DNA of 64,000 nt, from contig DDWQ01000014.1 of the NCBI GenBank assembly GCA_002345745.1, positions 4,439 to 68,438 on the forward strand. Reading direction: 5' to 3'. The notes below the pieces were generated by a model. It ran no database searches and had not been told where the DNA came from. It saw nothing but the letters and a program-made list of their open reading frames with translations. Source of the stretch: Candidatus Moranbacteria bacterium UBA2282 (GTDB lineage Bacteria; Patescibacteriota; Minisyncoccia; Moranbacterales; UBA2206). The translations under genes and the position numbers were made by a program. Positions 1 through 64,000 of the stretch are shown here, piece by piece. Position 1 is the stretch's first letter. Every line of letters begins with the position of its first letter.

Positions 1-84
1 TTTTTAGTGTAATAATGATAGAATGTTAAAAAAGAGTTCACCCAGTTAAATAATTTTTTAAATTTTTAGGAATTTAAAAAATTA

Positions 85-178
85 AGATTTGAATCTGGGT
101 AGCAAATATGAATTTATACATAAAAAACTAATTACTTAATAATAAATAAGGTGATTCTCATAGCAGGATTCAAATCTT
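85..178 (+). promoter_or_regulatory. 12-bp perfect inverted repeat (AAGATTTGAATC ... GATTCAAATCTT) in the pyk 5' region
   Basis: Arms at 85-96 and 167-178 read directly. The loop is ~70 nt and the second arm ends ~15 nt before the pyk ATG at 193. Confidence 0.3.
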
Positions 179-192
179 ATTTAACGGGGTAA

Positions 193-1596
193 ATGAAAAA
201 AACAAGAATTGTTGCCACTATTGGACCAGCTTCTGATAGTAAAGAAAATATGCGAAAAATAGTAGAGGCAGGTGTGAATGTCTTTCGTTTGAACTTTTCG
301 CATGGTACGCATAAAACACACCAAAACATAATTGATCTGGCAAAGGAATTGCGAACTGAAATAAAAAGACCCTTGGGAATTCTAGCTGATTTGCAAGGAC
401 CAAGAATTCGCGTTGGTAATGCTGAACCTTTTGAAATTGAAAAAGGCGAGATTATTTTTGTCAGTGACAAGCGAGCTACTGATGAAAAGGAATTAATCAT
501 TGATTCTGATGGCGTGGTTTCATCCTTGCAAATAGGCGAGCGGATTTTAGTGGAAGATGGTTTGATGAAATTTGTCGTGGTGGAAAAACTAGAAAATTCA
601 GTTCGTGCGGAAGTCTTGAATGGCGGAACGATTAAGCCAAGAAAAGGTATGAACTTGCCGGATACTAAGTTGACGTTTGGTGCAGTAACGGAAAAAGATA
701 AACTTGATTTAGAATTCGCGCTGAAGAATGAAGTGGACTTTGTGGCTCTGTCTTTTGTTAGTAACGCGCAGGAAGTTTTGGAAACTCGCGAAAGTATGAA
801 AAAATTTTTAGGCAGACAAGATAGTTTACCACAAATTATAGTAAAGGTGGAAAGAAAAGAAGCGATTGATAATATCGATGAAATTATTACTGCTACTGAT
901 GTGGTGATGGTGGCACGCGGAGATTTAGGTATTGAAATGGCAGAAAGCAAAGTCATCCTCTATCAAAAAGAAATTATTGCAAAATGTTTACAAGCAGCGA
1001 AGACTGTGATTGTGGCAACGCAAATGTTGGACTCAATGATAAACAATCCTATTCCGACTCGTGCGGAAGTTTCGGATGTGACCAATGCGGTGATTGACCA
1101 TACGGATGCGGTGATGCTTTCCGGTGAAAGTGCTAGTGGAAAATATCCAATTGAAGCAGTGGCAACAATGACGCAAATCATTAGCGATACAGAGGAATCA
1201 CCTTTCGATGATATTAATGAGCATTTTGAACATATTATTTATAGTGACTATGCTTCAATTATGTGTAGTGCGCATGAAATGGCGATTAATTCTGATGCCA
1301 AAGCAATTGTACTTTTTAGCGAATCAGGTGTTTCTGCTAGAATGATGGCACACCACAGACCAGAACAGATGATGCTTGTTGGTACGCATAATCCAAAAAC
1401 ATATAACCAAATGTCGATTGTCTGGGGTGCTCGTGCTTATTTTTTTGAGACACAAGATCGAGAGGAGCTAGTGGACACTATGATTAATATAAACAAAGAA
1501 GCTGGAAGGTTATCTGCGGGCGATAAAGTAATAGTTATTTTAGGTCGAGTTCCGAAAGGAAAGGACATCGCACTAGTCGGCATTCGAATAGTTTAG
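193..1596 (+). CDS. pyk: pyruvate kinase
   Basis: 467 aa. N-terminus MKKTRIVATIGPAS; FRLNFSHG; MVARGDLGIE; C-terminal regulatory domain. Classic PK signatures. Confidence 0.9.
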   Translation: MKKTRIVATIGPASDSKENMRKIVEAGVNVFRLNFSHGTHKTHQNIIDLAKELRTEIKRPLGILADLQGPRIRVGNAEPFEIEKGEIIFVSDKRATDEKELIIDSDGVVSSLQIGERILVEDGLMKFVVVEKLENSVRAEVLNGGTIKPRKGMNLPDTKLTFGAVTEKDKLDLEFALKNEVDFVALSFVSNAQEVLETRESMKKFLGRQDSLPQIIVKVERKEAIDNIDEIITATDVVMVARGDLGIEMAESKVILYQKEIIAKCLQAAKTVIVATQMLDSMINNPIPTRAEVSDVTNAVIDHTDAVMLSGESASGKYPIEAVATMTQIISDTEESPFDDINEHFEHIIYSDYASIMCSAHEMAINSDAKAIVLFSESGVSARMMAHHRPEQMMLVGTHNPKTYNQMSIVWGARAYFFETQDREELVDTMININKEAGRLSAGDKVIVILGRVPKGKDIALVGIRIV

Positions 1597-1643
1597 ATTT
1601 TTTTAAGAGTGGACAAACAATGCTCATTTTTGGTAGGATTAAA

Positions 1644-1669
1644 GCGAGGCAAAGCACGCCTCGCTTTTT
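1644..1669 (+). terminator. intrinsic terminator after pyk
   Basis: GCGAGGC-aaagcac-GCCTCGC hairpin followed by TTTTT. Confidence 0.6.
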
Positions 1670-1673
1670 AAAT

Positions 1674-1762
1674 GGAGGGGTCGCATAGTGGCCGAGTGCA
1701 CCACCTTGGAAAGGTGGCATACTGTTAAAGGTATCGGGAGTTCGAATCTCCCCCCCTCCGCC
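1674..1762 (+). tRNA. tRNA-Ser (anticodon GGA), class II with long variable arm
   Basis: Acceptor GGAGGGG/CCCCTCC. Anticodon stem ACCACC/GGTGG with loop TTGGAAA. Long variable stem-loop. T-arm GGGAGTTCGAATCTCCC. Discriminator G. Confidence 0.8.
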
Positions 1763-1855
1763 TTCGCTACGCTGAAGCGTAGCTACGGCGTGACGAAGTC
1801 CGCTTACAGATACGCGAAAGCGAGAATATTTTTTATAATTTATTTATACAATTAT

Positions 1856-2236
1856 ATGAAAGCAGTGCAAACAAATCTGGCACCACAAGCAATTGGTCCA
1901 TATTCGCAAGCCATAATTGCAGGCGAATTTATCTTTTGTTCCGGACAAATCCCAATTAATCCTGAAACGGGAAAGGTTATTGAGGGTGGAATTAGAGAGC
2001 AATCAGAGCAAGTTATAAAAAATTTACAAGCAGTGCTACGCGAAGCTGGAGTTGATTTGAAAAATGTCGTTAAGACCGAAATATATCTAGCTAATATGGA
2101 GGACTTTTCCGCTATGAACGAGGTGTATAGTGAAAATTTTACAACACAGCCATATCCAGCTAGAGCTACGATAGAAGTTGCATGCTTGCCAAAAAATGTA
2201 TTAATAGAAATTTCCTGTATAGCTTATAAAAAATAA
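1856..2236 (+). CDS. ridA: RidA/YjgF/TdcF family reactive enamine-imine deaminase
   Basis: MKAVQTNLAPQAIGPYSQAI... typical RidA N-terminus. The listed ORF's upstream part overlaps the tRNA, so the start was moved to the in-frame ATG at 1856. Confidence 0.8.
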   Translation: MKAVQTNLAPQAIGPYSQAIIAGEFIFCSGQIPINPETGKVIEGGIREQSEQVIKNLQAVLREAGVDLKNVVKTEIYLANMEDFSAMNEVYSENFTTQPYPARATIEVACLPKNVLIEISCIAYKK

Positions 2237-2240
2237 TTAT

Positions 2241-3491
2241 ATGCAAATGAGTATTGACATTAAAATGATTGAAATGGCTTATGAACAAATTAAGAATGTA
2301 GTAATAAAAACGCCATTGCAATTTCATAATGGATTGTCAGAAAAATTTCAAGCAAAAATTTATTTAAAGCGAGAAGATTTGCAAACAGTTCGATCATATA
2401 AAATTAGAGGTGCCTATAATAAAATATCGTTACTTTCAGAACAAGAAAAAAAGCGCGGAGTTGTTTGTGCTAGTGCTGGCAATCATGCACAGGGAGTAGC
2501 TTTCAGTTGTGACAAGTTGAAAATAAAAGGATATATTTTTATGCCTTCCAATACTCCAAAACAGAAAATAGAAAGAGTTAGACGTTTTGGTGGACGATGG
2601 ATAGAAATTATTATTGAAGGTGATAGTTTTGATGAAACTTGCCGGGAAGCCGAAAAATTTTGTAAAAAAAATAAATCAGTTTTTATTCACCCTTTTGACG
2701 ACCCAACAGTAATCGCTGGACAAGGTACAATCGGAGTAGAAATTTTTGAACAACTTTCAGAAAAAATAGATTACATTATTGCTCCAATTGGTGGCGGAGG
2801 CTTAATTTCTGGTTTAGGCATTTATGCTAAAAATAAAAATCCAAAATTAAAATTAATTGGTGTTGAGCCAGAGGGCGCACCATCTATGTCACAAGCACTT
2901 AAAGCAGGAAAGGTGGTGAAACTTGAGCATATTGATAAATTTGTTGATGGTACTGCGGTTAAGGCTGTGGGTAAATTAGGATTTGAAATTTCTAAAAAAC
3001 TTGTCGACGAAATGCTGTTAATCCCAGAAGGCTTGATTTGTCAGAAAATGATTTATTTATACCAAAATAATGGTATAGTCACAGAACCAGCCGGTGCACT
3101 TTCTGTCGCAGCACTAGAAAAATTGGGGACCAAAATTAAGAATAAAACTGTAGTTTGCATTGTAAGTGGTGGAAATAATGACATCAGTAGATATCCAGAG
3201 ATTGTTGATAGAAGTTTAATATATCAAGGATTGAAGCACTATTTTATTGTAGAATTTTCTCAAAAAGCGGGATCCCTCCGTAATTATCTAGACACCATTC
3301 TAGGTCCTAATGATGACATTGTCTTGTTTGATTATTTCAAGAAAAATAATCGGGAAACTGGTCCAGCTCTGGTTGGTATTGAGCTGACAAAAAAAGAAGA
3401 CCTACAACCATTGTTAAAAAGAATGGATAAATCAGGACTTAAATATCAGGTTTTAGACAGAAAAAGCACATTACTTAAATTTATTCTATAG
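2241..3491 (+). CDS. ilvA: threonine dehydratase (biosynthetic type, PLP-dependent, one C-terminal regulatory ACT-like domain)
   Basis: SYKIRGAYNKI PLP-lysine motif; GGGGLISG; SGGNND; 416 aa. Confidence 0.85.
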   Translation: MQMSIDIKMIEMAYEQIKNVVIKTPLQFHNGLSEKFQAKIYLKREDLQTVRSYKIRGAYNKISLLSEQEKKRGVVCASAGNHAQGVAFSCDKLKIKGYIFMPSNTPKQKIERVRRFGGRWIEIIIEGDSFDETCREAEKFCKKNKSVFIHPFDDPTVIAGQGTIGVEIFEQLSEKIDYIIAPIGGGGLISGLGIYAKNKNPKLKLIGVEPEGAPSMSQALKAGKVVKLEHIDKFVDGTAVKAVGKLGFEISKKLVDEMLLIPEGLICQKMIYLYQNNGIVTEPAGALSVAALEKLGTKIKNKTVVCIVSGGNNDISRYPEIVDRSLIYQGLKHYFIVEFSQKAGSLRNYLDTILGPNDDIVLFDYFKKNNRETGPALVGIELTKKEDLQPLLKRMDKSGLKYQVLDRKSTLLKFIL

Positions 3492-3592
3492 CTATTGCAA
3501 TGTTTATAGCAAATGACTACTCTCTTGACAGCATACATATCTTGTTATAAAATAGCACTATAATATAACATAACTTGTAATATAAATAGACT

Positions 3593-4939
3593 ATGTTTAA
3601 TCGAGACATTCTGACCTATCTAGAGAAATGGAGGCTTAAAAAAGGTAGAAAACCGCTTGTTTTGCGCGGAGCCAGACAAGTTGGAAAAACTTATGCTGTC
3701 ACAATTTTTGCCAAAGAACATTTTAAGAATTTTGTCTATATAAACTTGGAAAAAGCTGAACATTTTGAGCTTTTCAAGGAAACAAACACAATAGAAGAAT
3801 TTGAAAAAATAGTTGATATTGTTTTTAAGCAAAAGATTGTACCGGGGGAAACATTAGTTTTTATTGATGAAATCCAAAATACGCCAAATCTTGTTTCATT
3901 GTTGCGGTTTTTCTATGAAGAGCAGCCGGATTTGCATGTGGTTGCCGCTGGATCATTGTTAGAAATTAAAATCAAAAAAGAAGGATTGTCTATGCCAGTA
4001 GGCAGAGTGGAATATGCCTATGTATATCCACTAACATTTTTTGAATTTTTAGGAGCGATTAAAGAAAACAACCTTTTGGATTTTTTGAAGAAAATTACTT
4101 TGCAGGAAAAAATACCGGAGGCGATTCATAAACATGCATTAAAATTATTTCATCAATATACACTGATAGGCGGTATGCCAGAAATAGTTGCAATGCACGC
4201 AGAAAAAAAGCCACAAGAAGAAATAAATTCAGCGTACTCATCACTGCTTACTGCGTACAGTGAGGATATTTACAAATATGCATCTAGTGCCGAAGTCAAA
4301 TATTTGCGGCATGTTTTAGAGCAGGCACCCTATTTTGCTGGGGAGCGGATTACTTATGAAAAATTTGGTGGTGGCATCTATCGCAGTCGTGAAATGAGTG
4401 AGGCCTTTAATATTCTGGAAAAAACGATGATTGTGCGGCAAGTGGGCGCCACAAAATCTTTGCGTTTGCCATTGATTGGACAAAAAAAGAATGCAAAAAA
4501 ACTGATGTATTTGGATAGCGGTTTTGTTAATTTCAAAAACAATATTCAATCGGAATATATTAAGATAGCAGACCTAAATGATCTGTATCGCGGTAAAATA
4601 GCTGAGCAGATTGTAGGACAAAACATTATCGCCGGTGGATTGCATAGTGAGCAAGATTTGTTCTATTGGGCGAAAGAAAAATTAAACTCTCAGGCAGAAG
4701 TTGATTTTTGTGTGGCACATCAGGGAAAGCTTATTGGCATCGAAGTGAAATCAGGGCATTCAGCTCGACTGAAATCTCTTTTGAGTTTTGCTGGTAGTGT
4801 GGAAAATAGCAAATTAATCAGAGTTTATAGCGGACAGAAACAACAGGAAAACATTTTAGTTGCGGGCAAGACTCATCAACTTGTTTCTTTGCCATTCTAT
4901 TTGGTGAATCGCCTTTTTGATTTTAGCACAAACTCTTGA
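3593..4939 (+). CDS. AAA+ ATPase with DUF4143-like C-terminal domain
   Basis: Walker A GARQVGKTY; Walker B LVFIDEIQ. Architecture resembles COG1373-type ATPases. Confidence 0.65.
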   Translation: MFNRDILTYLEKWRLKKGRKPLVLRGARQVGKTYAVTIFAKEHFKNFVYINLEKAEHFELFKETNTIEEFEKIVDIVFKQKIVPGETLVFIDEIQNTPNLVSLLRFFYEEQPDLHVVAAGSLLEIKIKKEGLSMPVGRVEYAYVYPLTFFEFLGAIKENNLLDFLKKITLQEKIPEAIHKHALKLFHQYTLIGGMPEIVAMHAEKKPQEEINSAYSSLLTAYSEDIYKYASSAEVKYLRHVLEQAPYFAGERITYEKFGGGIYRSREMSEAFNILEKTMIVRQVGATKSLRLPLIGQKKNAKKLMYLDSGFVNFKNNIQSEYIKIADLNDLYRGKIAEQIVGQNIIAGGLHSEQDLFYWAKEKLNSQAEVDFCVAHQGKLIGIEVKSGHSARLKSLLSFAGSVENSKLIRVYSGQKQQENILVAGKTHQLVSLPFYLVNRLFDFSTNS

Positions 4940-5135
4940 TAAAATACCTCAAAGGGAGGTATATTTATTTAAGCTCGGCGAAGACTAAAGGCTAAAAATC
5001 ATAATCTGAAAATACAATCCAGTGATGGTAAATTATATCTATTTGAAATAGGATTATTGCATACTTCGAGCTCTTTGCCTTATTTCACGTAGTATAATAT
5101 AGTATATACATTAAGAGACTAGTATTTATACGAAA

Positions 5136-6974
5136 ATGTCTGATATTGACGATATAAAATCACGCCTGAACATCGTTGATGTGTTGGGAGGATATATCCG
5201 CTTGGAAAAAGCCGGTGCTAATTGGCGCGCTAATTGTCCTTTTCATAATGAAAAAAGCCCTTCTTTTATGGTGAGCGAAGATAAACAGATTTGGCATTGT
5301 TTTGGTTGTCAAAAAGGCGGGGATATTTTTGGCTTTGTGATGGAGATTGAAGGATTGGAATTCCGTGAGGCGCTGAATCTCTTGGCAGAAAAAGCTGGTG
5401 TTGAATTGAAAAAAGTTAATCCCAAACAGGCGGCAGAAAAAAATCGTACATTAGAAATTTTGGAAATGGCGACTAAATTCTATCAAGCACATTTATTGCA
5501 AACTCCAGCCGGTAAAAAAATTATGGAATATCTGCAAGAGCGGGGTATCAATGAAGAATCAATCAAAGATTTTCGTTTGGGCTATGCACCCAATGGTTGG
5601 AAAAATACATTGAATTTTTTATTAAAAAAAGGTTTTTCGGAAAATGAAATTGCTAAGACAGGACTATTGGTGGAAAAAAATAGACAGGAAACAAATTCTA
5701 CAAACTACCAACCACAAACTACCAACTATTACGACCGTTTTCGAGACCGCATAATTTTCCCCATTGCCGATACTAATGATAAAATCGTGGGCTATAGCGC
5801 TCGCGTAGCGCCAGGTGGGGATGAGTCGCAGGCTAAATATGTTAATTCGCCGGAAACAGAAGTCTATCACAAGAGTAAAATTTTGTATGGCATCAATCGT
5901 GCGAAGAATGGAATTAGACAAAGCGGAACTGTTCTGTTAGTGGAAGGTAACACTGACGTTATCGCGTCTCATCAAGCAGGTCTCGCAAATACGGTGGCTG
6001 TTTCTGGCACTGCTTTGACGCCAGAGCATATAAATATTATAAAAAGATATGCCACTGATATTCGAATGTGTTTTGATATGGACAACGCTGGAGAATTAGC
6101 CACGAAAAAAAGCATTAAGCTTTGTTTTGAAAAGGAAATTAATGTGCATGTGGTGCAATTACCATCGGGCAAGGATGCGGCAGAACTCGCTAAAAATAAT
6201 CCAGAACTTTTGCGTAGTGCGGTGGAAAATGCTAAGCCAGCGATGGAATATTTTTTTAATGCTGTATTTGCAAAGTATAATAAAGAAAAAGTAGAAGATA
6301 AGAAAAAGATAACACAAGAACTTCTTGAGATGATTAGTTATTTAGCAAACGAAATTGAAAAAAGTCATTGGTTGAAAAAATTGGCTACTGAGATTGACGT
6401 GAATGAAAATACATTGACGGATATGCTAAAAAGAGCTAGTCTTGAAAGTAGAGTAGTTACACCTTCACAAGACTTGTCTCAAGAGAGCAAGATCTTCGCC
6501 CCTAGTGGCAAAATAGAAACTCTCACAACGGATCTAATTGGATTGATGCTAGTATATAGCAATGTTTGGAAGGAAGTGTTGGAAAAGGAAAATTTATCCT
6601 TTATCCCAAAAGATAGCCTTCTAATTATTATGATTCAAAAAGGTAGGGAGTTTCGTTTTAGTTTTGATGAACTAATTAAAAATATTGATGTGCCCTTTGA
6701 CAAATCAAGGGCTGAAAAAATATATTTTGAAAGTCGCTATCGGGTTGGATTGGACAATGAGCTAGAGGAGGTTATCTTGGAGCATCCTTTGCTAGAAGCA
6801 AAAAATAGATTGCAAAACATCAAATATGAAATTAATAAAAACTTGCTAGATAAAATATCCAAGGATCTGGATGTTGCTAAAAAAAATTCAGATAAAGAAG
6901 CTGTAAAAATCCTAATGGAGGAGTATACTAAAATTAATAAAGAACAATCTTTATTAAACAAGGAAATAAATTAG
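5136..6974 (+). CDS. dnaG: DNA primase
   Basis: Zn-ribbon CPFHNEKSPSFMV...WHCFGCQKGGD; TOPRIM region (LVEGNTDVIA). Confidence 0.9.
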   Translation: MSDIDDIKSRLNIVDVLGGYIRLEKAGANWRANCPFHNEKSPSFMVSEDKQIWHCFGCQKGGDIFGFVMEIEGLEFREALNLLAEKAGVELKKVNPKQAAEKNRTLEILEMATKFYQAHLLQTPAGKKIMEYLQERGINEESIKDFRLGYAPNGWKNTLNFLLKKGFSENEIAKTGLLVEKNRQETNSTNYQPQTTNYYDRFRDRIIFPIADTNDKIVGYSARVAPGGDESQAKYVNSPETEVYHKSKILYGINRAKNGIRQSGTVLLVEGNTDVIASHQAGLANTVAVSGTALTPEHINIIKRYATDIRMCFDMDNAGELATKKSIKLCFEKEINVHVVQLPSGKDAAELAKNNPELLRSAVENAKPAMEYFFNAVFAKYNKEKVEDKKKITQELLEMISYLANEIEKSHWLKKLATEIDVNENTLTDMLKRASLESRVVTPSQDLSQESKIFAPSGKIETLTTDLIGLMLVYSNVWKEVLEKENLSFIPKDSLLIIMIQKGREFRFSFDELIKNIDVPFDKSRAEKIYFESRYRVGLDNELEEVILEHPLLEAKNRLQNIKYEINKNLLDKISKDLDVAKKNSDKEAVKILMEEYTKINKEQSLLNKEIN

Positions 6975-7016
6975 TTATTTTACCATAGAGTCTAAAGGTT
7001 AATTTTAAAAAAACCT

Positions 7017-8480
7017 ATGATTAAGAAGAAAAATATAAAAAAGCCGCTAAATAATAAAAAGAAAAAAGCTCCTGTGAAAAAAACTATTAAAAAAACGAAC
7101 AAAAAGATTGTAGTTAAAAAACCAATCAAGATGGTTGCTAAAAAGGTTACCAAAAAAGTTGTGCCGAAAAAAATTACCAAAATCGTAAAAAAATCGGTCA
7201 AAAAAGTAATAAAAACAGCACATCCAACAAAAATAATTAAGACTAAAAAAGTCTCGCAAGTTGCTGGAGCAAAAAAAATTATTAAAACAGAACATGTTCG
7301 AACAAGGAAAATAAAACAAAGTCGAGCCGAGAAAAAAATAAGTCAAGGCAAGAAAGTTGTGCCGTTTAAAGCTAAAGAAGAAAAGAAAAAGAGTATCGCT
7401 GAAGAACTTGTATATCGCGGAAAGCAACGAGGATTTATTACTGAAGATGAAATTCTACATGCTTTTCCTGATGCGGAAAAAAGCATTGATGATTTAGGAA
7501 GTTTATATGAAAAATTGGAAGAGCTAGGTGTGAATGTTTTGGGTTCAGATGAGATGATTAAAATGGAGACTGATAAAATCGGAGAAAATTTGGATGAGGA
7601 AAAAAATAGCAAAAAAAGAAAAAAGAAGGAAGTTGTTATTCCCGAGGAATCATCTTCTGACCTTGTACAGATGTATTTGCGTGAGATTGGGCGAGTGGAT
7701 TTATTAAAATCAGATGAAGAAGTTTCTCTAGCAAAAAGAATTGAAAAAGGCGATCCAATTGCCAAACAGCAATTAACAGAGGCTAATTTGCGACTTGTAG
7801 TGAGTATTGCAAAAAAATATGTTGGTCGTTCACATAATTTGTCACTGTTGGATTTGATTCAAGAGGGTAACATTGGACTTTTTCGTGCAGTTGAAAAATT
7901 TGATTATACAAAAGGTTATAAATTTTCAACCTATGCGACTTGGTGGATTAGACAAGCAGTCACACGAGCATTAGCTGATCAGTCACGAACAATTCGCATC
8001 CCAGTGCATATGGTTGAAACGATTAATAAATATACACAAATCACCAGGCGATTGGTGCAAGACCTTGGACGTGAACCATTGCCAGAAGAAGTAGCAGTTG
8101 AAATGGGATTAGAAGTTGATAAAATCAGGCACATAATGAAAATTTCACAAGAGACTGTCTCTCTGGAAACTTCTGTTGGTGACAGTGATGATGATAGTGT
8201 CTTGGGAGACTTCATCGAAGACACAGAAACAGTTATGCCACATCATGTCGCTTCACGAAAACTTTTGCGAGATCATGTTGCGCAAATTTTGGAAACACTC
8301 ACACCGCGCGAACAAAAAATTCTGAAAATTCGTTTTGGTTTGGAAGATGGCGTGGTGCATACACTGGAAGAAGTGGGGCAGGAGTTTGGTGTGACGCGGG
8401 AGCGAATTCGGCAGATTGAAGCCAAAGCTCTAGAGAAAATCAGAGAGCATGATGGGATTAATAAATTGAAGGATTACTAG
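7017..8480 (+). CDS. rpoD: primary sigma-70 factor with ~120-aa lysine-rich N-terminal extension
   Basis: Regions 2-4 ([40 protein letters not shown]; [21 protein letters not shown]). The N-terminus is KKxxKK repeats. Lies directly downstream of dnaG. Confidence 0.9.
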
Positions 8481-8573
8481 GATTTGTAGAGGAAACTTGA
8501 TTTTTTAGTAGAGTTTGGTATACTAAGTAGGCTTTAAAAATTTAACCTTTGTATCAATAAAAAAGTGCAAAGT

Positions 8574-8647
8574 TCCGCGATAGCTCAATGGTAGAGCAGT
8601 TGACTGTTAATCAATTGGTTCCAGGTTCGAATCCTGGTCGCGGAGCC
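8574..8647 (+). tRNA. tRNA-Asn (anticodon GTT)
   Basis: Acceptor TCCGCGA/TCGCGGA. Anticodon loop CTGTTAA. T-arm CCAGGTTCGAATCCTGG. Ends GCC with no encoded CCA. Confidence 0.8.
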
Positions 8648-8689
8648 TTGCACTTTTTTTATTTTGCCTAATTTGTCGAGGACGGTCCT
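8643..8689 (+). repeat. left copy of 47-bp direct repeat (overlaps the tRNA-Asn 3' end)
   Basis: GAGCCTTGCACTTTTTTTATTTTGCCTAATTTGTCGAGGACGGTCCT. Matches 11829-11874 with 1 indel and 1 substitution. Confidence 0.8.
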
Positions 8690-8795
8690 TGTTAAACACA
8701 ATATACGATACAATTCGACTTCAATTTGATGGCAGACTTGACTATTAGATATAATCGTATATAATTGAATATAGTTAAATATATACGATAAAAAT

Positions 8796-9848
8796 ATGGA
8801 AAATAGATTTGCAAAAAGGGCTATTTTAAGCCAGGAAATACTTCAAAAAATAACTAAAATTGATGAATTTAAAGGTTTATGGAAGGGTAGTTTGAGGTTG
8901 AGTCCACAGACATTGGGCAGGCTCAAACGCAGTGTGCTCATCACTAGTACAGGAGCTTCTACGCGCATTGAAGGCTCAAGGATGTCTGACAAAGAAGTGG
9001 CTAGACTTATCGCTGGTTTGAAATCAACACCACCCAAAGGTAGAGATGCACAAGAGGTGGCTGGTTACGCTGATCTTTTAGGAAGAATTTTTGATAATTG
9101 GAAAACTCTTAAAATTACTGAGGGTCAGATTTTACATTTCCATCAGATCCTGCTTAATTTTTCCGAAAAAGACAAAACTCACAAAGGCAACTACAAAACA
9201 TCTGATAATATGGTAGTTATGAGAAAAGTTGATGGCACGGAGGTTGTAATTTTTGAGCCGACCAAGCCATATCTTACTAAAAAAGAAATGGATGATGTTT
9301 TACACTGGCTAAGTGGCGAAATGAAAAAAGGGGAAACGCACCCACTCATTTTGATTGCTAATTTCATTTTTGAATTTTTAGCAATCCATCCTTTTCGTGA
9401 TGGAAATGGCCGGCTTTCCAGAGCACTGACCACACTGTTGCTTCTTAAATTTGGTTATACTTATGTCCCGTATGTTTCATTGGATGAAATTATTGAAGAA
9501 AAGAAGATTGATTATTATTTGGCTCTGCGAAAAACTCAGTCCAAACATAAAACAAAAAAAGAGGACATTACGCCATGGCTAAATTTTCTTTTAGATGCAC
9601 TTATTGAACAAATTAAAAGAGCTAAAAGCATAATGGAAGAGGATCAACCGGAAAAGTTGCTTTCGGAAAAACAACTTCTAATTTATCAGTTATTTCAAGT
9701 CGACACGCTGAGCGTTTCAGAAATTAGTAGTCTTATTAAAGACTCAATTCCAATGGTGACATTAAAGCAGTCGCTGTCACGCTTGGTGGCTTTGAGATTG
9801 ATTGAACGAGTTGGCATGGGCAGGGGCAGTCGATATAAAAAATTATAG
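8796..9848 (+). CDS. Fic family protein (AMPylation-type Fic fold) with C-terminal winged-helix-like domain
   Basis: Fic motif HPFRDGNGRLSR; upstream inhibitory-type motif STRIEG ([ST]xxxE[GN]); 350 aa. Confidence 0.8.
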   Translation: MENRFAKRAILSQEILQKITKIDEFKGLWKGSLRLSPQTLGRLKRSVLITSTGASTRIEGSRMSDKEVARLIAGLKSTPPKGRDAQEVAGYADLLGRIFDNWKTLKITEGQILHFHQILLNFSEKDKTHKGNYKTSDNMVVMRKVDGTEVVIFEPTKPYLTKKEMDDVLHWLSGEMKKGETHPLILIANFIFEFLAIHPFRDGNGRLSRALTTLLLLKFGYTYVPYVSLDEIIEEKKIDYYLALRKTQSKHKTKKEDITPWLNFLLDALIEQIKRAKSIMEEDQPEKLLSEKQLLIYQLFQVDTLSVSEISSLIKDSIPMVTLKQSLSRLVALRLIERVGMGRGSRYKKL

Positions 9849-10056
9849 ATGTTTTTTCAAAGCAGTCCTGACTTCTTCCAGGATTCGGATTCGTATTACA
9901 AAAGAGCCTGATTAAGGCTCTTTTATGCTATTAAATCGGTTCGAACATTTGATACCTTGAGCTTACATTTGAACCACTCGAGTAACTTTTATTATAATTT
10001 GACATAATTAAACTTAAGCGTTAAACTTTACTTATAATAAATCATAAATAAACTTT

Positions 10057-11187
10057 ATGTCACAAGAAGATTTTAAGGCAGGAATTTACAAGCAACAATA
10101 TCAGTATAAGAGTTTTTCCCCTTCTGCCATAACTTCATATAAATGGTCTGATCCAAAAATCGATGTTTTGCTAGAAGATGCGGTAAGATATTTGGGTGAA
10201 CTGAATGCATATTCTCTACTTGTTCCTGATGTTGATTTTTTTATCAGAATGCATATTTTTAAGGAAGCAACAACTTCAAGTCGAATCGAGGGAACCAAAA
10301 CTGGTATGGAGGAAGCGTTGCTTCCAAAAGAAGAAGTTAATCCAGAAAGAAGAGATGATTGGGCTGAGGTTCAAAATTATACTCGGGCTATGAATTATGC
10401 TATCAGTGAACTTAAAAAATTACCACTCTCAATTAGATTACTAAGAGATACTCATAAAATTTTAATGACTGGTGTTCGTGGAAAATATAAAACTCCTGGA
10501 GAAATAAGAACGAGTCAAAACTGGATTGGCGGTTCATCTTTGCAAGATGCTGTTTTTATACCACCACATCCAAGTGAAGTTCCCGAGTTGCTAAGTGATC
10601 TTGAAAAATTTTGGCACAATAAGCAAGTGGCTATGCCTCATCTTATTAAAATTGCCATTAGCCATTATCAATTTGAAACAATCCATCCATTTTTGGATGG
10701 AAATGGCCGTATAGGAAGACTTTTAATTACACTGTACCTTGTAAATGAAGGTATCTTGCGGAAACCTACATTGTACTTGTCAGATTTTTTTGAAAGAAAC
10801 AAAGGGTCGTATTATGATGCATTGACTATGGTGAGAAAGTCTGATGACCTAGAACAGTGGATAAGTTTTTTTCTTATTGGTATTTCTGAAACAGCAAAAA
10901 AGGGGAAAGTTACTTTTGAGAAAATCATTGCTTTAAGACAAAAGTCAGAACAAAAGACCATTAGTTTTGGCAAACGAGCAAAAGTATCACAAGAATTATT
11001 GAAACATTTATACTCACAGCCAGTTATGAATATCAAACAAATAATGGAAAAGTTGGATATAACTAGTCCATCAGCTAATACTCTTGTTAAACAATTTCAG
11101 CAAGCAGGTATTCTTAAAGAGCTTACAGGATTTAAAAGAAATAGACTTTTTGTATTTGATGAATATCTTAAATTATTCAATAGGTAA
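10057..11187 (+). CDS. Fic family protein (paralog of 8796-9848)
   Basis: Fic motif [12 protein letters not shown]; inhibitory-type motif SSRIEG; 376 aa. A nested GC-rich hairpin (GCCACGA...TCGTGGC) follows at ~11232-11297. Confidence 0.8.
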
Positions 11188-11431
11188 GATCAACACTTTA
11201 TAAAATCGGTTCTGACTTCCTCTAAGACTCGGGGCCACGAAAAACTCAAAAAAGACTACCTCTTTTCAGGATAGTCTTTTTTTTCGTCTCGTGGCGCCGC
11301 CAATGAAATAAATCCCTTTTCTTTTTAGTGGATGTCTTGACTTTTTGAAAGTTTTACATTATTCTTCAATATCGAATTAGGAAAGGCCTATTCGTAAATT
11401 TCTTTTACAAATTCAAGCAAAAGGAGGCACT

Positions 11432-11761
11432 ATGCCGATCATAGAATTTACAGGAGTCGAAGCGGAACGCGATGTGATTATTAACTTGATTCGTCAAATC
11501 AAGGTCTGGGTAGCATCCGTAGAGAGTTTGGGTGTTGGCATAGAGCATGTCACGCCCATATACATTCCATCGATACAGGAAAATCAGGGCGAACATACAA
11601 TGTTTTATGTGCAGGAACTTTTCACGGTAAGCTTTGCTGGCAAGTCCAGAACGACTGAAATTCGTAAGGAGCTTGCTCAAGCAATTGAGAAAGGCTTCAA
11701 TACTTTCGTCGCTACTGACAAGCTTATCGTCAAACCCAGAAGAGCAACGATTTTTTTATAA
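11432..11761 (+). CDS. hypothetical small protein, visibly GC-richer than its surroundings
   Basis: 109-aa ORF starting MPIIEF... with RBS-like AAAGGAGG upstream. No family recognised. The minus-strand overlapping ORF 11405-11680 is considered spurious. Confidence 0.4.
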   Translation: MPIIEFTGVEAERDVIINLIRQIKVWVASVESLGVGIEHVTPIYIPSIQENQGEHTMFYVQELFTVSFAGKSRTTEIRKELAQAIEKGFNTFVATDKLIVKPRRATIFL

Positions 11762-11828
11762 GTTCGAATATTTTCTAGTACATGTTTGTTTAGGCGTTGA
11801 AACATGTTCGAATCAATTTGAACTCGCT

Positions 11829-11874
11829 GAGCCTTGCACTTTTTTATTTTGCCTAATTTGTCGAGGACCGTCCT
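11829..11874 (+). repeat. right copy of direct repeat
   Basis: GAGCCTTGCACTTTTTTATTTTGCCTAATTTGTCGAGGACCGTCCT. Confidence 0.8.
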
Positions 11875-11906
11875 CACTAAGCAAAAAACAAAACAAAGAG
11901 GAATGC

Positions 11907-12980
11907 CTAATGTCTGATCCCGATTACGATCCAACGCCAGATCTTCAAACATCGAGATTCCCAGATTTTGAAACACTGAGAGTTTAAAAAGAAAGAAACA
12001 AGGTTTCTTATAACATGATGAGGACGATTATAAGCGAACATTTTTTTTGAAAGTATATTGATCTTATAAAAAGATTCTATTCTGCCTAAGAAACTATTTA
12101 CCTCAGCCAGTCTTACCCATCGCTGATTAAATAAAGTAATAAGTTTTTCTGTGATGATTATTTGCTGTTCTTTGGTAAACGTTGGCGGATAGTAGGTGTT
12201 TTTGTACCAAGCTTCATGGCAATGGTATACTTCAGAATCAAAAATACGAGCGAATATGTCCATATTTGCCAAGAGATTTTTAAATTCTTTTGTATTGCGA
12301 TCAAGACTTCTAATCTTTTTTTGAAAATTTATATAAATTTTTTCTAATTCATTGTTTTTCTGGTCGCCATCTTCTAGCATGCGATGGAATTCCCTGGGGG
12401 ATAGACTCTTATTTTTTCCTTTCTTTGCCGATTTGGCACGTAGAAACATTATAAGCTTATATCGCTCATCTTTTTCAAGTAAATTAGTATCAGAAAATAA
12501 AATTTGGTCTTGAATTAAATGTATAATCAGTTTTTCAGCAGTATGACTTTTAAGAATAATGAGTGAATGTACTTCTTCAATCCACCTTCTGCGTATGTCA
12601 ATTAATTTTAAAAATTCATAAAATAAAAATGACTCATCAATAATTTCTTTTTCCAGTTGTTTCTTTAGGGCTTGTGTATTTGTTATATAAACTACATAAT
12701 AATCTTGATTAAGCTTGTTGAGATTATCAAGTTGAGACTTAAAAACCTCAAGATTATGTTTTTTTTCTGCAAGCGTCTTATCAAAAAAATTTTTAAAAAA
12801 ATAGCTAGCGATTACATATATTAAATTGATACTCAACATAATGCCCAGAGTAAAATTTAGCGTTGGCCATGATATGCCAGCTGTTAAGGTGTCATAGATG
12901 TCTTTGAAGTTGTTCATAGAATGTAATATAAAAAATTTATCAATTATTTTTATTATACTTAAAACAATAATTGCATGCAA
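11907..12980 (-). CDS. hypothetical protein with N-terminal TM segment
   Basis: 357-aa ORF on the minus strand with an internal TM (LGIMLSINLIYVIASYFF). No recognisable motifs. The true start may be an internal Met (MNNFKDIY). Confidence 0.45.
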   Translation of the reverse strand: MHAIIVLSIIKIIDKFFILHSMNNFKDIYDTLTAGISWPTLNFTLGIMLSINLIYVIASYFFKNFFDKTLAEKKHNLEVFKSQLDNLNKLNQDYYVVYITNTQALKKQLEKEIIDESFLFYEFLKLIDIRRRWIEEVHSLIILKSHTAEKLIIHLIQDQILFSDTNLLEKDERYKLIMFLRAKSAKKGKNKSLSPREFHRMLEDGDQKNNELEKIYINFQKKIRSLDRNTKEFKNLLANMDIFARIFDSEVYHCHEAWYKNTYYPPTFTKEQQIIITEKLITLFNQRWVRLAEVNSFLGRIESFYKINILSKKMFAYNRPHHVIRNLVSFFLNSQCFKIWESRCLKIWRWIVIGIRH

Positions 12981-13122
12981 TCTTCGAGTAAGGGGGCTTT
13001 TATGTTTGAATCTGCACAGTCAAAAAGTTCCTAACCATCAAATCATCTTTTGTGATATAATAAAGCTAGTAATTAAGCAGAGATAAAGAATAAAAAATAA
13101 TTTTTTAACTAGAAATTAATAT

Positions 13123-14004
13123 ATGGAAAAGATGGAAAAAATGTCAGGATTATTTCCAAAAAAAGAAGAGTTTGATGATAGGGAAAAAATATTAAAAAGT
13201 CTGGAAAAAATCGGTCTGCATGAAAAAATTCATGAAGAAATTCTTTGGCGATTAATTTTGCTCGAACAAGAATCAAAATTTAACGAGGATTCTCGAAAAA
13301 TTGAACGAGGAGTTGACAATGTGTTTAATTTTCTTGAGCAGCGATATAATACTCGCTATCCACAATTAATATTTACACCAGAGCAAAAAATAGAAGGACG
13401 CACTGCTGCAATATTACATGACATTGGGAAGACTGGTCCGGCAGAGGCAAGTGTGGCAGAAGCAAAAACTATTGTTAGGATTTTTGCCCAAGAACAAATT
13501 AAAGATCCAGCAATGTCTTTGGAAGAGGTTATCGCAAAAAGCTTTCCTCAAGCAGAAGGAGATGTTATGGTAATGCATTTGAAAAATCTTGGGATTGATT
13601 TGCAAACAAGCAATACACAATTTTGGGATATGCACGCACAGTGGACTCATGATATTTTGGAAAAATTCCCCATAGGGCTAAATGAACACACCAGAATTAT
13701 TGCTGGATCACACCATTTCAACAAAGGGATTAATCCGTATGAACTTTCTGAATCAGAAATTCCACTGCAAGCTGGAGCTATTGGCTTGATGGAGGAATAT
13801 GTTGATGCGGTAGAAGGCCGCATACTAATGGTGGTTGATCAATATGAAGCTAATCGCAGGCGCAGTGGTTCCAGTCATGAACACGCGATAGCTTGGGTTC
13901 GCAAGAATTTAAAAGAATCCAAAAACTTTAAAAATGATGAAATTATAGTGTTAATTTGTGATGCGATAGATGAATTGGGCAGAGAAGAAAGTATATTTTT
14001 ATAG
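13123..14004 (+). CDS. HD-domain phosphohydrolase
   Basis: ILHDIGK ... AGSHHFN motifs typical of the HD superfamily. Confidence 0.65.
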   Translation: MEKMEKMSGLFPKKEEFDDREKILKSLEKIGLHEKIHEEILWRLILLEQESKFNEDSRKIERGVDNVFNFLEQRYNTRYPQLIFTPEQKIEGRTAAILHDIGKTGPAEASVAEAKTIVRIFAQEQIKDPAMSLEEVIAKSFPQAEGDVMVMHLKNLGIDLQTSNTQFWDMHAQWTHDILEKFPIGLNEHTRIIAGSHHFNKGINPYELSESEIPLQAGAIGLMEEYVDAVEGRILMVVDQYEANRRRSGSSHEHAIAWVRKNLKESKNFKNDEIIVLICDAIDELGREESIFL

Positions 14005-14059
14005 TAGTTAGAATCTGAGTTTTAGAATCTGAGTTTGCTCTTGCTTTTTGCCGAAAAGT

Positions 14060-14127
14060 AGTGTATAATGAAAAGGTAGTAGAGAATATAGGTAATATTT
14101 TAGAAAACGGGTGAACCCGTTTTTTGC
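14060..14127 (+). promoter_or_regulatory. extended -10 promoter (TGTGTATAAT) followed ~35 nt later by an intrinsic terminator hairpin: short leader or attenuator
   Basis: TGTGTATAAT at 14060-14069. AACGGGT-gaa-CCCGTT plus TTTTTT at ~14106-14127. Preceded by a 14-bp tandem duplication TTAGAATCTGAGTT x2 (14007-14034). Confidence 0.4.
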
Positions 14128-14154
14128 CGTTTTAGAGCAATTTTAAAAGAAAAG

Positions 14155-14856
14155 ATGAAAAAAATACAAATAAAACTAAATACTAGACTTAAAAAGGCGA
14201 AATTGAAAAAAAGTGCTTATATTAGGTATTTTATGCAAAGATTTAATATTATCACTGAAGATATCAAAAAAAGCATTGAACCAGGGCTACTTAATAAACA
14301 TCAAGTAACGGTTGTAATGCTGGTTAGTTTTATTGTATTTACAAGTTACATTATTTTAATTAAACAATATTATTATCAAAATTTTTTGCAAGTGCGTCAG
14401 GTTGAGCAAAAAAGTGTGCAGGAATTTAAAGCAGAAAAGTTTGAAAAAGAGCTAGCAACTCTAGTTGCGGGTTATCCAATTGAAGCTATGGTTCCATATA
14501 TTGCTAAAAAAGATAGAGACACCGCTGCATATCTAATTGGAATCGCTAAAAAAGAAAGTAATTGGGGCAAAAGAAAACCCGTGCTAGATGGAAAGGATTG
14601 TTATAATTATTGGGGTTTTAGAGCTACACGCGAACGGATGGGCAGTGGCGGACACACGTGTTTTGATAATCCGAAAGAAGCAGTCAATGCTATTGCAAAT
14701 AGAATTGATCAAATTATTGTGAGAAATGATGTGAAATCAGCAAAAAATATGGTTGTTTGGAAGTGCGGTTCAAATTGTGATGTGACTGGCGGACAAGATG
14801 CAGCTGACAAATGGATAATCGATGTGGATATGTATGCAAAAAAAGTCTTGAATTAG
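14155..14856 (+). CDS. membrane-anchored GH73/FlgJ-like (ESxWG...YNYWG) putative peptidoglycan glucosaminidase, paralog 1
   Basis: N-terminal TM. IAKKESNWG and YNYWGFRA resemble the FlgJ/AcmA catalytic Glu motif and the YNLFG motif. Four conserved Cys (DC, CFD, KCGSNC). Paralogs at 39461 and 41635. Confidence 0.5.
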   Translation: MKKIQIKLNTRLKKAKLKKSAYIRYFMQRFNIITEDIKKSIEPGLLNKHQVTVVMLVSFIVFTSYIILIKQYYYQNFLQVRQVEQKSVQEFKAEKFEKELATLVAGYPIEAMVPYIAKKDRDTAAYLIGIAKKESNWGKRKPVLDGKDCYNYWGFRATRERMGSGGHTCFDNPKEAVNAIANRIDQIIVRNDVKSAKNMVVWKCGSNCDVTGGQDAADKWIIDVDMYAKKVLN

Positions 14857-14952
14857 AAAAGTGTTTTGTTTGTGCTAAGTATATATAAAAAATAACCCCG
14901 CATTTATGGGGTTATTTTTTATGATGTGAAGAAAGAAAACAAATCCTCTCGG

Positions 14953-15966
14953 TTAATTTATTTGTTCTGTTTGAAGCATTAATCTTTTCCAATCAGTATT
15001 AAGTGGCCAACAAGTTACGATGGTAAGATTTTGTTTGGAAGTTTCTTCAAAGATGCGCTGATCATCTGGGCTAACGACTTCTTTGTTAGTGACTTTATAT
15101 TTATACTCCAGTGTTTTACCATTAGCTTGTGTTGCAGTTATTACAATTTCATCACCAGCTTGCAGATTATTTAAATCTTTGAAAATGTAATTATATTCTC
15201 CATCAGACCAAATGTAATTGCTACTATGTCCCGTAGTCACTACATTACCAGCTTGCCCAGGGATTCCTGTTTGTGGATAGCGTACCACGCCTTTTTTCAG
15301 GTCTTCCTGTAAATCAGCTTCAAGGGTGCTAACAGACCAGAGGACAGGTGCGTCAACATTAATCTTGGTAATAATAACTTTGTAGCTTGGTCTAGCATCG
15401 CCTTTTTTGCTGGGATCATAACCATTTCTGATTTCATTAGAATCGTCAAATCCATCCTCATCAGTATCAGCTTTCTGTGGATTGGTGCCATGGCGTAGCT
15501 CAAGATAATTAGGTAAACCATCATTATCCTGATCCAGAGCATAGTCGTTGGCAGTGACGCTCAAGCCAAATTCTTCCTCCCAAATATCGGGCAAGGTATC
15601 TTTATCCAAATCAAGCCTGCCTGCTCCAATGGGATTGTAACCAGCTTTGATCTCCGCACCATCTGAATAACCATCCTTATCTGTGTCAGCTTCTTGGGGA
15701 TTAGTGGCATACTTATATTCAGCTAGTATGGTCAAACCATCATTATCTAGATCTTGTTGTAAATCTTTTTCATTTTCAACTTGAATGTCATATTTTTCTA
15801 GCCAAACATTAGGGATGCCATATTTTTCCTGGGAAGGCAGATTAACTGAACCATTAATAAATCTTCCAATATTACTAATATCAAAGTTAAGGAGATAAAA
15901 AATGATTGCAAAAATAATAAGAAAGGCTGAGATAATAGATGGACGTTTTAGTAGTTTAATTTGCAT
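14953..15966 (-). CDS. sortase family transpeptidase with thrombospondin type-3-like Ca-binding repeats
   Basis: N-terminal TM. Four DxDxDG repeats (DNDGLT, DTDKDGYSDG, DQDNDGLP, DTDEDGFDD). Sortase His (VTTGHSS) and catalytic Cys in LTIVTCWP. Confidence 0.7.
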   Translation of the reverse strand: MQIKLLKRPSIISAFLIIFAIIFYLLNFDISNIGRFINGSVNLPSQEKYGIPNVWLEKYDIQVENEKDLQQDLDNDGLTILAEYKYATNPQEADTDKDGYSDGAEIKAGYNPIGAGRLDLDKDTLPDIWEEEFGLSVTANDYALDQDNDGLPNYLELRHGTNPQKADTDEDGFDDSNEIRNGYDPSKKGDARPSYKVIITKINVDAPVLWSVSTLEADLQEDLKKGVVRYPQTGIPGQAGNVVTTGHSSNYIWSDGEYNYIFKDLNNLQAGDEIVITATQANGKTLEYKYKVTNKEVVSPDDQRIFEETSKQNLTIVTCWPLNTDWKRLMLQTEQIN

Positions 15967-16052
15967 AACATTTCATAAAAAATCCCTTCTCCAACTGATT
16001 TTGTTTATGTTGGGAAGGGAAATTTTAAAATAATTTAGTTGAAAGGTATAGT

Positions 16053-17672
16053 TTATTTTTGGTAAGCCAACTTTTTTGTTTTTATCCAAATATAGATCAG
16101 CAAAGCTGTAATGGATAATAGGGCGGCTAGATAGATAGCAATGCTGCCACTACCGGTGGCGGGTGCCACTCGTTTACCTTTGTAACCGAAGTCAGCTTTC
16201 ATATAAGAATCGTGATCATTTTTCAATGTGACATCGGTTTTATTATTTTTTGTGTCATCTGGATCATAAGTTTGGGTATATTTATCAACGTCTTCATTTG
16301 TAACATTAATAATGTAATCATTTTTACATAGACGTTTAAAAGAATAATATCCCTTATGATCAGTGGTAGTACGATAAGTATTACCGTCAGAAGTTATTTT
16401 TACACGTATCCCGCTAAGACCTTTTTCGCTATCGTCTTGCACTCCATCACCATTAGCATCTAGCCAGACGTAATCGCCAATTTCTCCCTTACATTCGTCA
16501 TCTTCTGGCTTTGGTCCTGGTCCTGGTGGAGGTGGAAGTGGAGGTGTGTTTTCTAATCTAACCGATGAATTATCACTGTCGGTTAGATTGGCAGTATTAT
16601 TTACTGGTGAAGCGGTTACTTGAGCAATATTTATATAGCTTGCTGTTACAGATGAATCTGTGCAAGTATAATTGAAAGATTCTTTTGGGTCGAAATAATC
16701 TCCAGCGTATAAATTTTTTGTTTGACTAGCACTTCTATTACAGTTAGAAACTCTAGGGTCAGAAATAACTACATTTTTTAAAATTGCATTACCTGTATTT
16801 GTAACAGTTATTTTGAAAGTTGCTGAACCACCATTTGTAACTGTTTGAGTGTCATCACCATTGTCATTGTCGTTCTTGATAATAGTAATAGCAGGATGCA
16901 ATACATTTACTTGCACTCTTGTACTACATGTTACGCTGCCACCGACTCCTTTTGCGGTAGCTGTGTAGAGAGTTGTTTGTGTGGGGCGGACTATTCTTGT
17001 TCCACTCACATTCACACTTCCAACACCTTGATTGATAGAAAAACTAGTTGCGTTAGTGGATGACCAAGTTAAAGTTGATTGACTCCCAGCATTAATGGTA
17101 GCTGGATTAGCATTGATAGCACAAGTAGGAGCTGGAATTACAGGATTTATTTTATCTAAAACAATAGAATTTATAATAATACTTTCCATAGCATCTCCGG
17201 AACCAACCTTATTATAACTCTCAGTATACCATTTTCCAGTGAAGATATTGGCATATTTGTGACGAGCTTTAAAAGTGACGTTACCTGATAAATTGATTAT
17301 TCCTAAATCATAAACAGCTGTTTTTGTAGAAGTAGCATTGCCACCTAAATCAGGAACAGTATAATCCTTGCCGTTGACAGTTACAATCGCCACTTCATAT
17401 TTTTGAGAAGCAGTCAAGCTACCGACATTTACTTTGACTCGATAATTTCCCGAAGCCACGTTGACTGTCTGCGTGCCGGTTGCCCCGTTACAACTATTCA
17501 TTGGTCCACAGTAAGTGGCCAAATTATAAGGCACAACATCCTCCTTGCAAAAGCAATTAGGAGCAAACATTTTCGCACTTGACCCGAAGGTTACGGTGGT
17601 TGCAGCTTGTGCTTGAGGAGCAGCAATAAGAGCGCTGACAAGTAGCAAGGCAATTAAAAGTAATTTTTTCAT
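16053..17672 (-). CDS. secreted surface protein (DUF11 repeat, SdrD-B/Cna-B-like domain) with C-terminal sorting-signal-like tail
   Basis: Signal peptide MKKLLLIALLLVSALIAAPQAQA. DUF11-like TVTNTGNAILKNVVISD. Pro-rich linker PPLPPPPGPGPKP. SdrD-B motif GDYVWLDANGDGVQD...GYYSF. C-terminus VAPATGSGS, then hydrophobic TM, then KTKKLAYQK. Confidence 0.7.
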   Translation of the reverse strand: MKKLLLIALLLVSALIAAPQAQAATTVTFGSSAKMFAPNCFCKEDVVPYNLATYCGPMNSCNGATGTQTVNVASGNYRVKVNVGSLTASQKYEVAIVTVNGKDYTVPDLGGNATSTKTAVYDLGIINLSGNVTFKARHKYANIFTGKWYTESYNKVGSGDAMESIIINSIVLDKINPVIPAPTCAINANPATINAGSQSTLTWSSTNATSFSINQGVGSVNVSGTRIVRPTQTTLYTATAKGVGGSVTCSTRVQVNVLHPAITIIKNDNDNGDDTQTVTNGGSATFKITVTNTGNAILKNVVISDPRVSNCNRSASQTKNLYAGDYFDPKESFNYTCTDSSVTASYINIAQVTASPVNNTANLTDSDNSSVRLENTPPLPPPPGPGPKPEDDECKGEIGDYVWLDANGDGVQDDSEKGLSGIRVKITSDGNTYRTTTDHKGYYSFKRLCKNDYIINVTNEDVDKYTQTYDPDDTKNNKTDVTLKNDHDSYMKADFGYKGKRVAPATGSGSIAIYLAALLSITALLIYIWIKTKKLAYQK

Positions 17673-17892
17673 AGATTTGTTATTTAGTTAAATTATTTAT
17701 TATTTATGATAACTGAATATCCTAGCATATATTTATATTTTTGTCAATAGTAAATATGTGCCAGTGGTAATAATGGCTAATTTGTGGCATAAACAGCTAA
17801 TTAAAAAAATAACAGTAATAGGTCTTCACAAAGTTTAAAATATACGGTATGATATAAGCTCACGATTATTTTTTATAAAATTATATAAATTT

Positions 17893-19344
17893 ATGGCTAA
17901 GGATAATGTAGCAATCAGGTTTAATAAAGTGTCTTTTGAATATGGCTATGATGCCCCAATTTTGGATGAGGTGTCGTTTGCGTTGCGACGAGGCTCTAAA
18001 ATAACGCTAATGGGGCAAAATGGTGCTGGCAAGAGTACGATTTTGAACTTGATTACCGGATCTTTGCGACCAAATGATGGTTCAATTTTTGTTGATCAAG
18101 GTTTGACGGTTGCCTATGCTAAACAAGTTATTCCACGCGAACAATTGACGCTCACGATGCGGGAATTTTTTGAGACTTGTTTTTCTGAAAAAAAATATGA
18201 CATTGATCGTTTAATAGATGATGTTTTAGAAGTGGTTAATTTGAAAGCCTCACACGAAAAATTAGTTAAGGATTTTTCCGGTGGACAACAAGCCCGCTTG
18301 CTTCTAGCATCCGCTCTAATTCAAGATCCGGATTTGCTTATTTTGGATGAACCGACTAATAACCTTGATAAGGCGGGGATTGAACACCTGACACAGTTTT
18401 TAATGGACTACCAAAAAACTTGTATCGTGATTTCGCATGATGCCGATTTTCTAAATATGTTTACAGATGGTGTGCTATATCTTGATGTTTTTACTAAAAA
18501 AGTTGATCAGTATATTGGTGATTATTATGTTGTGATGGCGGAAATTCAAGTCAAAATTGAAAAAGACGAAAGAAAAAATGCACAATATGAAAAAGAAATC
18601 CAAGCCAATAAAGACAAAGCTAATTTTTTTGCTAATAAAGGTGGCGGTATGCGTCTCGTTGCTAAAAAGATGCGTGACAAAGCACAGGCTATGGAAGATT
18701 CAAAGGTGGCTGTGCGGAAAGAAGACAAAGCTATTCGCAACTTTACCATTCCCAATCAACCAGATTTAGTAGGGGAACTTCTAAATATTTCTTCTTTTTC
18801 TGTTATGAAAAATCACGAGGTTGTGGAAAAAACTGCTAGAATTTCTTTGAAAAAAAGACAACATCTGTTAATTGCTGGTCCTAATGGAATTGGCAAAAGC
18901 ACCCTTATTGAAGCGTTGGCAACTGGCAAAGCCATAGGAGCTAAAATTGCTGATGGGGTGCGAGTGGGTTATTATCGCCAAGATTTCTCAACACTGGATT
19001 TTGAAAAAACAGTGCACGATGAATTGCTATCAGTTATGCGTGAGCAAGATGAAGAACGTTTGCGTAGTGTGGCTTCTGGATTTCTAATCGGCAAAGAAAT
19101 GATTAGTGCAAAAATTGGCACGCTCTCGGAAGGACAGAAAGGACTCGTAGCTTTTGCACAATTAGTGCTTCTGGAGCCGGGACTTTTGATTTTAGACGAA
19201 CCGACCAATCACATCAATTTCCGTCATCTGCCAATTATTGCCAAGGCACTAGACAAGTATGAAGGTGCAATGGTGCTTGTTTCCCACGTCGCTGAATTTG
19301 TGGAGCAAGTGCATATTGATGAGATTTTGGACTTGGAAGAATAG
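17893..19344 (+). CDS. ABC-F family ATPase (tandem ABC domains, no TMD)
   Basis: Two Walker A (GQNGAGKST, GPNGIGKST), two signature motifs (LSGGQQ, LSEGQK) and two Walker B (ILDEPTN). Confidence 0.85.
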   Translation: MAKDNVAIRFNKVSFEYGYDAPILDEVSFALRRGSKITLMGQNGAGKSTILNLITGSLRPNDGSIFVDQGLTVAYAKQVIPREQLTLTMREFFETCFSEKKYDIDRLIDDVLEVVNLKASHEKLVKDFSGGQQARLLLASALIQDPDLLILDEPTNNLDKAGIEHLTQFLMDYQKTCIVISHDADFLNMFTDGVLYLDVFTKKVDQYIGDYYVVMAEIQVKIEKDERKNAQYEKEIQANKDKANFFANKGGGMRLVAKKMRDKAQAMEDSKVAVRKEDKAIRNFTIPNQPDLVGELLNISSFSVMKNHEVVEKTARISLKKRQHLLIAGPNGIGKSTLIEALATGKAIGAKIADGVRVGYYRQDFSTLDFEKTVHDELLSVMREQDEERLRSVASGFLIGKEMISAKIGTLSEGQKGLVAFAQLVLLEPGLLILDEPTNHINFRHLPIIAKALDKYEGAMVLVSHVAEFVEQVHIDEILDLEE

Positions 19345-19440
19345 CACTGTATAAATAATGTTTTGATTTTTTATATTGACATTATGGCTTTAAAAGGCTA
19401 TATTTTATATATTAACAATTAACAAATTTATTAAATTATT

Positions 19441-20103
19441 ATGAAAAAGAAGATTTTAATTAGCTCGGTTATTTTAGTAATTATCCTCGTCGCTGGCGTG
19501 GGCTTTTGGAAGTGGAAAGGTGTGAAAAACGCTGAGGTTCTGAGGGATGGTCAAGTAAAACAGGTTGTGCAAAATGAGAAGCAGACTCAACAACAAGATG
19601 ATAATCAGGCACAAGTTGATATAGCTAGTTGGAAGACTTACAAAAATGATGAATACGGATTTGAAATGAATCTTCCAGGAAACATTAATAAATGGCATAT
19701 CGAAAAAAAGGTTTTTTCAAAAAAAGATAATATACATAACAGTGAGACAGTAACGTTGTATTTTAATTATGATTTAGATCAAAGTATAGCACGGGCTGAA
19801 AATGACCCATCTCTTGGAAAAATAAATGATATGAGCTTATGGTATATAAATATCATTCCAATACGCACTTGGAGGCCAGATGCTTGCAGTACTACTAAAG
19901 TTGAAGGTCCATGTCGTCAGGGGGTTGTTTTGGGAAAAAACAACAAATATGTCTTTGAGTCGGGATATCCAAATGTTGAAGGCACTGGCAGTTTATGTGA
20001 AAAATATGCTGACACGCAAAAGGAAATTTGCAGTGTGGATAGCAACTTTTATGTACAGACTAATGAAATAGGTCAATGGAAATTCAAAACAATTAATAAA
20101 TAA
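19441..20103 (+). CDS. hypothetical membrane-anchored or secreted protein
   Basis: N-terminal TM; Gln-rich linker; no motif recognised. Confidence 0.45.
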   Translation: MKKKILISSVILVIILVAGVGFWKWKGVKNAEVLRDGQVKQVVQNEKQTQQQDDNQAQVDIASWKTYKNDEYGFEMNLPGNINKWHIEKKVFSKKDNIHNSETVTLYFNYDLDQSIARAENDPSLGKINDMSLWYINIIPIRTWRPDACSTTKVEGPCRQGVVLGKNNKYVFESGYPNVEGTGSLCEKYADTQKEICSVDSNFYVQTNEIGQWKFKTINK

Positions 20104-20169
20104 CAGTTGGGTATATCAAAAATATTGAAAGAATTGTTTAGTTGAATTTAGCAATTAGCCTATATTATA

Positions 20170-20228
20170 CCTCCTTCAATATTCTCAATAAGAATAGGAA
20201 TATTGAAGGGGGTGTAATAAATTTTTTT
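20170..20228 (+). terminator. 15-bp inverted repeat hairpin followed by T-run (putative terminator)
   Basis: CCTCCTTCAATATTC ... GAATATTGAAGGGGG, then TTTTTTT 9 nt downstream. Confidence 0.4.
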
Positions 20229-20327
20229 AGTATCTTAACAACTAAATACAAAAAGGAGGGGCGATGAGAAGATAATTTATGTGTGAATAGGCGTATTATT
20301 GAGAAAATCTAAAAATGGAGGCAACAG

Positions 20328-21017
20328 ATGAAAAAAATTTGTAGCTGTCTGATTGGGGTAGCAATTTTTTTGTATTCGGTAATTTTTGCACAGGCTGAAT
20401 GCACAGGAGTTTGTTTGCAATATTGTGGCAATCCAGGCGGTAGTCATGGATATTGCGTGGATTATATTTATGACAGGCTAAAAGTTAGGCAATCTGGAAA
20501 TGCAGTAAATTGGATCGGAACGGATGGCTTGAGTATGGATGAGGTTCAAGTGAATGATGTGGCAATTTTTGGTGCAACTAGTTCAAATCCTTATGGTCAT
20601 GTTGCTGTAGTAGATAGTGTTGAAGGTGATAATATTACGATAAGTGAGTGGAATTTTGGATATCCTTCGAATAATTCAGTGGAGTTGTCTTGCGGGGTAA
20701 CAACACAATATCACAATACAACCACAAGAACTATCGCAAAAAGTAGCGTATCAAGATTCTGGCGGCCAGAAACTGTAGCTCCTTGCGAGTCTAATATCCA
20801 GATAACGCTTCAGATTGTTGGTAATGTTGGCTGGTATCCGAATTATCTATCATGTGTTTCGGCAAATGCTTGGTATAATATCATTGAAGAAAATGGCGAA
20901 AAACTTGCTACATCAGCAAATGAGGGTCCAACGATTTGTTGGAGTATTCAGTATTCTTTATATGGCGTTGATTATGATGTTATTTTTGGATCTCAACCAT
21001 TAACTTGTCATCAATAA
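20328..21017 (+). CDS. secreted CHAP-domain protein (putative peptidoglycan amidase or peptidase)
   Basis: Signal peptide. Cys in GYCVDYIY and His in YGHVAVVDSVEGDNITISEWNFG, typical CHAP arrangement. Confidence 0.6.
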   Translation: MKKICSCLIGVAIFLYSVIFAQAECTGVCLQYCGNPGGSHGYCVDYIYDRLKVRQSGNAVNWIGTDGLSMDEVQVNDVAIFGATSSNPYGHVAVVDSVEGDNITISEWNFGYPSNNSVELSCGVTTQYHNTTTRTIAKSSVSRFWRPETVAPCESNIQITLQIVGNVGWYPNYLSCVSANAWYNIIEENGEKLATSANEGPTICWSIQYSLYGVDYDVIFGSQPLTCHQ

Positions 21018-21030
21018 TAGGAGGTGCTTA

Positions 21031-22308
21031 ATGAAAAGTATCGCAATGTTGGTTTTTTCAATCTTACTTTTTGTTGTAAATATTTCGCATGCAGGGTGTG
21101 GCGATATATCTATAGTGACTGTTAACTCAAACTATGAAAATCCTGTTACCAGTCTTTCTCTCCCCAACCTCCAAATCAAAGAATTCAACATCCACGACAC
21201 ACCCGACACTAAACTGGTTGAGAGCCAATCAATTATGAATGTCGGACAAACATATGAAGTTCATGTCTGGCCAGTCTCCAAAGAGGCTGATTGTACCAAT
21301 GGCATCGAAGCTGGCAAAGACACAGTGGAAACTGATACTTTCTACAAAATCGCCACAAGCAAAGACGAAGGAGAATGGATTTTCCTCCATCGCAACTACA
21401 CCCAATGCGTGAATATGGATCAAGATGATTCCAAAAAAGAAATCTTCAATTTTACTGTCCCACCTGAAGCTTCTGGACAAAGAATATATTTCAAATCCAA
21501 AGTTGACTCAACAGGTGAAGTGCGAGAAACTAATGAACACGACAACTGGTCGGATGTTGAATGGTATCCGGTCGAAGGATATTGTTCGAGTTGTCCCGAC
21601 CTGGCTGTGCCCTATATCGGCCTTACTGCTGGAAAAACCAGTGTTGATCTTGGTGGCAAATTCGGCTTGGAAGTAGACGTAATGAATCAAGGAAACGCTA
21701 ATTGCCCAATCGATATTCGTGGTGCATACTATCTTAAAGTGCCCAATGCTACAAATTGGACACAAGTGGCTGATGACGGCAGTGAAGCAAGTGACCTTGA
21801 TGTTGGTGAATCTGAACGAGAATATACTATGGATTCTCCGTTCACCGCCAACCAAATCGGTGCTTGGCAAGGTATGTTCTGTGCTGACCATCTCAATGCT
21901 GTTAGAGAACAAGACGAAAGCAATAACTGCAAAATTTTTATATTTAACGTTAATCCGGTTGGACCGGATTTAATTATTTCCAGCCTTGGATTTAAAGAAG
22001 GCCTTTCCTTTAAGAGAAAGATCAGTTCTCACCCTTGGGCTATCGTGAAGAATATCGGTAACAAAACTCCAGCCTCCAATATTCGCATCGCTTATTATAT
22101 CGACGGACAGTATCGCGATGATGATGGGGTTTCCGCCGATGAACTCACTCCCGGTCGTGATCAATATGAAAGCGTCGACAACAACAATATTAGACTTGGT
22201 GACTGGGGCACAAGAACGCTCACTGTCTGTGTCGATACCAAGGGTCAAGTACCAGAGCTTAATGAAGGCAATAACTGTGCTTCAGTAAGGTTTACAGTTA
22301 TCAGATGA
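21031..22308 (+). CDS. secreted protein with CARDB-like domains
   Basis: Signal peptide. Repeated C-terminal-of-domain motifs NEHDNWSDV, ESNNCKIFIF and NEGNNCASVRFTV resemble CARDB E-x-NE-NN endings. Confidence 0.5.
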   Translation: MKSIAMLVFSILLFVVNISHAGCGDISIVTVNSNYENPVTSLSLPNLQIKEFNIHDTPDTKLVESQSIMNVGQTYEVHVWPVSKEADCTNGIEAGKDTVETDTFYKIATSKDEGEWIFLHRNYTQCVNMDQDDSKKEIFNFTVPPEASGQRIYFKSKVDSTGEVRETNEHDNWSDVEWYPVEGYCSSCPDLAVPYIGLTAGKTSVDLGGKFGLEVDVMNQGNANCPIDIRGAYYLKVPNATNWTQVADDGSEASDLDVGESEREYTMDSPFTANQIGAWQGMFCADHLNAVREQDESNNCKIFIFNVNPVGPDLIISSLGFKEGLSFKRKISSHPWAIVKNIGNKTPASNIRIAYYIDGQYRDDDGVSADELTPGRDQYESVDNNNIRLGDWGTRTLTVCVDTKGQVPELNEGNNCASVRFTVIR

Positions 22309-22521
22309 TATGATGACAAAAGAAAAATGAACGCCCTGCTTTTCAATCTTTGAAAGGTAGGGTGTTTTTAGTAACGTTGACAAGTATGAATGTCAGTTAG
22401 TTTGACAAAAGTTAGAGGGCATGCTATACTTATTTCAATCACAGTGGCATGCAGCAGTAGCGTAGTCGAACTTTTTTTGCATCGCATTTATGTGTATTTA
22501 ATTAATTTGTACTACAACAAC

Positions 22522-22722
22522 ATGGCACAAGGAACAATCAAAAGATTGACTGACCGTGGATTTGGATTCATTGCTCAAGAGGGTAGTGATAAGGATCTTT
22601 TCTTTCATGCAAAAGAACTACAAGGTGTAGAGTTCAATGACTTGAAAGAAGGCGATGCAGTTGAATTCGAAGTTAGCGAAAGTCCAAAAGGACCAAACGC
22701 TATCAACGTTTCAAAAATCTAG
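22522..22722 (+). CDS. cspA: cold-shock protein (CspA family)
   Basis: MAQGTIKRLTDRGFGFIAQEGSDKDLFFHA, RNP1-like GFGFI. The ORF-track start at 22390 is most likely 5' UTR; ATG at 22522 was chosen. Confidence 0.85.
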   Translation: MAQGTIKRLTDRGFGFIAQEGSDKDLFFHAKELQGVEFNDLKEGDAVEFEVSESPKGPNAINVSKI

Positions 22723-22735
22723 TCTCAAAATTAAA

Positions 22736-22764
22736 AAAGCTCTGCTTTATGTGGAGCTTTTTTA
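22736..22764 (+). terminator. intrinsic terminator after csp
   Basis: AAAGCTC-tgctttatgtg-GAGCTTT then TTTT. Confidence 0.6.
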
Positions 22765-22813
22765 ATTGGTTTTTTTAATTTTAGATGCTATGGTTAGAAG
22801 ATAGAATTATATT

Positions 22814-24121
22814 ATGATAGAAAATAAATTAGATAAATTTGATGTCGCCGTGATTGGTGGCGGACCAGCGGGTATGATAGCCGCGGGGCGAGCAGCCGAA
22901 CTTGGCGCACGCGTTGTTTTGCTTGAAAAAAATTCCAGTTTAGGCAAGAAACTTCTGATAACTGGCAAAGGACGCTGTAATATAACGCAGGCGGAATTTG
23001 ATGATAAGGAAATTATTAAGAAATTTGGACGCAACGGAAAATTTCTTTTTTCTTCGCTTGCTAATTTCGGACCGGAAGAGGTCATTGCATTCTTTGAGAG
23101 TCGACGGGTGCCAACAAAAATTGAAAGAGGCGGGCGCGTATTCCCCGTATCAGATAAAGCTCAGGATGTTTTGTATATATTGCAAAAATATCTGGAAAAA
23201 AATAAAGTTGAAATAATTTATAACGCGCAAGTTGCTGGGTTTGATGTTTCGCCAGAGGTTTCTGGTAAAAAAATAGTTAGTGTAAGTTTGGCAGAACAAG
23301 GCTATATATCTCCCGAAAAACAAGCATTGACACCAATCAGAAGAATTTATGCTGACAAATTTATTCTATGCACCGGTGGAAAATCCTATCCCACCACAGG
23401 CTCAACAGGTGACGGTTATCAGTGGGCAAAAGATTTGGGGCATACGATTATCACACTAGCACCCGCCTTGGTTCCAGTGAAAACCAAAGAGCTATGGGTA
23501 AAAGATTTGCAGGGCTTGAGTCTAAAAAATGTAGCTATTAATGTGATACAGAATAATAAAAAACAAGACTCGCGCTTTGGCGAAATGCTGTTTACGCATT
23601 TTGGACTGACTGGACCAATTGTTTTGGATTTGAGTAAAAAAATTGGAGAGCTGGCACAACAAGGTGAAGTATCTATTGCAATTGATTTGAAACCGGCGTT
23701 GAGTTATGACCAGCTGGATGCACGCTTGCAAAAAGATTTTAAAGAAAATAGCAATAAAGATTTTATAAATTATTTGCCAGAATTATTGCCACAAAAAATG
23801 ATTGCGACAATTAGTAGTTTGCTTGGTATTGATCCACGCAAAAAAATAAATTTAGTCACAAAAGATGAACGTAAAAAAATAATTGAACTATTGAAAAATT
23901 TACGGCTAACTTACGATGGCACAACCGGCTATAGTCAAGCGATTATTACTAGTGGCGGAGTGGATATCCGAGAAGTTGATTCCAAAACAATGCAATCGCG
24001 AAAAATAGAAAATCTATTTTTAGCTGGTGAGATATTGAATTTGGATGGACCAACTGGCGGATATAATTTGCAGGTTTGCTGGAGTACTGGGTATGCCGCG
24101 GGGACATATGTTTCTCAATAG
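22814..24121 (+). CDS. HI0933-like (BaiN/aminoacetone-oxidase family) NAD(P)/FAD-dependent flavoprotein
   Basis: FAD-binding DVAVIGGGPAGMIAAGRAAELG; GKGRCNIT motif of the HI0933 family. Confidence 0.8.
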   Translation: MIENKLDKFDVAVIGGGPAGMIAAGRAAELGARVVLLEKNSSLGKKLLITGKGRCNITQAEFDDKEIIKKFGRNGKFLFSSLANFGPEEVIAFFESRRVPTKIERGGRVFPVSDKAQDVLYILQKYLEKNKVEIIYNAQVAGFDVSPEVSGKKIVSVSLAEQGYISPEKQALTPIRRIYADKFILCTGGKSYPTTGSTGDGYQWAKDLGHTIITLAPALVPVKTKELWVKDLQGLSLKNVAINVIQNNKKQDSRFGEMLFTHFGLTGPIVLDLSKKIGELAQQGEVSIAIDLKPALSYDQLDARLQKDFKENSNKDFINYLPELLPQKMIATISSLLGIDPRKKINLVTKDERKKIIELLKNLRLTYDGTTGYSQAIITSGGVDIREVDSKTMQSRKIENLFLAGEILNLDGPTGGYNLQVCWSTGYAAGTYVSQ

Positions 24122-24136
24122 GTCTATTGTAAAACA

Positions 24137-24685
24137 ATGCAAAGAGATGATAAAAATTTAATTATTGCTTTTCTGAATGGTTTGGATGAGTCCTTTGAGC
24201 AACTAGTGAATCGGTATTTGAAACCGATTTATAATTTTCTCTATCAATTTACGAAAGACACAGATTCTTTGGACGATTTGACACAAGAGACTTTCATTAA
24301 AGTTTGGAAGAATATTCACAAATTTGATCAGTCAAAAAATTTCCGCACTTGGCTGTATGCAATTGCAAAAAATACGGCTTATGATTTTTTAAAGAAAAAA
24401 AAGACTATTCCATTTTCAAATTTTCTTGATGCTGAGGGTGACAATAAATTAGAACAAACCGTTGAGGATGGTTCGTCGCCAGAGGATGTTTTGATGGCAC
24501 AGGATTTGGAAAAAGAACTGGGCAAAAAATTACAACAATTATCAGATAGCCATCGCCTTATTTTATTGATGCGTTATAAAGATGATTTCTCTTTGCAAGA
24601 AATCTCCGAGATTTTGAATTTGTCTTATAATACGGTCAAAAGCCAACATACACGGGCTTTGTTGGCTTTAAAAAAGAGTTTGTAA
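24137..24685 (+). CDS. ECF-type sigma-70 family sigma factor
   Basis: Region 2 (LTQETFIKVWKNIHKFD...FRTWLYAIAKNTAYDF) and region 4 HTH (SLQEISEILNLSYNTVKSQHTRALLALKK). Confidence 0.75.
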   Translation: MQRDDKNLIIAFLNGLDESFEQLVNRYLKPIYNFLYQFTKDTDSLDDLTQETFIKVWKNIHKFDQSKNFRTWLYAIAKNTAYDFLKKKKTIPFSNFLDAEGDNKLEQTVEDGSSPEDVLMAQDLEKELGKKLQQLSDSHRLILLMRYKDDFSLQEISEILNLSYNTVKSQHTRALLALKKSL

Positions 24686-24742
24686 GCTTAGTAATAAACA
24701 AGAGCTAGACCTTTTATATCGAAGATATGCATAAGCAGGCTA

Positions 24743-24770
24743 TTGACAGTGATATGAATAGTGATAGAAT
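24743..24770 (+). promoter_or_regulatory. sigma-70-like promoter upstream of recQ
   Basis: TTGACA (24743-48), 16-nt spacer, TGaTAGAAT extended -10 (24762-70). Confidence 0.45.
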
Positions 24771-24853
24771 ATCATTGAGGACATTCCTATTCACACAAAA
24801 GAATATAAATAAAAAAATAATAGACCAGTTATGCAACAGGTTTAAAAAATAAA

Positions 24854-26467
24854 ATGTTAGAAAAAAATCTAGAAAAATATTTTAAATTTTCACAATTTCG
24901 AGCGGGACAAAAAGAAATTATTGAGAGCATTTTGGCGGGTGAAGATGTGGTAGCTCTAATGCCAACTGGCGGTGGCAAATCACTATGCTACCAATTGCCA
25001 GCAATTTTGAGTGAAAAAATTACAATTGTTATTTCGCCTCTAATTGCTTTAATGAAAGATCAAGTGGATAGTTTGACCGTGCGCGGAATTCCGGCAACTT
25101 TCATTAACAGCTCATTAGATATTAATGAAATTAAAAAAAGAATTGCTGATATTGAAAAAGGCACTACCAAAATTCTATATATAGCACCAGAAAGATTTGC
25201 CAGCGCGGAATTCCGTAAGTTATTTTCTACGCTGGACATTTCTTTATTTGCAGTTGATGAAGCTCATTGCGTTTCGCAATGGGGGCACGATTTTCGGCCA
25301 GACTATCTAGCAATCGGTCAGTATATTAAATCATTAAAAAAACGACCAAGTGTGGCAGCTTTCACTGCCACGGCTACACCAGAAGTAAAAGATGATATTA
25401 TAGCTCGTCTTGATTTACAAAATCCAAAAGTTTTTATTCGTGGTTTTGATCGACCTAATATCCGATTTTTTGCACAATGCGATTTGAAACCAACGCAACG
25501 ACTGGAAGAAGTTTTGCGAATTGTGAAGTCTTTGAAGGGTGCTGGTTCTGGAATTGTCTATGCTATTTCACGCAAGGATACGGAAACCATTACGAAATAT
25601 TTAAAAAGTCAGGACATCACTGCACGAGCCTATCACGCTGGGATGAAAGCTGAAATGCGTGAAAAAACACAAGATGATTTTATGGAAAATAGATTCAAAG
25701 TAATTGTGGCCACAGTGGCTTTTGGGATGGGAGTGGACAAGGCGGATATTCGGTTTGTCATTCACGCCGGAATGCCTGGCAGTCTAGAAGGTTATTATCA
25801 AGAAGCTGGCAGAGCTGGACGTGACGGTGAAATGGCCTATTGCGTTCTGCTCCATAGCAAGCGAGATGTTATAACTCACAAATATTTTATTCGCCTAGAC
25901 AAACAAAATATGCTCGCACAGGGCAAGAGCTGGCAGGAAACAGATAAGATACTGAATATAAAATATAATCGGCTGGAGGGCATCCTGAATTATGCCACAG
26001 CCAACAGCTGTCGTCGGAGAATTATTTTGGAATATTTCAATGATCCTGATTTGCATAAACAGCATCAAAATTGCAAGGGTTGTGATGTGTGTTTGAATTG
26101 GAAAAATACTAAGATCAAAAAAACCACTCACAGTGGTCAGAGAATTGTGCGGAACAAGGATGAATTGAGCGACACAATTTTGGAAACAACTAATTTGTAT
26201 AAACAAGATTATACTCCAGAGCAAATTGCTAAAATCCGTAGTTTGGGTGTCAGCACGATTTTCAATCATCTAACACTGTGGTATTTGGCTGGCGGGGAAC
26301 TTGAATTTGAAAAATTTGTGACTGCCGAAGAAGAACAACAAATTCTGCAAGCCTTGCCACAAGTTGGTAGTGCCCATCTTTTGAGTGCCATCAAAGCACA
26401 ATTGCCAGCTAGTATCAGTTATGAACAAATTAGATTAGTGATTGCCAAGCGGCAGAAGGAAAAATAG
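24854..26467 (+). CDS. recQ: ATP-dependent DNA helicase RecQ family
   Basis: Walker A PTGGGKSLCYQ; DEAH (AVDEAHCVSQWGHDFRPDY); RecQ-Ct Zn-binding Cys cluster (CRRR...CKGCDVC). Confidence 0.9.
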   Translation: MLEKNLEKYFKFSQFRAGQKEIIESILAGEDVVALMPTGGGKSLCYQLPAILSEKITIVISPLIALMKDQVDSLTVRGIPATFINSSLDINEIKKRIADIEKGTTKILYIAPERFASAEFRKLFSTLDISLFAVDEAHCVSQWGHDFRPDYLAIGQYIKSLKKRPSVAAFTATATPEVKDDIIARLDLQNPKVFIRGFDRPNIRFFAQCDLKPTQRLEEVLRIVKSLKGAGSGIVYAISRKDTETITKYLKSQDITARAYHAGMKAEMREKTQDDFMENRFKVIVATVAFGMGVDKADIRFVIHAGMPGSLEGYYQEAGRAGRDGEMAYCVLLHSKRDVITHKYFIRLDKQNMLAQGKSWQETDKILNIKYNRLEGILNYATANSCRRRIILEYFNDPDLHKQHQNCKGCDVCLNWKNTKIKKTTHSGQRIVRNKDELSDTILETTNLYKQDYTPEQIAKIRSLGVSTIFNHLTLWYLAGGELEFEKFVTAEEEQQILQALPQVGSAHLLSAIKAQLPASISYEQIRLVIAKRQKEK

Positions 26468-26543
26468 AAAATGAACGAGATGCTGTTATAGTGGTATAAT
26501 AATATTAGGAGGATTGATAAGATATAATTTTGTGTGTATTTTT

Positions 26544-27206
26544 ATGAAAATAAAAGATATTCCTACAATCGAAAGACCCAGAGAAAAGTTGGTTAAATAT
26601 GGGCCGGAAAAATTGACTAACGCTGAGCTTCTAGCGATTCTTCTGCGAACTGGCACAAAAGGACAAAATGTTTTGGAGATGTCGAAAAAGATTTTGCGTA
26701 AATTTCCACAGAAGACATTGGCCGAAGCTGATTTAAAAGAGTTGCAAGAAATTTTTGGCTTGGGTGAAACCAAGGCAGTTGAGATAATGGCTTGCTTTGA
26801 ATTGAGTCGGAGGCTATTAAAAGACAAACAAACTGAAATTCTATTGTCTCCGCGGGATGTTTGGGAAAATCTGCATGATATTCGTGATAATAAAAAAGAG
26901 CATTTCATTGTTTTCTATTTGGATGCACGCAATCAAAAAATTCAACGGGAAATAATTTCTATTGGAATCTTGAATGCCAACCTAATTCATCCACGAGAAG
27001 TTTTTGAACCAGCGATTTTGCATACTGCGGCACAAATTCTCATTGCACACAATCATCCTTCTGGAGAAATCAAGCCGTCAGATGATGATATCGCGGTGAC
27101 CAAACGCTTAGTTGAGGCAGGAAAAATTTTAGGTATTGAAATTGTAGATCATGTCATTGTTTCTCAAAATTCTTTCTTAAGTTTGAAATGCGAGGGGTTG
27201 CTATAA
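26544..27206 (+). CDS. radC: RadC-like JAB/MPN domain protein
   Basis: N-terminal HhH-like region; JAMM motif HNHPSGEIKPSDDD; start moved to MKIKDIP. Confidence 0.8.
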   Translation: MKIKDIPTIERPREKLVKYGPEKLTNAELLAILLRTGTKGQNVLEMSKKILRKFPQKTLAEADLKELQEIFGLGETKAVEIMACFELSRRLLKDKQTEILLSPRDVWENLHDIRDNKKEHFIVFYLDARNQKIQREIISIGILNANLIHPREVFEPAILHTAAQILIAHNHPSGEIKPSDDDIAVTKRLVEAGKILGIEIVDHVIVSQNSFLSLKCEGLL

Positions 27207-27254
27207 ATTTATATGTACATTATAATGTACATATAAACTTTAAAGTCAAGAAAA

Positions 27255-27977
27255 ATGAAAATCAAAACAACTTTGCCGATAACTGAAGCTAGAAAAAATA
27301 TTTTTAACATTGCAGAAGAGGTGCAAAAATCCGGAGTATATTATACATTAACTGAACATGGCCGTCCTAAAATGGTTATGCTTTCAGCTGAAAAATTTGA
27401 AACTCTGACAGAGCAAAAAAATAATAATTTTATTTGTGCTGATAAATCACAGCAAGCCTATGGTATGTCGCGGGAAATGATGTTATCAAAAGTTTTGGTG
27501 GTGCGGGATGAATCACGGGTGGTCTATTTATCAGGGGATGATCAGAATTTGAGATACAAAGAAGAAAGTCTCATAAAATCACAACTCTATATCAAACTAA
27601 TTGAAAAATACAAATATTCGCTAGGGCTGATTGAATTTGGCCGCTATGTCAAAGTGGGCGGTGAAAAAAGCCGTCACTATATCGAAGCTGACATCATCAT
27701 CAATGATGGTCATGGTAATGTCAGGATGATTTTTGAAGTTGGTTTATTTGATGAATATGAAAAAAGTCTTGATCAAATTATGGCAGACTTGTTTGATATC
27801 TCATCAGCTGTCGCTTGGGTCAAAAAGCCGGAATTTCTGGTCTACTATTCTCGCAGTTGTAAAACTGGGATTGTGAAAGAAAAAATTTTGGTAGTCGATT
27901 GCTCCAAATTCAACACTTTTTCCGCCTGGAAAAAAGCTGGGCGACCAGGAGACAAAACCATCCCAGAATTTTGTTAA
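27255..27977 (+). CDS. Phd/YefM-like N-terminal domain fused to a PD-(D/E)xK-like (HsdR-N-like) domain; function unknown
   Basis: N-terminus ITEARKNIFNIAEEVQKSGVYYTLTEHGRPKMVMLSAEKFETL resembles Phd/YefM antitoxins. C-terminal part has EADIIINDGHGNVRMIFEVG, a PD-(D/E)xK-like pattern. Confidence 0.45.
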   Translation: MKIKTTLPITEARKNIFNIAEEVQKSGVYYTLTEHGRPKMVMLSAEKFETLTEQKNNNFICADKSQQAYGMSREMMLSKVLVVRDESRVVYLSGDDQNLRYKEESLIKSQLYIKLIEKYKYSLGLIEFGRYVKVGGEKSRHYIEADIIINDGHGNVRMIFEVGLFDEYEKSLDQIMADLFDISSAVAWVKKPEFLVYYSRSCKTGIVKEKILVVDCSKFNTFSAWKKAGRPGDKTIPEFC

Positions 27978-28043
27978 AATAGAAACACATCTTTTGAGTG
28001 TATGAGTTGCGTCCGTTTGCATTGCTGGTTCGTATTACTTAAT

Positions 28044-28460
28044 ATGAGCCAAAATTTACATCAAATATTTAAGAATATAGGTGAAATTGAACCGACAGAA
28101 AATCTTTCTGGTCGAATTTTTGCCTGTGTTTCAACGGAAAAAGACAGAATTATCAAAAGAAAATTGATGGTTTCTCGTTTGGGACTCGGCACATCAGCGG
28201 TAGTTTTTCTGGTCGCTAGTTTCACTTTTGGTTCTGCTATTTCACAATCGGAATTTTGGAGCATTATGTCTTTGGTTTTCTCTGATATGGTGATGGTGGC
28301 ACAGAATTGGCAAGATTTCACCTTTTCACTGCTGGAAACTTTCCCAACAGTCAGTGTAGTGGCAATTTTGGTTCCAATTATGACATTGCTATTTTCATTC
28401 AGTATCTATTTGGAAGCAAGTAATAAACAACAAAATCATGAAAGAATTTATTCAATCTAA
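28044..28460 (+). CDS. hypothetical membrane protein (3 predicted TM)
   Basis: Hydrophobic segments only; start chosen at MSQNLHQ. Confidence 0.4.
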   Translation: MSQNLHQIFKNIGEIEPTENLSGRIFACVSTEKDRIIKRKLMVSRLGLGTSAVVFLVASFTFGSAISQSEFWSIMSLVFSDMVMVAQNWQDFTFSLLETFPTVSVVAILVPIMTLLFSFSIYLEASNKQQNHERIYSI

Positions 28461-28953
28461 AATATTTAAAATAGTTGCCGCAATTATTGGTGGTTTTTTG
28501 ATTGTGATAATTATTTTTAGTGCAGGCGTCTCTGTTGGTTTGCACAAAGCTAGGTTTTCTGCAGATTTTGGTCGAAATTATGAACGTAACTTTATGGGGT
28601 CGCGATTTGATAATAAAGATGATGATAGGAATCGTGGTGGCACAATGATTGGGCACCCTGGATTTGTCGGCAATATGATGAATCAAATCGAAGGACGTGA
28701 TTTGCGTAATGCACATGGGTTGTCTGGCAGTATCGTTTCTATCACTGATAATAATATTATAATTAAAGATGTAAATGATAGAGAAAGCACAGTAACTGTT
28801 TCTGAAAAAACTTTAATAAAATCACAAACAGATAACTTGCAATTAAGTGATCTAAAAGTAGATGATCAAATTGTAATCATAGGCAATCCAGATGAGAATG
28901 GCACTGTGAATGCTAGTTTAATTCGCATTTTTCCTAATTCACTTATAAACTAA
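28438..28953 (+). CDS. hypothetical single-pass membrane protein
   Basis: N-terminal TM IVAAIIGGFLIVIIIFSAGVSVGL; no motif recognised. Confidence 0.45.
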   Translation: MKEFIQSKIFKIVAAIIGGFLIVIIIFSAGVSVGLHKARFSADFGRNYERNFMGSRFDNKDDDRNRGGTMIGHPGFVGNMMNQIEGRDLRNAHGLSGSIVSITDNNIIIKDVNDRESTVTVSEKTLIKSQTDNLQLSDLKVDDQIVIIGNPDENGTVNASLIRIFPNSLIN

Positions 28954-28955
28954 AT

Positions 28956-30038
28956 ATGAAGAATAAATATATCTGGTTGGCAATCGCAATAATAATAATT
29001 GGAGGAAGTTATTATTGGTATAAGAAAACACACACCACTAGTCAAGCATCGCAATATAAAACAACTGTTGTTGAAAAAGGAACGCTAGTTGTTGCTGTCT
29101 CAGCCAGCGGGCAAGCTGAAGCAGTTAATCAGGTTGATTTGAAGTCGGTTGCTGCTGGTGATGCTATTAACGTTATGCAGGTGTATGTAAAAAATGATCA
29201 GACTGTAAAAAAAGGTGATTTGATCGCATTGCTAGACAGTAAAGATGCACAAAAGACTGTGCGAAATGCAGAGCTTAATTTAGAAAGTGCTAAGAACAAA
29301 TATACTCAGGCACAACGAGATTATAATAGCGATAAGATAAATAAACTTAGTCTTGAAGCGCAGAAATTGACATTGGAACAAAGTGAAAATTCTTTGGCTG
29401 ATACTAAGGAAAAGCTAGATGATTATTCAATTCGTGCACCTTTTGATGGTATCGTGACAGGTCTTAGCGTTGGGGCGGGTGATTCAGTTTCGCGTAGTGA
29501 TATTATTGCTTCAATAATTACCAGAGAGGTGCATGCTGTTGTTTCTATTAATGAAATTGATGCTGCACAAGTAAAGGTTGATAATAAAGTTACTATTACA
29601 ATCGGTGCTCTTGCTGATGCGACTATTACTGGCAAAGTGACAAAGATTGATACAATTGGTCAAACTGTTCAAAATGTAGTTACCTATAATGCTGAAATTT
29701 CTTTTGAGCAGCAAAATGAATTACTTAAACCCGGAATGAGTGTTTCGGCTGCAATTGTAACTAATACTAAACAAGATGTTATTGTTGTTCCAAGTGGTGC
29801 AATAAAAACACAAGGAAGAAAAAGTTATGTGGAAGTTTTAAATAGCGGAACAACCCCAAAGCAATTCACTGTGGAAATTGGTCTAGCAAATAATACTGAA
29901 ACAGAAATTGTTAATGGACTTAATGTTGGAGACAAAGTTGTTACACAAACAATTAATTCAAGTGCAACTAATAGCTCAACAACTAGCACAACTAGTGGTA
30001 TAAAATTGCCTGGCTTAGGTGGTGGAGGATTACACTAA
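28956..30038 (+). CDS. HlyD/MacA-type periplasmic adaptor (membrane fusion protein)
   Basis: N-terminal TM; long coiled-coil; biotinyl or lipoyl-like and beta-barrel regions; Gly-rich C-terminus. Confidence 0.75.
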   Translation: MKNKYIWLAIAIIIIGGSYYWYKKTHTTSQASQYKTTVVEKGTLVVAVSASGQAEAVNQVDLKSVAAGDAINVMQVYVKNDQTVKKGDLIALLDSKDAQKTVRNAELNLESAKNKYTQAQRDYNSDKINKLSLEAQKLTLEQSENSLADTKEKLDDYSIRAPFDGIVTGLSVGAGDSVSRSDIIASIITREVHAVVSINEIDAAQVKVDNKVTITIGALADATITGKVTKIDTIGQTVQNVVTYNAEISFEQQNELLKPGMSVSAAIVTNTKQDVIVVPSGAIKTQGRKSYVEVLNSGTTPKQFTVEIGLANNTETEIVNGLNVGDKVVTQTINSSATNSSTTSTTSGIKLPGLGGGGLH

Positions 30039-30162
30039 TCTAAAATAACCAATAAACAAAAAACAAACATCAAACAATATTCAATCATCAACTCTCAATA
30101 GCCAAACTTTTGGTGATTGTAATTTGAAATTTGTTTGGTTGTTGTATCTTGTAATTTGGTGA

Positions 30163-30849
30163 TTGAATAAAATGATTAAATGTAAAAATTTAGTAAAAAC
30201 TTATCTCAATGGAGATGTGGAAACAGTAGCACTGAAAAATGTTTCTTTTAAGATTGAAAAAGGAGAATTTGTTGCTATTATTGGACCATCTGGCTCCGGT
30301 AAATCAACTTTGATGCACATTCTAGGAGCATTGGATTCACCGACTAGCGGAGAATATTTTTTAGATGGTGCGGAAGTTTCTAGGTTAGATGATAATGAAT
30401 TGTCAGATTTGCGAAGAAACAAAATTGGCTTTGTCTTTCAGTCGTTCAATTTGTTGCCACGAGCTACTGTAATGCGTAATGTAATGTTGCCATTGTTATA
30501 TTCTGATTCATCTCAGAAAGAACGTGAGGAGCGAGCTAGAATTTGTCTTCGCTATGCTGGTATGGAAGAAAATAAATTCAATAATCTTTCTAATCAATTG
30601 TCTGGTGGACAAATGCAACGCGTGGCAATTGCTCGTTCATTAATTAATAACCCAGCAATTATTTTAGCTGATGAGCCAACGGGCAATCTAGATACCAAAA
30701 CTAGTCAAATTGTAATGAAAACTTTACGGGAATTAAATGAAAAAGGACATACGATCATAATTATCACTCATGAAAAAGAAATTGCCGATCTGACCGATCG
30801 CATAATTTCAATTCGTGATGGAATAATTGAATCGGACATTAAAAAATAA
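30163..30849 (+). CDS. ABC transporter ATP-binding protein (MacB/LolD-type)
   Basis: Walker [10 protein letters not shown]; signature [13 protein letters not shown]; Walker [12 protein letters not shown]. Confidence 0.85.
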
Positions 30850-30853
30850 TTAT

Positions 30854-32071
30854 ATGTTTAAAGATTTATTTAATGAAACAATTTGGTCGCTGGCGGGTAA
30901 CAAAATTCGCTCTGGTTTGACAATGTTGGGAATTATTATTGGCATTGCTTCGGTGATTGCGTTAGTGGCGATTGGTCAAGGAGCACAAAATTCAATCGAA
31001 GCTAATATTGAAGCTATTGGTTCTAATTTGATTATAATATCACCCGGTGCGCAACGCAGTGCTAGTGGCATAAACACTAGTCGGGGTAGTGCGCAAACAT
31101 TAACGCTAGATGACACTAGCGCAATTGCTGCTGAAATTCAAAATGTTAATGGTATAGCTCCAGAAGTATCTAATCGATATCAAGCAATTGCTGGTGGAAA
31201 CAACACAAACACTCAAATAGTTGGCACAGTGTCAGCCTATACAACTGTACGCAATATTAATGTCGATCTCGGAACATTTATTACTGATCAACAAGTTAAA
31301 ACATCAGCTAAGGTGGCAATTTTGGGAGCGACAGCACGGGATGATTTGTTTGGTGTTGATGCTAATCCGATTGGACAGAAAGTTCGTATTAAAAATGTTG
31401 ATTTTGATGTGATTGGTGTGATGCTAGCTAAAGGTGGTTCTGGTTTTGCTAATCCAGATGACCAAATTTATGTTCCATTAACTACGGCACAACATTTTTT
31501 GTCAGGTGATAGTTTTGTATCGACGATTAGTATAGCAGCTTTAGATCAAAATTCAATGGTTGTCGTTCAACAACAGATTACTAATTTATTATTGCAACGG
31601 CATAAAATAACTGATCCAACTCAGGCCGATTTCAGTATGATGAATCAATCAGATATTATCGCGACTGCTTCAAATATTACGGGAACTTTCACGATGTTGC
31701 TTTCTTCAATTGCTGGCATTTCACTACTAGTTGGCGGTATTGGAATTATGAATATGATGTTGACAACTGTGACTGAGCGAACACGCGAAATTGGACTTCG
31801 AAAAGCGGTGGGTGTGCGAAAAATTTATATCAATTTGCAATTTTTATTTGAAGCAATTGTGCTAACTTTTTTGGGAGGTGCAGTCGGAATATTGCTCGGC
31901 TGGACAGCATCGCTTGTGATTTCTAAGTTGATTAATATGCAGGCGCAAGTTTCATTGTCTTCAATTTTGTTGGCTTTTGGAGTTTCCGCGGGGGTTGGAA
32001 TCATTTTTGGTTTCTATCCTGCCCGCAAGGCCGCAGCAATGAGCCCGATTGAAGCGTTGAGATATGAATAA
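30854..32071 (+). CDS. ABC transporter permease (FtsX/MacB-type)
   Basis: N-terminal TM, large extracytoplasmic domain, C-terminal 3-TM FtsX-like domain (MMLTTVTERTREIGLRKAVG). Start set at the ATG at 30854, just after the ATPase stop. Confidence 0.8.
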   Translation: MFKDLFNETIWSLAGNKIRSGLTMLGIIIGIASVIALVAIGQGAQNSIEANIEAIGSNLIIISPGAQRSASGINTSRGSAQTLTLDDTSAIAAEIQNVNGIAPEVSNRYQAIAGGNNTNTQIVGTVSAYTTVRNINVDLGTFITDQQVKTSAKVAILGATARDDLFGVDANPIGQKVRIKNVDFDVIGVMLAKGGSGFANPDDQIYVPLTTAQHFLSGDSFVSTISIAALDQNSMVVVQQQITNLLLQRHKITDPTQADFSMMNQSDIIATASNITGTFTMLLSSIAGISLLVGGIGIMNMMLTTVTERTREIGLRKAVGVRKIYINLQFLFEAIVLTFLGGAVGILLGWTASLVISKLINMQAQVSLSSILLAFGVSAGVGIIFGFYPARKAAAMSPIEALRYE

Positions 32072-32153
32072 TAAGACAATAACTAGGGGATACTTTTTAA
32101 AAATGTTTTAGTGTGCTAAGATTGTATAATGTTAACTTATTAAAATAAATATT

Positions 32154-32528
32154 ATGCAAGACATACAAACAGTGTTCAACGAAATCCGCGAAATGAAGAA
32201 AGAAATGAAGGGCATTCGTGAGATGTATAAAGATGCGCTTTCGCAAACTGATGATTACGCTGACATCTTGGAAAAAGCTAAGGAGTTGCGTGACAAGAAA
32301 AAAGCAATTGAGGGTCGCGTGCAAACGCAAATGGGCAAGTCCTATGAAAAATATGAAGACTTGAAAAGTGAAGTGCTGGCGACTGAAGAACTTTTGAATG
32401 ATATTGCTATGACAACTTTGATGGATGGCAAGACGGTGGAAGTTGTAGATGAATTTAGCAATAAATATGAGCCGACGTACGTGGTGAAATTCAAAAAAAC
32501 TAATAGCATTGTAACTGACGAAAAATAA
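32154..32528 (+). CDS. hypothetical coiled-coil protein
   Basis: Charged heptad-rich 124-aa ORF. Confidence 0.4.
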   Translation: MQDIQTVFNEIREMKKEMKGIREMYKDALSQTDDYADILEKAKELRDKKKAIEGRVQTQMGKSYEKYEDLKSEVLATEELLNDIAMTTLMDGKTVEVVDEFSNKYEPTYVVKFKKTNSIVTDEK

Positions 32529-32549
32529 TCAAAATAAATAGCTATACTT

Positions 32550-32747
32550 ATGAAAAAAAATACAGGCAGTATTGACCGAATAGTTCGGGCAATTGTCGGC
32601 GCAGTGCTAATTATGGCAGCTTTCCTTTTGGATGCTAATGGTTTGACCGTAGTGTTTTATGTGGTTGGTGTGGTTTTTTTGATAACTGCTATTACTGGAT
32701 TTTGTGCATTTTATAAATTTTTTAGTATTGATACTCGCAAAAAATAA
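32550..32747 (+). CDS. small 2-TM membrane protein (DUF2892/YgaP-like)
   Basis: SIDRIVRAIVGAVLI...two hydrophobic helices, 65 aa. Confidence 0.45.
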   Translation: MKKNTGSIDRIVRAIVGAVLIMAAFLLDANGLTVVFYVVGVVFLITAITGFCAFYKFFSIDTRKK

Positions 32748-32865
32748 TTGCGAGCAGTTGCATTTTTGTGGTGATGTGCTTTTTTATTGACAAAAATTGG
32801 GGGAAAGGCTATACTTTCTGAAGTAGATTATGCACCTCTGCTGGTTAACGGCAGTTTTTTTAATT

Positions 32866-32943
32866 CCTACGAACATACAAAATAATACAAAAGTACAAAA
32901 GCGACTCTTTTTTGTATTTTTGTATTAATTTGTAATTATGTAG
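32866..32943. repeat. TACAAAA/TTTTGTA heptamer palindromic array upstream of typA
   Basis: ACATACAAAATAATACAAAAGTACAAAAG cgactc TTTTTTGTATTTTTGTATTAATTTGTA. A related array lies at 52081-52169. Confidence 0.6.
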
Positions 32944-32947
32944 CCCT

Positions 32948-34726
32948 ATGGAAATCAGAAATATCGCAATTATCGCCCATGTGGATCACGGCAAAACAAC
33001 TCTAACTGATGCTATTTTGCGTCAGACAGGTATGGTAACTGACGAGTCAGTGACTATGGATTCCAACACGCTCGAAAAAGAACGAGGGATTACGATTTAT
33101 GCAAAAAACACCTCAATTTTCTATAAAGACACAAAAATTAATATCGTAGACACCCCCGGACATGCTGATTTCGGCAGTGAAGTGGAACGAGTGTTGCGTT
33201 CAATTGACAGTGTGGTTTTAGTAGTGGATGCGCAAGAAGGTCCGATGCCACAAACTCGATTTGTTTTGAAAAAATCTTTGGAATTGGGATTAAAACCAAT
33301 TGTCGTGATTAACAAAATTGACAAACCAGCGGCTCAACCTGATATTGCTCAAGAAGAAGTTTTCGAACTATTTTTAGATTTAGGAGCAACAGACGAACAA
33401 TTAGATTTCCCAGTAGTTTATGCTATTGGTCGTGAAGGGATTGCAAAATTGCATATGGATGACGAAGGGAAGGATTTGGTACCGCTTTTGGAAACATTGA
33501 TTGCTAAAGTAAAACCTGCGGAAGGTAATGTTTCTGCACCATTGCGAATTCAAACTTTCAATCTTGGTTATGATAATTTCCTAGGACGAATGGCAGTCGG
33601 TAGAATCTATGAAGGGACTGCCACAGACGGGCAGGCTGTCATAATTAAAAAGCCAACTGGCGAAACTCGAATTGGTAAGATTACTAAATTATATACATTT
33701 CATGGCACTGAGCGAAAAGAAGTTAAAGAAGCTATTGCCGGAGATATTGTAATGATTGCGGGCCTCACTGACATTTTCATTGGTGAAACAATTTGCGTGA
33801 CTGAAGATCAGGAGGCATTACCAGCAATTCACATTGATGAGCCAACCATTTCATTGAACTTCCTAGTTAATGATTCACCTTTTGCAGGACGAGAAGGAAA
33901 ATATGTCACCAACAAGCAAATCCGCGAAAGATTGGAAAAAGAATTGGAAATTAATGTTGGATTGCATATTGATTTTGAAGGTGATCATTACAAAGTCTAT
34001 GGTCGTGGAGAATTACATATTGCAATTTTGCTAGAAAATATGCGTCGTGAAGGATATGAATTGCAAGTGTCGCAACCACAAGTAATTATCAAGGAAGAAG
34101 AAGGACAAAAAGTTGAGCCATTTGAAGAAGTGACCATCGATGTGCCGGATGCTTCTGCCGGAACCATTATCGAAAAGATGGGACGAAGAAAATCGATTAT
34201 GACTAATATGAAACAATTAAATGGACAAAGTCGTTTGGTTTTTGAAGGACCAACGCGTGGACTTCTAGGTTATCGGGGAGAATTTGTTATTGATACGAAA
34301 GGTGAAGGAATTATGTCTAGTCGAGTGATCGGCTTCCGACCATATGTCGGAGAAATTCAAAGAAGGGCAGCTGGCGCGATGATTTCAATGACTAGCGGAA
34401 AAGCACTTGGATTCTCTTTGGCTAATTTGCAAGATCGCGGAAGTTTATATATTGCTCCAGCAGTGGAAGTGTATGAAGGTATGGTAATCGGCAACACTTC
34501 CAAAGGTTTGGATATGGCGGTCAACCCAACCAAAGGCAAGCAACTTTCTAATATGCGTTCTTCGGGAGCGGATGAAGCGTTGCAATTGGTGCCACATCAT
34601 GAGATTTCTATTGAAACTGGATTAGAAATTATGAACGCTGATGAATATTTGGAGGTTACGCCAAAAAGTGTCCGTTTGCGAAAGCAATATCTGACAGACA
34701 TAGAAAGAAGAAGACATTCAAGATAA
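32948..34726 (+). CDS. typA: translational GTPase TypA/BipA
   Basis: [14 protein letters not shown]; DTPGHADF; NKIDK; 592 aa. Confidence 0.9.
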
Positions 34727-34879
34727 AAATAGCACATAAAAAGCTTTGCATTAGGCGAGGCTTTTTTTCACTTCCATACGACCATATATGGAAGTGTTTT
34801 TTTATTGCAAAAATTAGCGGGGAATTGACATAATTTAGCATAGTGATATAATATCATTATAACAAAGTAAAACAAAATT

Positions 34880-35731
34880 ATGAGCAAAAACAAAAAAATC
34901 CTAATTGGAAGCCAGTTAATTTCAGTGAATTTGTCAGAACGCGAGAATGATTACATCTCTCTCACAGATATAGCGAAATTTAAGGATAAAGAACGGACGG
35001 ATTATATTATTCAGAATTGGATGAGAAATAGGGATACTATTGAATTTTTGGGTATTTGGGAAAAAATAAACAATGTTAATTTTAAACCCATCGAATTCGA
35101 TGGGTTAAGAAAAGGTGCCGGATTAAACAGTTTTTCTTTGACACCTAAAAGATGGATTGAGTCTGTTGGGGCAGTAGGAATTGTAAACAAGGCTGGTCGC
35201 TATGGTGGTGGCACATTCGCACATAAGGACATTGCTTTTGAATTTGCAATGTGGATTTCACCGGAATTTAGATTATATCTGATTAAAGAGTTCCAACGCC
35301 TAAAAGCTGATGAAAATGAAAAGCTGGCCTTAGGATGGGATGCTAGACGAATGCTGACTAAAATAAATTATAAAATTCATACGGATGCGATCAAAGAAAA
35401 TATTGTTATGCCAGCCAAGCTTTCACAAAAAGAGGCAAATTTAGCCTATGCCAATGAGGCGGATGTTTTGAATGTGGCTTTGTTTGGAATGACGGCCAAA
35501 GACTGGCAGGACAAAAATCCTAAATTGGTTGGAAACGTTCGCGATTATTCCGACGTGACCCAATTGGTTTGTTTAGCAAACTTAGAAAATCTCAATGCGG
35601 AATATATTAGAGTCGGACTATCGCAGAAAGAACGATTAATAAAATTAAATTTGAGCGCGATTTCACAAATGAAGTCGTTACTAGGTAATGCTAGTATTAA
35701 AAAGCTAGAAAATAAAAAACAGGCATTTTGA
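34880..35731 (+). CDS. KilA-N domain protein (DinD-like)
   Basis: ISLTDIAK...GTFAHKDIAFEFAMWISPEFRLYLIKEF, characteristic KilA-N/APSES-like core. Confidence 0.6.
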   Translation: MSKNKKILIGSQLISVNLSERENDYISLTDIAKFKDKERTDYIIQNWMRNRDTIEFLGIWEKINNVNFKPIEFDGLRKGAGLNSFSLTPKRWIESVGAVGIVNKAGRYGGGTFAHKDIAFEFAMWISPEFRLYLIKEFQRLKADENEKLALGWDARRMLTKINYKIHTDAIKENIVMPAKLSQKEANLAYANEADVLNVALFGMTAKDWQDKNPKLVGNVRDYSDVTQLVCLANLENLNAEYIRVGLSQKERLIKLNLSAISQMKSLLGNASIKKLENKKQAF

Positions 35732-35755
35732 CAAGTCTAACTAATAGGGTATACT
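35728..35755 (+). promoter_or_regulatory. sigma-70-like promoter predicting a leaderless transcript
   Basis: TTGACA (35728-33), 16-nt spacer, TATACT (35750-55). The ATG of the next ORF is at 35762, about 7 nt after the -10. Confidence 0.4.
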
Positions 35756-35761
35756 GACTGT

Positions 35762-36031
35762 ATGGAAACACTTATCAAAGCTGACATTTTTTTCTTTATT
35801 TCTTCAATCGCTACAGTAGTGTTGACGGTGCTATTTTCTGTGGCGTTGTTTTATTTTATTAAGGCCGGCAGAAATCTATATTTGATTTCAGAGAAAATGC
35901 AAAATCATTTTGCAGAGTCAGAAGAATTTGTGCTTGATCTCAAGGAACGACTGGAAGATAATATGATATTCAGGATGTTTTTCCCGCCAGCACGTAGCAA
36001 GAAGCACAACGCAAAAAAAGATGAAAAATAA
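35762..36031 (+). CDS. small membrane protein, hypothetical
   Basis: 89 aa with one TM (FFFISSIATVVLTVLFSVALFYFI). Confidence 0.4.
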   Translation: METLIKADIFFFISSIATVVLTVLFSVALFYFIKAGRNLYLISEKMQNHFAESEEFVLDLKERLEDNMIFRMFFPPARSKKHNAKKDEK

Positions 36032-36039
36032 CAGACCTG

Positions 36040-36483
36040 TTGCACAATAAAAAAGTTAATTTTTTTAAAGCCTTTTTAAAATCTATGAAAAAGAAAGTGC
36101 AAAAAACCAAGGCAGTACAAATAGCAGTAATTGGTGCGAGCCTTGCTGGTCTAGCTGCAACAGCCTATTTCTTGTTCGGGCCAAAAGGAAAAAAACATCA
36201 GAAGCAGGCTAAGGCATGGGCGATTAAGATGAAAGGTGAGGTTGTAGAAAAATTGGAAATGGCACGTGAAATTACAGAACCAGTTTATAATGAAATTATT
36301 GATGCTGTTTCTGGCGAATATAAAAAAGGCAAAAAAGCGACGCAATTAGAAATTGAAGAATTAGCAAAGGACCTCAAAAAACACTGGAAATCAATGAGCA
36401 AACTGGCGCTAGCTACAAAACAAGCTGTATCAAAAGACACTGCTCGCGTAGTCAAAGCAACTAAAAAACCAGTGCGCAAATAA
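36040..36483 (+). CDS. hypothetical Lys-rich protein with N-terminal TM
   Basis: 147 aa; TM AVQIAVIGASLAGLAATAYFLF. Confidence 0.4.
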   Translation: MHNKKVNFFKAFLKSMKKKVQKTKAVQIAVIGASLAGLAATAYFLFGPKGKKHQKQAKAWAIKMKGEVVEKLEMAREITEPVYNEIIDAVSGEYKKGKKATQLEIEELAKDLKKHWKSMSKLALATKQAVSKDTARVVKATKKPVRK

Positions 36484-36600
36484 TTTTTCGTTACATATTC
36501 TGCCTGACAATATTAATAGAAAGTACCTGCTGTGGTAGGTATTTTTTAATTATCAAAATATCCGGTATAATTGTAAATGTAATGTTCTAATATTTCCAAT

Positions 36601-37185
36601 ATGACGCTGACAACAAAAATAATGAATGCAGATATCGTCGATATCCTAAATCAGGGCGGAGTGGGAGTTTTGCCAACAGATACCCTGTATGGTCTTGTGG
36701 GATCAGCTTTGCAACCGGCGAGCGTGGAGCGAGTATATAAATTGCGTCAAAGAAATATGGATAAGCCGATGATAATTTTGATCAGTTCGCTAGATGATCT
36801 GGAACTTTTTGAGATTGCTCTGGATGACGAAATCATAGAAAAAGTCGCAAGTTTTTGGCCGGGACAGGTGAGTGTGATTTTGCCGTGTCAGAATGAAAAC
36901 TTTCAATATCTGCATCGGGGCAAAAATAGTCTAGCTTTTCGTTGGCCAGCTAGAAAAGATTTACTAGAATTATTAGACCAAACTGGACCCTTGGTGGCAC
37001 CGAGCGCCAATATTGAAGGTCTCGAGCCAGCCAGAACGATTGAAGAGGCGCGGGGATATTTTGGCGAAAAAGTCGATTTTTATGTGAATCAGGGTGAAAT
37101 TGATTCATCACCTTCGACCATCGTGATAATTGATGATGGTGAATTGCGGGTGGTGCGAGATGGAGCAGTGGAAATTAAAGAATAA
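36601..37185 (+). CDS. tsaC: L-threonylcarbamoyladenylate synthase (YrdC/TsaC family)
   Basis: LPTDTLYGLVGSAL; KxRxxxKPxI-like region; 194 aa. Confidence 0.8.
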   Translation: MTLTTKIMNADIVDILNQGGVGVLPTDTLYGLVGSALQPASVERVYKLRQRNMDKPMIILISSLDDLELFEIALDDEIIEKVASFWPGQVSVILPCQNENFQYLHRGKNSLAFRWPARKDLLELLDQTGPLVAPSANIEGLEPARTIEEARGYFGEKVDFYVNQGEIDSSPSTIVIIDDGELRVVRDGAVEIKE

Positions 37186-37310
37186 TGAGTGAATGACGAA
37201 TTAAATATAGGGATGTTTCTAACTGTGGGCAATGGTAGTTGTTTTAAAAAATTTTAAATTCAGCAATAAAATGCTATACTTATGATGAAGTTTATTATTA
37301 TAAAAAATTT

Positions 37311-38372
37311 ATGCAACTAAAAAACTACAATGTCTATTTCTTTTTCACCATCCTAATTGGTATAACAATATTGGCCTATTTCGTTATAAAACCATTTTTG
37401 GTGCCATTTTTGATCGCAGCTATTTTAGCGCATCTATTTGGATTTATCTATGAAATGTTTTTGAAGCTCACGCGAAAAAGCAAAGGCACAAGTGCTATAT
37501 TAACATGTTTGCTAATCGCTTTGATAATTCTAATCCCGATCATCTCAATATCATCTTTGGTTATAAATGAAATATTAAATATTTTAAATTATTTTTCACA
37601 AAGCAGTCTTTCTGTAGGAAATATTATTAGCAACGCTGTTAATAATTTATCAGTGTTACCATTTGTCAAAACAATTGGAATAGAAAAAATTGTTAATCAG
37701 GATATGATTATGGGTGCCGCCACAAGTTTTTCTCAAAATGCATTAACTATTTTGCAAGGGGCATATCAAGGAACGGCTAGTATGATTTTGGTAACTTTTA
37801 TGATGTTTTTTGCGCTCTTTTACTTATTAATTGATGGAAAAAAATTTCTCAAAAAAATAATGCAACTTAGTCCATTGCGAAATAGCTATGAAAATATTTT
37901 AATTGAAAAATTTAATTCTATTGCGCGTGCTACGATAAAAGGAACAATTTTGATCGCGATTATACAAGGGTTTATGGGTGGTGTTTTGTTTATGGCAACC
38001 GGTGTTTATTCGCCAATTTTACTGGGTCTTTTGATGACCATAGCTTCAGTTATTCCCGCTATTGGATCTGGGTTGGTGTGGTTGCCAGTAGGAATAATTA
38101 TGTTGCTCACAGGGAATATTACAGCTGGACTAACAATAATTCTAGTTGGAGCCTTGCTTATAAGCACCTTTGATAATTTTGTCAGACCAAAATTAGTTGG
38201 CAATGATACTGAGATGCATCCGTTGCTCATTCTTTTTTCTACGCTAGGGGGAATTACACTTTTTGGGTTAGCAGGATTTATTGTTGGGCCAATTATAATG
38301 TCCTTATTTGTAACTCTGTGGGATATTTATTATATGGAATTTAGAACTCAGCTGAAAGAATTTAATAAATAG
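37311..38372 (+). CDS. AI-2E family transporter (PerM-like)
   Basis: 8 predicted TM helices; AI-2E-like topology and length. Confidence 0.7.
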   Translation: MQLKNYNVYFFFTILIGITILAYFVIKPFLVPFLIAAILAHLFGFIYEMFLKLTRKSKGTSAILTCLLIALIILIPIISISSLVINEILNILNYFSQSSLSVGNIISNAVNNLSVLPFVKTIGIEKIVNQDMIMGAATSFSQNALTILQGAYQGTASMILVTFMMFFALFYLLIDGKKFLKKIMQLSPLRNSYENILIEKFNSIARATIKGTILIAIIQGFMGGVLFMATGVYSPILLGLLMTIASVIPAIGSGLVWLPVGIIMLLTGNITAGLTIILVGALLISTFDNFVRPKLVGNDTEMHPLLILFSTLGGITLFGLAGFIVGPIIMSLFVTLWDIYYMEFRTQLKEFNK

Positions 38373-38393
38373 ACTTGTTGCGTAATAACTTAC
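38370..38393. repeat. TAGACTTGTT-type palindromic motif, left half (starts at the AI-2E stop codon)
   Basis: TAGACTTGTTGCGTAATAACTTAC. Its reverse complement matches 38508-38531 at 20 of 24 positions. Confidence 0.6.
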
Positions 38394-38507
38394 TACTGCA
38401 ATTTCCATATTTTGGTCAAATTTTCCAAAAATTTTCTTGGCTTAGCGACAGCTAAACCGCAAAAATTGTTTGAAAAATTATGCCTCAAAATCTGAAAATT
38501 TCGTTAC

Positions 38508-38531
38508 GCAACTTATTAAGCAACAAATCTA
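38508..38531. repeat. TAGACTTGTT-type palindromic motif, right half (ends 1 nt before the lgt ATG)
   Basis: GCAACTTATTAAGCAACAAATCTA, then ATG at 38532. Confidence 0.6.
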
Positions 38532-39398
38532 ATGAAAAGTCTTTTAGAATATTATCAAAATATTCCCTTACATATAGATCCAGTGGCGTTCACAATTAGT
38601 TCTTTTCCTGTTGGTTGGTATGCTGTAATGTATATGCTTGCATTTTTGATTGCATACTTACTATTAATGTATCGCACAAAAAAGAAGGAAGGCATATATG
38701 ATAAAGATTTGATTATTGATTTTATGATTTTGGCTCTGGTAGCTGCACTCCTTGGTGGACGCTTGGGGTATGTTCTTTTGTATAATCCTGTATATTATTT
38801 CCATAATTTGTGGAGCATAATTTCGCCGTATGATTTCGTGACCGGTGAGTTTATCGGAATCTATGGGATGAGCTATCATGGTGGATTACTGGCTATTATT
38901 GTGGCTGGATTTATTTTTCTGAGAAAGAAACTCATTAATAACAAGCCCATAAATTTCTGGCGATTTGCTGATTTTGTTGTGCCAGTAATTCCCGCGGGTT
39001 ATTTTTTTGGACGAATTGGTAATTTTCTTAATCTTGAATTGTATGGCAGAATAACTAATAGCTGGATAGGTATGTATTTTCCAATTTTCACTGGTGCCGG
39101 ACAATTTTTACGTTTCCCATCACAATTGCTTGAAGCATTGCTTGAGGGAGCCGTGCTTTTTATAATTCTTTGGAGTATCAGGAATAGAAGTAAGTTTAGT
39201 GGTCAACTCCTAGCAGTATATCTAGTTGGTTATGGTTTTTTCAGAATGATGGCAGAATTTTTTAGAGAGCCAGATGAACAGATTGGCTTGTTACTGCAAT
39301 ATTTCACCTTGGGACAAATTTTTAGTTTACTAATGATTTGCGTTGGAATAAGTGTCTATTTTTGGCGGAAAAATAAAATAATAGATTATCTTTCGTAG
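38532..39398 (+). CDS. lgt: prolipoprotein diacylglyceryl transferase
   Basis: YGMSYHGGLLAIIV; FGRIGNFLNLELYGR Lgt signature. Confidence 0.8.
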   Translation: MKSLLEYYQNIPLHIDPVAFTISSFPVGWYAVMYMLAFLIAYLLLMYRTKKKEGIYDKDLIIDFMILALVAALLGGRLGYVLLYNPVYYFHNLWSIISPYDFVTGEFIGIYGMSYHGGLLAIIVAGFIFLRKKLINNKPINFWRFADFVVPVIPAGYFFGRIGNFLNLELYGRITNSWIGMYFPIFTGAGQFLRFPSQLLEALLEGAVLFIILWSIRNRSKFSGQLLAVYLVGYGFFRMMAEFFREPDEQIGLLLQYFTLGQIFSLLMICVGISVYFWRKNKIIDYLS

Positions 39399-39460
39399 AT
39401 AGCTACAGTAGTAAAAATATGATATACTAACAGGCGTAGATATAAGTTTTAGCGTATTTT

Positions 39461-40537
39461 TTGATGGATGCAATAAAAAAAAATAAGTTAGATGGATTGT
39501 GCAAAAAGGACAAGAAAATATTTTTTTTTGATCTTCCATTGGCTCGTTTTGTAGGTAAATATAAAAATTCTTCAGTTTTTCTTTCTAAAAAAGGTAAGAT
39601 TGATTTTTTTTATACTGAAGATTCAAAATTATATGTGACGCCGACCGAATATCGCCGGTTAGAAAAAGGTGAAAAAATTGTGCGTGTCTCAAATAGAATG
39701 GACAGCGCTCTTTCTAGAGATTTTGGAAAGACTAAAATATATTCAATTGGTCAGCGAGACATTGTTTATTACAATATTAAAAAGAGATATTCTAATCTTG
39801 GAAACTACTTTAATGATTTAGTTCATGGTGCAGTGCAGGGTGTTTCTATGGCTAGGATGTGGAATTTGTCGATTGTTGGGGCAGTTATTTTTGGAATGTT
39901 AACGATGACGATGATTTATAAATATTTAGGACAAAATGTTTCAGCGGCACTCAATGATGCTGTCTATGCTGAACAATTACAACAAATTGAGTCAATTATA
40001 ATTCCGAGTGGAAGCAATGTTGTTGACGCTAAAGAGGCACAATCTGAAACAACTGACAGTATTGATACTTCTTTTGTAACTAAAATATTAGCACAGGCAG
40101 AGGAAAAAGAGGATAGTGAATTCGAACAGGAATTACGTGAAATGGTAAAAGGTTATCCAATTGAATTGATGATTCCTGAAATAGCCAAGCAAGATAGAAT
40201 TGTCGCAGCCTTCATTGTCGCTATCGCTAAAAAAGAAAGTGCGTGGGGGAACCGTATTCCAGTGTTAGATGGTCAAGATTGTTTTAATTATTGGGGTTAT
40301 CGTGGTATTCGCGACCGAATGGGCACAGGTGGACATACTTGTTTTGATAGTCCAGCAGATGCTGTAGCTACGGTGGGGAAACGCATTGCAACTTTAGTAG
40401 ACGAATATGGTCGAAACACGCCTGCGGAGATGGTTGTTTGGAAATGCGGTTCTGATTGTGAAGTTACGGGTGGGCAAGCAGCTGCTAATAAATGGATTTC
40501 TGATGTGGCGTTGTATTTTGATCAATTGAATAAGTAA
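39461..40537 (+). CDS. membrane-anchored GH73/FlgJ-like putative peptidoglycan glucosaminidase, paralog 2 (longer cytoplasmic N-terminus)
   Basis: IAKKESAWG; FNYWGYRG; CFDSP; VVWKCGSDCEVTGGQAAANKWISDV; one TM. Confidence 0.5.
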   Translation: MMDAIKKNKLDGLCKKDKKIFFFDLPLARFVGKYKNSSVFLSKKGKIDFFYTEDSKLYVTPTEYRRLEKGEKIVRVSNRMDSALSRDFGKTKIYSIGQRDIVYYNIKKRYSNLGNYFNDLVHGAVQGVSMARMWNLSIVGAVIFGMLTMTMIYKYLGQNVSAALNDAVYAEQLQQIESIIIPSGSNVVDAKEAQSETTDSIDTSFVTKILAQAEEKEDSEFEQELREMVKGYPIELMIPEIAKQDRIVAAFIVAIAKKESAWGNRIPVLDGQDCFNYWGYRGIRDRMGTGGHTCFDSPADAVATVGKRIATLVDEYGRNTPAEMVVWKCGSDCEVTGGQAAANKWISDVALYFDQLNK

Positions 40538-40588
40538 AAAACAGATTTAGAATAAACAATCCAAAAAGCTTAGCTTTAAGCTCATTTC

Positions 40589-40622
40589 CCAACAGCAATA
40601 TTCATGCTGTTGGTTTTTTTAA
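40589..40622 (+). terminator. intrinsic terminator
   Basis: CCAACAGCA-atattca-TGCTGTTGG then TTTTTTT. Confidence 0.65.
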
Positions 40623-41050
40623 AATAATTTTTTCTGGATTTTATGTATATTTAGTGATAGAATAGAAACCTCTATGGAGGCCTCTAGGTGAGGGGAGAGG
40701 TTGCCAAGCGAAAATTTTAAGCTGGAATATTCCAAAAATTGACAATTTGATTTTTATTTGAATCTATGATAATTTGGATTTAGCTAAAAGTTAAATTAAG
40801 TTAATAAATAAAAAAACACCTATTATCGCAATTGCGTTAGTTGTTTCGCTTGCTATCCGAGTTGGTTTTTAGATTTCGAAGCAATGATGAATTCAATAAA
40901 GTTCATAGATTAGTTTAAATAGAGTACAGTTTTTTAACAATTCAACATAGAGGAGGTAAATTGAGTCAAAAATAATTACAATGAAAAATTATTAATTTTT
41001 CAACATAATATTTCCATTATTCTAAAAAACAGTGAATGAAAGGAGCAAAG

Positions 41051-41194
41051 AATGAAAAAGAAAATTGGATTGATATTTGTTATTTTTTTGGTTTTAATAA
41101 TGGTAACTCTTGTGATTGTTGAAGAAGTAATTGTTGTGCCTGAAACTCCGAATGGAATTCCTGCACCAACAAATTTTGAGATTATTGTCTTATA
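41051..41194 (+). CDS. 47-aa small hydrophobic protein (not in the ORF track, below its length cutoff)
   Basis: AAAGGAG RBS 7 nt upstream; MKKKIGLIFVIFLVLIMVTLVIV...; followed by terminator-like hairpin at 41243-41277. Confidence 0.3.
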
Positions 41195-41242
41195 ATCTAT
41201 TTGGAAAAAATATGAATAGATTTTTTAACCCTGAAAACCCTA

Positions 41243-41277
41243 TGGCATCGTGTTGTATTGCGATGTCATTTTTTTTC
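41243..41277 (+). terminator. intrinsic terminator-like hairpin plus T-run
   Basis: TGGCATCG-tgttgtatt-GCGATGTCA then TTTTTTTT. Confidence 0.5.
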
Positions 41278-41389
41278 AAATGTCTTCAAAACACTTAGTT
41301 AAAAATAAAAACTATTCATCAAAGATTTTGGTCATGGAAAGTTGGAAATCATTTATTGGCGACGGGTATAAAAAATAAATTAAATCGCA

Positions 41390-41450
41390 CATAATCTCAC
41401 GACCGTGAGATTATGTTAAAAATCCGGAAATAGCCGGATTTTTATTTTTT
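41390..41450 (+). terminator. tandem hairpins: 11-12 bp stem (CATAATCTCACG/CGTGAGATTATG), then ATCCGG-aaatag-CCGGAT plus T-run
   Basis: Read directly. The second hairpin has a canonical T-tail; the first has none. Confidence 0.5.
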
Positions 41451-41512
41451 ACCGATAAGACGGCAGCTAAGCCAAAAAACGACACTTTGCTTTATTTAAG
41501 CCATTTCATCGA

Positions 41513-41541
41513 TTGACAGGGTTACAGCACTTTGCTATGAT
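41513..41541 (+). promoter_or_regulatory. consensus sigma-70 promoter TTGACA-17-TATGAT, followed by 7-bp GC hairpin (41583-41602) in the leader
   Basis: TTGACA 41513-18; TATGAT 41536-41; CCTGCCT-gccggt-AGGCAGG hairpin. Confidence 0.5.
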
Positions 41542-41634
41542 AGATAGCGTCGTTCAAAAATCGAACACCAAAAACCAAAGGGCCTGCCTGCCGGTAGGCA
41601 GGGATTGTAATTCTAAATTGGCGACATAACTATT

Positions 41635-42345
41635 ATGGTTGATCCACTGCCCAGTCTCAAAAAATTGAGAGACATCTATGAGGGGATAGATACGGTTAAA
41701 AAGAATCATATTAAATTATCATTTACTATTCTCACGCTAAGTATAGGGTTATTTTTTTACTTTGCATCTGATAATCAAGCTTTGGCTCACAGAAAAGATG
41801 AACCTTTACATATTACACCAGAAGCCATTGACCCATTGCATAGGATTGGAAAGGGTATCAAAATTTTTGATTGCACAGTTAGTAGTTCTTGTTTAAAAAC
41901 AGAAACGCTTGTACAAGCAGAAGTTGTTACGGCTGATAATTCAATAATTGCCGAAACAGTAGCTGGCTCTCCAATGGCAGAAATGGTGCCAGCATTGGAA
42001 CAGAGGAGCAAAGAGGTTTCTTCCTATCTTGTGGCCATTGCTAAAAAAGAAAGTGATTGGGGAGTTCATTCGCCAAAAAAAGCAGGTCGTGATTGTTATA
42101 ATTATTGGGGTTATCGCGGAAAAGAAAATACAACAGATTCTGGATATAGTTGTTTTGATTCTCCAAACCATGCAATTGAAGTGGTTGGTGATAGGATTGA
42201 GAAACTTTTAGACCAAAATATCAATACACCGGCAAAAATGGTAGTTTGGAAATGTGGATCAAATTGCGAGGCGACTGGTGGGCAGGCAGCGGCTAATAAA
42301 TGGATTTCTGACGTGAAGTTATATCATGATAGGCTAAGTTCATAG
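41635..42345 (+). CDS. membrane-anchored GH73/FlgJ-like putative peptidoglycan glucosaminidase, paralog 3
   Basis: IAKKESDWG; YNYWGYRG; CFDSP; VVWKCGSNCEATGGQAAANKWISDV. Confidence 0.5.
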   Translation: MVDPLPSLKKLRDIYEGIDTVKKNHIKLSFTILTLSIGLFFYFASDNQALAHRKDEPLHITPEAIDPLHRIGKGIKIFDCTVSSSCLKTETLVQAEVVTADNSIIAETVAGSPMAEMVPALEQRSKEVSSYLVAIAKKESDWGVHSPKKAGRDCYNYWGYRGKENTTDSGYSCFDSPNHAIEVVGDRIEKLLDQNINTPAKMVVWKCGSNCEATGGQAAANKWISDVKLYHDRLSS

Positions 42346-42381
42346 AATATTTTTTAAAAAATTAAAATAAACAAAAAATTT

Positions 42382-42705
42382 ATGGCACTTAAAAATATAA
42401 ATGGCAAAGAATTAAAGAAAATGTTGGATGAAAATCCAGCTGATTTAGAAATTATTGATGTGCGAGAGCAATATGAATATGACGAGATTAGGATTAAAAA
42501 TTCTAAATTAATTCCACTTTCGGAGATTGGAGCGAGAATTTCGGAAATAGATTGGGGCAAGAAAGTTATTTTGGTCTGTCGCAGTGGTGCACGAAGTGGC
42601 TATGTGGCTCAGGCTTTAGCGGCTAGTGGAAAAAATATCATCAATCTAGCGGGTGGCATCTATACATTGGATTTGGAGCAATGTGATTGTTTGGAAAAAA
42701 ACTAG
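42382..42705 (+). CDS. single-domain rhodanese-like sulfurtransferase
   Basis: Active-site loop VCRSGARSG; 107 aa. Confidence 0.8.
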   Translation: MALKNINGKELKKMLDENPADLEIIDVREQYEYDEIRIKNSKLIPLSEIGARISEIDWGKKVILVCRSGARSGYVAQALAASGKNIINLAGGIYTLDLEQCDCLEKN

Positions 42706-42786
42706 GATTATTGTAACGGGGCAGATTAAACATTAGTAGCGGGTAAAAACTTATTTACAGACTGTTTGAAAAAACAGTCTGTTTAT

Positions 42787-43257
42787 TTAAAAGATAATAA
42801 ATAAAATAATTGCAATAAGTGATAGAAGAATGTCGTTAACACTATTTCGAAGGGTCCATTGTCTTTGCTTGGCTCCACGTGGATATTTGTGACACCATTT
42901 ATGGAATCGGTAAATTGGCGCTAGAAAGCTAAATTTAAATTTCCAATACAAGACAGTTAGAAGATCAGGCAACATTGAAAAAAAACTTCCGAGGAGGACA
43001 TTTTTAGTTTGACTTAAATTGAAATTCCCAAAATAAATAAGAAAAAATAATATAATTATGGTTGTAGTGGCATCCAAGGCAACTTTCCACCAGGTATTAC
43101 TGAAAGCCGTTTTACTATCAAAGGTCTCCACATATTCGCCATGACGAAGATGATCCATTGCAAAGTGGAGTGCGATAGATAGTGGAATAAGTAGCCAAAT
43201 ATTTTCAATATTTTTTCCAAGTGCTGCACCAACGAGAGCGTGTGTTGTTAAAATCAT
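42787..43257 (-). CDS. hypothetical membrane protein
   Basis: 4-5 predicted TM; no motif recognised. Confidence 0.4.
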   Translation of the reverse strand: MILTTHALVGAALGKNIENIWLLIPLSIALHFAMDHLRHGEYVETFDSKTAFSNTWWKVALDATTTIIILFFLIYFGNFNLSQTKNVLLGSFFSMLPDLLTVLYWKFKFSFLAPIYRFHKWCHKYPRGAKQRQWTLRNSVNDILLSLIAIILFIIF

Positions 43258-43297
43258 AGGAGTTGAAAAATAATTATAATTAAGCTAAACTTAGTTT

Positions 43298-43999
43298 ATG
43301 GATATAAGTATATTATACATCGTAGCAACGCCAATCGGAAATCTGGAAGATATCACTTTTCGGGCTGTTCGTGCACTAGGCGAAGTTGATTTGATTGTTT
43401 GTGAAGATACACGTGTAACTAAGCGACTTTTGGATCATTATGGTATTGAAACACAATCAACTTCTTTCTATCATCTGCCGCGGCGGATGAAAAAGGGCGG
43501 TGCAGTCAAACCAGTACCAAAGTTGGCATTTCTAATTGAAGAACTAAAAAGTGGTAAAAATTTGGCTTTGGTGACAGATGCTGGAACTCCGGGAATTTCT
43601 GATCCTGGTAATCAATTAGTGGCGGCAGCTATAGCAGAGCAGATTCCAGTTATTCCAGTCCCAGGAGTGTCAGCGGTCACGACTTTAGCCAGTGTTTCGG
43701 GAATTGATTTGAGCGAGTTTGTTTTTCTGGGATTTCCACCACACAAAAAAGGTCGCGAAACTTTTTTCAAAAGAGTTGTCGAATTTTCTTTGCCAGTGAT
43801 GTTTTATGAATCTCCACACAGAGTTTTGAAAAATTTGGAACTTCTGCAAAAAATGGAAACTCCCAAGCAAGTTATTCTCGGTCGAGAACTTACCAAAATG
43901 TTTGAAGAAATTGTCCGCGGTACAGTTTCAGAGGTGCTAGAATATTTTCAAGAAAATCCCGGCAAAGTGAAAGGAGAATTTGTAATAATTATATATTAA
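43298..43999 (+). CDS. rsmI: 16S rRNA (cytidine1402-2'-O)-methyltransferase
   Basis: LYIVATPIGNLEDIT; IVCEDTR; tetrapyrrole-methylase fold. Confidence 0.85.
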   Translation: MDISILYIVATPIGNLEDITFRAVRALGEVDLIVCEDTRVTKRLLDHYGIETQSTSFYHLPRRMKKGGAVKPVPKLAFLIEELKSGKNLALVTDAGTPGISDPGNQLVAAAIAEQIPVIPVPGVSAVTTLASVSGIDLSEFVFLGFPPHKKGRETFFKRVVEFSLPVMFYESPHRVLKNLELLQKMETPKQVILGRELTKMFEEIVRGTVSEVLEYFQENPGKVKGEFVIIIY

Positions 44000-44000
44000 T

Positions 44001-45422
44001 ATGTCAGAAAAATTTTATATTACAACTACTTTGCCTTATATAAATGCCAATCCGCATATTGGTTTTGCATTAGAAATTGTGCAGGCTGATGTTGTAGCGA
44101 GATTTCACAGACAATTGGAAGATGAGGTGTTTTTTAATACTGGTGCAGATGAGCATGGAGCTAAGATTCAACAAAAAGCTTTGGAGCTTGGCATGGATGT
44201 GCAAGAATATTGTGATAGAAACGTTTTTTTATTTATAGCTTTGGAAGAAATGCTTAATTTGAGTTTTAAAAGTTTCACTCGGACAACATATCCTAACCAT
44301 ATTGCCGCAACACAAGAATTTTGGAAGCGTTGTGAGGCTAACGGAGATATCTATAAGAAAAATTATAAAATTAAATATTGTGTTGGTTGTGAATTAGAAA
44401 AAACTGAATCTGATTTGGTAGAAGGAAAATGTCCGTTGCATCCCAATATGGAATTGGAAATAATTGAGGAAGAAAACTATTTTTTCAGATTTTCAAAATA
44501 TCAAGAAAAGCTGTTGGAATTTTATAAAAATAATCCCAACTTTGTTGTTCCAGAAAAGAAATTTAAGGAGATTCGAAATTTTGTCGAAATGGGGTTGCAA
44601 GATTTTAGCATCTCTAGACTAAAGAGTAAGATGTCGTGGGGTGTGGAAGTGCCTGGAGACACAGAGCATGTTATGTACGTTTGGTTTGATGCATTGGTAA
44701 ATTATATTTCAGCTATCGGTTGGCCAGATAATATGGATAAATTTAATCAGTGGTGGCCAGTGGTTCAATTAGCAGGAAAAGATAATTTGCGCCAACAATC
44801 TGCTATGTGGCAAGCGATGTTATTTTCGGCTGGTATTCCAAATTCCAAGCAAATTTTTATCAATGGCTTTGTGAATGTGGGTGGGCAAAAAATGAGTAAG
44901 AGCCTGGGTAATGTTGTAAGTCCAGAAGATATGGTTAAAAAATTTGGCAAAAATGCTACACGCTATCTGCTTTTGACACTAGGAGATAATTTTGGCGAAG
45001 ATATGGATTTTACTTGGGAACGTACTATTGAAAAATATAACGCTGATTTGGCTAATGGATTGGGAAATTTTACTTCACGAATTATAAAACTTGCTGAAAA
45101 TATGAATACGTCGCTTGTAATTGAGCTTGCAAAATCAGAAGATGAAATATTAAAAAAATTAGTTGATAAAATGGAATTGAGCCAAGCATTACAATATATT
45201 TGGAAAATTGTCAGAGAAGATGATAAATATATTTCTGATACTAAGCCATGGGAATTGAAAAAAACTAATCTTGAAAAATTTGAAGAGGTTATGAACAAAT
45301 TGGCAGGAGATTTAAGTTTGATTGCAGACTTGTTGATTCCATTTATGCCTGACACCGCCGAAAAAATTAAAGAAGCCTTGAAAACAAAACAAATAGGCAT
45401 TCTTTTCCCACGAATTAAATAA
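44001..45422 (+). CDS. metG: methionine--tRNA ligase (short form)
   Basis: HIGH-like NPHIGF; KMSKS (QKMSKSLGN); Zn knuckle CVGCE...CPLH. Confidence 0.85.
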   Translation: MSEKFYITTTLPYINANPHIGFALEIVQADVVARFHRQLEDEVFFNTGADEHGAKIQQKALELGMDVQEYCDRNVFLFIALEEMLNLSFKSFTRTTYPNHIAATQEFWKRCEANGDIYKKNYKIKYCVGCELEKTESDLVEGKCPLHPNMELEIIEEENYFFRFSKYQEKLLEFYKNNPNFVVPEKKFKEIRNFVEMGLQDFSISRLKSKMSWGVEVPGDTEHVMYVWFDALVNYISAIGWPDNMDKFNQWWPVVQLAGKDNLRQQSAMWQAMLFSAGIPNSKQIFINGFVNVGGQKMSKSLGNVVSPEDMVKKFGKNATRYLLLTLGDNFGEDMDFTWERTIEKYNADLANGLGNFTSRIIKLAENMNTSLVIELAKSEDEILKKLVDKMELSQALQYIWKIVREDDKYISDTKPWELKKTNLEKFEEVMNKLAGDLSLIADLLIPFMPDTAEKIKEALKTKQIGILFPRIK

Positions 45423-45452
45423 TTTTTTTATCTAGTGTGATAATAAAAACAA

Positions 45453-46148
45453 ATGAATAAAAAAATATTAGCCTCAAGTGGAATAATAATTTTGATTTTC
45501 ATAATAAGTATGAGATTGGGATATGTCACGCCTATCGCAATGGCTGAACTTGATCCCAACTATGGTACGACCACTTTTTTTTCTGAAAAAAATGAGATCC
45601 CATCAGCTAATCCGCCAATTTATGATGTCGGAGTTAGTGCCACTAACAATAGCTCAAGTAGTAAATCTGACAATAATAACAGCACAGATGAAGAATCAAT
45701 TAACAGTGGCGGATTATTTAGTCGAGCTATTAGTAGCATTGGTGTTTTTTTTGGAGGTTCAAGTGAGCAAATTAACACAACTGAAGATTCTTTGTTTAGT
45801 TGGCAACAAAATTCAGATACATTTGGCGATTCATCTGACTCATCTGGCGGTGGCGAGTTTGTTATGGGGGCTCGGGGAGAGAGTTTGGAAAATATTGATG
45901 ATGAAGAGGCAGCTAAATATAATGACAGGATTGCTAATGGTTTTAATTTTAGAGAAAATAGTTCTAATTCAACACCTAAAAAAAGTAAATTGCTTTTTAC
46001 GAACATAGTAGTACCTGTTAATATGACTACTCAATATATCTTGATTGGATTTGTTTTTTTTATTGCAATTGGTTTAGCGGTTGGATATTATCTCTGGAAA
46101 AAAGAAAAATCCAAAGCTGTAATTAACAGCAACGAAGATTATCAGTAA
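45453..46148 (+). CDS. hypothetical Ser/Asn/Asp-rich protein with N- and C-terminal TM
   Basis: Low-complexity middle region; C-terminal TM followed by KKEKSK tail. Confidence 0.4.
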   Translation: MNKKILASSGIIILIFIISMRLGYVTPIAMAELDPNYGTTTFFSEKNEIPSANPPIYDVGVSATNNSSSSKSDNNNSTDEESINSGGLFSRAISSIGVFFGGSSEQINTTEDSLFSWQQNSDTFGDSSDSSGGGEFVMGARGESLENIDDEEAAKYNDRIANGFNFRENSSNSTPKKSKLLFTNIVVPVNMTTQYILIGFVFFIAIGLAVGYYLWKKEKSKAVINSNEDYQ

Positions 46149-46158
46149 TAAAACTAAT

Positions 46159-46995
46159 ATGATTGATAGTCATGCTCATTTGGATGATAAACAATTTGAT
46201 GCGGATCGCGAAGATGTTATCCGACGGGCTTTTGAAGCTGGTGTGGAAAAAATTATTACAGTCGGAGCTGGCCTAGGTAGTAGTGAACGGGCAGTAAATT
46301 TGGCTAAAAAATATCAAAATATTTTTGCCGTCGTTGGACTTCATCCAGAATATTTCATGAAGCATGGTACATGGCAGGAAGAACATAAGGAAAAATTATT
46401 AGAATTAGCAAAGACCAAAAAGGTGATGGCCATTGGAGAAATTGGCTTGGAATATCATACACATACTGATGAAATGGTTAGTGAAGAACAAAAAGAATTT
46501 CAAAAAGAAGGTTTTATTTTTCAGTTGGAATTAGCAACAAAACTAAAAAAACCAGTAGTTATTCATTGCCGACCCGCCCGCAACGATTCGCAAGCGAAGC
46601 GTAGCGATTCGGGCGGGGGAGCTTATGATGATGCACTGGAAATAATCAGAAATTATTCTGAAATTAATTTCGTATTTCATTGTTATGGTGGCAATCTTGA
46701 ATTTACGGAAAAGTCATTACAGTTGGAAAATATTCATTTTTCATTTACGGGCAACATTACTTATGCTAAGCCGAGCGCGGAAATTTTGGAAGTTATTCGG
46801 GTCATTCCACTAGAAAAAATAATGTTAGAAACTGACTGTCCATATTTAGCTCCAGTGCCACATCGTGGTAAGAGAAATGAACCAGCCTTTGTTACCTATG
46901 TTGCTGAAAAAATAGCTGAAATAAAGGAAATTTCAGCTAGCGAGGTGGATAGAGTCACCACAGAAAATGCCAATAAATTCTTTAATTTAAGCTAA
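46159..46995 (+). CDS. tatD: TatD family metal-dependent hydrolase (with 16-17 aa GC-rich in-frame insert)
   Basis: MIDSHAHLDD; GEIGLEY; TDCPYLAPVPHRGKRNEPAFV. Confidence 0.8.
   Translation: MIDSHAHLDDKQFDADREDVIRRAFEAGVEKIITVGAGLGSSERAVNLAKKYQNIFAVVGLHPEYFMKHGTWQEEHKEKLLELAKTKKVMAIGEIGLEYHTHTDEMVSEEQKEFQKEGFIFQLELATKLKKPVVIHCRPARNDSQAKRSDSGGGAYDDALEIIRNYSEINFVFHCYGGNLEFTEKSLQLENIHFSFTGNITYAKPSAEILEVIRVIPLEKIMLETDCPYLAPVPHRGKRNEPAFVTYVAEKIAEIKEISASEVDRVTTENANKFFNLS
46571..46621. repeat. GC-rich palindromic insert inside tatD (CCCGCCCG ... CGGGCGGG outer stem)
   Basis: ~60% GC in a ~33% GC context. Shares the 10-mer GAAGCGTAGC with the GC-rich hairpin at 1762-1826. Encodes PARNDSQAKRSDSGGG in frame. 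Confidence 0.6.
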
Positions 46996-47116
46996 AAATC
47001 AAAGTTTGCCACGTGAATTTCTTTAGAAATTTTTACACGGTTGACTTTTTTTAACTTTTGAGAGACAATTGATAACGTTATCGGGCGTGCACTTTTAGTA
47101 TGATAAAAGAAAAATA

Positions 47117-47344
47117 ATGGATAAAGAAGTTAAAAAAAGCAATGATTTTTCCGCTATATCCTTAGCTTGGGAGCTTGGCTATTCTATTGCTGTTCCATTA
47201 GTGCTGTTAGCACTCGGCGGAAGATTTTTGGATAAAAAATTAGATACTACACCATTTTTGCTAATAGCTGGAATACTTATCTCAATCCTTACTTCGTCAT
47301 ATATAGTCTATAAAAAAACAACTGATATAATGAATCAAAAATAA
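47117..47344 (+). CDS. AtpZ/AtpI-like small membrane protein preceding the atp operon
   Basis: 75 aa; two TM; position immediately upstream of atpB. Confidence 0.5.
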   Translation: MDKEVKKSNDFSAISLAWELGYSIAVPLVLLALGGRFLDKKLDTTPFLLIAGILISILTSSYIVYKKTTDIMNQK

Positions 47345-48096
47345 TGGAAATTTCACTAGCACCAGAAATAATATTTCATATGGGACATTTTCCTATTACT
47401 AATTCACTTTTGATGACGCTTATTGTCAGTGGAATTATTATTATTGCTTCTATTGTGCTTAGACGGAATTTGACGCTTGTGCCGAAGGGTTTTCAAAATA
47501 TTGTTGAATATGTAGTTGAAGCATTTTTAGGGTTGATTGATAGCGTTACGCAAAACAAAGAACAAACTAAGAAATTTTTCCCCTTTGTGGTAACAATTTT
47601 TATTTTTGTAATTTTGTCTAACTGGATTGAATTGGTTCCGGGACTTGGTACTGTTGGGATTAATGAGGTGAAAGATGGACACACAATTCTAGTGCCATTT
47701 ATCCGTAGTGCCTCAGCAGATCTAAATGTGACTTTGGCAATTGCACTTATTTCCGTTTTTACGGCACAATTTATGGGAATCGCTGCTATTGGGCTAGCAC
47801 GTTATAGTGGAAAATTTTTTGTAAATCCATTTCGTAAACCATATTTCATTGGAACATTTGTGGGTATTTTGGAAATTATTAGTGAAGGTGCAAAAATAAT
47901 TTCTTTTTCCTTTCGTCTTTTTGGGAATATTTTTGCTGGGGAAGTGCTTTTGATTGTTATGCTAAATTTGGTGCCATACTTAGTGCCAGTGCCTTTCTTG
48001 CTTTTGGAGTTGTTCGTGGGATTTGTGCAGGCTTTGGTATTTGCAATGTTAACTCTGGTATTTTTCAAAATGGCGGTAACAGCACATGATCACTAA
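47344..48096 (+). CDS. atpB: F0F1 ATP synthase subunit a
   Basis: SFRLFGNIFAGE with conserved Arg; 5 TM. Confidence 0.85.
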   Translation: MEISLAPEIIFHMGHFPITNSLLMTLIVSGIIIIASIVLRRNLTLVPKGFQNIVEYVVEAFLGLIDSVTQNKEQTKKFFPFVVTIFIFVILSNWIELVPGLGTVGINEVKDGHTILVPFIRSASADLNVTLAIALISVFTAQFMGIAAIGLARYSGKFFVNPFRKPYFIGTFVGILEIISEGAKIISFSFRLFGNIFAGEVLLIVMLNLVPYLVPVPFLLLELFVGFVQALVFAMLTLVFFKMAVTAHDH

Positions 48097-48160
48097 TAAA
48101 TAATTTTTTTAATATTGATTTAACAGTGACCATTATAAAAGTGGGCTGCTAGATTAGTAA

Positions 48161-48433
<273 letters not shown>

Positions 48434-48445
48434 TTTTTGATAGAC

Positions 48446-48466
48446 AGTCCCGAGTAACTCGGGACT
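48446..48466 (+). promoter_or_regulatory. 9-bp stem hairpin between atpE and atpF without T-tail
   Basis: AGTCCCGAG-taa-CTCGGGACT. Confidence 0.45.
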
Positions 48467-48512
48467 GGAATTAGTAACTAAAGATCTGTAACAAAATATA
48501 AATTTAAAAAAT

Positions 48513-48998
48513 ATGGAACTATTAAATAATTTGGGAATCAACGGGAGTCTGCTACTTGCACAACTTATTAATTTTGGAATTTTACTTTTTGTTTTGTATA
48601 AGTTTGCTTTTGGACCAGTTTTAAAAATGCTAGAAGATCGCACAAAAAAGATTGAAAAGGGTTTGAAAGACGCAGAAGCTTCACATAAAAAATTGGCGGA
48701 AATTTCTGAGAAAGAATCAGCTGTTTTGGTGGAAGCAAGAGTTCAGGCACAGGAAATAATCAAAAAAGCGGAAGATATGGCAGTGACTCAAGCTCAATCT
48801 ATTGTACTTACTGCCAGAGAGCAAACTGAAAAAATGTTAGCAGTGGCACAAAAACAAATTGAACAAGAAAAAGAAAAGATTTTGACGGAAGTTAAATTAG
48901 AAGTGGCTGGGTTGGTGGTGATGGCGACGGAAAAAATTATTCACGAAAAATTAGATTCAACAAAAGACAAAGAGTTAATTAGTCAGATTATAAAATAA
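48513..48998 (+). CDS. atpF: F0F1 ATP synthase subunit b
   Basis: N-terminal TM plus long charged helix; operon position. Confidence 0.8.
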   Translation: MELLNNLGINGSLLLAQLINFGILLFVLYKFAFGPVLKMLEDRTKKIEKGLKDAEASHKKLAEISEKESAVLVEARVQAQEIIKKAEDMAVTQAQSIVLTAREQTEKMLAVAQKQIEQEKEKILTEVKLEVAGLVVMATEKIIHEKLDSTKDKELISQIIK

Positions 48999-49399
48999 TG
49001 CGTTTAACAGTTAACCAATATGCGAAAGCTCTATATAGCTCAGTTAAAGACAAATCGCAAGATGAAGTTGATTTGATTGTGGCAAATTTTTTGAATCTTT
49101 TGCAGAAGAATAAACAAACAAGATTAACTAAAAAAATCGTAGAAAAATTTTCGGTTGTTTGGAATGAGGCGAATGGGTTAGTAGAAGCAGAAATTGTGAG
49201 CAGAAAAGAACTTGATGTCGACACGCTGCAAAAAACAAAAGAATTTATAAAGAAAAAATATGCAGCCAAGGAAGTCCTAATAAAAAATATCATTGATGCG
49301 AGTATAAAAGGTGGAATCATTATTCGAGTAGGGGATGAGTTGATGGATGCAAGCATAGAAAGAAAGCTACGAGAGTTGAGAAATAGTTTGGTTACTTAA
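48998..49399 (+). CDS. atpH: F0F1 ATP synthase subunit delta (short, 133 aa)
   Basis: OSCP-like N-terminus (YAKALY); operon position. Confidence 0.7.
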   Translation: MRLTVNQYAKALYSSVKDKSQDEVDLIVANFLNLLQKNKQTRLTKKIVEKFSVVWNEANGLVEAEIVSRKELDVDTLQKTKEFIKKKYAAKEVLIKNIIDASIKGGIIIRVGDELMDASIERKLRELRNSLVT

Positions 49400-49442
49400 T
49401 TTTTTTTAATAATACAAAATTAAACCATATAATATATATTTT

Positions 49443-50948
49443 ATGAGCAAGGATTACATTATTGAGCAACTGAAGAAACAAATAGAGAATTTTCAAACAA
49501 CGACGCAAACTGAAAAGATCGGTACCGTGGTTGAAGTTGGAGATGGCGTCGCAAAAATTTCTGGCTTGTCTGATGCTATGGCCAGCGAAATGCTTGAATT
49601 TCCCGGTGGCGTCTATGGCGTGGCTTTGAATTTGGAAGAAGACAGTATCGGGGCAATGATTTTAGGTGATTACACTGGAATCAAAGAAGGTGACATCGTG
49701 AAGTCAACCGGTAAAATTTTGTCGGTGCCAGTCGGCGAGATGATGATTGGTCGCGTAGTTAATCCATTGGGAGTGGCTATTGATGGCAAAGGCGAAATAA
49801 AATCAGAAATATTCTATCCAGTAGAAAAAATTGCATCAGGCGTTATCACAAGAAAATCTGTGAGTGTCCCCGTGCAAACTGGAATAAAAGCGATTGATGC
49901 AGTCATTCCCGTAGGTCGCGGACAACGTGAACTGATAATTGGTGATAGACAGACTGGAAAAACAGCAGTGGCAATTGATACAATCATTAACCAAAAAGGA
50001 CAAGATTTGATTTGTATCTATGTTGCAATTGGACAGAAAGAATCCAAAATTGCCCGTATAGTAGCAGAATTGGAAAAGCGTGGTGCGATGGAATATACTA
50101 TTATGGTTGTGGCTGGGGCGTCTGATCCAGCTTCTTTGTCATTTATTTCTCCCTATGCAGGGTGTGCTATGGGTGAATATTTTCTCGACAAAGGACAAGA
50201 TGTTTTGATAATTTATGATGATTTAAGTAAGCACGCTTGGGCTTATCGTCAGATATCTTTGATTTTGCGTCGTCCACCAGGACGAGAAGCATACCCAGGA
50301 GATATTTTTTATCTGCATTCCCGTCTTTTGGAAAGATCAGCACGATTGAATGAAGATTACGGCGGTGGTTCAATTACAGCTTTACCAATAATTGAAACAC
50401 AAGCAGGTGATGTGTCAGCCTACATTCCGACTAATGTAATTTCGATTACGGATGGTCAAATCTATTTGGAAACAGAACTTTTCTATAAAGGAATTCGTCC
50501 AGCATTGAACGTGGGACTTTCAGTTTCTCGTGTAGGATCAGCTGCACAAACCAAGGCTATGAAAAAAGTTGCTGGAAAGTTGCGACTGGATTTGGCGCAA
50601 TTTAGAGAACTAGAAGCTTTCGCACAGTTCGGATCTGATTTAGATGAAAACACTCGAAAACAAATTGAGCGCGGACGCCGAACGGTTGAAATTTTGAAGC
50701 AAGATCAATACGAACCGATGGCGATGGAAAATCAAGTAGCAATTTTGTATGCGCTGACAAATGGTTTCATCGATGATGTGGAAATGGAAAAGGTCAAAAG
50801 TTGGGAGAATGATTTCCAGAAATATTTGAAATCAAGCAAAAAAGACGTGTTGGATTTGATTGCACAGAAGAAAGAGCTGTCTGATGATGTAGTAGTGGAG
50901 TTGGAAAAGGCGATTAAAGAGTTTAAAGAAATTTATCAAAATGAGTAG
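49443..50948 (+). CDS. atpA: F0F1 ATP synthase subunit alpha
   Basis: [19 protein letters not shown]-loop; 501 aa. Confidence 0.95.
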
Positions 50949-51006
50949 TAGCGTTAGTAAAAATTTTTATTTTTACGAAACTTAACTCGAACCACAAATT
51001 TTATAA

Positions 51007-51049
51007 CTGAAATTTTTCCTCAATCAACACGCCCATAGAAAAATTTCAG
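51007..51049 (+). promoter_or_regulatory. 12-bp inverted repeat CTGAAATTTTTC/GAAAAATTTCAG in the unusually long atpA-atpG spacer
   Basis: Arms 51007-51018 and 51038-51049; the spacer is 173 bp. Confidence 0.4.
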
Positions 51050-51121
51050 ATAAAATTTGGTTTCTCAAACAGAACTTTCTTAAAATAAAATTTTTTACTA
51101 ACACTGCATAAAATAAATTTT

Positions 51122-52075
51122 ATGGCATCAACACGAGACATCAGACGACGGATAAAATCAGTCGGCAATACGCAAAAAATTACTCGAGCGATGGAGATGG
51201 TTTCGGCTGCGAAAATGAGAAAATCGGTGGTGAGTGTTTTAGCAATCCGACCATATGCTCACGCCGCGTGGAGCGTTTTGACCAATCTTTCGCGCGCATT
51301 TGAATCAAATCGAGAAGGTCTTTTGGAAGTGCGGGAAGTGAATCGAGTGCTGGCGATTGCCATAACTTCCAACAAAGGATTATGCGGAGCTTTTAACGCT
51401 CAACTTATTAAAAAAATAAAAGAAGAAATTGCTCATCCAGAAAGACTAAGCATTAATAGGGTTGGCAAAGAAAAAATAGAATCTAAAACGAAAAATATTG
51501 AAATTGATTTTATTACTATTGGTAAGAAATGTGAGGGAGTTGTGCGAAAAGCTGAAAAAGATATCATTGCTTCCTTTAATGACCTGACTTATTTACCTAA
51601 AATTGATGATGTGCGGGCTGTGGGAAAGATTGTTCGTGATGATTATTTGGCAAAAAAATATGACAAAGTAGTTGTTTTCTATACCGATTATGTTTCAGCG
51701 ATGAGCCAACAAGCAAAAGTTAGACAGATTTTGCCGATATCCAAAATAGATTTGGAAAAGCAAATTGCGGAAATGGATGTGTTGGCAGCGGAATATGGCT
51801 TGAACGCACCAGTGAGTGAATATAAGATTGAACCAAATCCAGATGCAGTTTTGGAATATATTATTCCACGCCTCATTGATATGCAAATCTACCATGCAAT
51901 TTTGGAATCAAATGCAGCGAAAGAATCAGCGAGAATGATGGCGATGCGCGGGGCGACAGATGCAGCCGGGGAAATGCGAGACGATTTGACGTTTGTATAT
52001 AATCAGATTAGACAGATGAAGATTACGCAAGAGATTGCGGAGATTTCAGCGGGGAGAGCTGCGCTTGAAAATTAA
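51122..52075 (+). CDS. atpG: F0F1 ATP synthase subunit gamma
   Basis: MASTRDIRRRIKSVGNTQKITRAMEMVSAAKMR; C-terminal helix. Confidence 0.9.
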   Translation: MASTRDIRRRIKSVGNTQKITRAMEMVSAAKMRKSVVSVLAIRPYAHAAWSVLTNLSRAFESNREGLLEVREVNRVLAIAITSNKGLCGAFNAQLIKKIKEEIAHPERLSINRVGKEKIESKTKNIEIDFITIGKKCEGVVRKAEKDIIASFNDLTYLPKIDDVRAVGKIVRDDYLAKKYDKVVVFYTDYVSAMSQQAKVRQILPISKIDLEKQIAEMDVLAAEYGLNAPVSEYKIEPNPDAVLEYIIPRLIDMQIYHAILESNAAKESARMMAMRGATDAAGEMRDDLTFVYNQIRQMKITQEIAEISAGRAALEN

Positions 52076-52080
52076 TCACT

Positions 52081-52169
52081 CTACAAAATTACGAATAAGT
52101 ACAAAAATACAAAAATCCCAATTGGATTTTGTAATTTCGTACTTTTGTAAATATTTGTAAGTTTGTAGG
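52081..52169. repeat. TACAAAA/TTTTGTA heptamer palindromic array in the atpG-atpD spacer
   Basis: CTACAAAATTACGAATAAGTACAAAAATACAAAAATCCCAATTGGATTTTGTAATTTCGTACTTTTGTAAATATTTGTAAGTTTGTAGG. Roughly symmetric about CCAATTGG. Confidence 0.6.
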
Positions 52170-52186
52170 ATAAATAATTAAATTAA

Positions 52187-53575
<1,389 letters not shown>

Positions 53576-53587
53576 TATATAAATTTT

Positions 53588-54043
53588 TTGATGAATTTTA
53601 TGTCAGAAACTAAAATTAAGTTCAAGATTATTACACCAGAAAAAACTGTTTTCGAAGCAGAAGTTTTGCAAGTGACGCTACCAGTAACAGATGGTGAAAT
53701 TACAATTATGCCAAATCATAGATCATACATTGCATCGCTTAAGGCTGGAGAAATTTGTTTGAAAGCTGACAGTGGGGACATTTGCCTGGTTGTTTCCGGG
53801 GGCTTTATCGAATTTAATAAAAATAATCTAATAGTTTTAGCGGACACAGCTGAACGTGCGGAAGAAATCGATTTAGCCAGAGCGGAAGAAGCGCGAGCAC
53901 GAGCAGAAAAATTGAAGAAAGAAAAGATTGAAATGGATGACGGCGAATATGCGCAAGTGGCTGCTGCTATCGCCAAGGAAATGGCACGAATTCGTGTGGC
54001 TAAAAAACATTATACTAGACGTGGCATTAGACCTGCTGCATAA
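53588..54043 (+). CDS. atpC: F0F1 ATP synthase subunit epsilon
   Basis: Beta-sandwich N-terminus (LQVTLPVTDGEITIMPNH) plus C-terminal helices; alternative start at 53600. Confidence 0.85.
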   Translation: MMNFMSETKIKFKIITPEKTVFEAEVLQVTLPVTDGEITIMPNHRSYIASLKAGEICLKADSGDICLVVSGGFIEFNKNNLIVLADTAERAEEIDLARAEEARARAEKLKKEKIEMDDGEYAQVAAAIAKEMARIRVAKKHYTRRGIRPAA

Positions 54044-54067
54044 TAGACTTGTTAAGCAACAAGTCTA
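54044..54067. repeat. TAGACTTGTT-aagc-AACAAGTCTA perfect palindromic hairpin immediately after the atpC stop
   Basis: 10-bp stem and 4-nt loop read directly. Same motif family as 38370-38393/38508-38531 and 58174-58197. Confidence 0.65.
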
Positions 54068-54096
54068 AACTTATTGCTGTAATCTGCATTGAAAAA

Positions 54097-54122
54097 CCAG
54101 ACTTGTGAGTCTGGTTTTTTTT
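54097..54122 (+). terminator. intrinsic terminator of the atp operon
   Basis: CCAGACT-tgtg-AGTCTGG then TTTTTTTT. Confidence 0.7.
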
Positions 54123-54171
54123 CTGTGTTTTTGATGGTATAATAAAAAATATAAATAGTAATGTAAAATAA

Positions 54172-55086
54172 ATGGACAAAACTAAAAAAATAATTGGAAT
54201 TTCTATTATTGTAATAGTCATATCAGCGATAATTCTGATAGTTTTAGAAATATCTAATGACAGAATGATGATTAATAATGCTGGAAATGGCTTATCGGAA
54301 AGTAGTATGCTAAGCGATATGGTGGGTTTCACAAACGAATCGAAGATGGTAAATTCTGCCGTAAGTCCAAGAATGACTGACACGGTGATAACACCGGAAG
54401 TTTCTGATAATAAAATTATAAAAACTGGCAGCTTGAATTTGAAAGTTAGTAGCGCCGATAGTGCAGCTGAAAAAATTGCGCAGATTGCAATCGACAATGG
54501 TGGAGAAGTTTTTTCATCTAATTTTTCTCAATCTAGTAAAAATATAAAAAGTGGATCGATTAGAATTAAAGTGCCAGTGAATAATTTTGAAAAAACATTT
54601 GCTGAGATGAAAACTGTTGCGACACTTGTGATGCGTGAATCAACTTCAGGGACGGATGTGACAATGGAGTATGTTGATTTGCAAATTCAAATTAAAAACA
54701 AACAAGCAGAAGAACAGTCATTTGTGAATATCTTGGATAGAGCAGGGAAGATTGAAGATGTTTTAGCGGTTACTCGAGAAATTTCCAGAGTTAGAAGCGA
54801 GATTGAAAGTTTGCAAGGTCGAATAAAATTTCTAGAGTCACAAACAGACAAATCAAGCATTGATGTCTTTTTAATAGAGGATGAAAATATCACATTTACT
54901 GACTCATGGCGTCCTTGGCAAGTAGTCAAAGAAACTTTTAATGCATTGTTAAAGGATATTCAAAATTGCATAAATTTCGCTATTGTATTAGTTTTTAGAA
55001 TTATTCCAACGGTTATTCTTTATATCCTAATTTTCGGGTTACTATATTGGCTTGGTAAAAAAATATATTTTAAAATAAAAAATTAG
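54172..55086 (+). CDS. membrane-anchored hypothetical protein (DUF4349-like architecture: N-terminal TM, extracytoplasmic domain, coiled-coil, C-terminal TM)
   Basis: Topology and coiled-coil region (RSEIESLQGRIKFLESQ); family assignment is tentative. Confidence 0.4.
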   Translation: MDKTKKIIGISIIVIVISAIILIVLEISNDRMMINNAGNGLSESSMLSDMVGFTNESKMVNSAVSPRMTDTVITPEVSDNKIIKTGSLNLKVSSADSAAEKIAQIAIDNGGEVFSSNFSQSSKNIKSGSIRIKVPVNNFEKTFAEMKTVATLVMRESTSGTDVTMEYVDLQIQIKNKQAEEQSFVNILDRAGKIEDVLAVTREISRVRSEIESLQGRIKFLESQTDKSSIDVFLIEDENITFTDSWRPWQVVKETFNALLKDIQNCINFAIVLVFRIIPTVILYILIFGLLYWLGKKIYFKIKN

Positions 55087-55228
55087 TCTTAATCGCTAGT
55101 CTTTTACAAAACAGTCTGCCACGGCGGGCTGTTTTGGTTTAGTAGGAGCGGGGAGTTGAAAAAAAAGCTAAAATGAGCTAGAATCAAGGAGCAATGCAAG
55201 AGCAGGCTTAATTGGGTTTAAAAATGCT

Positions 55229-58165
55229 ATGGAAAATTACAATCCCAAGGAAATTGAGGTAAAATGGCAGAAAAAATGGCTTGAACAAGCCTCAGAAAAA
55301 ATTGACAAGGATGATACTAAGAAAAAATACTATATTTTGGATATGTTTCCATACCCATCTGGAACAGGCTTGCATATGGGGCATACAGAGAGCTATACAG
55401 CTAGCGATGTTTTCTATCGTTTTAAAAAGATGCAAGGTTTTAATGTCTTACATCCACAAGGCTTTGACTCATTTGGTTTGCCGGCGGAAAACTATGCTAT
55501 CAAAACAGGTATTCCTCCAACTGAAACCACTAGAGAAAATATAGATAATTATATTCGCCAGATGAAATCTTTGGGTTTCAACTATGATTTTTCGGAGCAA
55601 GCTGTTACAAGCGATCCAGAATATTACAAATGGACACAATGGATTTTCACAGAGTTCTATAAAAACGGATTAGTATATAAAAAAACTCAAAAAACCAACT
55701 GGTGTTCTTCTTGTCAAACGGTTATTGCTAATGAACAAGTAGTTGAAAATAAATGTGAACGATGCGGAACGGAAATTGAGCAAAAAGAAGTTCCAACGTG
55801 GTTTTTCAAAATCACAGATTTCGCTGAAGAATTGATTGCCGACTTGGATAATGTTGATTGGCCGGAACATACTAAAAAAAATCAACGAAATTGGATTGGG
55901 AAAAGTGAAGGAGCAAGCGTAAAATTCCAAATTGAGGTCAAAGGCTCTAAGAGCCCAATTGGGCTCTTAGAGCCTAACGTTGTCGAGGTATTTACTACGA
56001 GAGTAGATACTATATTTGGTGTAACATATTTAGTTGTTGCTCCAGAGCATGAAATAATTTCAAATTTAAAATCTAAAATCTCAAATTTTGATAAGGTTTC
56101 CGAGTATATTGAAAAATCAAAAAACAAAACTGAGTTGGATAGAATGGAAGCCAAGGAAAAAACAGGTGTAGAATTGGAAGGCATCAAAGCGGTCAATCCA
56201 TTTAATGGTGAGGAAGCGCCGGTTTTTGTGGCTGACTATGTCTTGGGAAATTATGGCACCGGCGCCGTGATGGCTGTGCCGGCGCATGATGAAAGGGATT
56301 TTGAGTTTGCGAAAAAATATGAATTGCCAGTCAAGCAATCAATCACGCCAAATATTAAAAATTATCAAACAACAATTAAAGTTCTTGATATTTTAAAAAG
56401 TATTAACGAAGTAGCACAAGAAAGAAATGTCAAGATTTGGTTAACTGGAGGATTATCTATTCCATTTTATTCTAGCGTTATTTACAGAGCACATTCAGAT
56501 TTAGACTTAATCGCTAAAGATGAAAATGACTTTAAGATGGCAATTCATATTTTTGAAGATTTAGGTTTTGAAAAAGTAAGAGAGAAAAAACTATCAGAGA
56601 GTCTAACTAATTTTATTTACAAGAAGGATGATATTGAAATTGATATTGGTCCAAATAAATCAGAATTTGATTTAAGGGATGATGATTTTGAGGAAGACTT
56701 AAAGAGTTATTCTAATTTTTCAGCTTTAACCCTAAGTAAACGGTTTATCAGGAGCGTAAAAGAGGTTCAGTTGAAGAATAGAAATGAAGATAAGGACAAA
56801 ATGGATCAGGAATATTTGGATGGTAAAATCTTGACTGACGATGGTGTTTTAGTTAATTCTGCTGAATTTACTAGTTTAACTTCAGAACAAGCGCGGGAAA
56901 AAATGACGGAGTGGTTGGAAGAAAAAGGCTTGGGCAAAAAAGTTGTGAATTATCGCTTACGCGATTGGTCAATTTCACGGCAAAGATATTGGGGTTGTCC
57001 GATTCCAATTGTATATTCACCAGATGGTGAGCCACATTTAGTTTCTGAGCAACATTTACCATGGATTCTGCCCACGGATGTGGATTTTGTGCCCACAGGT
57101 GTTTCACCGTTGGCCAAATCAGAAGAATTGAAAAAAAGAACGGAAGAAATTTTCGGAAAGGGCTGGACTGCAGAATATGACACGATGGACACCTTTGTGG
57201 ATTCGTCTTGGTATTTCTTGAGATATCCGGATGTGCATAATACGGAAGAATTCTGCTGTTCAAAAAGAAAAGAATGGTTGCCAGTGGATATGTACATCGG
57301 AGGTGCTGAACACACCTATATGCATTTGCTGTATGCCAGATTTTTCGTGAAAGCCCTGCATAAAATTGGACATTTGAATTTTTCAGAACCATTTTTAAAA
57401 CTTCGTCATCAAGGTATGGTCTTGGATAAGGATGGCAAGAAAATGTCCAAATCCAAAGGTAATGTGATTAACCCGGATGATATGGTGAAAAGATTCGGCG
57501 CGGACGCAGTTAGGACATATATGCTATTTGTGGCACCACTTGAAGATGCGGTGATGTGGAATGAAGAAAACATAGTGGGCGTGCGAAGATTTTTGGATCG
57601 AGTTTGGAATTTGTATGTGGATTTTTTAAATAATTTTGACAGTCAAAGAAATGTTACACATAGAGAATCCGATATACAATTAGCAAAAACTATAAAAATA
57701 GTAACAGATGATCTAGATAATTTTAAATTTAATACAGCTGTGGCATCGATGATGAAATTTGTTAATTATCTGTATGGGAGAAAAAACAAGGATGGAGAAT
57801 TAGGAGTTGTAAATATAGAAATAGCATTTGCTTTCTTAAAATTATTACATCCATTTGCTCCTCATATGACTTCGGAATTGTTTGTTAAAGTGCAAGAACG
57901 CGACGATAGCTTAAGCGGTAAAAATAATATTTTAAATGAAGACTGGCCAGAACCAAAAAAAGAGCTTTTAATTGATGAAAAAATAAATTTAGTTATTCAG
58001 GTCAACGGTAAAGTGCGCGATATGCTGGAGGTTGATGCAGAAATTACCGAGGATGATGCAAAAAAAGTTGCCATGGAAAGTGAAAAAATAAAAAATCACA
58101 TTAGCGGAAAAGAAATTAAAAAAATTATTTATGTCAAAAATAAACTCGTGAGCATTGTAACTTAA
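55229..58165 (+). CDS. leuS: leucine--tRNA ligase (with ~150-aa lineage-specific insertion after the CP1 editing domain)
   Basis: HMGH (HIGH) motif; ZN1 Cys pairs; AVMAVPAHDERDFEFA; YRLRDWSISRQRYWG; KMSKS; 978 aa. Confidence 0.9.
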   Translation: MENYNPKEIEVKWQKKWLEQASEKIDKDDTKKKYYILDMFPYPSGTGLHMGHTESYTASDVFYRFKKMQGFNVLHPQGFDSFGLPAENYAIKTGIPPTETTRENIDNYIRQMKSLGFNYDFSEQAVTSDPEYYKWTQWIFTEFYKNGLVYKKTQKTNWCSSCQTVIANEQVVENKCERCGTEIEQKEVPTWFFKITDFAEELIADLDNVDWPEHTKKNQRNWIGKSEGASVKFQIEVKGSKSPIGLLEPNVVEVFTTRVDTIFGVTYLVVAPEHEIISNLKSKISNFDKVSEYIEKSKNKTELDRMEAKEKTGVELEGIKAVNPFNGEEAPVFVADYVLGNYGTGAVMAVPAHDERDFEFAKKYELPVKQSITPNIKNYQTTIKVLDILKSINEVAQERNVKIWLTGGLSIPFYSSVIYRAHSDLDLIAKDENDFKMAIHIFEDLGFEKVREKKLSESLTNFIYKKDDIEIDIGPNKSEFDLRDDDFEEDLKSYSNFSALTLSKRFIRSVKEVQLKNRNEDKDKMDQEYLDGKILTDDGVLVNSAEFTSLTSEQAREKMTEWLEEKGLGKKVVNYRLRDWSISRQRYWGCPIPIVYSPDGEPHLVSEQHLPWILPTDVDFVPTGVSPLAKSEELKKRTEEIFGKGWTAEYDTMDTFVDSSWYFLRYPDVHNTEEFCCSKRKEWLPVDMYIGGAEHTYMHLLYARFFVKALHKIGHLNFSEPFLKLRHQGMVLDKDGKKMSKSKGNVINPDDMVKRFGADAVRTYMLFVAPLEDAVMWNEENIVGVRRFLDRVWNLYVDFLNNFDSQRNVTHRESDIQLAKTIKIVTDDLDNFKFNTAVASMMKFVNYLYGRKNKDGELGVVNIEIAFAFLKLLHPFAPHMTSELFVKVQERDDSLSGKNNILNEDWPEPKKELLIDEKINLVIQVNGKVRDMLEVDAEITEDDAKKVAMESEKIKNHISGKEIKKIIYVKNKLVSIVT

Positions 58166-58173
58166 TTTCTTAA

Positions 58174-58197
58174 TAGACTTATTATGCAATAAGTCTA
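58174..58197. repeat. TAGACTTATT-atgc-AATAAGTCTA palindromic hairpin between the leuS stop and the next ATG
   Basis: Ends 1 nt before the ATG at 58198 and lies just after a TAA-TAG double stop context. Confidence 0.65.
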
Positions 58198-58974
58198 ATG
58201 ATAAAAAATATGCAAGTAGTAATTTTAGCAGCTGGAAGAGGGAAGAGAATGCAAGATCTAACCAAAGGAATGTCAAAGTCGATGTTGAAAATCAAAGGCA
58301 AACCGATTTTGGAACATAAAATTAATATGTTGCCGAAGGAAATCACGGAAATTGTTTTTGTGATTGGTTACTATGGCGAGCATATTATGAGTCACTTCAA
58401 AAGATATTTTAATGGTCGGAAAATTACCTATGTTTTCCAGACAAATTTGAATGGCACAGGTGGTGCACTATTTTTAGCTAAAAGTATTTTGAAAGATAAA
58501 TTTTTAGTGATGATGGGAGATGACCTCTATCACAAAAAAGATTTAAAAAAAATGCTTAAGCATGACTTGGCTATATTGGGGCGTGAAGTAGTAGACATAA
58601 GCAAATTTGGCATCATCAAAACCAATGGTAAAGGCCATATGATTGAAATTGTTGAGAAGCCAAAAAAATCAAAAGATAAATTAGCTAATACTGGCGTCTA
58701 TATTTTGAATAAAAAAATCTTCGATTATGATCTAGTACCGATTGGCGGGGGTGAATTTGGTTTGCCACAAACGATGGCTAAAATGGCCAAAGATTATCCA
58801 ATTAAAGTTGAAACAGCAACTATCTGGCATGCTATTGGTAATCCGGATGACTTGGCAAAAGCAGAAAAAATTATTCATAAATTTGAGGAAAAGCAAAAAA
58901 CAGTGAAAGCTGTAAAAACTACAGAAATTGTAAAGAATGTAAAAATTAAAAAAACTAAAAAACACAAGGAATAG
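58198..58974 (+). CDS. sugar-phosphate nucleotidyltransferase (NTP_transferase fold) with Lys-rich C-terminal tail
   Basis: MQVVILAAGRGKRM G-rich loop; 258 aa. Confidence 0.7.
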   Translation: MIKNMQVVILAAGRGKRMQDLTKGMSKSMLKIKGKPILEHKINMLPKEITEIVFVIGYYGEHIMSHFKRYFNGRKITYVFQTNLNGTGGALFLAKSILKDKFLVMMGDDLYHKKDLKKMLKHDLAILGREVVDISKFGIIKTNGKGHMIEIVEKPKKSKDKLANTGVYILNKKIFDYDLVPIGGGEFGLPQTMAKMAKDYPIKVETATIWHAIGNPDDLAKAEKIIHKFEEKQKTVKAVKTTEIVKNVKIKKTKKHKE

Positions 58975-58984
58975 AAAATATTTT

Positions 58985-60013
58985 ATGAAAAATAAAAATA
59001 TTGTCACAATCGGCGGTGGAACAGGTAGCTTTACATTGCTTTCAGGACTAAAAAAATATCCTGTAAATATCTCTGCCATTGTTTCTATGGCAGATGACGG
59101 TGGCTCAACTGGTGTCTTGCGTGATGAGCTTGGAGTTTTGCCACCAGGAGATGTAAGGCAATGTTTAGTGGCTCTCAGTGATTCTTCTGATATATTACGT
59201 AAGCTAATGAATTATCGTTTTGAAAAGGGTGGTCTTTCTGGGCATAATTTTGGCAATCTTTTATTATCGGCGCTAGAAAAAATTACTGGAAATTTTTCTT
59301 CAGGCGTAGAGGAGGCGGCTAAAATTTTGAATGTCAAAGGCGAAGTAATCCCAGTTACTAATGATAATATGCGATTGGCGATAAAACTGAAAAACGGCAA
59401 GATTATTTTAGGTGAAAAAGAGTTGGATCATAATAAGGAAATTCAGAATATTGGTATAGAAAAAATAAATCTAGAATCAAAAGTTGCGGCCTATTCACGC
59501 GCGTTAGAAAGAATAAAAAAAGCTAAATTTATAATCATTGGCCCGGGCGACTTGTATGGTTCAATTTTACCAAATCTTTTAGTGTCGGGAATTTCTGAAG
59601 CTATTAAAAATTCCAAAGCGAAAGTTATTTATAATTGCAACTTAACTAATAAAAAAGGGCAGACTTCTGATTTTGCGATTGATGATTATGTCAGTATAAT
59701 AAATAAATATATTGGCAAGGACAGAATTGATTTTGTAACTTTTAATAATAAAAAACCAGCCAAAGAACTTATTGTAAAATATGAAAAAATTGAGGGCAAA
59801 GGAATTATTGTCTCTTTTGATAAAAATAAGACAAGACGCTACAAAATAATCCAAGCTGATTTATTGCACAGAATAAAAATAAAATTTGATGATAATGATG
59901 CAATTTCAACCACTCGCTCATTTATTAGGCATGATAGCGAGCGGTTGGCAAAACTCATAATAATGATTCTAGAACTTGGCGAATATGAAAATATAATCAA
60001 GGAAATAATATAG
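58985..60013 (+). CDS. yvcK: YvcK/CofD-like (UPF0052) gluconeogenesis factor family protein
   Basis: IVTIGGGTGSFTLLSGLK; SMADDGGSTGVLR. Confidence 0.8.
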   Translation: MKNKNIVTIGGGTGSFTLLSGLKKYPVNISAIVSMADDGGSTGVLRDELGVLPPGDVRQCLVALSDSSDILRKLMNYRFEKGGLSGHNFGNLLLSALEKITGNFSSGVEEAAKILNVKGEVIPVTNDNMRLAIKLKNGKIILGEKELDHNKEIQNIGIEKINLESKVAAYSRALERIKKAKFIIIGPGDLYGSILPNLLVSGISEAIKNSKAKVIYNCNLTNKKGQTSDFAIDDYVSIINKYIGKDRIDFVTFNNKKPAKELIVKYEKIEGKGIIVSFDKNKTRRYKIIQADLLHRIKIKFDDNDAISTTRSFIRHDSERLAKLIIMILELGEYENIIKEII

Positions 60014-60017
60014 CAAG

Positions 60018-60668
60018 ATGAAAATTTTTATTGATTTTGATGATGTGTTGTTTAATACAAAAAAATTTAGAACTGACTATTTGAATATTTTTAAGAAACA
60101 CGGGATATCCAAAAAAGTTTTTGAAGTATGCTATTATAGTGCAGTAAAAAGTAAAAAAAATATTAGGCAATATAATCCAGTAAAGCATATAGAAAGATTA
60201 ACTAAGTTGAATAATATCAATCCAGTAGCACTACAAAAAGATGTAATTAATTTTGTAAAAGATACTAGCAAATATATTTTTAATGATGTTGGTATTTTTT
60301 TAGAAAGATTTAAAAAAAGAGATTTGATTATTGCTTCTTTCTCAGAAACTGATTTTCAAAAAGCAAAAATAGTCAATTCTGGTATAACTAAAAATTTTCA
60401 CAAAGTCGAAATTATAAATGAGCTAAAATCAAGAATTGTTGGTAATTTAATTAAATCAGAAAAATTACTAGCTGATACAGATGTCTATTTTATTGATGAT
60501 AGAGTAGAACAATTAGCAGATGTTAAACAAAAATTTCCCCAAATTAAAACAATACTATTAAAAAGAAAAGAGGGGAGATATAATGATCGAAAAAATAAAT
60601 ATTGTGATTTTGTTTGTCATAATTTAGAACAAGCTGAAAAAATTATTTTAAAATTTAATGGAAAATAA
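60018..60668 (+). CDS. HAD-superfamily hydrolase (putative)
   Basis: Motif I IDFDDVLFNT (DxDx[TV]); weak otherwise. Confidence 0.45.
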   Translation: MKIFIDFDDVLFNTKKFRTDYLNIFKKHGISKKVFEVCYYSAVKSKKNIRQYNPVKHIERLTKLNNINPVALQKDVINFVKDTSKYIFNDVGIFLERFKKRDLIIASFSETDFQKAKIVNSGITKNFHKVEIINELKSRIVGNLIKSEKLLADTDVYFIDDRVEQLADVKQKFPQIKTILLKRKEGRYNDRKNKYCDFVCHNLEQAEKIILKFNGK

Positions 60669-62160
60669 AAAGCAAAAAACAGGTGACGTAGAGACGCGAT
60701 TAATTGCGTCTCTACCTGAGGAAAAAACAAATGAAAAGTTTTTTACTCTGTCAGAATTTCGACATGAGGTTGGTATCCCACTGGTGCTAGCTAAGAAGCT
60801 AGTGCTTTGGGGTGAAATTGAAGCTGCGCGCGCGGTGGACGGAACTATTCGAATTGCTGGAACGGAAGTTTCAAGGGCGATTAAGCTTATTGAAAATCCA
60901 TGGGTTAAAGGTTATTATTTTGTGCGGGCGCTAGGACCAGGACTCATAACTGGCGCATCAGATGATGATCCATCAGGGATTGGAACCTATTCAGCGGTTG
61001 GGGCAAAATTTGGATTTGCTATTTTATGGATGGCTGCTTGGCTTCTTCCAATGATGCTAGCAATCCAAGAAGCTTGTGCTAGAATCGGAATTGTAACTGG
61101 TCGTGGTTTGGCAGGTGTCTTGCAAAAACATTATAAAAAGAAATTCGTAGCTGGTGCGGTAGCACTTTTGATTATTGCAAATGTGGCTAACATTGGAGCA
61201 GATCTTGGGGCGATGGCTGCATCTTTGCAACTGTTAATGAAAATAAACTTCTATGTAGCTGTAACTTTTTTTGCATTGCTAACAATATTTCTTGAAATTT
61301 TTGTGGGTTACCATATTTATGTCAAAGTTTTGAAATGGTTGTCGATTTCCGTGTTGGCATATATTGTTGCTGGAATTATGATTAAGCCTGAATGGCACGA
61401 AGTTTTTAGCAACGCATTTATTCCGCAAATAAGTTTTAGCCGAGAATATGTTTTTGCTATGATTGCAGTTTTTGGAACCACAATTACTCCGTATTTATTT
61501 TTCTGGCAAGCTTCCGGAGAGGTTGAGGAGAATCGAGTACATAAAAAAATAGAAGGTTTTTTCCGCAAAAGAGAAAATCATCTGCATAATCGAATTGTTA
61601 GAATGAGAACTGATGTTGGCACGGGGATGATTTTGGCGAATATTGTTTTCTTTTTTATCATATTGACGACCGCCCAAGTGCTTTTTAAAAATGGGATAAC
61701 TAGTATAGAGTCTGCTGAACAGGCGGCGTTAGCGTTGAAACCATTAGCGGGCAAACATGCTTTTCTGCTTTTTGCATTGGGCATCATTGGCACTGGAATG
61801 CTAGCGGTGCCAATTCTAGCTGGTTCGGGTGCCTATGCTTTGTCGGAAATAATGAAATGGCGCGAAGGATTGGAAGAAAAATTTTCCAGAGCTAAGGGTT
61901 TCTATATGATAATAACCATTTCTATTTTAGTGGGATTGTCTCTTAATTTTTTTCATATCAATCCAATTCTGGCTTTGTATTATTCTGCCTTTCTGAATGG
62001 TGTTATATCTGTGCCGCTTTTGATTGCAATTATGGTGGTTGGAAATGATGTGAAAATTATGGGCAAGGAAACACATCCAAAATGGGTTTGGTTTTTCGGC
62101 TGGCTGGCTATTATAGCAATGATAATTGCAATTATTACAGCAGTAATTTTATATTGGTAG
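60658..62160 (+). CDS. Nramp/MntH-family divalent metal transporter with ~70-aa N-terminal extension
   Basis: GPGLITGASDDDPSGIGTYSAVGAKFGF resembles the Nramp DPGN region; ~11 TM. Confidence 0.55.
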   Translation: MENKKQKTGDVETRLIASLPEEKTNEKFFTLSEFRHEVGIPLVLAKKLVLWGEIEAARAVDGTIRIAGTEVSRAIKLIENPWVKGYYFVRALGPGLITGASDDDPSGIGTYSAVGAKFGFAILWMAAWLLPMMLAIQEACARIGIVTGRGLAGVLQKHYKKKFVAGAVALLIIANVANIGADLGAMAASLQLLMKINFYVAVTFFALLTIFLEIFVGYHIYVKVLKWLSISVLAYIVAGIMIKPEWHEVFSNAFIPQISFSREYVFAMIAVFGTTITPYLFFWQASGEVEENRVHKKIEGFFRKRENHLHNRIVRMRTDVGTGMILANIVFFFIILTTAQVLFKNGITSIESAEQAALALKPLAGKHAFLLFALGIIGTGMLAVPILAGSGAYALSEIMKWREGLEEKFSRAKGFYMIITISILVGLSLNFFHINPILALYYSAFLNGVISVPLLIAIMVVGNDVKIMGKETHPKWVWFFGWLAIIAMIIAIITAVILYW

Positions 62161-62193
62161 TAAGATTGATTAATTTAAAAATAAGATAAATTT

Positions 62194-64000
62194 ATGTGTG
62201 GAATTGTTGGCTATATTGGAAAACAAAAAGCCCAATCGATCTTGGTCGAAGGCTTAAAGAGACTTGAATATCGAGGTTATGATTCTGCCGGCATCGCTAT
62301 ATTGGATGGAAATTCAGTTTTTTCAGCAAAGGCTGTTGGCAAAGTTGTTGAATTAGAAAAAAAGATAGTAAATCAAAATATCGATGGAAACATTGGTATT
62401 GCACACACGCGTTGGGCTACTCATGGCATTCCATCTGGAATAAATGCTCATCCTCATTGTGATTGCAAAGGCAAGATCTGGCTTGTGCATAATGGAATAT
62501 TCGAAAATTATCAACAAATAAAACAACATTTAACAGAAAAGGGACATATTTTTAAATCAGAAACTGATACGGAGGCACTTGCTCATTTGATAGAGGATTT
62601 ATATGACGGCGATTTGTTAGAAGCAGTAAAAAATGCACTAAAGATAGTAAGGGGAACTTATGGTATCGTTGTTTTTCATGCAGATGAGCCAAATAAAATT
62701 ATCGCTGCTAAAAAAGGCTCACCATTGGTCATCGGTTTAGGCACTGATGAAACTATAATAGCTTCTGATGTTTCTGCAATCTTACGACACACAAAGCAAG
62801 TCATTTATCTTGATGATGGAGAAATTGCAATGATTGATAATAATGGACTAAAAATATTCAATTCTGATAATGCTGAAATAACAAAAGAAGTTAGTGAGAT
62901 AGAGTGGGATATAAATCAAGCGCAAAAAGATGGTTATCCACATTTTATGATTAAGGAAATTTTTGCACAACCAGAAACAATAACTAGTAGTATTCGCGGA
63001 AGACTGCTGGTAGAGGAAGGCAAGGCAAAGCTTGGCGGTCTTCATTCTGTAGCTGAAAAACTCAGAGGCATAGACAGAATTGTTCTAGTTGCCTGCGGGA
63101 CAGCCAGATGTGCTGCACTTGTAGGTGAATATATGCTCGAAGAATATGCTGGAATACCAACAGAAGTTGATTATGCTCATGAATTTAGGTATAAAAAACA
63201 AATTTTAGATAGCAAAACGGTGGTTATTGTTTTGAGTCAATCAGGAGAAACAGCTGATTCTCTAGCCGCAGTTAAGGAAGCCAAAGAAAAAGGAATTCTA
63301 ACTTTAGGAATTGTGAATGCAGTTGGATCTTCAATTGCTAGAGAAACTGACGCGGGAATATATAATCATGTTGGACCAGAAATTTCCGTAGCATCAACAA
63401 AGGCCTTCACCTCTCAGCTTGCCATTCTGTCTTTGCTGACTCTTTTTCTAGGTAGACAGCGGGATATGTCCCTCGTGACCGGACAAAGAATTGCAAAGGA
63501 ATTGTTGCTTTTACCGGAAAAAATAAAGAAGGTTTTAGAATTGGATGATCAAATAAAAGATATTGCGAAAAAATATAGCAAGGCTACAAGTTTTGCTTTC
63601 TTAGGTAGAAAGTATAATCATCCCGTAGCTTTTGAAGGAGCAATAAAATTAAAAGAGCTTTCATATATTCATGCTGAGGGTTTTCCTGCAGGAGAGATGA
63701 AGCACGGTCCGATTGCTATGATTGATGAAAATTTTCCGTCATTTTATTTTATCCCGCAAGATAGTGTTTATGAAAAAAATATAAGTAATATGCAAGAGAT
63801 AAAAGCACGTGGCGGGAAAGTCATCGTTGTTGCTACGGAGGGTGATGAAAAAATAAAAGATATCGCCGATGATGTGATTTATATTCCCAAAACATTAGAA
63901 ATGCTTACTCCCATATTAGCTACGATTCCAACCCAGCTTTTTGCATATCATATGGCAGTGCTAAAAGGCTTGGACGTTGATAAGCCCAGAAATTTAGCCA
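62194..64000 (+). CDS. glmS: glutamine--fructose-6-phosphate aminotransferase, 5' partial (runs off the window end)
   Basis: MCGIVGYIG N-terminal nucleophile Cys; SIS domains (LSQSGETADS). Confidence 0.85.
   Translation, partial: MCGIVGYIGKQKAQSILVEGLKRLEYRGYDSAGIAILDGNSVFSAKAVGKVVELEKKIVNQNIDGNIGIAHTRWATHGIPSGINAHPHCDCKGKIWLVHNGIFENYQQIKQHLTEKGHIFKSETDTEALAHLIEDLYDGDLLEAVKNALKIVRGTYGIVVFHADEPNKIIAAKKGSPLVIGLGTDETIIASDVSAILRHTKQVIYLDDGEIAMIDNNGLKIFNSDNAEITKEVSEIEWDINQAQKDGYPHFMIKEIFAQPETITSSIRGRLLVEEGKAKLGGLHSVAEKLRGIDRIVLVACGTARCAALVGEYMLEEYAGIPTEVDYAHEFRYKKQILDSKTVVIVLSQSGETADSLAAVKEAKEKGILTLGIVNAVGSSIARETDAGIYNHVGPEISVASTKAFTSQLAILSLLTLFLGRQRDMSLVTGQRIAKELLLLPEKIKKVLELDDQIKDIAKKYSKATSFAFLGRKYNHPVAFEGAIKLKELSYIHAEGFPAGEMKHGPIAMIDENFPSFYFIPQDSVYEKNISNMQEIKARGGKVIVVATEGDEKIKDIADDVIYIPKTLEMLTPILATIPTQLFAYHMAVLKGLDVDKPRNLA

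Follow-up and report, generated by a model that had tools for sequence, protein, structure and literature searches.

Direct repeats of a tRNA-Asn 3' end bound an integrase-less segment with two Fic genes in Candidatus Moranbacteria

The stretch of DNA analysed here (the window, 64 kb) comes from Candidatus Moranbacteria bacterium UBA2282 and carries an intact, intron-less tRNA-Asn(GTT) gene at 8574–8647 on the plus strand (ARAGORN; Rfam RF00005, 75.3 bits). Its conserved left flank is rpoD (7017–8480, plus strand), in which Pfam recognises Sigma70 regions 1.1 to 4, and synteny with L085, L088, L090, L022 and L098 makes dnaG-rpoD-tRNA-Asn the gene order common to relatives. As a preliminary description of this DNA had it, the tRNA is nested in an inverted repeat: 8559–8580 and 8638–8659 form 22-nt arms that are 91% complementary, although the 3' arm, given there as CTTTGCAC, actually reads CCTTGCAC. 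The leader arm AAAAAAGTGCAAAGT (8559–8573, plus strand) pairs with the trailer sequence CCTTGCACTTTTTT, and folding gives a 12-bp extension of the acceptor stem (-44.2 kcal/mol, z = -5.7). The same leader arm is present in L098 and missing from L088, L085 and L090.

Behind this tRNA lies a segment of ~3.2 kb bounded by direct repeats. The left, attL-like copy (8638–8689, plus strand, 52 nt) comprises the acceptor 3' strand, the discriminator and a 42 nt trailer, the shared unit being the last 10 nt of tRNA-Asn plus that trailer. The right, attR-like copy (11803–11874, plus strand) consists of a T-loop remnant at 11803–11823 followed by 51 nt (11824–11874) with 94% identity to the left copy over 52 nt. 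The three differences on the right are a G>T in the acceptor 3' strand, a T-run that is one T shorter and a G>C at the centre of a palindrome. The repeat of the tRNA-Asn 3' end, first reported as 46/47 bp, is therefore real and slightly longer, with one extra G>T, and the degenerate T-loop copy reported just before the right repeat was also recovered. Gapped local alignment lengthens the match to 8622–8689 versus 11803–11874 (score 88, against a shuffle maximum of 28), taking in CAGGTTCGAATC on the left and CATGTTCGAATC on the right; zero chance matches are expected for a 40-mer from the repeat. No third copy was found within the 64-kb window, or at the right end of the block formed by ORF357 and an HD-like ORF (see below), where one was specifically looked for.

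Homology with L098 and L088 spans the tRNA as far as ~8675 and then ends, and island-specific DNA starts at ~8690. The right copy, in its sequence, looks like the displaced original, with a complete palindrome, a CTAAGCA flank and a T-run of six, the length found in the native L098 trailer. Near-identity stops sharply at 11824, and the tRNA-like sequence upstream of that position is degenerate, as would be expected for an attP arm or a recombination boundary.

The first module between the repeats is the Fic1 cassette (8721–9857, plus strand), which holds a promoter found by promoter scan (TTGACT-16-TATAAT, 8738–8765) and the Fic1 gene (8796–9848, plus strand; Pfam Fic, E = 1e-17). Three TATACGAT repeats can be read around this promoter. 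In Fic1 the motifs S-x3-E-G and HPFRDGNGRLSR are at residues 55 and 198, and the protein matches SoFic profiles in PADLOC (E = 3e-43) and NCBIfam (56.3 bits). The cassette shares 88% DNA identity over 1140 nt with L108 and L109, where it occupies a different location, yet one that also adjoins tRNA-Asn. Fic1 is among the most conserved genes of the clade, at the level of the RpoD core (more than 120 clusters, 81–96% identity, nearly all exactly 350 aa), and, given this conservation, could be a native gene that moved here and not cargo. Downstream of Fic1, a tRNA-like remnant fell short of significance when compared with the tRNA of the window (p about 0.06), and a 36-nt motif common to both post-Fic regions was borderline (score 27, null maximum 26–29).

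The second gene, Fic2 (10057–11187, plus strand), is of SoFic type, with Fic_N, Fic and winged-helix domains in Pfam (SoFic-like_C weak), and has its own promoters at 9969–10027. Fic1 and Fic2 are tandem paralogues with 27% identity, and the L086 Fic gene that shares 66% amino-acid identity with Fic2 adjoins a tRNA-Ser. SoFic has been described as a single-gene anti-phage defence toxin (Millman et al., bioRxiv 10.1101/2022.05.11.491447; PMC12249575), and the AS1 ORF of Sofic/AS1 is ~47 aa long (PMC12249575). Fic2 fits the PADLOC SoFic profile end to end (E = 7e-120, profile positions 4–359 of 361) and carries both the catalytic HxFx(D/E)GNGRxxR motif, at residue 210, and the N-terminal inhibitory S-x3-E-G motif; the likeness of Fic1 is weaker. 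However, Fic2 reaches 179.5 bits against NCBIfam SoFic NF046030, which is far under the 550-bit equivalog cutoff, no small AS1-like ORF was found downstream of Fic1 or Fic2, the genes here are tandem paralogues, and Fic1 is conserved across the clade like a housekeeping gene. Because one of the two Fic proteins, Fic2, has the full SoFic architecture, it can be considered a candidate abortive-infection defence gene.

Fic2 is followed by a second, degenerate tRNA-Asn 3' remnant and a hairpin terminator of the type found after tRNA-Asn in L108 (11201–11289, plus strand); local alignment of this stretch with the L108 tRNA-Asn 3' half and trailer scores 58, against a shuffle maximum of 38. The third module is a gene fragment (11337–11749, plus strand) made up of a promoter (TTGACT-17-TATTCT by promoter scan), a 5' UTR and the first ~106 codons of a ~128-aa family. 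Its reading, ORF109 (11432–11761, plus strand), has unrelated sequence in its last 3–4 codons. All ten full-length homologues (10/10) are 125–149 aa with a longer C-terminus, and ORF109 is 3'-truncated, with ~23 final codons gone and the break 75 nt from the right repeat. The 87.6% DNA identity of the fragment to L105 and L106 ends at 11749, and its GC content is 40.9%, against 35.9% for the window. The cargo had initially been described as two Fic genes and a GC-richer small ORF; the Fic pair stands, as Pfam confirms, and the small ORF is real but is a truncated gene. AT-rich filler (11750–11802, 24.5% GC) separates it from the tRNA remnant of the right repeat.

To the right of the segment lies ORF357 (11907–12980, minus strand), a near-orphan of 29.9% GC that is not a recombinase: it has no significant Pfam, PHROG or PADLOC match and is represented in just 6 of 1.84 billion representative clusters. 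It probably belongs, with the HD-like ORF (13123–14004), to an older accessory block. Homology with L085 is back only at 14040, and the right flank of the segment is, on this comparison, probably accessory too, the variable region reaching ~14040.

The truncated ORF109 and the truncated tRNA are 53 nt apart, which fits one deletion. They could stem from a local tandem duplication followed by decay. Native genes would once have lain between two tRNA-Asn genes that had the same trailer; the deletion in ORF109 would also have removed the 5' two-thirds of the second tRNA gene, and nothing foreign would have been inserted. The GC content between the repeats is 35.4% (window 35.9%), a native composition that agrees with such a history, and L107 has a member of the ORF109 family 4.6 kb beyond rpoD and tRNA-Asn, in the same orientation. 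However, no examined relative has two tRNA-Asn genes at this locus, the post-tRNA genes of the closest relatives are entirely different, and the Fic1 cassette occurs elsewhere in other contexts. We regard this origin as very unlikely.

That no tyrosine or serine recombinase is encoded between or beside the repeats, as claimed at the outset, was corroborated for the segment itself and within ~10 kb of it. The ORFs in 5136–14856 contain no Pfam recombinase domain, the source gene annotations for window positions 3123–24004 list no recombinase, and tblastn of three relatives' recombinases against the window returned nothing (best E = 0.08). Likewise, no remnants of ICE or phage genes were detected in the segment. 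All seven contigs with this strain's rpoD carry the island (7/7), the four that were fetched being 100% identical to the window, and no circular or empty form of it was found; the earlier suggestion of a satellite mobilised in trans draws no support from these observations.

Exact-protein look-ups with rpoD and the HD-like ORF, aimed at an empty site, yielded only contigs 100% identical to the window, and in an RpoD scan of the genome collection no relative exceeded 80% identity in its best-matching segment, and synteny was broken to the right of rpoD. No relative showed an exact empty junction: in L098, L085, L088 and L090 the tRNA is followed by different content. The island as a whole was not found a second time. 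Scanning metagenomes for the tRNA tail followed by TTGYAC gave 11 matches, nine of them due to chance in coding genes of unrelated organisms, the only relevant ones being L098 and the L088/L089 contig. Viral contigs contained no match to a 20-mer from the repeat, to Fic1 or to ORF109; the tRNA tail had one match there, in an unrelated GC-rich contig, the palindrome had 19, all by chance in unrelated contigs, and a 49% relative of the L088 integrase was not close to any tRNA. Since neither an empty site nor another instance of the island turned up, and the contigs of the strain are all identical, we infer the insertion rather than see it.

The same tRNA-Asn site holds diverse content in relatives. 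In L088, a tyrosine integrase lies 22 nt after the tRNA, with its stop codon 23–25 nt after the tRNA inside the homologous trailer, and heads a GC-rich block of ~6 kb. No attR or tRNA-derived repeat was found at the right end of this element, and so the only integrase-bearing neighbour fails to demonstrate such an att duplication. L090 and L086 have large serine recombinases at the site, while the closest relatives, L098 and L085, have BRO-like ORFs and the transporter genes ArsP-MscS-BacA-DedA behind the tRNA, respectively, and no Fic genes there. The tRNA-Asn 3' end is a recombination hotspot throughout this Moranbacteria clade. As a separate matter, the position of the L088 integrase stop in the homologous trailer led to the repeat being considered as an integrase gene 3' end; this was rejected, since the frames mismatch and L098 has the trailer without an integrase.

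In both L098 and L108, insertions at the same trailer or palindrome occurred with no duplication, which indicates that the region recombines in several ways, and an origin that involves no site-specific recombinase has to be weighed. A fragment of a related Moranbacterium's tRNA-Asn region, circular or linear and with ~50–70 nt of tail, trailer and palindrome, would have been taken up, for example by natural transformation, and joined to the chromosome in one crossover, either homologous (Campbell-type) or illegitimate. The shared stretch would then have been duplicated exactly, and the repeats would be by-products that were never att sites. The identity block is mainly trailer rather than tRNA and ends in the palindrome, in agreement with such an event, and its predominance downstream of the tRNA (42 of 52 nt) counts against a tRNA-targeting integrase; the identity blocks of such integrases are reportedly within the tRNA as a rule, with the attB of tyrosine integrases in the tRNA 3' half. 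The native GC content, the closest relatives of the cargo modules in other Moranbacteria and the lack of an integrase point the same way. On the other hand, 52 nt is short for a RecA-dependent single crossover, integrase-bearing elements of relatives do use tRNA-Asn, the degenerate T-loop to the left of the identity block resembles an attP arm, and the presence of another tRNA-Asn remnant within the island suggests that a site-directed process acted repeatedly. On balance, we consider entry without a site-specific recombinase unlikely.

The distal end of the repeat is a palindrome of ~19 nt, GTCGAGGACSGTCCTC, that is found again in other Moranbacteria. The question of whether the repeat is a common intergenic motif has a divided answer: its terminal ~19 nt recur in other genomes, and the recurrence concerns that part and not the whole 52 nt. 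In the left copy, GTCGAGGACGGTCCTTGTT (8675–8693), the right arm is degenerate, island-specific DNA begins within the copy, and the DNA hairpin reaches only -2.3 kcal/mol. The right copy, GTCGAGGACCGTCCTC(ACT) (11860–11878), is complete, shares its CTAAGCA flank with the L098 copy and folds with -7.4 kcal/mol (z = -3.4), the range of complete copies being -7.4 to -10.8 kcal/mol. The palindrome, of ~23–30 nt, reads TCAGTCGAGGACCGTCCTCGACTGGGTTTC when it is fullest.

This motif may conceivably have directed the insertion of cassettes, as a REP-like or IS200/IS605-like hairpin or as the target of a host recombinase yet to be recognised; duplication of the tRNA tail would be incidental. The motif could then be the recognition site of an unrecognised system of cassette insertion or exchange that lacks an integrase in cis and shuffles single-gene modules behind gene ends; the islet would be an array between two sites, and a host factor or a Y1/HUH enzyme might be the driver. 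The 12-nt core GTCGAGGACSGTCCTCGAC has at least five independent occurrences in ~260 kb of Moranbacteria loci, and two in the 64-kb window, where the shuffle mean is 0.025. The palindromes of L103 and L108 are identical over 30 nt despite unrelated contexts. A two-gene indel of 1.24 kb between L108 and L109 ends 13 nt from the palindrome, and in L103 two copies flank a three-gene segment of 1.6 kb, and in a sister contig a gene with a weak Y1_Tnp (PF01797) match adjoins one copy. L098 has the motif immediately after its variable BRO-like ORFs behind tRNA-Asn. However, the duplicated stretch begins 37 nt before the palindrome and takes in tRNA sequence, an outcome not expected from hairpin-end transposition, and L103/L102 homology is unbroken at the motif. 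Its usual position just past stop codons or terminators could reflect mere transcript-end structure. Reading the products of the window's 54 ORFs by eye and the tblastn search with three relatives' recombinases revealed no Y1 or TnpB gene; Pfam covered the ORFs in 5136–14856.

REP elements go together with RAYT, and IS200/IS605 elements have sub-terminal hairpins. The motif resembles both in being a short, GC-rich, near-perfect intergenic palindrome, mostly past gene ends and with one weak Y1_Tnp neighbour. It differs from them in its very low copy number (two in 64 kb), in the lack of a transposase in the window and of an established conserved 5' tetranucleotide, and in being part of a longer duplicated unit here. 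Overall, insertion directed by the palindrome is highly doubtful.

The explanation that we favour, at about an even chance of being right, is that the segment is a decayed, accreted, integrase-less islet that resembles a cis-mobilizable element (CIME) and is the product of insertions at the tRNA-Asn 3' end. CIMEs, defined for the Streptococcus ICESt1/ICESt3 family, keep attL and attR and have lost their integration and transfer genes (ICEberg 2.0, PMC6323972). Such elements and decayed tRNA-linked genomic islets, which accrete in tandem at att sites, are the nearest known counterparts. At the sequence level, the segment is similar in its flanking attL/attR-like repeats, its lack of integration and transfer genes, the use of its site by integrase-bearing elements in related genomes, and its internal remnants of earlier junctions. 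It is dissimilar in that no ICE or IME sharing its att sequence was identified as a cognate element, the repeat lies mainly downstream of the tRNA, its att function is putative, and the host belongs to the CPR, for which no conjugative elements are documented here.

With a classical tRNA-integrated prophage or island the segment shares accessory cargo placed between an intact tRNA and a displaced 3' fragment. However, it has no integrase and no compositional deviation, its cargo is an independently promoted mosaic, and the tRNA contributes only 10 nt of the near-identical block plus the degenerate T-loop. Judged by its sequence affinities, the segment is not one coherent element but a mosaic of three modules that have separate promoters. 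The preliminary reading of the locus as a footprint of integration into a tRNA gene is accordingly upheld in part. A duplicated 3' end does flank non-conserved genes, there is no integrase, and relatives have integrase elements at this site; the mosaic structure, the native GC content and the conservation of Fic1 across the clade do not fit. Of the two options raised at that stage, a decayed integrative element fits better, given the loss of ~23 codons from ORF109 so close to the right repeat.

Under our favoured explanation, incoming DNA with a copy of the tRNA 3' end and trailer would have recombined into the chromosomal tRNA-Asn, most likely through a tyrosine integrase like the one that L088 has at this site. 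An intact tRNA would have been rebuilt at the left junction, and the old 3' end, trailer and palindrome moved 3.2 kb rightward. The cargo may have accreted from modules that previously adjoined tRNA-Asn genes: Fic2 would have brought along a degenerate tRNA-Asn remnant and the terminator of another lineage, and Fic1 sits beside tRNA-Asn in L108 and L109. Of the two remnants, that closer to the tRNA is the more degenerate, for which this scenario has to assume in addition that the cargo block was already assembled on arrival. A later deletion would have taken the 3' end of ORF109 and, presumably, former recombination genes. The islet can probably move only if a cognate integrase is supplied in trans, and it is predicted to express two self-inhibited class II Fic AMP-transferases.

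At face value, the segment is another integrase-less tRNA-linked islet, a common sort of scar. Its value is modest, as a worked example in the Patescibacteria (CPR), which have very small genomes and in which mobile elements are poorly described. The recurrent palindrome at module borders is the sole feature here from which something new might come. For this clade, the tRNA-Asn behind rpoD draws elements with tyrosine integrases and large serine recombinases, group I introns, small GIY-YIG cassettes and Fic modules, and is a site at which candidate SoFic-type defence genes accumulate.

The window comes from an uncultured Candidatus Moraniibacteriota organism (Patescibacteria/CPR), whose RpoD finds its top matches, in a species-level genome collection, among Moraniibacteriota MAGs at 74–80% identity. 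Behind dnaG (5136–6974) and rpoD (7017–8480) lies an intron-less tRNA-Asn(GTT) gene (8574–8647), whose 3′ end had been described as duplicated around a small island. The duplication is confirmed: the tRNA 3′ end and its trailer at 8638–8689 recur at 11824–11874 (52 versus 51 nt), with three differences, namely G>T in the acceptor strand, a T-run shorter by one T, and G>C. A gapped alignment carries the match leftwards into the degenerate T-loop noted earlier before the right copy (CATGTTCGAATC versus CAGGTTCGAATC), beyond which the T-stem gives way to AATTTGAAC; this extended alignment scores 88, whereas shuffled sequences reach at most 28. No third copy is found in the 64 kb window, and none is expected by chance.

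The preliminary description also placed the tRNA within an inverted repeat. This stands as a real helix of leader and trailer (AAAAAAGTGCAAAGT ... CCTTGCACTTTTTT), which lengthens the acceptor stem by 12 bp when folded, although the part quoted as CTTTGCAC is CCTTGCAC. Among the related Moranbacteria loci compared (designated by L numbers), the helix is identical in the nearest relative found, L098 (77% identical in DNA over dnaG, rpoD and the tRNA), and absent from L088, L085 and L090. Because the right repeat copy has the T-run length of the native L098 trailer, a complete palindrome and a shared CTAAGCA flank, it looks like the original copy, moved to its present place.

At their distal end, both copies read GTCGAGGAC(G/C)GTCCT.... 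This palindrome is complete in the right copy (11860–11878), whereas the left copy (8675–8693) lacks the right arm, lost where island-specific DNA starts. It had been considered that the repeat might be a common motif; since the palindrome core, written GTCGAGGACNGTCCTCGAC, recurs in other Moranbacteria loci, this holds for part of the repeat but not for the full 52-nt unit. The palindrome (fullest form TCAGTCGAGGACCGTCCTCGACTGGGTTTC) has a low copy number in Moranbacteria. One copy (L098 4905–4930, core at 4910) directly follows BRO-like ORFs; two copies (L103 174–200 and 1759–1788; also in L104) flank a 1.6 kb three-gene segment, and in a sister contig of these loci a gene with a weak Y1_Tnp match adjoins one copy. 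In L108 (12628–12657, core 12634) and L109 (5284–5313, core 5290) a two-gene indel of 1.24 kb has its junction 13 nt from the palindrome, and degenerate copies occur upstream of Fic1 in both. L103 and L108 share 30 identical nucleotides of the palindrome region, the loci being otherwise unrelated there. Matches in viral contigs were rejected as chance matches. The copies lie mostly just past gene ends, several in or beside segments that vary between relatives, and a REP-like element, a transcript-end hairpin or a recombination site are all possible identities. A mechanism directed by the palindrome could draw on the copies at variable segments, and would have to sit beside a repeat that continues past the palindrome into the tRNA; we consider it improbable.

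In agreement with the earlier statement that no recombinase lies between or beside the repeats, a domain search of the ORFs from 5136 to 14856, two of which overlap the right repeat, returned no recombinase domain, none is listed among the Pfam annotations that the source gives for window positions 3123–24004, and tblastn with three recombinases from relatives, one tyrosine integrase and two large serine enzymes, against the whole window gave nothing better than E = 0.08. The sole uncharacterised gene touching a repeat, ORF357 (357 aa, 11907–12980, minus strand), is a near-orphan, with 6 representative clusters among 1.84 billion and no match in family searches; an HD-like ORF (13123–14004) lies beyond it. 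Campbell-type or illegitimate recombination, with no integrase involved, would be consistent with these results. It has to be weighed beside L088, where a minus-strand tyrosine integrase, heading a ~6 kb block of 45–60% GC, has its stop codon 23–25 nt past the tRNA, in a trailer homologous to the window repeat (TTTGTACTGCTTTATTTTAGCCCTAATTTCGAGAC). We regard such an origin as a tentative possibility.

Between the repeats, the cargo is a mosaic. Directly after Fic2, positions 11201–11289 align to the 3′ half of tRNA-Asn and to a hairpin terminator of the type behind tRNA-Asn in L108 (score 58 versus a shuffle maximum of 38), and thus represent a second, older remnant bearing the trailer of another lineage. 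The stretch 11337–11749 is the front part of a gene, from its promoter through the 5′ UTR to about codon 106; full-length members of the family have 125–149 aa. Homology to L105/L106 (87.6%) ends at 11749, after which ORF109 (109 aa, 11432–11761) continues for 3–4 unrelated codons to a stop; the truncation is direct evidence that DNA was deleted or rearranged 75 nt away from the right repeat. Local duplication followed by decay would be compatible with this truncation and with a GC content between the repeats that is the same as that of the window (35.4% versus 35.9%); beside the different genes behind the tRNA in the closest relatives, it seems unlikely. The ~95 nt ahead of ORF109 (11337–11431), corresponding to the promoter and 5′ UTR, are conserved from the same exact start in five homologous loci (70–88% DNA identity); they may be structured, and match no Rfam family.

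Fic1 (8796–9848) belongs to a cassette (8721–9857) with 88% DNA identity to L108 and L109. In those two loci its surroundings differ from the window: a tRNA-Asn gene with an intron, read in the opposite direction, has its 5′ end ~320 nt away, and another Fic gene follows the cassette. A promoter scan places a strong promoter, TTGACT-16-TATAAT, in the cassette, and three TATACGAT repeats can be read directly from it. Two of these TATACGAT(A) copies are direct and the third is inverted; they lie within 8701–8792, overlap the Fic1 promoter, are also conserved in both L108 and L109, and may act as an operator to which the C-terminal winged helix of the Fic protein itself could bind. In L108, a ~100-nt element is repeated ahead of each of two Fic genes (8806–8913 and 10080–10190); it carries a conserved mini-ORF of 16–18 codons (..RKKILWQKIIKELIG*) and ends in a degenerate palindrome copy, and in L109 its second copy is interrupted by a 1.9 kb insertion (209-aa ORF and TrmB). 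The Fic1 family has more than 120 clusters (90% clustering) at 81–96% identity, nearly all of exactly 350 aa, and in MAGs of Moranbacteria and Parcubacteria it is at least as well conserved as the RpoD core. Such conservation would not be expected of a gene thought to be accessory or to serve in defence. Fic1 behaves as a conserved resident gene, a weak point of the accretion reading.

Fic1 and Fic2 (10057–11187) are 27% identical, and both have the catalytic motif and the N-terminal S-x3-E-G inhibitory motif. Fic2, with a Fic_N, Fic and winged helix architecture, matches the PADLOC SoFic profile over its full length (E = 7e-120), but its 179.5 bits against the NCBIfam SoFic equivalog do not reach the 550-bit cutoff. 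Fic2 belongs to the SoFic group, as does Fic1 less clearly; proteins of this group are reported to provide abortive-infection defence by AMPylation (bioRxiv 10.1101/2022.05.11.491447; PMC12249575); it is only profile similarity that suggests a defence role for the islet genes. No AS1-like small ORF follows Fic1 or Fic2. The closest relative of Fic2 among the loci compared (66% amino-acid identity) immediately follows tRNA-Ser(GGA) in L086 (6619–8027), in the interval from pyruvate kinase to dnaG; the window's tRNA-Ser (1674–1762) is followed instead by RidA, threonine dehydratase and an AAA_14 ATPase, so that tRNA-Ser looks like another tRNA-linked variable site.

In several relatives a group I intron (Rfam RF00028, 57–74 bits) interrupts the tRNA-Asn(GUU) gene after anticodon position 35, so that ARAGORN does not call the gene (L086 11803–12114; L107 5034–5406; on the minus strand, L108 7971–8678, with an HNH-like ORF in the intron, and L109 1–440). 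Such position 35/36 introns in tRNA-Asn of Patescibacteria are an already published class (PMC13011429). Just upstream of the gene in L086 (11455–11837) and L109 (406–760), a small GIY-YIG ORF (~80 aa) lies between a duplicated tRNA 5′ piece (30 nt and ~22 nt, respectively), followed by a GC-rich hairpin, and the full gene. It resembles a mobile cassette with the 5′ part of tRNA-Asn as its target, which it regenerates; the words "GIY-YIG" and "duplicat" are absent from the text of PMC13011429.

The most economical reading, which we hold with evenly divided confidence, is that DNA accreted serially or as a mosaic at the tRNA-Asn 3′ end and that recombination genes were later lost, which would leave an islet resembling a cis-mobilizable element (CIME; PMC6323972). 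The integration scenario first proposed is partly supported. Accretion has its weak points: an empty site was not found among the relatives and same-strain contigs examined (four contigs of this strain were retrieved, each 100% identical to the window), GC is native, Fic1 is conserved, most of the identity block falls outside the tRNA, and the integrase-bearing L088 shows no comparable repeat.

More distant relatives diverge from the window directly after the tRNA. Homology to L098 ends at ~8675, and BRO-like ORFs and then ArsP follow; L085 has ArsP, MscS, BacA and DedA behind the tRNA, with window homology returning only at 14040; L090 and L086 carry large serine recombinases and primase-like genes. 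Synteny with L085 resumes at the first (14155–14856) of three paralogous ORFs (also 39461–40537 and 41635–42345) sharing a C-terminal domain (..AKKES.WG....G.DC.NYWG.R........GY.CF.SP..A......R...). The variable stretch of the window probably extends from ~8675 to ~14040, not just to 11880, and the differing content behind the tRNA in L098, L085, L088, L090 and L086 shows insertion at tRNA-Asn to be common in this clade.

Follow-up and report, generated by a model that had tools for sequence, protein, structure and literature searches.

Three membrane-anchored, four-cysteine proteins with a diverged GH73-like domain in a Candidatus Moranbacteria genome

Introduction

The candidate phyla radiation (CPR)/Patescibacteria makes up a large share of bacterial diversity, and wall building and division in this group are almost unstudied, with envelope proteins mostly annotated as 'hypothetical'. 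A 64,000-nt stretch of DNA (hereafter the window) from Candidatus Moranbacteria bacterium UBA2282 (candidate phyla radiation; GCA_002345745.1, contig DDWQ01000014.1) encodes three proteins, here ORF1, ORF2 and ORF3, for which an original prediction made from sequence alone had proposed a common, outward-facing domain akin to GH73 N-acetylglucosaminidases such as FlgJ. Is this domain a GH73 enzyme, what might its four conserved cysteines do, and on whose cell wall would it act? The family has been left unnamed by both Pfam and NCBIfam, and no description of this four-cysteine GH73-like family was found in the literature; the present analysis provides it with a testable function.

Results

ORF1 (positions 14155-14856, + strand; 233 aa) begins with a basic cytoplasmic tail (aa 1-50) and a transmembrane (TM) helix (aa 51-69; nt 14305-14361), which a linker connects to the GH73-like domain (aa 96-233; nt 14440-14853). 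ORF2, the long form (39464-40537, + strand; 357 aa), carries a cytoplasmic alpha/beta domain (aa ~24-121), a conserved TM helix (aa 129-157) and a disordered linker (aa 159-201) ahead of its GH73-like domain (aa 220-357; nt 40121-40534); its start lies at 39461 in the open reading frame list (358 aa) and, in the public gene call, at an ATG three nucleotides further on, at 39464 (357 aa). In ORF3 (41635-42345, + strand; 236 aa) a hydrophobic segment (aa 26-44; nt 41710-41766) that represents an anchor or else a long signal peptide lies upstream of the domain (aa 103-236; nt 41941-42342). A tblastn search of the window with ORF1 matched ORF2 (59% identity; E 3.5e-56) and ORF3 (45%; E 2.5e-42) and nothing else, and a family HMM run over all six frames found exactly three copies, leaving no hidden fourth one, or a pseudogene, in the window. 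Close relatives possess a 'middle' paralog where the window has a 1.1-kb gap between ORF2 and ORF3, and a fourth copy or pseudogene in this gap was rejected as no remnant was found there at the protein or HMM level. The proposal of three paralogs with a common C-terminal domain was therefore confirmed, the shared block being ~138 aa long and 45-59% identical and containing all of the motifs originally quoted, which in the alignment of the three copies read IAKKESxWG, DC[YF]NYWG[FY]R, G[HY][TS]CFD[NS]P and MVVWKCGSxC[DE]xTGGQxAAxKWIxDV.

Hydropathy analysis places one hydrophobic segment upstream of the domain in each protein (ORF1 aa 51-69, ORF2 aa 133-151, ORF3 aa 26-44), in agreement with the predicted single N-terminal TM segment and outward-facing domain, and exactly one TM segment is present in 103 of 135 representatives. 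The first 50 residues of ORF1 contain 14 Lys/Arg versus 3 Asp/Glu, a charge distribution that fits an N-in, C-out orientation. The hydrophobic segment of ORF3 is followed by ...SDNQALA|HRK and could be a cleavable signal peptide instead of a permanent anchor; in ORF2 a conserved VSA|A after the TM helix may likewise be a cleavage site. By region, conservation among ORF2-type proteins was 0.75 in the catalytic domain, 0.72 in the TM helix, 0.39 in the N-domain and 0.25 in the linker. The ORF2 TM helix displays one conserved face of the small-xxx-small type (S136-A140-G144-M148-Y152-G156), a pattern expected of an interface within the membrane and a hint that the helix has some partner.

The cysteines of ORF1 (C149, C169, C204 and C208; codons starting at 14599, 14659, 14764 and 14776) are spaced C-x19-C-x34-C-x3-C, and those of ORF2 are encoded from 40280, 40340, 40445 and 40457. 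The original description of these residues as invariant holds for all 120 of the closest database relatives, and in 150 unselected representatives sharing <50% identity with one another three of the four are invariant and the fourth is at least 90% conserved. Within the same 150 sequences no variation occurs in the Glu, Ser and Gly of ESxWG or in the Asn and Gly of YNxxG. In ORF1 numbering, the invariant groove-lining residues are N151, G154, W202, K203 and W220, while Y152 and W153 reach a conservation of at least 90% across the family, and D148, which adjoins the first cysteine (Cys1), is Asp in 85% and Glu in 5% of members. A His precedes Cys2 by two residues in 82% of members; ORF3 has SGYSCFD, in which Tyr replaces this His as in the GYSQF of Bax. 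The tail motif (TGGQAA versus GHSxxSV) was mixed among paralogs of the same genome, and concordance within genomes, as a sign of gene conversion or substrate co-adaptation, was dismissed for want of a clear pattern.

When 1.84 billion representatives were searched exhaustively with a HMMER profile, only ~300 proteins were recovered and GH73 proper was not reached. The family is compact, with ~300 clusters at 50% identity and roughly 2,300 clusters at 90% identity, and is confined to metagenome-assembled genomes (MAGs) of Moranbacteria/Parcubacteria, as suspected when it was called possibly lineage-specific, with two to four copies per Moranbacteria genome. Its members are named only 'hypothetical', and one is labelled 'uncharacterized FlgJ-related protein' by JGI. 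Searches of 50,697 phage genomes (best E 0.3) and of IMG/VR detected no homologs, and a phage origin or endolysin role was discarded on these grounds.

At the level of single sequences the GH73 signal was faint. ORF3 was the only copy in the window with a direct match to the Pfam Glucosaminidase model (PF01832; E 0.0099, 17 bits, below the gathering score of 30.2 bits), ORF1 and ORF2 gave no match to it at E<=10, and the NCBIfam FlgJ model matched ORF1 (E 0.003) and ORF2 (E 0.028) below threshold. Among the 150 diverse relatives, 60 matched PF01832 at E<=1 (best E 4.4e-5) and the next family was matched by 5. Profile searches of PDB sequences with alignments of 3, 22 and 58 sequences yielded nothing above noise (influenza HA2 and gp41 at E ~0.04; Rcf1 at E 0.018), and these matches were rejected. 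The comparison of alignments, of the HMM-HMM kind originally proposed as a check, favoured GH73: with hhalign, the family (253 sequences) aligned over 89 columns to a Bax-type GH73 alignment (Prob 89.5%, P 2e-6), a shallow template (Neff 2.5) with ~20% identity to the family and a C-terminal third aligned with low confidence, and to a FlgJ alignment with Prob 68% (P 4.7e-5), while reversed and column-shuffled templates gave P 0.08-0.7. Greedy alignments were collinear over 108 columns with both the Bax and FlgJ templates and equate ESxWG with ESGWG, CYNYWG with SYNLFG, G[HY]xCF[DS]P with GYSQFSS and WKCG[SY]xC with KGYST/AGYATD. The two motif identities at the heart of the original prediction are upheld by these profile alignments: YNYWG corresponds to YNLFG, and E134 of ORF1 (nt 14554-14556), E258 of ORF2 (nt 40235-40237) and E139 of ORF3 (nt 42049-42051) align to the Glu of ESGWG in FlgJ and Bax, the catalytic Glu of GH73, and are the candidate catalytic residues.

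Predicted structures point in the same direction. An AF2 model of the ORF1 domain (pLDDT 87.8, pTM 0.82) was searched with Foldseek, and its top three matches in BFVD were phage/viral GH73 glucosaminidases (prob 0.92, 0.87 and 0.63; TMq 0.62, 0.61 and 0.48). Against the PDB the same isolated domain gave no significant match and no GH73 entry, and the weak matches with the best TM scores were lysozyme-fold enzymes (endolysin 9ms7 with TMq 0.51, SLT and g-type lysozyme). An independent full-length model of ORF2, which shows a helix at 129-155 followed by the disordered linker and the GH73-like domain, had GH73 structures of FlgJ in the first six places of its PDB search (3vwo, prob 1.00 and TMt 0.51; 5dn5, 0.98; 2zyc and 3k3t, 0.97; 5dn4, 0.80) at ~17-18% identity over 135-159 columns, with other lysozyme-fold enzymes next. 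The Foldseek E-values are weak (0.02-0.5), and the GH73 link emerged only from the viral library and from the ORF2 model; the predicted models nevertheless have a lysozyme-like alpha+beta fold with GH73 nearest, GH73 being the best Foldseek match for two independent models, as had been anticipated. The cytoplasmic domain of ORF2, modelled with moderate confidence (pLDDT 56-78), had no Pfam, PDB-sequence or Foldseek match.

Two secondary motif tests failed. Across the family there is no conserved acid that would correspond to the second catalytic carboxylate in the hairpin of the FlgJ/Auto/TM0633 type; the best candidate, E160, is Glu/Asp in only 56% of members, and the beta-hairpin lobe, at ~15 residues, is ~20 residues shorter than that of FlgJ. 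GH73 enzymes have an invariant general-acid Glu and some of them are devoid of the hairpin carboxylate (PMC4752226), so its absence weakens GH73 membership without excluding it. All three window copies have Ser at the position aligned with the YATD Tyr (S206 in ORF1), where the family as a whole has S, Y or F in 52%, 28% and 3% of members, respectively, leaving an aromatic residue in only ~31%, whereas several GH73 enzymes require an aromatic here to be active (PMC7170848). W202, which is invariant and lies four residues before S206, might replace this aromatic. The GH73/FlgJ-like assignment is supported by four independent lines (sub-threshold HMM matches, profile-profile comparison, Foldseek matches of two models, and an orientation that fits the hydropathy), but it falls below the Pfam threshold and is not matched by these secondary features.

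Discussion

The reading that we favour, with a probability of about 60%, is that the domain is a minimal, strongly diverged GH73-type (lysozyme-fold) peptidoglycan glycosidase and that the three proteins are membrane-tethered autolysins in a SagB-like arrangement. The four-cysteine version is a lineage-specific, unannotated variant of a known enzyme kind and not a new principle. Its ectodomain layout, judged from sequence, is closest to the Bax/COG2992 branch of GH73: E. coli Bax (COG2992 'uncharacterized FlgJ-related protein', PF01832) represents the best profile-profile match, and in the alignment the two appear to share the ESGWG-type motif, the NLFG-type motif and a short beta-hairpin instead of the long one of FlgJ. 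The G-Y-S-x-F-[SD]-S block of Bax is identical in ORF3 (SGYSCFDS), and the Bax equivalent of YATD, G-[YS]-S-[TC], also seems to be present in the window family, with the Tyr of GYST changed to Ser in the window copies. In contrast, the four invariant cysteines occupy positions without Cys in Bax, which has its own C-x4-C in the hairpin; the window proteins are TM-anchored, whereas Bax has a periplasmic signal peptide; and the blocks WKCG..C and TGGQAAxKWIxDV are specific to the window family, so that the cysteines and downstream blocks are indeed atypical for GH73, as first noted.

The closest solved structures to the ORF2 model are those of the C-terminal GH73 domain of FlgJ (Sphingomonas 2ZYC/3VWO; Salmonella 5DN4/5DN5), whose ES(G)WG...YN(L)FG region aligns with the window family. 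FlgJ has a lysozyme-like fold with the general-acid Glu on a central helix and a long mobile beta-hairpin bearing a second Glu required for activity (PMC4752226). The window family differs from FlgJ in having neither a flagellar rod-binding domain nor a flagellar context. In architecture the family is more reminiscent of Staphylococcus aureus SagB, in which an N-terminal TM helix is likewise followed by an extracellular GH73-type domain, although there is no detectable close sequence relationship and SagB has no counterpart of the ~100-residue cytoplasmic domain of ORF2. SagB requires its TM helix to form a complex with its partner, and this complex frees nascent peptidoglycan from the membrane (bioRxiv 10.1101/2020.05.21.109470). 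This partner, SpdC, is a polytopic protein of the CAAX/Abi family; no CAAX/Abi (SpdC-like) gene lies next to the window copies among the window genes scanned, and the conserved polytopic neighbour here belongs to the AI-2E family; a physical link to that protein would be pure speculation.

Under the favoured reading each protein would be bitopic, with the N-terminus in the cytoplasm and the C-terminus outside. With a hairpin of only ~15 residues and no conserved carboxylate in it, the second step of catalysis would be either assisted by the substrate, via its 2-acetamido group, or carried out with a single carboxylate, as proposed for some GH73 enzymes. The four cysteines may stabilise the reduced domain, and their likeliest arrangement would be two local pairs, one (Cys1-Cys2) bridging the base of the shortened beta lobe and the other (Cys3-x3-Cys4) within the loop found in place of YATD. 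Held at the membrane by the TM helix and by a linker of some 45-70 residues, the domain would act on the cell's own membrane-proximal or nascent peptidoglycan, possibly in growth, septum splitting or the release of strands from their lipid anchor as described for S. aureus SagB; remodelling of the cell's own wall is the most likely function. If active, such a stripped-down core, with a short hairpin, four cysteines and neither the second carboxylate nor the YATD aromatic, would bear on the unresolved mechanism of GH73 enzymes.

A GH73 fold need not imply a hydrolytic N-acetylglucosaminidase, and the presence of a single invariant carboxylate and of a short hairpin without a conserved acid would also suit a lytic transglycosylase-like or other single-carboxylate terminase of glycan strands. 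Among structural matches, GH73 is followed by SLT and GH23 enzymes, whose catalysis relies on a single Glu, and the niche is a known one: in the glycan-strand terminase MltG (YceG), a single-pass anchor keeps the glycan-cleaving domain near the site of polymerisation, and the architecture of one TM helix and an outward-facing domain is the same as in the window proteins. MltG is, however, a functional analogy only, being unrelated in fold and family and giving no match to the window family in any sequence or structure search; the closest sequence and structure matches are to GH73 and not to GH23/SLT, and D148 beside Cys1 could serve as a second carboxylate. We regard this alternative, which predicts 1,6-anhydro-MurNAc ends or cleavage of the MurNAc-GlcNAc bond, as unlikely. 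The features missing from all three window copies, the YATD aromatic and the hairpin carboxylate, could also be those of catalytically dead GH73-like modules that bind peptidoglycan or regulate wall enzymes, perhaps with only one of the three paralogs still active. A role as scaffold or regulator would be in keeping with the presence of several paralogs and with the conservation of the TM and cytoplasmic parts of ORF2. Nonetheless, neither the general-acid Glu nor its ESxWG context varies in ~150 representatives or among the three paralog types, which is unusual for pseudoenzymes, and the groove-lining residues listed above are invariant as well, making the loss of activity distinctly unlikely.

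Many CPR bacteria are thought to be episymbionts, and it had been suggested that the domain could act on the wall of a host cell, as a weapon or attachment aid. ORF3 might be released after signal-peptide cleavage (ALA|H), and a sortase and a surface adhesin-like protein adjoin ORF1, but this neighbourhood is kept in only 1 of 10 ORF1-type loci and was rejected as a functional link. A TM helix and a short linker of about 26-70 residues keep ORF1 and ORF2 at the membrane, the copies lie among housekeeping genes (including RsmI, MetRS, TatD and ATP synthase) with conserved synteny with lgt, no immunity-like partner gene or secretion-system context was seen, and the phage collections held no homologs; the suggestion of host-wall action was not borne out by these data and is very unlikely to be correct. 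The cysteines, together with the His or Tyr before Cys2, might alternatively form a metal (Zn) or redox-active centre, in a gated enzyme or in a protein that is no glycosidase. Disulfides outside the cytoplasm are less expected in anaerobes, to which many CPR bacteria belong, and the near-invariance of the four cysteines and the frequent His would fit such a centre. The replacement of this His by Tyr in ORF3-type paralogs argues against a metal ligand, however, the spacing x19, x34, x3 is not a known zinc-knuckle pattern, and in GH73 structures a distance of 15-20 A separates the catalytic-Glu side from the YATD side (PMC7170848), from which two pairs appear likelier than a single cluster. A metal or redox centre is the least probable of the readings considered.

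For the proposed membrane-tethered autolysins, the genomic setting of the long paralog fits a housekeeping role. Upstream of ORF2 lie an AI-2E family (PF01594) polytopic membrane protein (37311-38372, + strand) and lgt, encoding prolipoprotein diacylglyceryl transferase (38532-39398, + strand), which ends 65 nt before ORF2 with no terminator-like site in the intervening gap. The adjacency of lgt and an ORF2-type gene is kept in 34 of 80 related loci and the full order AI-2E, lgt, ORF2-type in 28 of them, while roughly a third of ORF2-type loci are without the lgt linkage. ORF2-type genes are probably co-transcribed with lgt, and the conserved TM face and conserved cytoplasmic domain suggest that their products probably work in, or are controlled through, an intramembrane complex. 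The conserved TM helix of the lgt-linked paralog is in this respect a lead to a membrane complex that controls wall cleavage, comparable to SagB-SpdC. A bolder version, which we consider improbable, would make the family a Moranbacteria-specific 'release factor' for nascent peptidoglycan, with a minimal GH73 core switched by a redox- or metal-responsive four-Cys centre and the lgt-linked paralog coupled via its TM face and cytoplasmic domain to a membrane partner such as the AI-2E protein or a polymerase; if true, the state of the cytoplasm would gate wall cleavage outside, a mode of regulation that has not been described for GH73 enzymes.

Tandem paralogs occur in 45 of the 80 loci, with the shorter ones coming after the long one. 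In the window, ORF2 is followed after 50 nt by an intrinsic-terminator-like hairpin and T-run (40589-40623, + strand), and the best sigma-70-like promoter of the region (41513-41541, + strand; TTGACA-N17-TATGAT, 11/12 matches, with a TG before the -10 hexamer) is located ~95 nt upstream of ORF3. The stretch that contains this candidate promoter (41485-41700) shares 70-80% identity with the sequences that precede orthologs in other genomes.

Three paralogs of a compact, lineage-restricted family

Three + strand genes, ORF1 (14155-14856; 233 aa), ORF2 (39461/39464-40537; 358/357 aa, the ATG at 39464 being the public start) and ORF3 (41635-42345; 236 aa), share a C-terminal block of ~138 residues that aligns with no large gaps, and their products are named only 'hypothetical protein' in public collections. 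A tblastn search of the window with ORF1 recovered the other two copies at 59% (E 3.5e-56) and 45% identity (E 2.5e-42), and a six-frame scan with a family HMM found exactly three copies, which together with the ORF calls and the alignment confirms the original prediction of three paralogs with common C-terminal motif blocks. One hydrophobic segment precedes the domain in each protein (ORF1 aa 51-69, ORF2 aa 133-151, ORF3 aa 26-44), as had been proposed; the strongly basic N-terminal tail of ORF1 would fit an N-in, C-out orientation, and the ORF3 segment, which runs into QALA and then HRK, could be a cleavable signal peptide and not an anchor.

A word-indexed search returned 2,309 clusters (E<=1e-3), none with a precomputed Pfam domain, which came from Candidatus Moranbacteria/Parcubacteria sources and were named 'hypothetical' or, once, 'uncharacterized FlgJ-related protein'. 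When 1.84 billion representatives were searched exhaustively with a HMMER profile, 300 proteins were found at E<=1e-3, 236 of them at E<=1e-30, and GH73 proper was not reached; matches this few indicate a compact, sharply bounded family. With one genome per GTDB species there were 553 confirmed matches, the best 80 of which lie nearly all in Moraniibacteriota/Parcubacteria/Patescibacteria MAGs, bearing out the suggested lineage specificity. Family members also occur in MAGs titled 'uncultured Bdellovibrionales bacterium' (loci L016, L023, L030, L032, L043, L047, L049, L051, L057, L061, L064, L069, L071-L075 and L081), several of which (e.g. L016, L032, L049, L057, L064, L072) show the AI-2E - lgt - ORF2 synteny of Moranbacteria MAGs; these taxonomic labels are probably wrong. 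A literature search found no published description of the family, which is unnamed in curated libraries and is a new lineage-specific version of GH73-like enzymes, not a new kind of system.

The four Cys (C-x19-C-x34-C-x3-C), put forward as a family feature, are kept in 120/120 closest relatives. Among 150 unselected representatives of <50% identity, E134, S135, G138, P142, N151, G154, C169, A176, W202, K203, C204, G205, C208 and W220 (ORF1 numbering) are invariant, with W137 and C149 conserved in at least 90%.

Kinship with GH73

Unlike canonical GH73 enzymes, the window copies fall short of the Pfam threshold: ORF3 matched Glucosaminidase (PF01832) at E 0.0099 and 17 bits, below the cut-off of 30.2, and ORF1 and ORF2 gave sub-threshold matches to NCBIfam FlgJ models (E 0.003 and 0.028). 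When 150 diverse relatives were scanned one by one, PF01832 was matched at E<=1 by 60 (best 4.4e-5) and the runner-up family by 5. The profile-profile comparison suggested with the original prediction was made by hhalign, with templates built from E. coli FlgJ and Bax of the annotated K-12 genome and 120 PF01832-positive relatives. The family alignment (253 sequences) matched Bax with Prob 89.5% (P 2e-6, score 41.4, 89 columns) and FlgJ with Prob 68% (P 4.7e-5, score 34.2, 35 columns), against Prob <=0.7% (P 0.08-0.7, score 9-16, <=23 columns) for reversed or column-shuffled templates. A greedier setting gave the same collinear mapping over ~108 columns with both templates, pairing IAKKESxWG with AALESGWG, CYNYWG with SYNLFG, G[HY]xCF[DS]PxxAV with GYSQFSSVKESV (Bax) or FRVYSSYLEAL (FlgJ), WKCG[SY]xC with KGYST or AGYATD, and KWIxDV with the last helix.

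The AlphaFold2 domain model (pLDDT 87.8, pTM 0.82; 22-sequence alignment) consists of helices and a small beta region (residues 42-75). Foldseek found no significant PDB match, and the weak matches with the best TM were lysozyme-fold enzymes; in BFVD the first three places went to GH73 enzymes annotated as 'mannosyl-glycoprotein endo-beta-N-acetylglucosaminidases' (prob 0.92, 0.87, 0.63; TMq 0.62, 0.61, 0.48).

Several other features depart from canonical GH73. The beta-hairpin that bears a second essential Glu in FlgJ/Auto/TM0633 (PMC4752226) is ~20 residues shorter in the family than in FlgJ, as it is short in Bax, and lacks a conserved acid (E160 is Glu/Asp in 56% of members); D148, adjoining Cys1, is Asp/Glu in 90%. 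The Tyr of YATD, where several GH73 enzymes require an aromatic residue (PMC7170848), aligns with Ser in 3/3 window copies and with an aromatic residue in only ~31% of the family. Cys1 and Cys2 flank the shortened hairpin and Cys3-x3-Cys4 the YATD-equivalent loop. Since the catalytic-Glu and YATD sides of the cleft lie 15-20 A apart in GH73 structures (PMC7170848), two local pairs seem more likely than a single four-Cys cluster. Two positions before Cys2, ORF1/ORF2-type proteins have His and ORF3-type proteins have Tyr, the latter corresponding to the Tyr of Bax GYSQF, an exchange that argues against a metal-ligand role.

Proposed function

Most likely, these are peptidoglycan glycosidases that are tethered to the membrane and act on the producer's own membrane-proximal wall. 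The analysis directly supports homology and fold, an invariant Glu, one TM segment per protein, restriction to one lineage and synteny; activity, substrate, Cys pairing and the presence of a partner we infer. The invariant Glu would serve as general acid, the second step would be substrate-assisted or single-carboxylate, and the Cys would stabilise a minimal domain. Action on a host wall, raised in the original prediction, is unsupported because of the tethering, the housekeeping synteny, the non-conserved adhesin context and the lack of immunity or secretion context. In architecture the nearest precedent is S. aureus SagB, which depends on its TM helix for binding to the polytopic SpdC; the complex of the two cuts nascent strands off the lipid anchor (bioRxiv 10.1101/2020.05.21.109470).

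In ORF2-type proteins mean column conservation of the TM helix (0.72) is on a par with that of the catalytic domain (0.75), against 0.39 for the cytoplasmic domain and 0.25 for the linker. The conserved TM positions S136, A140, G144, M148, Y152 and G156 (ORF2 numbering) lie on one helix face with a period of ~4, a small-xxx-small pattern as would be expected of a helix-helix interface. S136, G144, M148, Y152, G156 and A161 are invariant within aa 129-161 (nt 39848-39946; 58 sequences, 33-67% identity). Right after the helix, a conserved GQ(G/N)VSA also looks like a signal-peptidase AXA site. For the cytoplasmic domain (aa ~24-121, alpha/beta, pLDDT 56-78), Pfam, PDB-sequence and Foldseek searches matched nothing known. 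This domain and the conserved TM face give a concrete starting point towards a possible regulatory complex, and the family should be useful for CPR envelope biology and the question of GH73 mechanism.

Genomic context

The window's gene content is ordinary chromosomal (pyruvate kinase, DnaG, RpoD, BipA, MetRS, LeuRS, ATP synthase and others). The prolipoprotein diacylglyceryl transferase gene lgt ends 65 nt upstream of ORF2, with no terminator found in the gap, and a terminator-like hairpin follows ORF2 (40589-40613). Across 80 related loci, lgt lies upstream of the family gene in 34, accompanied by an AI-2E-family protein in 28, and an ORF2-type cytoplasmic domain can be recognised in 48. A long paralog is directly followed by a shorter one in ~40 of the 80, five have three copies, and in 13, as in the window, a rhodanese gene follows the array. 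No homologs were found in phage genomes or IMG/VR.

ORF1 orthologs occur at ~10 loci (64-77% domain identity), where its sortase/adhesin neighbours, considered as functional context, are not kept. These neighbours, convergent with ORF1, are a fusion of sortase and bacterial TSP3 calcium-binding repeats (14953-15966, -) and an adjoining SdrD_B/DUF11/DUF7507 surface protein (16053-17672, -); being absent from orthologous loci, the pair (14953-17672) is probably a lineage-specific insertion. A CHAP-domain protein 5.5 kb from ORF1 (20328-21017, +; Pfam E 8e-12), likely a second peptidoglycan hydrolase (amidase or endopeptidase) by its domain, is followed by a CARDB-domain protein (21031-22308). 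Two adjoining Fic-domain proteins (8796-9848 and 10057-11187, +), the second with Fic_N and a C-terminal winged-helix domain, may form a small mobile or toxin-like island (8796-11187), since they directly follow tRNA-Asn (8574-8647). Among the housekeeping genes, a KilA-N domain protein (34880-35731, +) and a Phd/YefM antitoxin-domain protein (27255-27977, +) hint at phage or toxin-antitoxin remnants.

ORF2 and ORF3 are separated by a gene-poor, AT-rich gap of 1.1 kb (40538-41634; GC 30.6% vs 35.9% for the window). The closest three-copy relatives (L015, L018, L027, L028) carry here a 'middle' paralog (~240 aa, IAKHESNLG / SGYSCFD), which was probably lost or replaced in the window, as no remnant is detectable in the gap. 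A 47-aa ORF (41052-41195, +; MKKKIGLIFVIFLVLIMVTLVIVEEV...) with a strong AAAGGAG ribosome-binding site ~6 nt upstream and a terminator-like hairpin after it (41242-41269) may encode a small membrane or secreted peptide. The ORF3 leader (41485-41634) shares 70-80% DNA identity with orthologous loci (e.g. 78.5% over 233 nt in L038) and had no Rfam match at the gathering threshold. Within this leader lie a near-consensus promoter (TTGACA-N17-TATGAT, 41513-41541) and a GC-rich palindromic hairpin (CCTGCCT-gccggt-AGGCAGG, 41583-41602) that could be a regulatory element.

Follow-up and report, generated by a model that had tools for sequence, protein, structure and literature searches.

The locus under study is a two-gene unit on the minus strand of a Moranbacteria (CPR/Patescibacteria) genome, in which the gene for an adhesin-like substrate is followed by a sortase gene. 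It lies within a stretch of 64,000 nucleotides that was analysed as a whole and is referred to here as the 64-kb window. The list of open reading frames places both genes where a first-pass annotation of this DNA had put them. The sortase gene already bears the name "sortase" given by JGI, and the substrate gene is labelled 'hypothetical protein'. The genes and their candidate transcription signals are:

17719..17747, minus strand: promoter-like site TTGACA-17-TG-TAGGAT, 5' of the substrate gene (consensus scan only)
16053..17672, minus strand: substrate gene; the product has 539 aa, is secreted and adhesin-like, comprises several domains and ends in a sorting signal (ORF; Pfam; AF2 and Foldseek)
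15977..16020, minus strand: intergenic hairpin with U6, 3' of the substrate gene and 5' of the sortase gene (-21.7 kcal/mol and z -3.9 by RNA fold)
14953..15966, minus strand: sortase gene, 337 aa (ORF; Pfam Sortase, 8e-22; TIGR01076)
14885..14922, minus strand: strong intrinsic terminator 3' of the sortase gene (15-bp stem and U-run; -25 kcal/mol and z -5.7 by RNA fold)

The strong terminator sits between convergent genes, and the hairpin between the two genes of the unit may possibly act as a partial terminator. The substrate is composed of the following parts:

17604..17672, minus strand: Sec signal peptide MKKLLLIALLLVSALIAAPQAQA, with cleavage predicted after AQA (MKK...AQA/A; canonical n-h-c pattern in the sequence)
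17145..17603, minus strand: N-terminal domain, aa 24-176, which contains four Cys, lacks a Pfam match and is kept in Moranbacteria and Campbellbacteria homologues
16902..17126, minus strand: Ig-like beta-sandwich domain, aa 183-257 (AF2 pLDDT >90)
16566..16895, minus strand: CLIPPER_2 (DUF7507/DUF11-like, CnaA-like) stalk domain, aa 260-369 (PF24346, 32.8 bits vs 27)
16494..16550, minus strand: proline-rich linker NTPPLPPPPGPGPKP / NTPPLPPPPGPGPKPEDDE (sequence; AF2 pLDDT <50)
16173..16484, minus strand: SdrD B-like (CnaB-type, putatively Ca-binding) wall-proximal domain, aa 397-481 (PF17210)
16152..16166, minus strand: sorting motif A503-P-A-T-G507, with the predicted scissile bond between T506 and G507 (sequence; orthologue conservation; TIGR01167)
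16083..16145, minus strand: 21-residue hydrophobic stop-transfer segment SIAIYLAALLSITALLIYIWI, aa 510-530 (sequence; AF2 helix 509-538)
16056..16082, minus strand: basic cytoplasmic tail KTKKLAYQK (sequence)

The wall-proximal domain scores far above the cutoff of PF17210 (66.1 bits vs 29.7, E 3.9e-18), and the AF2 model of the substrate (pLDDT 78) finds its best Foldseek matches in SdrD, UafA, BcpA and Ca-stabilised adhesins. The first-pass annotation had described a signal peptide, a polyproline linker and an SdrD-B-like domain, all of which are present. Its "DUF11 repeats" have to be given up, because the protein contains a single CLIPPER_2/DUF7507 domain and DUF11 itself (PF01345) stays under its cutoff (20.7 bits vs 24.6). 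The CLIPPER family has been described, and stalk domains of this type are typical of fibrillar adhesins (PMC12617251). The Ig-like domain and the N-terminal domain are both unannotated; the former occurs in 2-6 copies in aligned homologues, and the latter is presumed to be the adhesive tip. The overall layout resembles that of Staphylococcus aureus SdrD and other MSCRAMM/fibrillar adhesins, in which an N-terminal presumed tip without a family is followed by an Ig-like, CnaA/CnaB-type stalk and a Ca-binding SdrD B-type domain beside the wall anchor. Compared with SdrD and the MSCRAMMs, the N-terminal domain of the substrate belongs to no known family, an SD-repeat region is missing, and APATG stands in place of LPETG.

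The end of the protein shows the tripartite arrangement that had been claimed for it, with the PxTG core of APATG (P504, T506, G507), the 21 hydrophobic residues and KTKKLAYQK, although the first motif position is occupied by Ala503 instead of Leu. The isolated tail passes the TIGR01167 LPXTG_anchor model (18.2 bits vs 15.9, aligned from model position 3), and this model is not among the matches when the full-length substrate is scanned. Across 72 tails from the family, the hydrophobic length averages 20 and the tail has a mean of 3.8 Lys/Arg. The motif Pro, Thr and Gly are invariant in 16/16 SdrD_B-type orthologous tails, whose first motif residue is A, T or S, and they are kept among orthologues of 30-80% identity while the flanking residues vary. 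This invariance answers the earlier concern that the segment might be only a membrane anchor with no xPxTG conserved in orthologues. Judged by the TIGR01167 score and the conservation of the motif, the sorting-signal features go beyond chance.

First positions other than Leu are known elsewhere. Clostridioides difficile SrtB uses (S/P)PxTG signals, with a small or polar first residue and PxTG kept (PMC4155245), and the NPXTG-anchored proteins of Ruminococcus (NF033846) likewise keep PxTG behind a non-Leu residue, in this case Asn. Both organisms are Firmicutes, C. difficile SrtB is a class B enzyme without a repeat stalk, and the first residue differs from theirs in the Moranbacteria proteins, being Ala or Thr here and Ser in a sister clade. 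The parts of the sortase are:

15886..15939, minus strand: N-terminal membrane anchor, aa 10-27 (sequence; AF2 helix 7-27)
15397..15783, minus strand: stalk of TSP3-type repeats, putatively Ca-binding (Pfam TSP3_bac; AF2 pLDDT >90)
14956..15387, minus strand: catalytic beta-barrel, aa 194-337 (alignments; AF2; Foldseek; sequence)
15226-15228, minus strand: H247, in TTGHSS (invariant in homologues)
15016-15018, minus strand: V317, the pocket residue at Cys-2 (alignment)
15010-15012, minus strand: C319, in IVTCWP (LTIVTCWP; TLxTC-type motif; invariant in homologues)
14983-14985, minus strand: R328 of the triad (invariant in homologues)

The enzyme is a member of the sortase superfamily (PF04203/TIGR01076, MEROPS C60) by score, catalytic triad and fold. 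Residues 199-333 pass PF04203 (77.7 bits vs cutoff 26.6, E 8e-22), and the protein also passes TIGR01076 (49.3 bits vs cutoff 39.35). The AF2 model (pLDDT 88) has the eight-stranded beta-barrel fold, and its top 50 Foldseek matches are all sortases (E 1e-12 to 3e-10, TM (target) 0.5-0.74). H247, C319 and R328 are invariant in 41/41 aligned homologues and also in 58 locus-derived sequences. The catalytic His in TTGHSS and Cys in IVTCWP proposed by the first-pass annotation are thereby confirmed, together with Arg328. The possibility that it had raised of a His/Cys/Arg triad missing on alignment can be set aside in view of the 41 sequences, and the model matches solved sortases at E 1e-12.

Four DxDxDG repeats had been placed between the membrane anchor and the catalytic domain, and four perfect repeats are indeed found there, starting at D72, D94, D145 and D167, with a fifth, degenerate repeat (DLDKDT, in DLDKDTLPDxWE) at D119. 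The stalk passes the Pfam model TSP3_bac (PF18884, 47.3 bits vs 25, E 1.8e-12) with the DxDxDG...D..E spacing kept. In the 41-sequence alignment, W129 and the aspartates of the two final repeats (D145-D175) never vary, and relatives of the sortase carry 2, 4-5 or 7-8 repeats. The repeat pattern suggests that the stalk probably binds Ca2+. Bacterial TSP3 linkers, such as those in OmpA-like proteins, CglD and MtsD, similarly place tandem DxDxDG...D..E units between a membrane-embedded part and a domain that is extracellular or associated with the wall, whereas the repeats here are fused to a sortase; our literature search found no paper that links TSP3 repeats to a sortase.

The HMM classing recommended by the first-pass annotation was carried out, and the enzyme matches the superfamily while fitting none of classes A-F. 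No cutoff is reached among the NCBIfam class models: the scores are 60-62 for class D (cutoff 140-165), 52 for class C (160), 48 for class E (160), 36 for class F (166) and 35 for the GN sortase model (158), and the class A and class B models are absent among the matches. By Foldseek, class A, C, D and E structures resemble the enzyme about equally, and solved sortases share only 20-26% identity with its catalytic domain. An assignment to one of classes A-F was rejected on the model scores and on this equal similarity to several classes. The DP[W/F/Y] lid motif and the C-terminal membrane helix of class C are both missing. The only DP ahead of the barrel is in YDPS, which closes the last TSP3 repeat, and the chain stops 9 residues past R328, shortly beyond strand beta8, and lacks a hydrophobic segment there.

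The closest parallels are the dedicated pairs of sortase and substrate in Gram-positive bacteria, such as Bacillus class D SrtC/LPNTA and Streptomyces class E SrtE/LAxTG. The Moranbacteria pair shares with them a membrane-anchored, putative Cys transpeptidase with a His-Cys-Arg triad, a substrate that combines a signal peptide with a tripartite signal at the C-terminus, adjoining genes, and a motif variant that matches the enzyme lineage. It differs from them in the low identity and class scores of the catalytic domain, in a TSP3 stalk of ~130 aa, and in the site of the motif deviation, which lies at position 1 here, at position 2 in class E, and at the Gly after the cleaved bond in class D.

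Relatives of the sortase were found in 272 species genomes. At ~64 of the 76 related loci of other species with readable upstream DNA, a gene for a protein with xPxTG, a hydrophobic segment and a basic tail lies directly upstream on the same strand, its end 3-475 nt from the sortase start. Adjacency is not obligatory, because no substrate adjoins the sortase at ~12 related loci. Of 11 flanking genes in the window, none is found again in the 80 related Moranbacteria loci, save for weak ABC ATPase matches, and a larger conserved island was rejected since no other neighbour is kept. Separately, dnaG and rpoD recur only near an unrelated Campbellbacteria sortase. A six-frame search of the 64-kb window with a profile from the 41 homologues gave no second sortase, and no further sorting-signal protein was found in the window (six frames) or in flanks of ~4.5 kb and ~10 kb. 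The window and the ~14 kb of extra flank thus hold one sorting-signal protein and one sortase, and more of either may lie elsewhere in the genome.

The first motif residue tracks the sortase tree, with [A/T/S]PxTG in some clades and canonical LPxTG in sister clades. A single genome holds two such sortases, each adjoining its own motif variant (LPRTG at locus L048 and VPATG at L061). A homologous adhesin of Campbellbacteria has the tail [I/V]PYTG, and its adjoining sortase is of a different family without TSP3 repeats. Changes in the first motif residue coincide with changes at sortase positions 317, 298 and 326. At Cys-2 (317), enzymes of the [A/T]PxTG clade have Val, as do 17/21 small-residue pairs overall, and those of the LPxTG clades have Ser or Thr (37/37 Leu pairs). 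In solved class E sortases this residue belongs to the S4 pocket, and its equivalent in SrtE1, T318, forms the S4 subsite (PMC5148588). The link between Cys-2 and the motif may be mere shared ancestry, because the independent evolutionary events are few and it fails in a short clade, where TPATG (L068) and VPATG (L059) substrates pair with Ser-317 enzymes.

The gene order and the clade-specific motif support the earlier proposal of a dedicated sortase-substrate pair, as far as comparative sequence data can indicate. The "unusual" character of the motif holds only in a relative sense, because it is a clade-specific variant in a family that mostly has canonical LPxTG. The pair is also less exotic than had been proposed, given that the tail passes the generic LPXTG model and that non-Leu first positions are known. 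We infer that APATG is a lineage-specific variant of LPxTG that evolved jointly with the sortase.

The same data can be read in other ways. The sortase could be a broad xPxTG housekeeping enzyme, with A, T or S at position 1 arising by neutral drift and the pair linked by co-expression only. The alternation of L, V and T at position 1 in the short-stalk clade with unchanged pocket residues (L068 and L059, Ser317) is in favour of such an enzyme, as are the generic LPXTG match of the APATG tail and the ~12 loci that lack an adjoining substrate. We regard it as unlikely, however, in view of the clade-specific first residue on the sortase tree, its coincidence with the changes at 317, 298 and 326, and the genome with two pairs that each have their own motif. 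Characterised sortases in general also discriminate at the first motif position.

Much less probable is that the enzyme is a class C-like pilus polymerase that joins 539-aa copies head to tail into a fibre instead of anchoring single molecules to the wall. Many class C sortases are among the top Foldseek matches, the substrate consists of CnaA/CnaB-type domains and has the pilin BcpA among its matches, and a sortase adjoining its own substrate is typical of pilus loci. Yet there is a single substrate gene, no YPKN-type pilin motif was noticed in the substrate by reading, and classes A, D and E fit the AF2 model about equally well. We judged the pilus function very unlikely on account of the one substrate, the absence of the membrane helix and the lid motif (YDPS instead), and a class C score under its cutoff. 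It is hardly credible that the C-terminus is a plain membrane anchor with an incidental APATG, the adjoining sortase serving other proteins. A short xPxTG string could occur by chance, but Pro, Thr and Gly stay invariant over 30-80% identity while their flanks vary, the arrangement recurs in ~64 loci, and the signal differs where the adjoining sortase is of a different family, as in Campbellbacteria.

We therefore prefer, with a probability of roughly 0.7, to see the two genes as a candidate self-contained surface-display module, consisting of an adhesin and a dedicated sortase with which APATG would have co-evolved. Transcription would run from the promoter-like site through substrate and sortase to the strong terminator. 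The 539-aa adhesin would be exported by Sec, and the hydrophobic segment and basic tail at its C-terminus would retain it in the membrane. The sortase would be anchored by its N-terminal helix, and the TSP3 stalk, probably binding Ca2+, would keep the enzyme away from the membrane. Cys319 would attack the Thr506-Gly507 bond of APATG, presumably assisted by His247 and Arg328, and the adhesin would then be passed to an amine of a cell-wall precursor and so be covalently fixed to a wall of the Gram-positive-like kind that is predicted for the CPR envelope (PMC6744442). Peptidoglycan, an S-layer or another protein may be the acceptor.

A wider reading can be offered only tentatively. The TSP3-stalk sortases might be an undescribed class limited to Moranbacteria and close relatives, each co-evolved with one adjoining adhesin to give mutually orthogonal pairs for [A/T]PxTG, SPxTG and LPxTG. 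The filled S4 pocket of the clade in the window (Val317, Val298 and Trp326) might select small first residues and exclude Leu, and the Ca2+-binding stalk of 2-8 repeats might determine how far above the membrane the adhesin is fixed in the CPR envelope.

Attachment to other cells is the presumed way of life of CPR/Patescibacteria, and sortases are common among CPR bacteria; to our knowledge, the fixing of adhesins to their unusual envelope has hardly been studied. The TSP3-stalk sortases are an undescribed family, restricted to Moranbacteria and outside classes A-F, with clade-specific signals, and our literature search on Moranbacteria/Patescibacteria sorting signals and TSP3 sortases found no description of it. 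Within this family, the APATG pair is genuine and conserved, though a modest departure from the well-known sortase system. The substrates of the family are overlooked by annotation pipelines, as the 539-aa protein exemplifies. If the preference for Ala/Thr is not real, the locus is a well-conserved sortase-adhesin operon and part of the ordinary biology of an understudied phylum. If it is real, sortase-mediated protein ligation could gain orthogonal tools from these enzymes. The Ca-binding stalk, with its variable length, would be a new means of setting where a sortase sits with respect to the wall, and the family offers concrete enzyme-substrate pairs, open to experiment, in hundreds of species.

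The window has a G+C content of about 36% and a gene content typical of a small bacterial genome (pyruvate kinase, DnaG, RpoD, F-type ATP synthase, LeuRS, MetRS and Lgt), and nearly all of its genes lie on the plus strand. The sortase and its putative substrate are encoded on the minus strand, and their nearest named relatives belong to Candidatus Moranbacteria/Moraniibacteriota and Parcubacteria. Existing automatic annotation labels the first as a sortase and the second as a "hypothetical protein".

Features of the proposed substrate-sortase unit
Upstream of the substrate gene, minus strand: predicted promoter-like site (TTGACA, 17 nt, TG-TAGGAT)
16053-17672, minus strand: substrate gene, ORF of 539 aa
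Between the two genes, minus strand: hairpin with a U6 run, weaker than the terminator
14953-15966, minus strand: sortase gene, ORF of 337 aa, 86 nt downstream of the substrate gene
After the sortase gene, minus strand: terminator with a 15-bp stem

The promoter-like site, the hairpins and the gene order suggest a unit consisting of the substrate gene, a putative partial stop, the sortase gene and a terminator. Within 15956-16020 (minus strand), the 3' arm of the mid-unit hairpin overlaps a Shine-Dalgarno-like run, GGAGAAGGGA, located 7 nt ahead of a six-codon mini-ORF (MKCYAN), which starts with the ATG at 15976, stops at 15956-15958 and so spans the sortase ATG at 15966. The hairpin and mini-ORF could serve in attenuation or coupling, holding sortase levels under substrate levels. 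A gene for a membrane protein with a weak FlgJ-muramidase-like match (14155-14856, plus strand) converges on the sortase gene at a common terminator, and beyond the other side of the pair, 19441-22308 (plus strand) encodes two secreted proteins, one of 220 aa and one with a CHAP domain, as well as a 425-aa protein carrying CARDB at its C-terminus; in other species, none of these envelope-related flanking genes is kept beside the sortase. Between rpoD and the sortase region, two Fic/DOC-family genes stand in tandem (350 and 376 aa; 8796-11187, plus strand). In the 978-aa leucyl-tRNA synthetase (55229-58165, plus strand), residues 389-477 (about 56393-56659), directly following the editing domain, match the 2''-adenylyltransferase family Aminoglyc_resit of Pfam (25.9 bits, cutoff 21), and may be an inserted nucleotidyltransferase-like domain.

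The first-pass annotation of a sortase with calcium-type repeats and catalytic His and Cys is borne out. The protein contains Pfam Sortase (residues 199-333, E 8e-22) and TSP3_bac repeats (E 1.8e-12), and H247 (GHSSNY), C319 (TCWP) and R328 are invariant in a 41-sequence alignment, as are W129 and the Asp residues in the final two TSP3 repeats. It passes the generic sortase model TIGR01076 and falls far under every cutoff of the class C, D, E, F and GN models (best class D, 60-62 bits vs 140-165), while class A and B models are absent among its model matches. The closest solved structures by sequence are class E, A, D and C sortases (E 1e-7 to 1e-5). In the AlphaFold model (mean pLDDT 88, with the stalk above 90), an N-terminal helix (7-27) is followed by a structured repeat region and a beta-barrel, and the model's top 50 Foldseek matches are sortases only, with classes C, D, E and A about equal at 20-26% identity. 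A class C-like assignment was rejected, because the sequence has no DP[W/F/Y] lid motif and no C-terminal membrane helix, the chain stopping 9 residues after R328.

The DxDxDG motifs of the stalk begin at D72, D94, D145 and D167, and a degenerate DLDKDTLPDIWE begins at D119; we infer from these repeats that the stalk binds Ca2+. Family members carry 2, 4-5 or 7-8 TSP3 repeats, with 7-8 in the sortases of three loci from other genomes (L065, L071 and L087). In the 486-aa sortase of L087 (8101-9561), an entire module, about 110 aa long (IPxxWLxxYxV...DIDGDG...DTDGDG), is present in duplicate, showing stalk growth through module duplication. Such variation fits an adjustable-length spacer between the membrane and the catalytic domain, a placement that TSP3 repeats also have in other bacterial envelope proteins.

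The substrate has a signal peptide ending AQA|A, followed by a Cys-containing domain of 150 aa that matches no family, an Ig-like domain, CLIPPER_2 (DUF7507), a proline-rich linker and an SdrD B-like domain. The "DUF11 repeats" reported earlier were an overstatement, since DUF11 proper scores under its cutoff and CLIPPER_2 occurs as a single copy. CLIPPER and CLIPPER_2 are CnaA-like stalk domains in fibrillar adhesins (PMC12617251), and the best structural matches of the substrate model are SdrD, UafA, the pilin BcpA and Ca-stabilised adhesins. The tripartite C-terminal signal was described correctly: KRV-APATG-SG precedes a 21-residue hydrophobic segment and KTKKLAYQK, and, taken on its own, this tail reaches 18.2 bits with the generic LPXTG-anchor model (cutoff 15.9).

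Conservation of the motif in orthologues, the lack of which was earlier named as a refutation, was found. All 16 homologues ending in an SdrD_B module read FGY..G..-[V/T/I/Y]-[A/T/S]-P-x-T-G-[S/P/A]-G and continue into a hydrophobic segment and then a basic tail, with the motif Pro, Thr and Gly unvarying at overall identities of 30-80%. Scanning one genome per species, we found sortase relatives in 272 genomes, nearly all labelled Moraniibacteriota, Parcubacteria or Paceibacterota. Among 80 of these loci analysed for pairing, 76 had a recognisable sortase and readable upstream DNA, and in about 64 of the 76 the adjoining upstream same-strand gene codes for a C-terminus made up of xPxTG, some 20 hydrophobic residues and a tail that averages about 3.8 Lys/Arg. 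Under a strict rule, which leaves 62 pairs, the motif starts with L in 37 cases, T in 11, A in 7, V in 3, and I and S in 2 each; two more S cases fall narrowly outside the rule. A relative outside the 80-locus set has a YAPNTG substrate and, after it, a sortase of 486 aa that carries seven TSP3-type repeats. No other neighbour gene of the window recurs in the related loci analysed, indicating that the substrate and sortase genes alone move as a unit.

A neighbour-joining tree of the catalytic domains shows the first motif residue to be specific to the clade, with clades of SPxTG, APATG, [T/A/I]PxTG (large, including the window sortase), LPxTG with long stalks, and LPxTG with enzymes of about 285 aa and two TSP3 repeats only, the last having a few V and T variants nested inside. 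In one genome, two family members each adjoin their own substrate, one LPRTG and the other VPATG. Campbellbacteria homologues (L085/L086, 4458-8532) have the adhesin's N-terminal domain, Ig repeats and CLIPPER, but end in ...YLSQ[I/V]PYTG[I/F]P, a hydrophobic segment and YK[V/I]K, and adjoin a different, 465-aa sortase without TSP3 repeats and with an additional domain of about 190 aa at its C-terminus. The same adhesin bearing another tail beside another sortase indicates that the tail is swapped to suit the resident sortase. This swap provides strong indirect evidence that the tails concerned act as sorting signals. The PYTG tail matches no NCBIfam model, and this adhesin and sortase look like a second, different CPR sortase-signal pair.

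In the short-stalk clade (L044-L080), the substrate genes of the 285-aa, two-repeat sortases end about 20-200 nt before position 6001 and encode proteins of 126-250 aa that are extremely His/Lys/Asp-rich (e.g. ...DRDHKHKHSSKDHKK...LPATG), unlike the adhesins. A gene for a membrane protein of about 250-290 aa, with WPFGYLTTGV... in its C-terminal part, is conserved about 2 kb upstream of the sortase (L044, L047, L052, L056, L058, L060-L063, L066-L068, L070, L073-L075 and L078-L080), and its product may be a third component of this module.

We also compared pocket residues of sortases paired with a small first residue and those paired with Leu. Val occupies position 317, two residues ahead of the catalytic Cys, in 17 of 21 small-residue pairs, and all 37 Leu pairs have Ser or Thr there; position 298 tends to Val vs Thr, and position 326 to Trp vs Phe or Leu. 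In the class E sortase SrtE1, the equivalent of position 317 (T318) lies in the S4 subsite holding the first motif residue, which also takes in residues of strand beta8 and the beta6/beta7 loop (PMC5148588). Compensation of a smaller substrate residue by bulkier pocket residues would be sensible, but the link fails in the short clade, where Ser317 enzymes pair with TPATG and VPATG substrates. Because of this failure and the few independent events, a pocket basis for the motif variants is a lead only.

More than half of CPR genomes have been reported to contain sortases, and a Gram-positive-like envelope is predicted for CPR (PMC6744442). A first position other than Leu is known from the (S/P)PxTG signals of C. 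difficile SrtB (PMC4155245), and another is the NPXTG of Ruminococcus (model NF033846). The literature searched holds no description of a TSP3-repeat sortase or of Moranbacteria sorting signals. Comparative evidence lends good support to the proposal that the window encodes a sortase and a substrate whose signal is a variant one. The system is not new in kind; the pair represents a sortase family, undescribed so far and restricted to its lineage, that has a TSP3 stalk and xPxTG signals differing by clade.

Follow-up and report, generated by a model that had tools for sequence, protein, structure and literature searches.

We analyzed a 64,000-nucleotide stretch of Candidatus Moranbacteria bacterium UBA2282 (DDWQ01000014.1:4439-68438), hereafter the window, which carries the leucyl-tRNA synthetase (LeuRS) gene leuS next to genes encoding a DUF4349 protein and a sugar-phosphate NTP_transferase. 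The leuS reading frame is unbroken, and its product matches T. thermophilus LeuRS with E = 4.6e-204. [quoted passage not shown] Within CP1, a nucleotidyltransferase (NTase) domain interrupts the protein (Table 1).

Table 1. Features of leuS and of the domain inserted in it; nucleotide positions are counted from the first letter of the window.
Feature	Position	Strand	Basis
leuS CDS (978 aa + stop), host gene	55229-58165	+	ORF; Pfam tRNA-synt_1, tRNA-synt_1_2, Anticodon_1
HMGH, residues 49-52	55373-55384	+	Motif search
CP1 editing domain, N-terminal part (residues ~220-370)	55886-56338	+	PF13603
T-rich motif TTRVDT in CP1, residues 256-261	55994-56011	+	
GTG...AHDERD in CP1 (GTG 343-345; AHDERD 352-357)	56255-56299	+	
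NTase domain inserted in CP1, residues 371-535 (~165 residues)	56339-56833	+	T. thermophilus LeuRS alignment gap, PF10706, AlphaFold2, Foldseek
hGG motif (L405 T406 G407 G408), start of NTase helix-turn	56441-56452	+	Aligns to GGW of ANT(2'')-Ia
R420-A-H422-S-D424-L-D426: putative triphosphate Arg/His and two putative Mg-binding Asp	56486-56506	+	Gap-free against ANT(2'')-Ia R-K-H-D-D-I-D
E470-I-D472-I-G474: strand with third carboxylate, putative catalytic base	56636-56650	+	Printed alignment; predicted strand 469-475
Acidic D-D-D-F-E-E patch (D486, F487, E488 nearly invariant), candidate acceptor-binding surface	56678-56695	+	Conservation
C-terminal helical lobe (helices 504-517, 521-530) with K511, R518, K522, D523, D526	56738-56818	+	AlphaFold2 helices; conservation
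CP1, C-terminal part (residues 536-574), to YRLRDW linker	56834-56950	+	Aligns to T. thermophilus LeuRS from 378 on
KMSKS, residues 738-742	57440-57454	+	Motif search

The extra domain announced by the original prediction is real, although its dimensions and site needed revision. AHDERDFEFA, which ends at residue 361, and YRLRDW, which starts at residue 575, are separated by 213 residues, not by the roughly 175 first given, and the inserted block accounts for about 165 of them (371-535). Counted from the F of AHDxxDxxF, the spacing is 214 residues in the window LeuS, compared with 57-88 in most CPR LeuS that lack an insert (up to 106 in a few) and ~65 in T. thermophilus LeuRS, as counted from the alignment; the ~30 residues originally taken as normal were therefore an underestimate. 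The insert had also been placed between the editing domain and the catalytic core. PF13603 has two matching stretches in the protein; the one listed runs over residues 220-380 and pairs with profile positions 1-148 of 185. In the T. thermophilus alignment, query residues 1-372 pair with 1-362 and residues 536-733 with 378-579, so that the break falls exactly at the insert. Because the profile matches on two stretches and the alignment resumes at residue 536 (T. thermophilus 378), still in CP1, these comparisons locate the insert within the editing domain itself. The CP1 segment that follows it (residues 536-574) consists of the strand DGVLVNS and the helix SEQAREKMTEWLEE, and relatives conserve it whether or not they carry the insert.

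The universally conserved editing aspartate, D357, precedes the insertion point by 15 residues, and the insert replaces T. thermophilus loop 363-377, which we infer to be the I4b loop. The numbering of S. pneumoniae LeuRS matches at D344/D347. There, the non-conserved I4b loop joins alpha2 to alpha3 and places Thr373 ~4 Å from a ligand in the editing pocket; the pocket bordered by I4b is also where benzoxaborole-AMP adducts bind (PMC3747510). [quoted passage not shown] The insert is more AT-rich than its host gene (GC 28.7% versus 36.6% in the rest of leuS; GC3 23% versus 32-33%), and a search for terminal repeats or target-site duplications around it returned weak AT-rich matches only. An intein was considered and rejected: the block has no Hint/intein Pfam match, it ends LDGKI/LTDDG without His-Asn and shows no splice-junction residues, and it sits in a variable loop and not at a conserved site.

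The insert is a whole, two-lobed minimal Pol-beta-type NTase of ~160 residues, carried in frame by the LeuRS of a Moranbacteria-like (Parcubacteria/CPR) bacterium, and we regard both this identity and its location as nearly certain. An N-terminal helix precedes the NTase core, which is of Pol-beta type, and a beta-hairpin and two C-terminal helices follow it. The minimal Pol-beta-like fold with a G[GS]...DxD signature, suggested originally from a peptide (VKIWLTGG...HSDLDL...) that corresponds to residues 401-427 (nucleotides 56429-56509), is borne out by four independent lines: a Pfam match, a predicted structure, a fold search and invariant catalytic residues. Pfam PF10706 (Aminoglyc_resit) scored 25.9 bits on the whole LeuS and 29.7 bits on the insert alone, above the gathering cut-off of 21; because the match spans profile positions 2-88 of 149, it is limited to the N-terminal lobe. 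AlphaFold2 modelled the insert alone with pLDDT 93.2 and pTM 0.88, and full-length LeuS with pLDDT 87.6 and pTM 0.77, with values of 86-96 across the insert and both linkers. Foldseek against the PDB gave probability 1.00 to several NTases, with a best E of 2.7e-6 (LnuA), TMq 0.73-0.75 for ANT(2'')-Ia (4xje whole-chain TMq 0.75), TMq 0.66 and TMt 0.69 for TM1012 (2ewr, 2fcl), and TMq 0.64 for the tRNA-extending toxin MenT1. The superfamily features are present, namely hG[GS], [DE]x[DE] with a putative third carboxylate and, in the predicted structure, the alpha-beta-alpha-beta-x-beta-beta core, as are those of the PF10706 type, with counterparts of Arg40 and His42 and a C-terminal lobe, which in this type shapes the acceptor cleft, of beta-hairpin (predicted at 487-502) and helices (504-517, 521-530).

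The top PDB sequence match of the insert was ANT(2'')-Ia, with GG...RxHxDxD aligned gap-free in the HMMER printed alignment; the GG-x15-DxD spacing, once thought a little long, is thus that of the known enzyme. Structure and mutagenesis have assigned roles to Arg40, His42, Asp44 and Asp46 of ANT(2'')-Ia, and its C-terminal domain of beta-hairpin plus helix is comparable to the lobe of the insert (PMC4313920). Among 23 aligned LeuS carriers, whose inserts are 20-63% identical, G407, G408, D424, D426, K522 and D523 are invariant, and R420, H422, K511 and D526 are each conserved in 22. At position 472, the printed alignment of the 23 inserts has D in 19 and E in the other 4, and in an 8-sequence set the D (D102) is invariant; from strand order, not superposition, D472 appears to be the third carboxylate, equivalent to Asp86. 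Judged from the alignment, these carriers thus seem to keep, nearly always, equivalents of Arg40, His42, Asp44, Asp46 and Asp86 (D or E at 472). The insert is quite probably catalytically competent, as suggested by these residues and the predicted fold.

The best NCBIfam models were Lnu(D), Lnu(P), Lnu(C) and ANT(2'')-Ia, but scores of 19-27 bits (27.5 for Lnu(D), 19.2 for ANT(2'')-Ia) against cut-offs of 300-350 put the insert outside every known resistance family. It shares with ANT(2'')-Ia and Lnu(A) a length of ~160-177 residues, two lobes, GG-x15-DxD, the Arg/His clamp and the third carboxylate; it differs in identity (17-19%) and in being embedded in LeuRS, whereas the known enzymes are free-standing. 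The MenT/AbiEii (DUF1814) proteins are minimal NTases of similar size and fold, yet MenT is ~10% identical, DUF1814/AbiEii gave no match in Pfam (E <= 1) or PADLOC (0.1), and no antitoxin partner lies beside leuS. Since the insert is part of an essential enzyme, a growth-arresting toxin is unlikely. PADLOC defence-system models did not match the NTase either. A class II CCA-adding enzyme or poly(A) polymerase was rejected on the lack of a PF01743 match, the size of only ~165 residues and weak partial fold matches (3wfp, TMq 0.35). A viral fold library returned generic NTase folds only (poly(A) polymerases, LicD). TM1012, an uncharacterized protein of ~156 residues, has the same fold but is 17% identical and not inserted in another protein.

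We compared the content of the I4b loop among relatives. The 120 nearest LeuS carry the NTase in 25 cases, a NUDIX domain in 24-28, another domain in ~11-15 and nothing in 56, and these types are interleaved on the tree of the LeuS body. At least three NTase subtypes and two insertion points fall within one ~10-residue stretch, and the NUDIX cassettes have a complete catalytic NUDIX box. Profile comparison found no relation between the NTase and NUDIX domains. The other inserts (P0051, P0021, P0119, P0074, P0100 and more) reached hhalign probabilities of at most 2.4% against either profile, so they are unrelated or unrecognizable and the view of them as decayed NTase or NUDIX domains is unsupported; they had no Pfam or NCBIfam match. 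A second CP1 loop also collects domains in relatives, in this case alpha/beta-hydrolase or PD-(D/E)XK.

Individual locus pairs show the exchange directly. The LeuS of L017, encoded in the same gene order as in the window, has a NUDIX domain at the insert site. Over the first ~800 residues, most 30-residue blocks of the two proteins are 76-100% identical, with a dip to 55-56% at residues 241-297 and, further on, to 36-44% at 802-921; across the blocks of residues ~388-531, where L017 has NUDIX, identity is 10-27%. Of the syntenic LeuS of P0004 and P0036, which share 89% identity, one carries a single clean in-frame block of 486 nt that the other lacks; the block lies ~9 residues further downstream than the insertion point in the window, and its junction shows nothing beyond an ambiguous AGAAAA microhomology. 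Identity in the body does not track identity in the insert (Spearman 0.10). Some lineages match the window insert at 59-61% although the 250 body residues next to it match at only 44-45%, and the closest locus pair compared at the DNA level has 71% insert identity. Insert and LeuRS body thus have decoupled histories, and the I4b loop is a cassette exchange site in Moranbacteria/Parcubacteria LeuRS, where this NTase, other NTase subfamilies, NUDIX, unrelated domains or nothing are found at syntenic orthologous loci. The insert is accordingly neither conserved across the lineage nor unique to this genome, the two outcomes envisaged at first, but one of several alternative cassettes at the loop.

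Outside LeuS the module is rare. A profile built from 8 closer insert sequences recovered the NTase-in-LeuS architecture in 12 species-representative genomes, with the module embedded in LeuS at 12/12 loci. An exhaustive search of 1.84 billion representatives yielded 15 matches to the insert, the close ones being LeuS proteins and P0123, a free-standing homologue of 160 residues that is comparable in this respect to TM1012. A word-index homologue search with the insert alone as query gave no matches, and the related loci contained no tRNA genes in a check for encoded CCA. Literature searches on LeuRS or other aminoacyl-tRNA synthetases (aaRS) with Nudix or nucleotidyltransferase domains, and in CPR/Patescibacteria, returned no description of such an architecture.

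How might an NTase work at this site? In the explanation we favor, to which we give a probability of about 0.4, an active NTase beside the editing pocket acts on a group presented there. The insert would be a Mg2+/NTP-dependent transferase in which the triphosphate is held by R420 and H422 and the two metals by D424, D426 and D472, the last of these also serving as the base. Two short, confidently modelled linkers would fix it at the rim of the pocket that receives A76, the 3' end of tRNA-Leu, in proofreading; held there, it would thus be placed to nucleotidylate a hydroxyl presented at the pocket. The preferred acceptor would be the tRNA-Leu 3' end, in acceptor-end repair or modification, and the main alternative a small molecule bound in the pocket. 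We consider the chances of a functional coupling of the insert to the CP1 pocket to be even, and the tRNA 3' end as acceptor to be possible but doubtful. The MenT toxins, which extend tRNA at the 3' acceptor end with nucleotides, are a precedent for NTases of such size (PMC10435456, PMC7450476). Against a tRNA acceptor, ANT(2'')-Ia and LnuA, the closest structural counterparts, act on small molecules and not on RNA, and the net charge and pI of the insert are inconsistent among carriers (charge from -9 to +14), which leaves no consistent RNA-binding signature. A tRNA whose intact CCA end gained a nucleotide would be inactive, and repair would serve tRNA-Leu alone. Moreover, the NUDIX domain of sister lineages shares no obvious acceptor with the NTase at the same site, the frequent loss (56 of 120 relatives have nothing at the loop) shows the cassette to be dispensable, and the loop preference could merely reflect a permissive loop of an essential protein. 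Still more speculative, and to our minds quite improbable, is a wider extension in which CP1 of Parcubacteria LeuRS would be a docking port for swappable enzyme cassettes acting on the tRNA-Leu acceptor end held in the editing pocket, a form of on-synthetase tRNA-end repair or counter-defence traded between lineages as in an arms race. Such cassettes might, for example, re-add a lost 3' nucleotide, or remove a 3' pyrophosphate or other adduct left by MenT/AbiEii NTases or toxSAS.

Among the competing explanations, an unlikely one is that the NTase O-nucleotidylates a small molecule at or near LeuRS, in the manner of ANT(2'')-Ia and Lnu enzymes. Its substrate could be an antibiotic-like inhibitor lodged in the editing pocket, or a compound resembling lincosamides or aminoglycosides; being part of an essential, constitutively expressed enzyme would then secure expression or shield LeuRS on the spot. 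The top fold and sequence matches are indeed the antibiotic NTases LnuA and ANT(2'')-Ia (TMq up to 0.75), the four best NCBIfam models are of the same kind, the conserved acidic DFEE patch recalls acidic drug-binding clefts, and I4b adjoins the pocket that binds benzoxaborole-AMP adducts (PMC3747510). However, with NCBIfam scores this far below the cut-offs, the insert belongs to no known resistance family, and an enzyme conferring resistance to ribosome-targeting drugs would have no reason to sit nearly exclusively in LeuS (12/12 loci). Nor do we know of any natural inhibitor of the LeuRS editing pocket.

An improbable reading, suggested by the mutually unrelated domains in the same loop, is that I4b is simply permissive: whole small genes (NTase, NUDIX, others) would be taken up at this loop and passed among LeuS alleles through recombination in the highly conserved flanks, and the job of the NTase would be unrelated to LeuRS or nearly neutral. 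Frequent gain and loss, the AT-richness of the insert, the free-standing homologue P0123 and the second domain-collecting CP1 loop fit this reading, whereas the invariance of catalytic residues among carriers that are only 20-63% identical, the convergence of three or more NTase subtypes, and of two insertion points, on ~10 residues, and the rarity of the module outside LeuS (15 matches in 1.84 billion representatives) argue against it. A non-catalytic cap or docking element, which would gate the pocket opening as I4ae does in eukaryal and archaeal enzymes, sense a nucleotide or recruit a partner, draws on linkers that are modelled as ordered and on eukaryal I4ae, taken as equivalent, covering the opening (PMC3747510). 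We rate it very unlikely, as the invariant metal Asp, the triphosphate Arg/His and the K-D pair would be needless in a mere cap, and the NUDIX cassettes likewise keep a complete catalytic box. Lastly, a chimeric assembly or frameshifted gene fusion, the mis-assembly that had originally been envisaged, is refuted and its probability practically nil: we found no evidence for it, the frame is unbroken, the identical protein occurs on 4 contigs, and the same architecture recurs in dozens of independent assemblies and is present in 25/120 of the closest LeuS and in the 12 species-representative genomes.

When aaRS gain extra domains, these usually sit at a terminus, have no catalytic activity and occur in eukaryotes. 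The LeuRS described here is bacterial, and the enzyme added to it, apparently an active one, sits at the edge of the proofreading pocket, where close relatives have cleanly exchanged it for NUDIX or other domains. Should the cassettes work on the end of the bound tRNA, they would represent a new coupling of tRNA quality control or repair to a synthetase, and also an example of accessory domains that are modular and laterally exchanged within an essential gene of translation in CPR bacteria, whose genomes are reduced. Even as passengers, they would mark I4b as a natural, repeatedly proven permissive site for 160-residue domains, useful in protein engineering. The loop is also relevant to editing-site drugs, whose selectivity depends on it.

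Known relatives of the site and of the arrangement differ from the insert in instructive ways. Bacterial I4b and eukaryal-archaeal I4ae share its position after the editing Asp, between alpha2 and alpha3 at the pocket rim, and I4b is non-conserved among bacteria (PMC3747510); but as known they are, respectively, a loop and a peptide containing a helix, with neither a fold nor catalytic motifs of their own, whereas the insert is a complete enzyme domain that relatives swap. Domain accretion in aaRS is exemplified by bacterial ProRS, in which the INS editing domain is inserted. Like the LeuRS insert, INS is an autonomous catalytic domain in an aaRS loop whose host stays active. INS-type domains, however, are aminoacyl-ester hydrolases fixed across large clades, whereas the LeuRS inserts are NTase or NUDIX domains, patchy in distribution and exchangeable between close relatives.

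Pairwise alignment of the window LeuS with Thermus thermophilus (Tt) LeuRS gave E = 4.6e-204, and Pfam identified tRNA-synt_1, tRNA-synt_1_2 (the LeuRS editing domain) and Anticodon_1. The LeuRS motifs are intact, with HMGH at residue 49, KMSKS at 738, and the editing motifs TTRVDT at 256, GTG at 343 and AHDERD at 352-357. Between AHDERDFEFA and YRLRDW, however, lie 213 residues. Measured from the F of AHDxxDxxF in the 120 closest LeuS, the equivalent interval is mostly 57-88 residues in insert-free proteins (up to 106 in a few) and ~200-243 residues in a second group. The Tt alignment pairs window residues 1-372 with Tt 1-362 and residues 536-733 with Tt 378-579; this break indicates that residues ~371-535 stand in for a 15-residue loop. 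The extra block described in the original prediction is thus confirmed, with an excess of ~150-165 residues, although the ~30 residues taken there as normal spacing was too low. Further along the protein (residues ~733-738), Tt residues 580-636, presumably the leucine-specific domain, have no window counterpart, and KMSKS follows almost immediately.

Coordinates of the features discussed (window positions unless a contig is named)
Feature	Position	Strand	Remarks
leuS neighbourhood	52199-62160		non-shared gene, DUF4349; NTP_transferase, sugar-phosphate; CofD-like; 216-aa protein, HAD-like; Nramp-like
leuS ORF, 978 codons	55229-58165	+	bacterial-type leucyl-tRNA synthetase
second CP1 hotspot	~55925-55985		~ residues 233-252
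inverted repeat, first arm	56313-56329		codons just upstream of insert
insert	56339-56833		residues ~371-535
inverted repeat, second arm	56538-56554		within insert
junction with KMSKS	57425-57445		
tRNA-Ser GGA	1674-1762		
tRNA-Asn GUU	8574-8647		
syntenic relative with NUDIX at I4b	L017 3501-6371		
P0123, free-standing cassette homologue, 160 aa	L016 303-785		own start codon; 1-kb metagenomic contig
gene after P0123	L016 778-1020		

The original prediction put the insert between editing domain and catalytic core; it in fact lies inside CP1, the editing domain. The Pfam model of the editing domain aligns in two segments, of which the listed one spans residues 220-380 (profile positions 1-148 of 185), and the Tt alignment restarts at residue 536 (= Tt 378), which still falls within the Tt editing domain (Tt residues 224-417). 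The insert begins 15 residues past D357 (= Tt D347), the editing aspartate that is universally conserved. In S. pneumoniae LeuRS, whose numbering equals that of Tt at D344/D347, the long loop between CP1 alpha2 and alpha3, termed I4b, is unconserved among bacteria, and its Thr373 lies ~4 Å from a ligand in the editing pocket (PMC3747510). Equivalence with I4b, by numbering rather than by distance, would anchor the inserted domain on the edge of the pocket receiving the 3′-terminal adenosine of tRNA-Leu during proofreading.

The insert matched PF10706 (Aminoglyc_resit, ANT(2″) family) at 25.9 bits within whole LeuS and 29.7 bits alone (gathering cut-off 21), with PF14907 (NTP_transf_5) as a second, weaker match. 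Its sequence matches in the PDB were ANT(2″)-Ia chains only, and the printed alignment is gap-free across W(L/I)(T/G)GG-x15-(S/D)D(L/I)DL; the G-to-D spacing, previously considered slightly long, is thus the norm for the subfamily. AlphaFold2, run on the insert with an alignment of 23 NTase inserts from LeuS relatives (20-63% identical to the window insert), predicted a helix, an NTase alpha/beta core, a beta-hairpin and two helices in that order (pLDDT 93.2, pTM 0.88). In a full-length model from a 56-sequence alignment (pLDDT 87.6, pTM 0.77), the insert secondary structure was unchanged, and the insert and both linkers scored 86-96. Foldseek against the PDB returned LnuA (E = 2.7e-6), ANT(2″)-Ia (TMq 0.73-0.75, rmsd 2.4-3.3), TM1012 (0.66) and the tRNA-extending toxin MenT1 (0.64), followed by remoter matches to TUTases, Pol mu/lambda and SpoT synthetase domains. 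Its fold, its motifs and a Pfam score above threshold together establish the insert as a complete Pol-beta-like NTase domain and PF10706 member within CP1, bearing out the nucleotidyltransferase-like fold of the original prediction. A named resistance family was rejected (NCBIfam 19-27 bits versus cut-offs of 300-350), as were a MenT/AbiEii toxin, a CCA-adding enzyme and an intein.

The catalytic set is likewise conserved. In ANT(2″)-Ia, two Mg2+ ions are bound by Asp44, Asp46 and Asp86, the last of which also acts as catalytic base; the triphosphate is held by Arg40 and His42 (PMC4313920). The window insert presents R420-x-H422-x-D424-x-D426 in register with this motif, and D472 on the strand EIDIG. 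Across all 23 carriers G407, G408, D424, D426, K522 and D523 are invariant, R420, H422, K511 and D526 are each retained in 22, and position 472 holds D or E in every carrier. The domain is therefore predicted, with a probability of roughly 0.75, to function as an active Mg2+/NTP transferase. A non-catalytic cap or sensor, for which such residues would not be needed, is quite improbable.

The insert behaves as an exchangeable cassette. The window and L017, a syntenic locus in GCA_030645735.1, share the order ATP synthase beta, epsilon, one non-shared gene, LeuS, NTP_transferase, CofD, 216-aa protein and Nramp, which is partly kept in three further loci (L002, L003 and L018); no gene across window positions 52199-62160 is obviously tied to the insert. 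Neighbouring proteins are 71-83% identical between the two loci, and over the first ~800 LeuS residues most 30-residue blocks are 76-100% identical, with dips at residues 241-297 (55-56%) and, further on, at 802-921 (36-44%). Over residues ~388-531 identity drops to 10-27%: there the window carries the NTase and L017 a NUDIX domain of nearly equal length. Another syntenic pair, P0004 (NTase) and P0036 (insert-free), is 89% identical and differs by one clean in-frame 486-nt block, which in P0004 follows ...DGILxN|S, ~9 residues downstream of the window insertion point, indicating that the same module entered the loop at two positions.

Body and insert identities are uncorrelated among carriers (Spearman 0.10). 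P0039 matches the window at 59% in the body and 62% in the insert, whereas P0006, P0008 and P0010 reach 74-76% identity in the body but only 18-21% in the NTase, and thus carry distinct subtypes. Inserts at loci L004-L006 are 59-61% identical to that of the window, versus only 44-45% over the 250 body residues past YRLRDW. Base composition differs too, the insert being richer in AT than the remaining gene (GC 28.7% versus 36.6%; GC3 23% versus 32-33%). Two 17-nt arms form a perfect inverted repeat (AAAAATATGAATTGCCA / TGGCAATTCATATTTTT), which may be due to chance; when the codons of the region were shuffled 1000 times, 5 shuffles yielded a repeat of 17 nt or longer.

The nearest relatives of the window LeuS belong to MAGs of Candidatus Moranbacteria/Moraniibacteriota and other Parcubacteria. 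Among the 120 nearest, the I4b loop holds an NTase in 25, a NUDIX domain in 24-28 (PF00293, 33-55 bits), unrelated inserts of 60-150 residues without family match in ~11-15, and only a short loop in 56. An artefact is scarcely credible. In a neighbour-joining tree of LeuRS bodies with the insert masked (760 columns), one 13-member clade is entirely NTase and insert types are interleaved elsewhere. As read from the sequences, the NUDIX inserts have a complete Gx5Ex7REUxEExGU box; their best NCBIfam resemblance, to RNA pyrophosphohydrolase (RppH) models, is weak (26-30 bits versus cut-offs of ~117) and would be compatible with an RNA-end theme without establishing one.

The first beta-hairpin of CP1 is a second insertion hotspot. 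It holds a PD-(D/E)XK domain (PF13366) in P0038, a PF06821-type alpha/beta-hydrolase in P0075 and P0114, a very similar insert without the PF06821 label in P0092, and ~120 aa of no assigned type in P0130; some of these proteins additionally carry an NTase or NUDIX in I4b. In the window LeuS this site has just a short extension, modelled with low confidence (pLDDT < 50, residues 241-247).

The NTase module is almost confined to LeuS. In one-genome-per-species collections, 12 of 12 module loci were LeuS-embedded at the I4b site, and when 1.84 billion representatives were searched exhaustively with HMMER, only 15 matched at E ≤ 1e-3, the strong, long matches being LeuS. The free-standing P0123 is 44% identical to the cassette along the whole module, indicating that the cassette is equivalent to a complete small protein. 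The stop codon of P0123 and the start codon of the gene behind it overlap (ATGAGTAA), and the two genes are translationally coupled; from a reading of its sequence, the downstream gene looks like an endonuclease IV/xylose-isomerase-like TIM-barrel protein. Four of the 12 species-representative genomes bear non-CPR labels (L008, Bathyarchaeia; L012, Lysobacteraceae; L013, Gammaproteobacteria; L015, Woesearchaeota), and their LeuS have the same bacterial/CPR-type architecture. These labels may reflect binning contamination; the 27%-GC 'Woesearchaeota' contig, with an insert 36% identical, may instead represent real transfer.

Whether the position at the pocket rim would be functional is, in our judgement, evenly balanced, and the 3′ end of tRNA-Leu is a tentative candidate acceptor. 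Functional coupling is favored by the near-exclusive residence in LeuS, by the way in which several NTase subtypes, and NUDIX domains too, converge on a single ~10-residue stretch, and by the capacity of similarly sized NTases, such as MenT toxins, to extend tRNA acceptor ends (PMC10435456, PMC7450476). Against it, the nearest structures modify small molecules, and an antibiotic-like, small-molecule NTase is a somewhat unlikely but serious reading. The inserts also lack a consistent charge signature, the cassette is frequently absent, and permissive-loop bias could explain the site preference; that the cassette is simply a passenger is nevertheless unlikely when set against the same convergence and near-exclusivity.

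Peripheral CP1 insertions (I4b, I4ae), domain accretion by synthetases, and minimal NTases of the ANT(2″)/Lnu/TM1012 type are already known. Our literature search found no paper on a LeuRS whose CP1 harbours an NTase or NUDIX domain, or on I4b cassette exchange, and the NTase-in-LeuS architecture otherwise surfaced only in the precomputed Pfam annotation of metagenomic proteins. To a synthetase specialist, an additional catalytic domain on the rim of the editing pocket, replaced by NUDIX in a close syntenic relative, would come as a surprise.

In both the tRNA-Ser and tRNA-Asn genes the discriminator base and CC are encoded, but the next base is T instead of A. The genome appears to supply C74 and C75 but not A76, an anecdotal pattern from two window tRNA genes that bears on any 3′-end-addition hypothesis.
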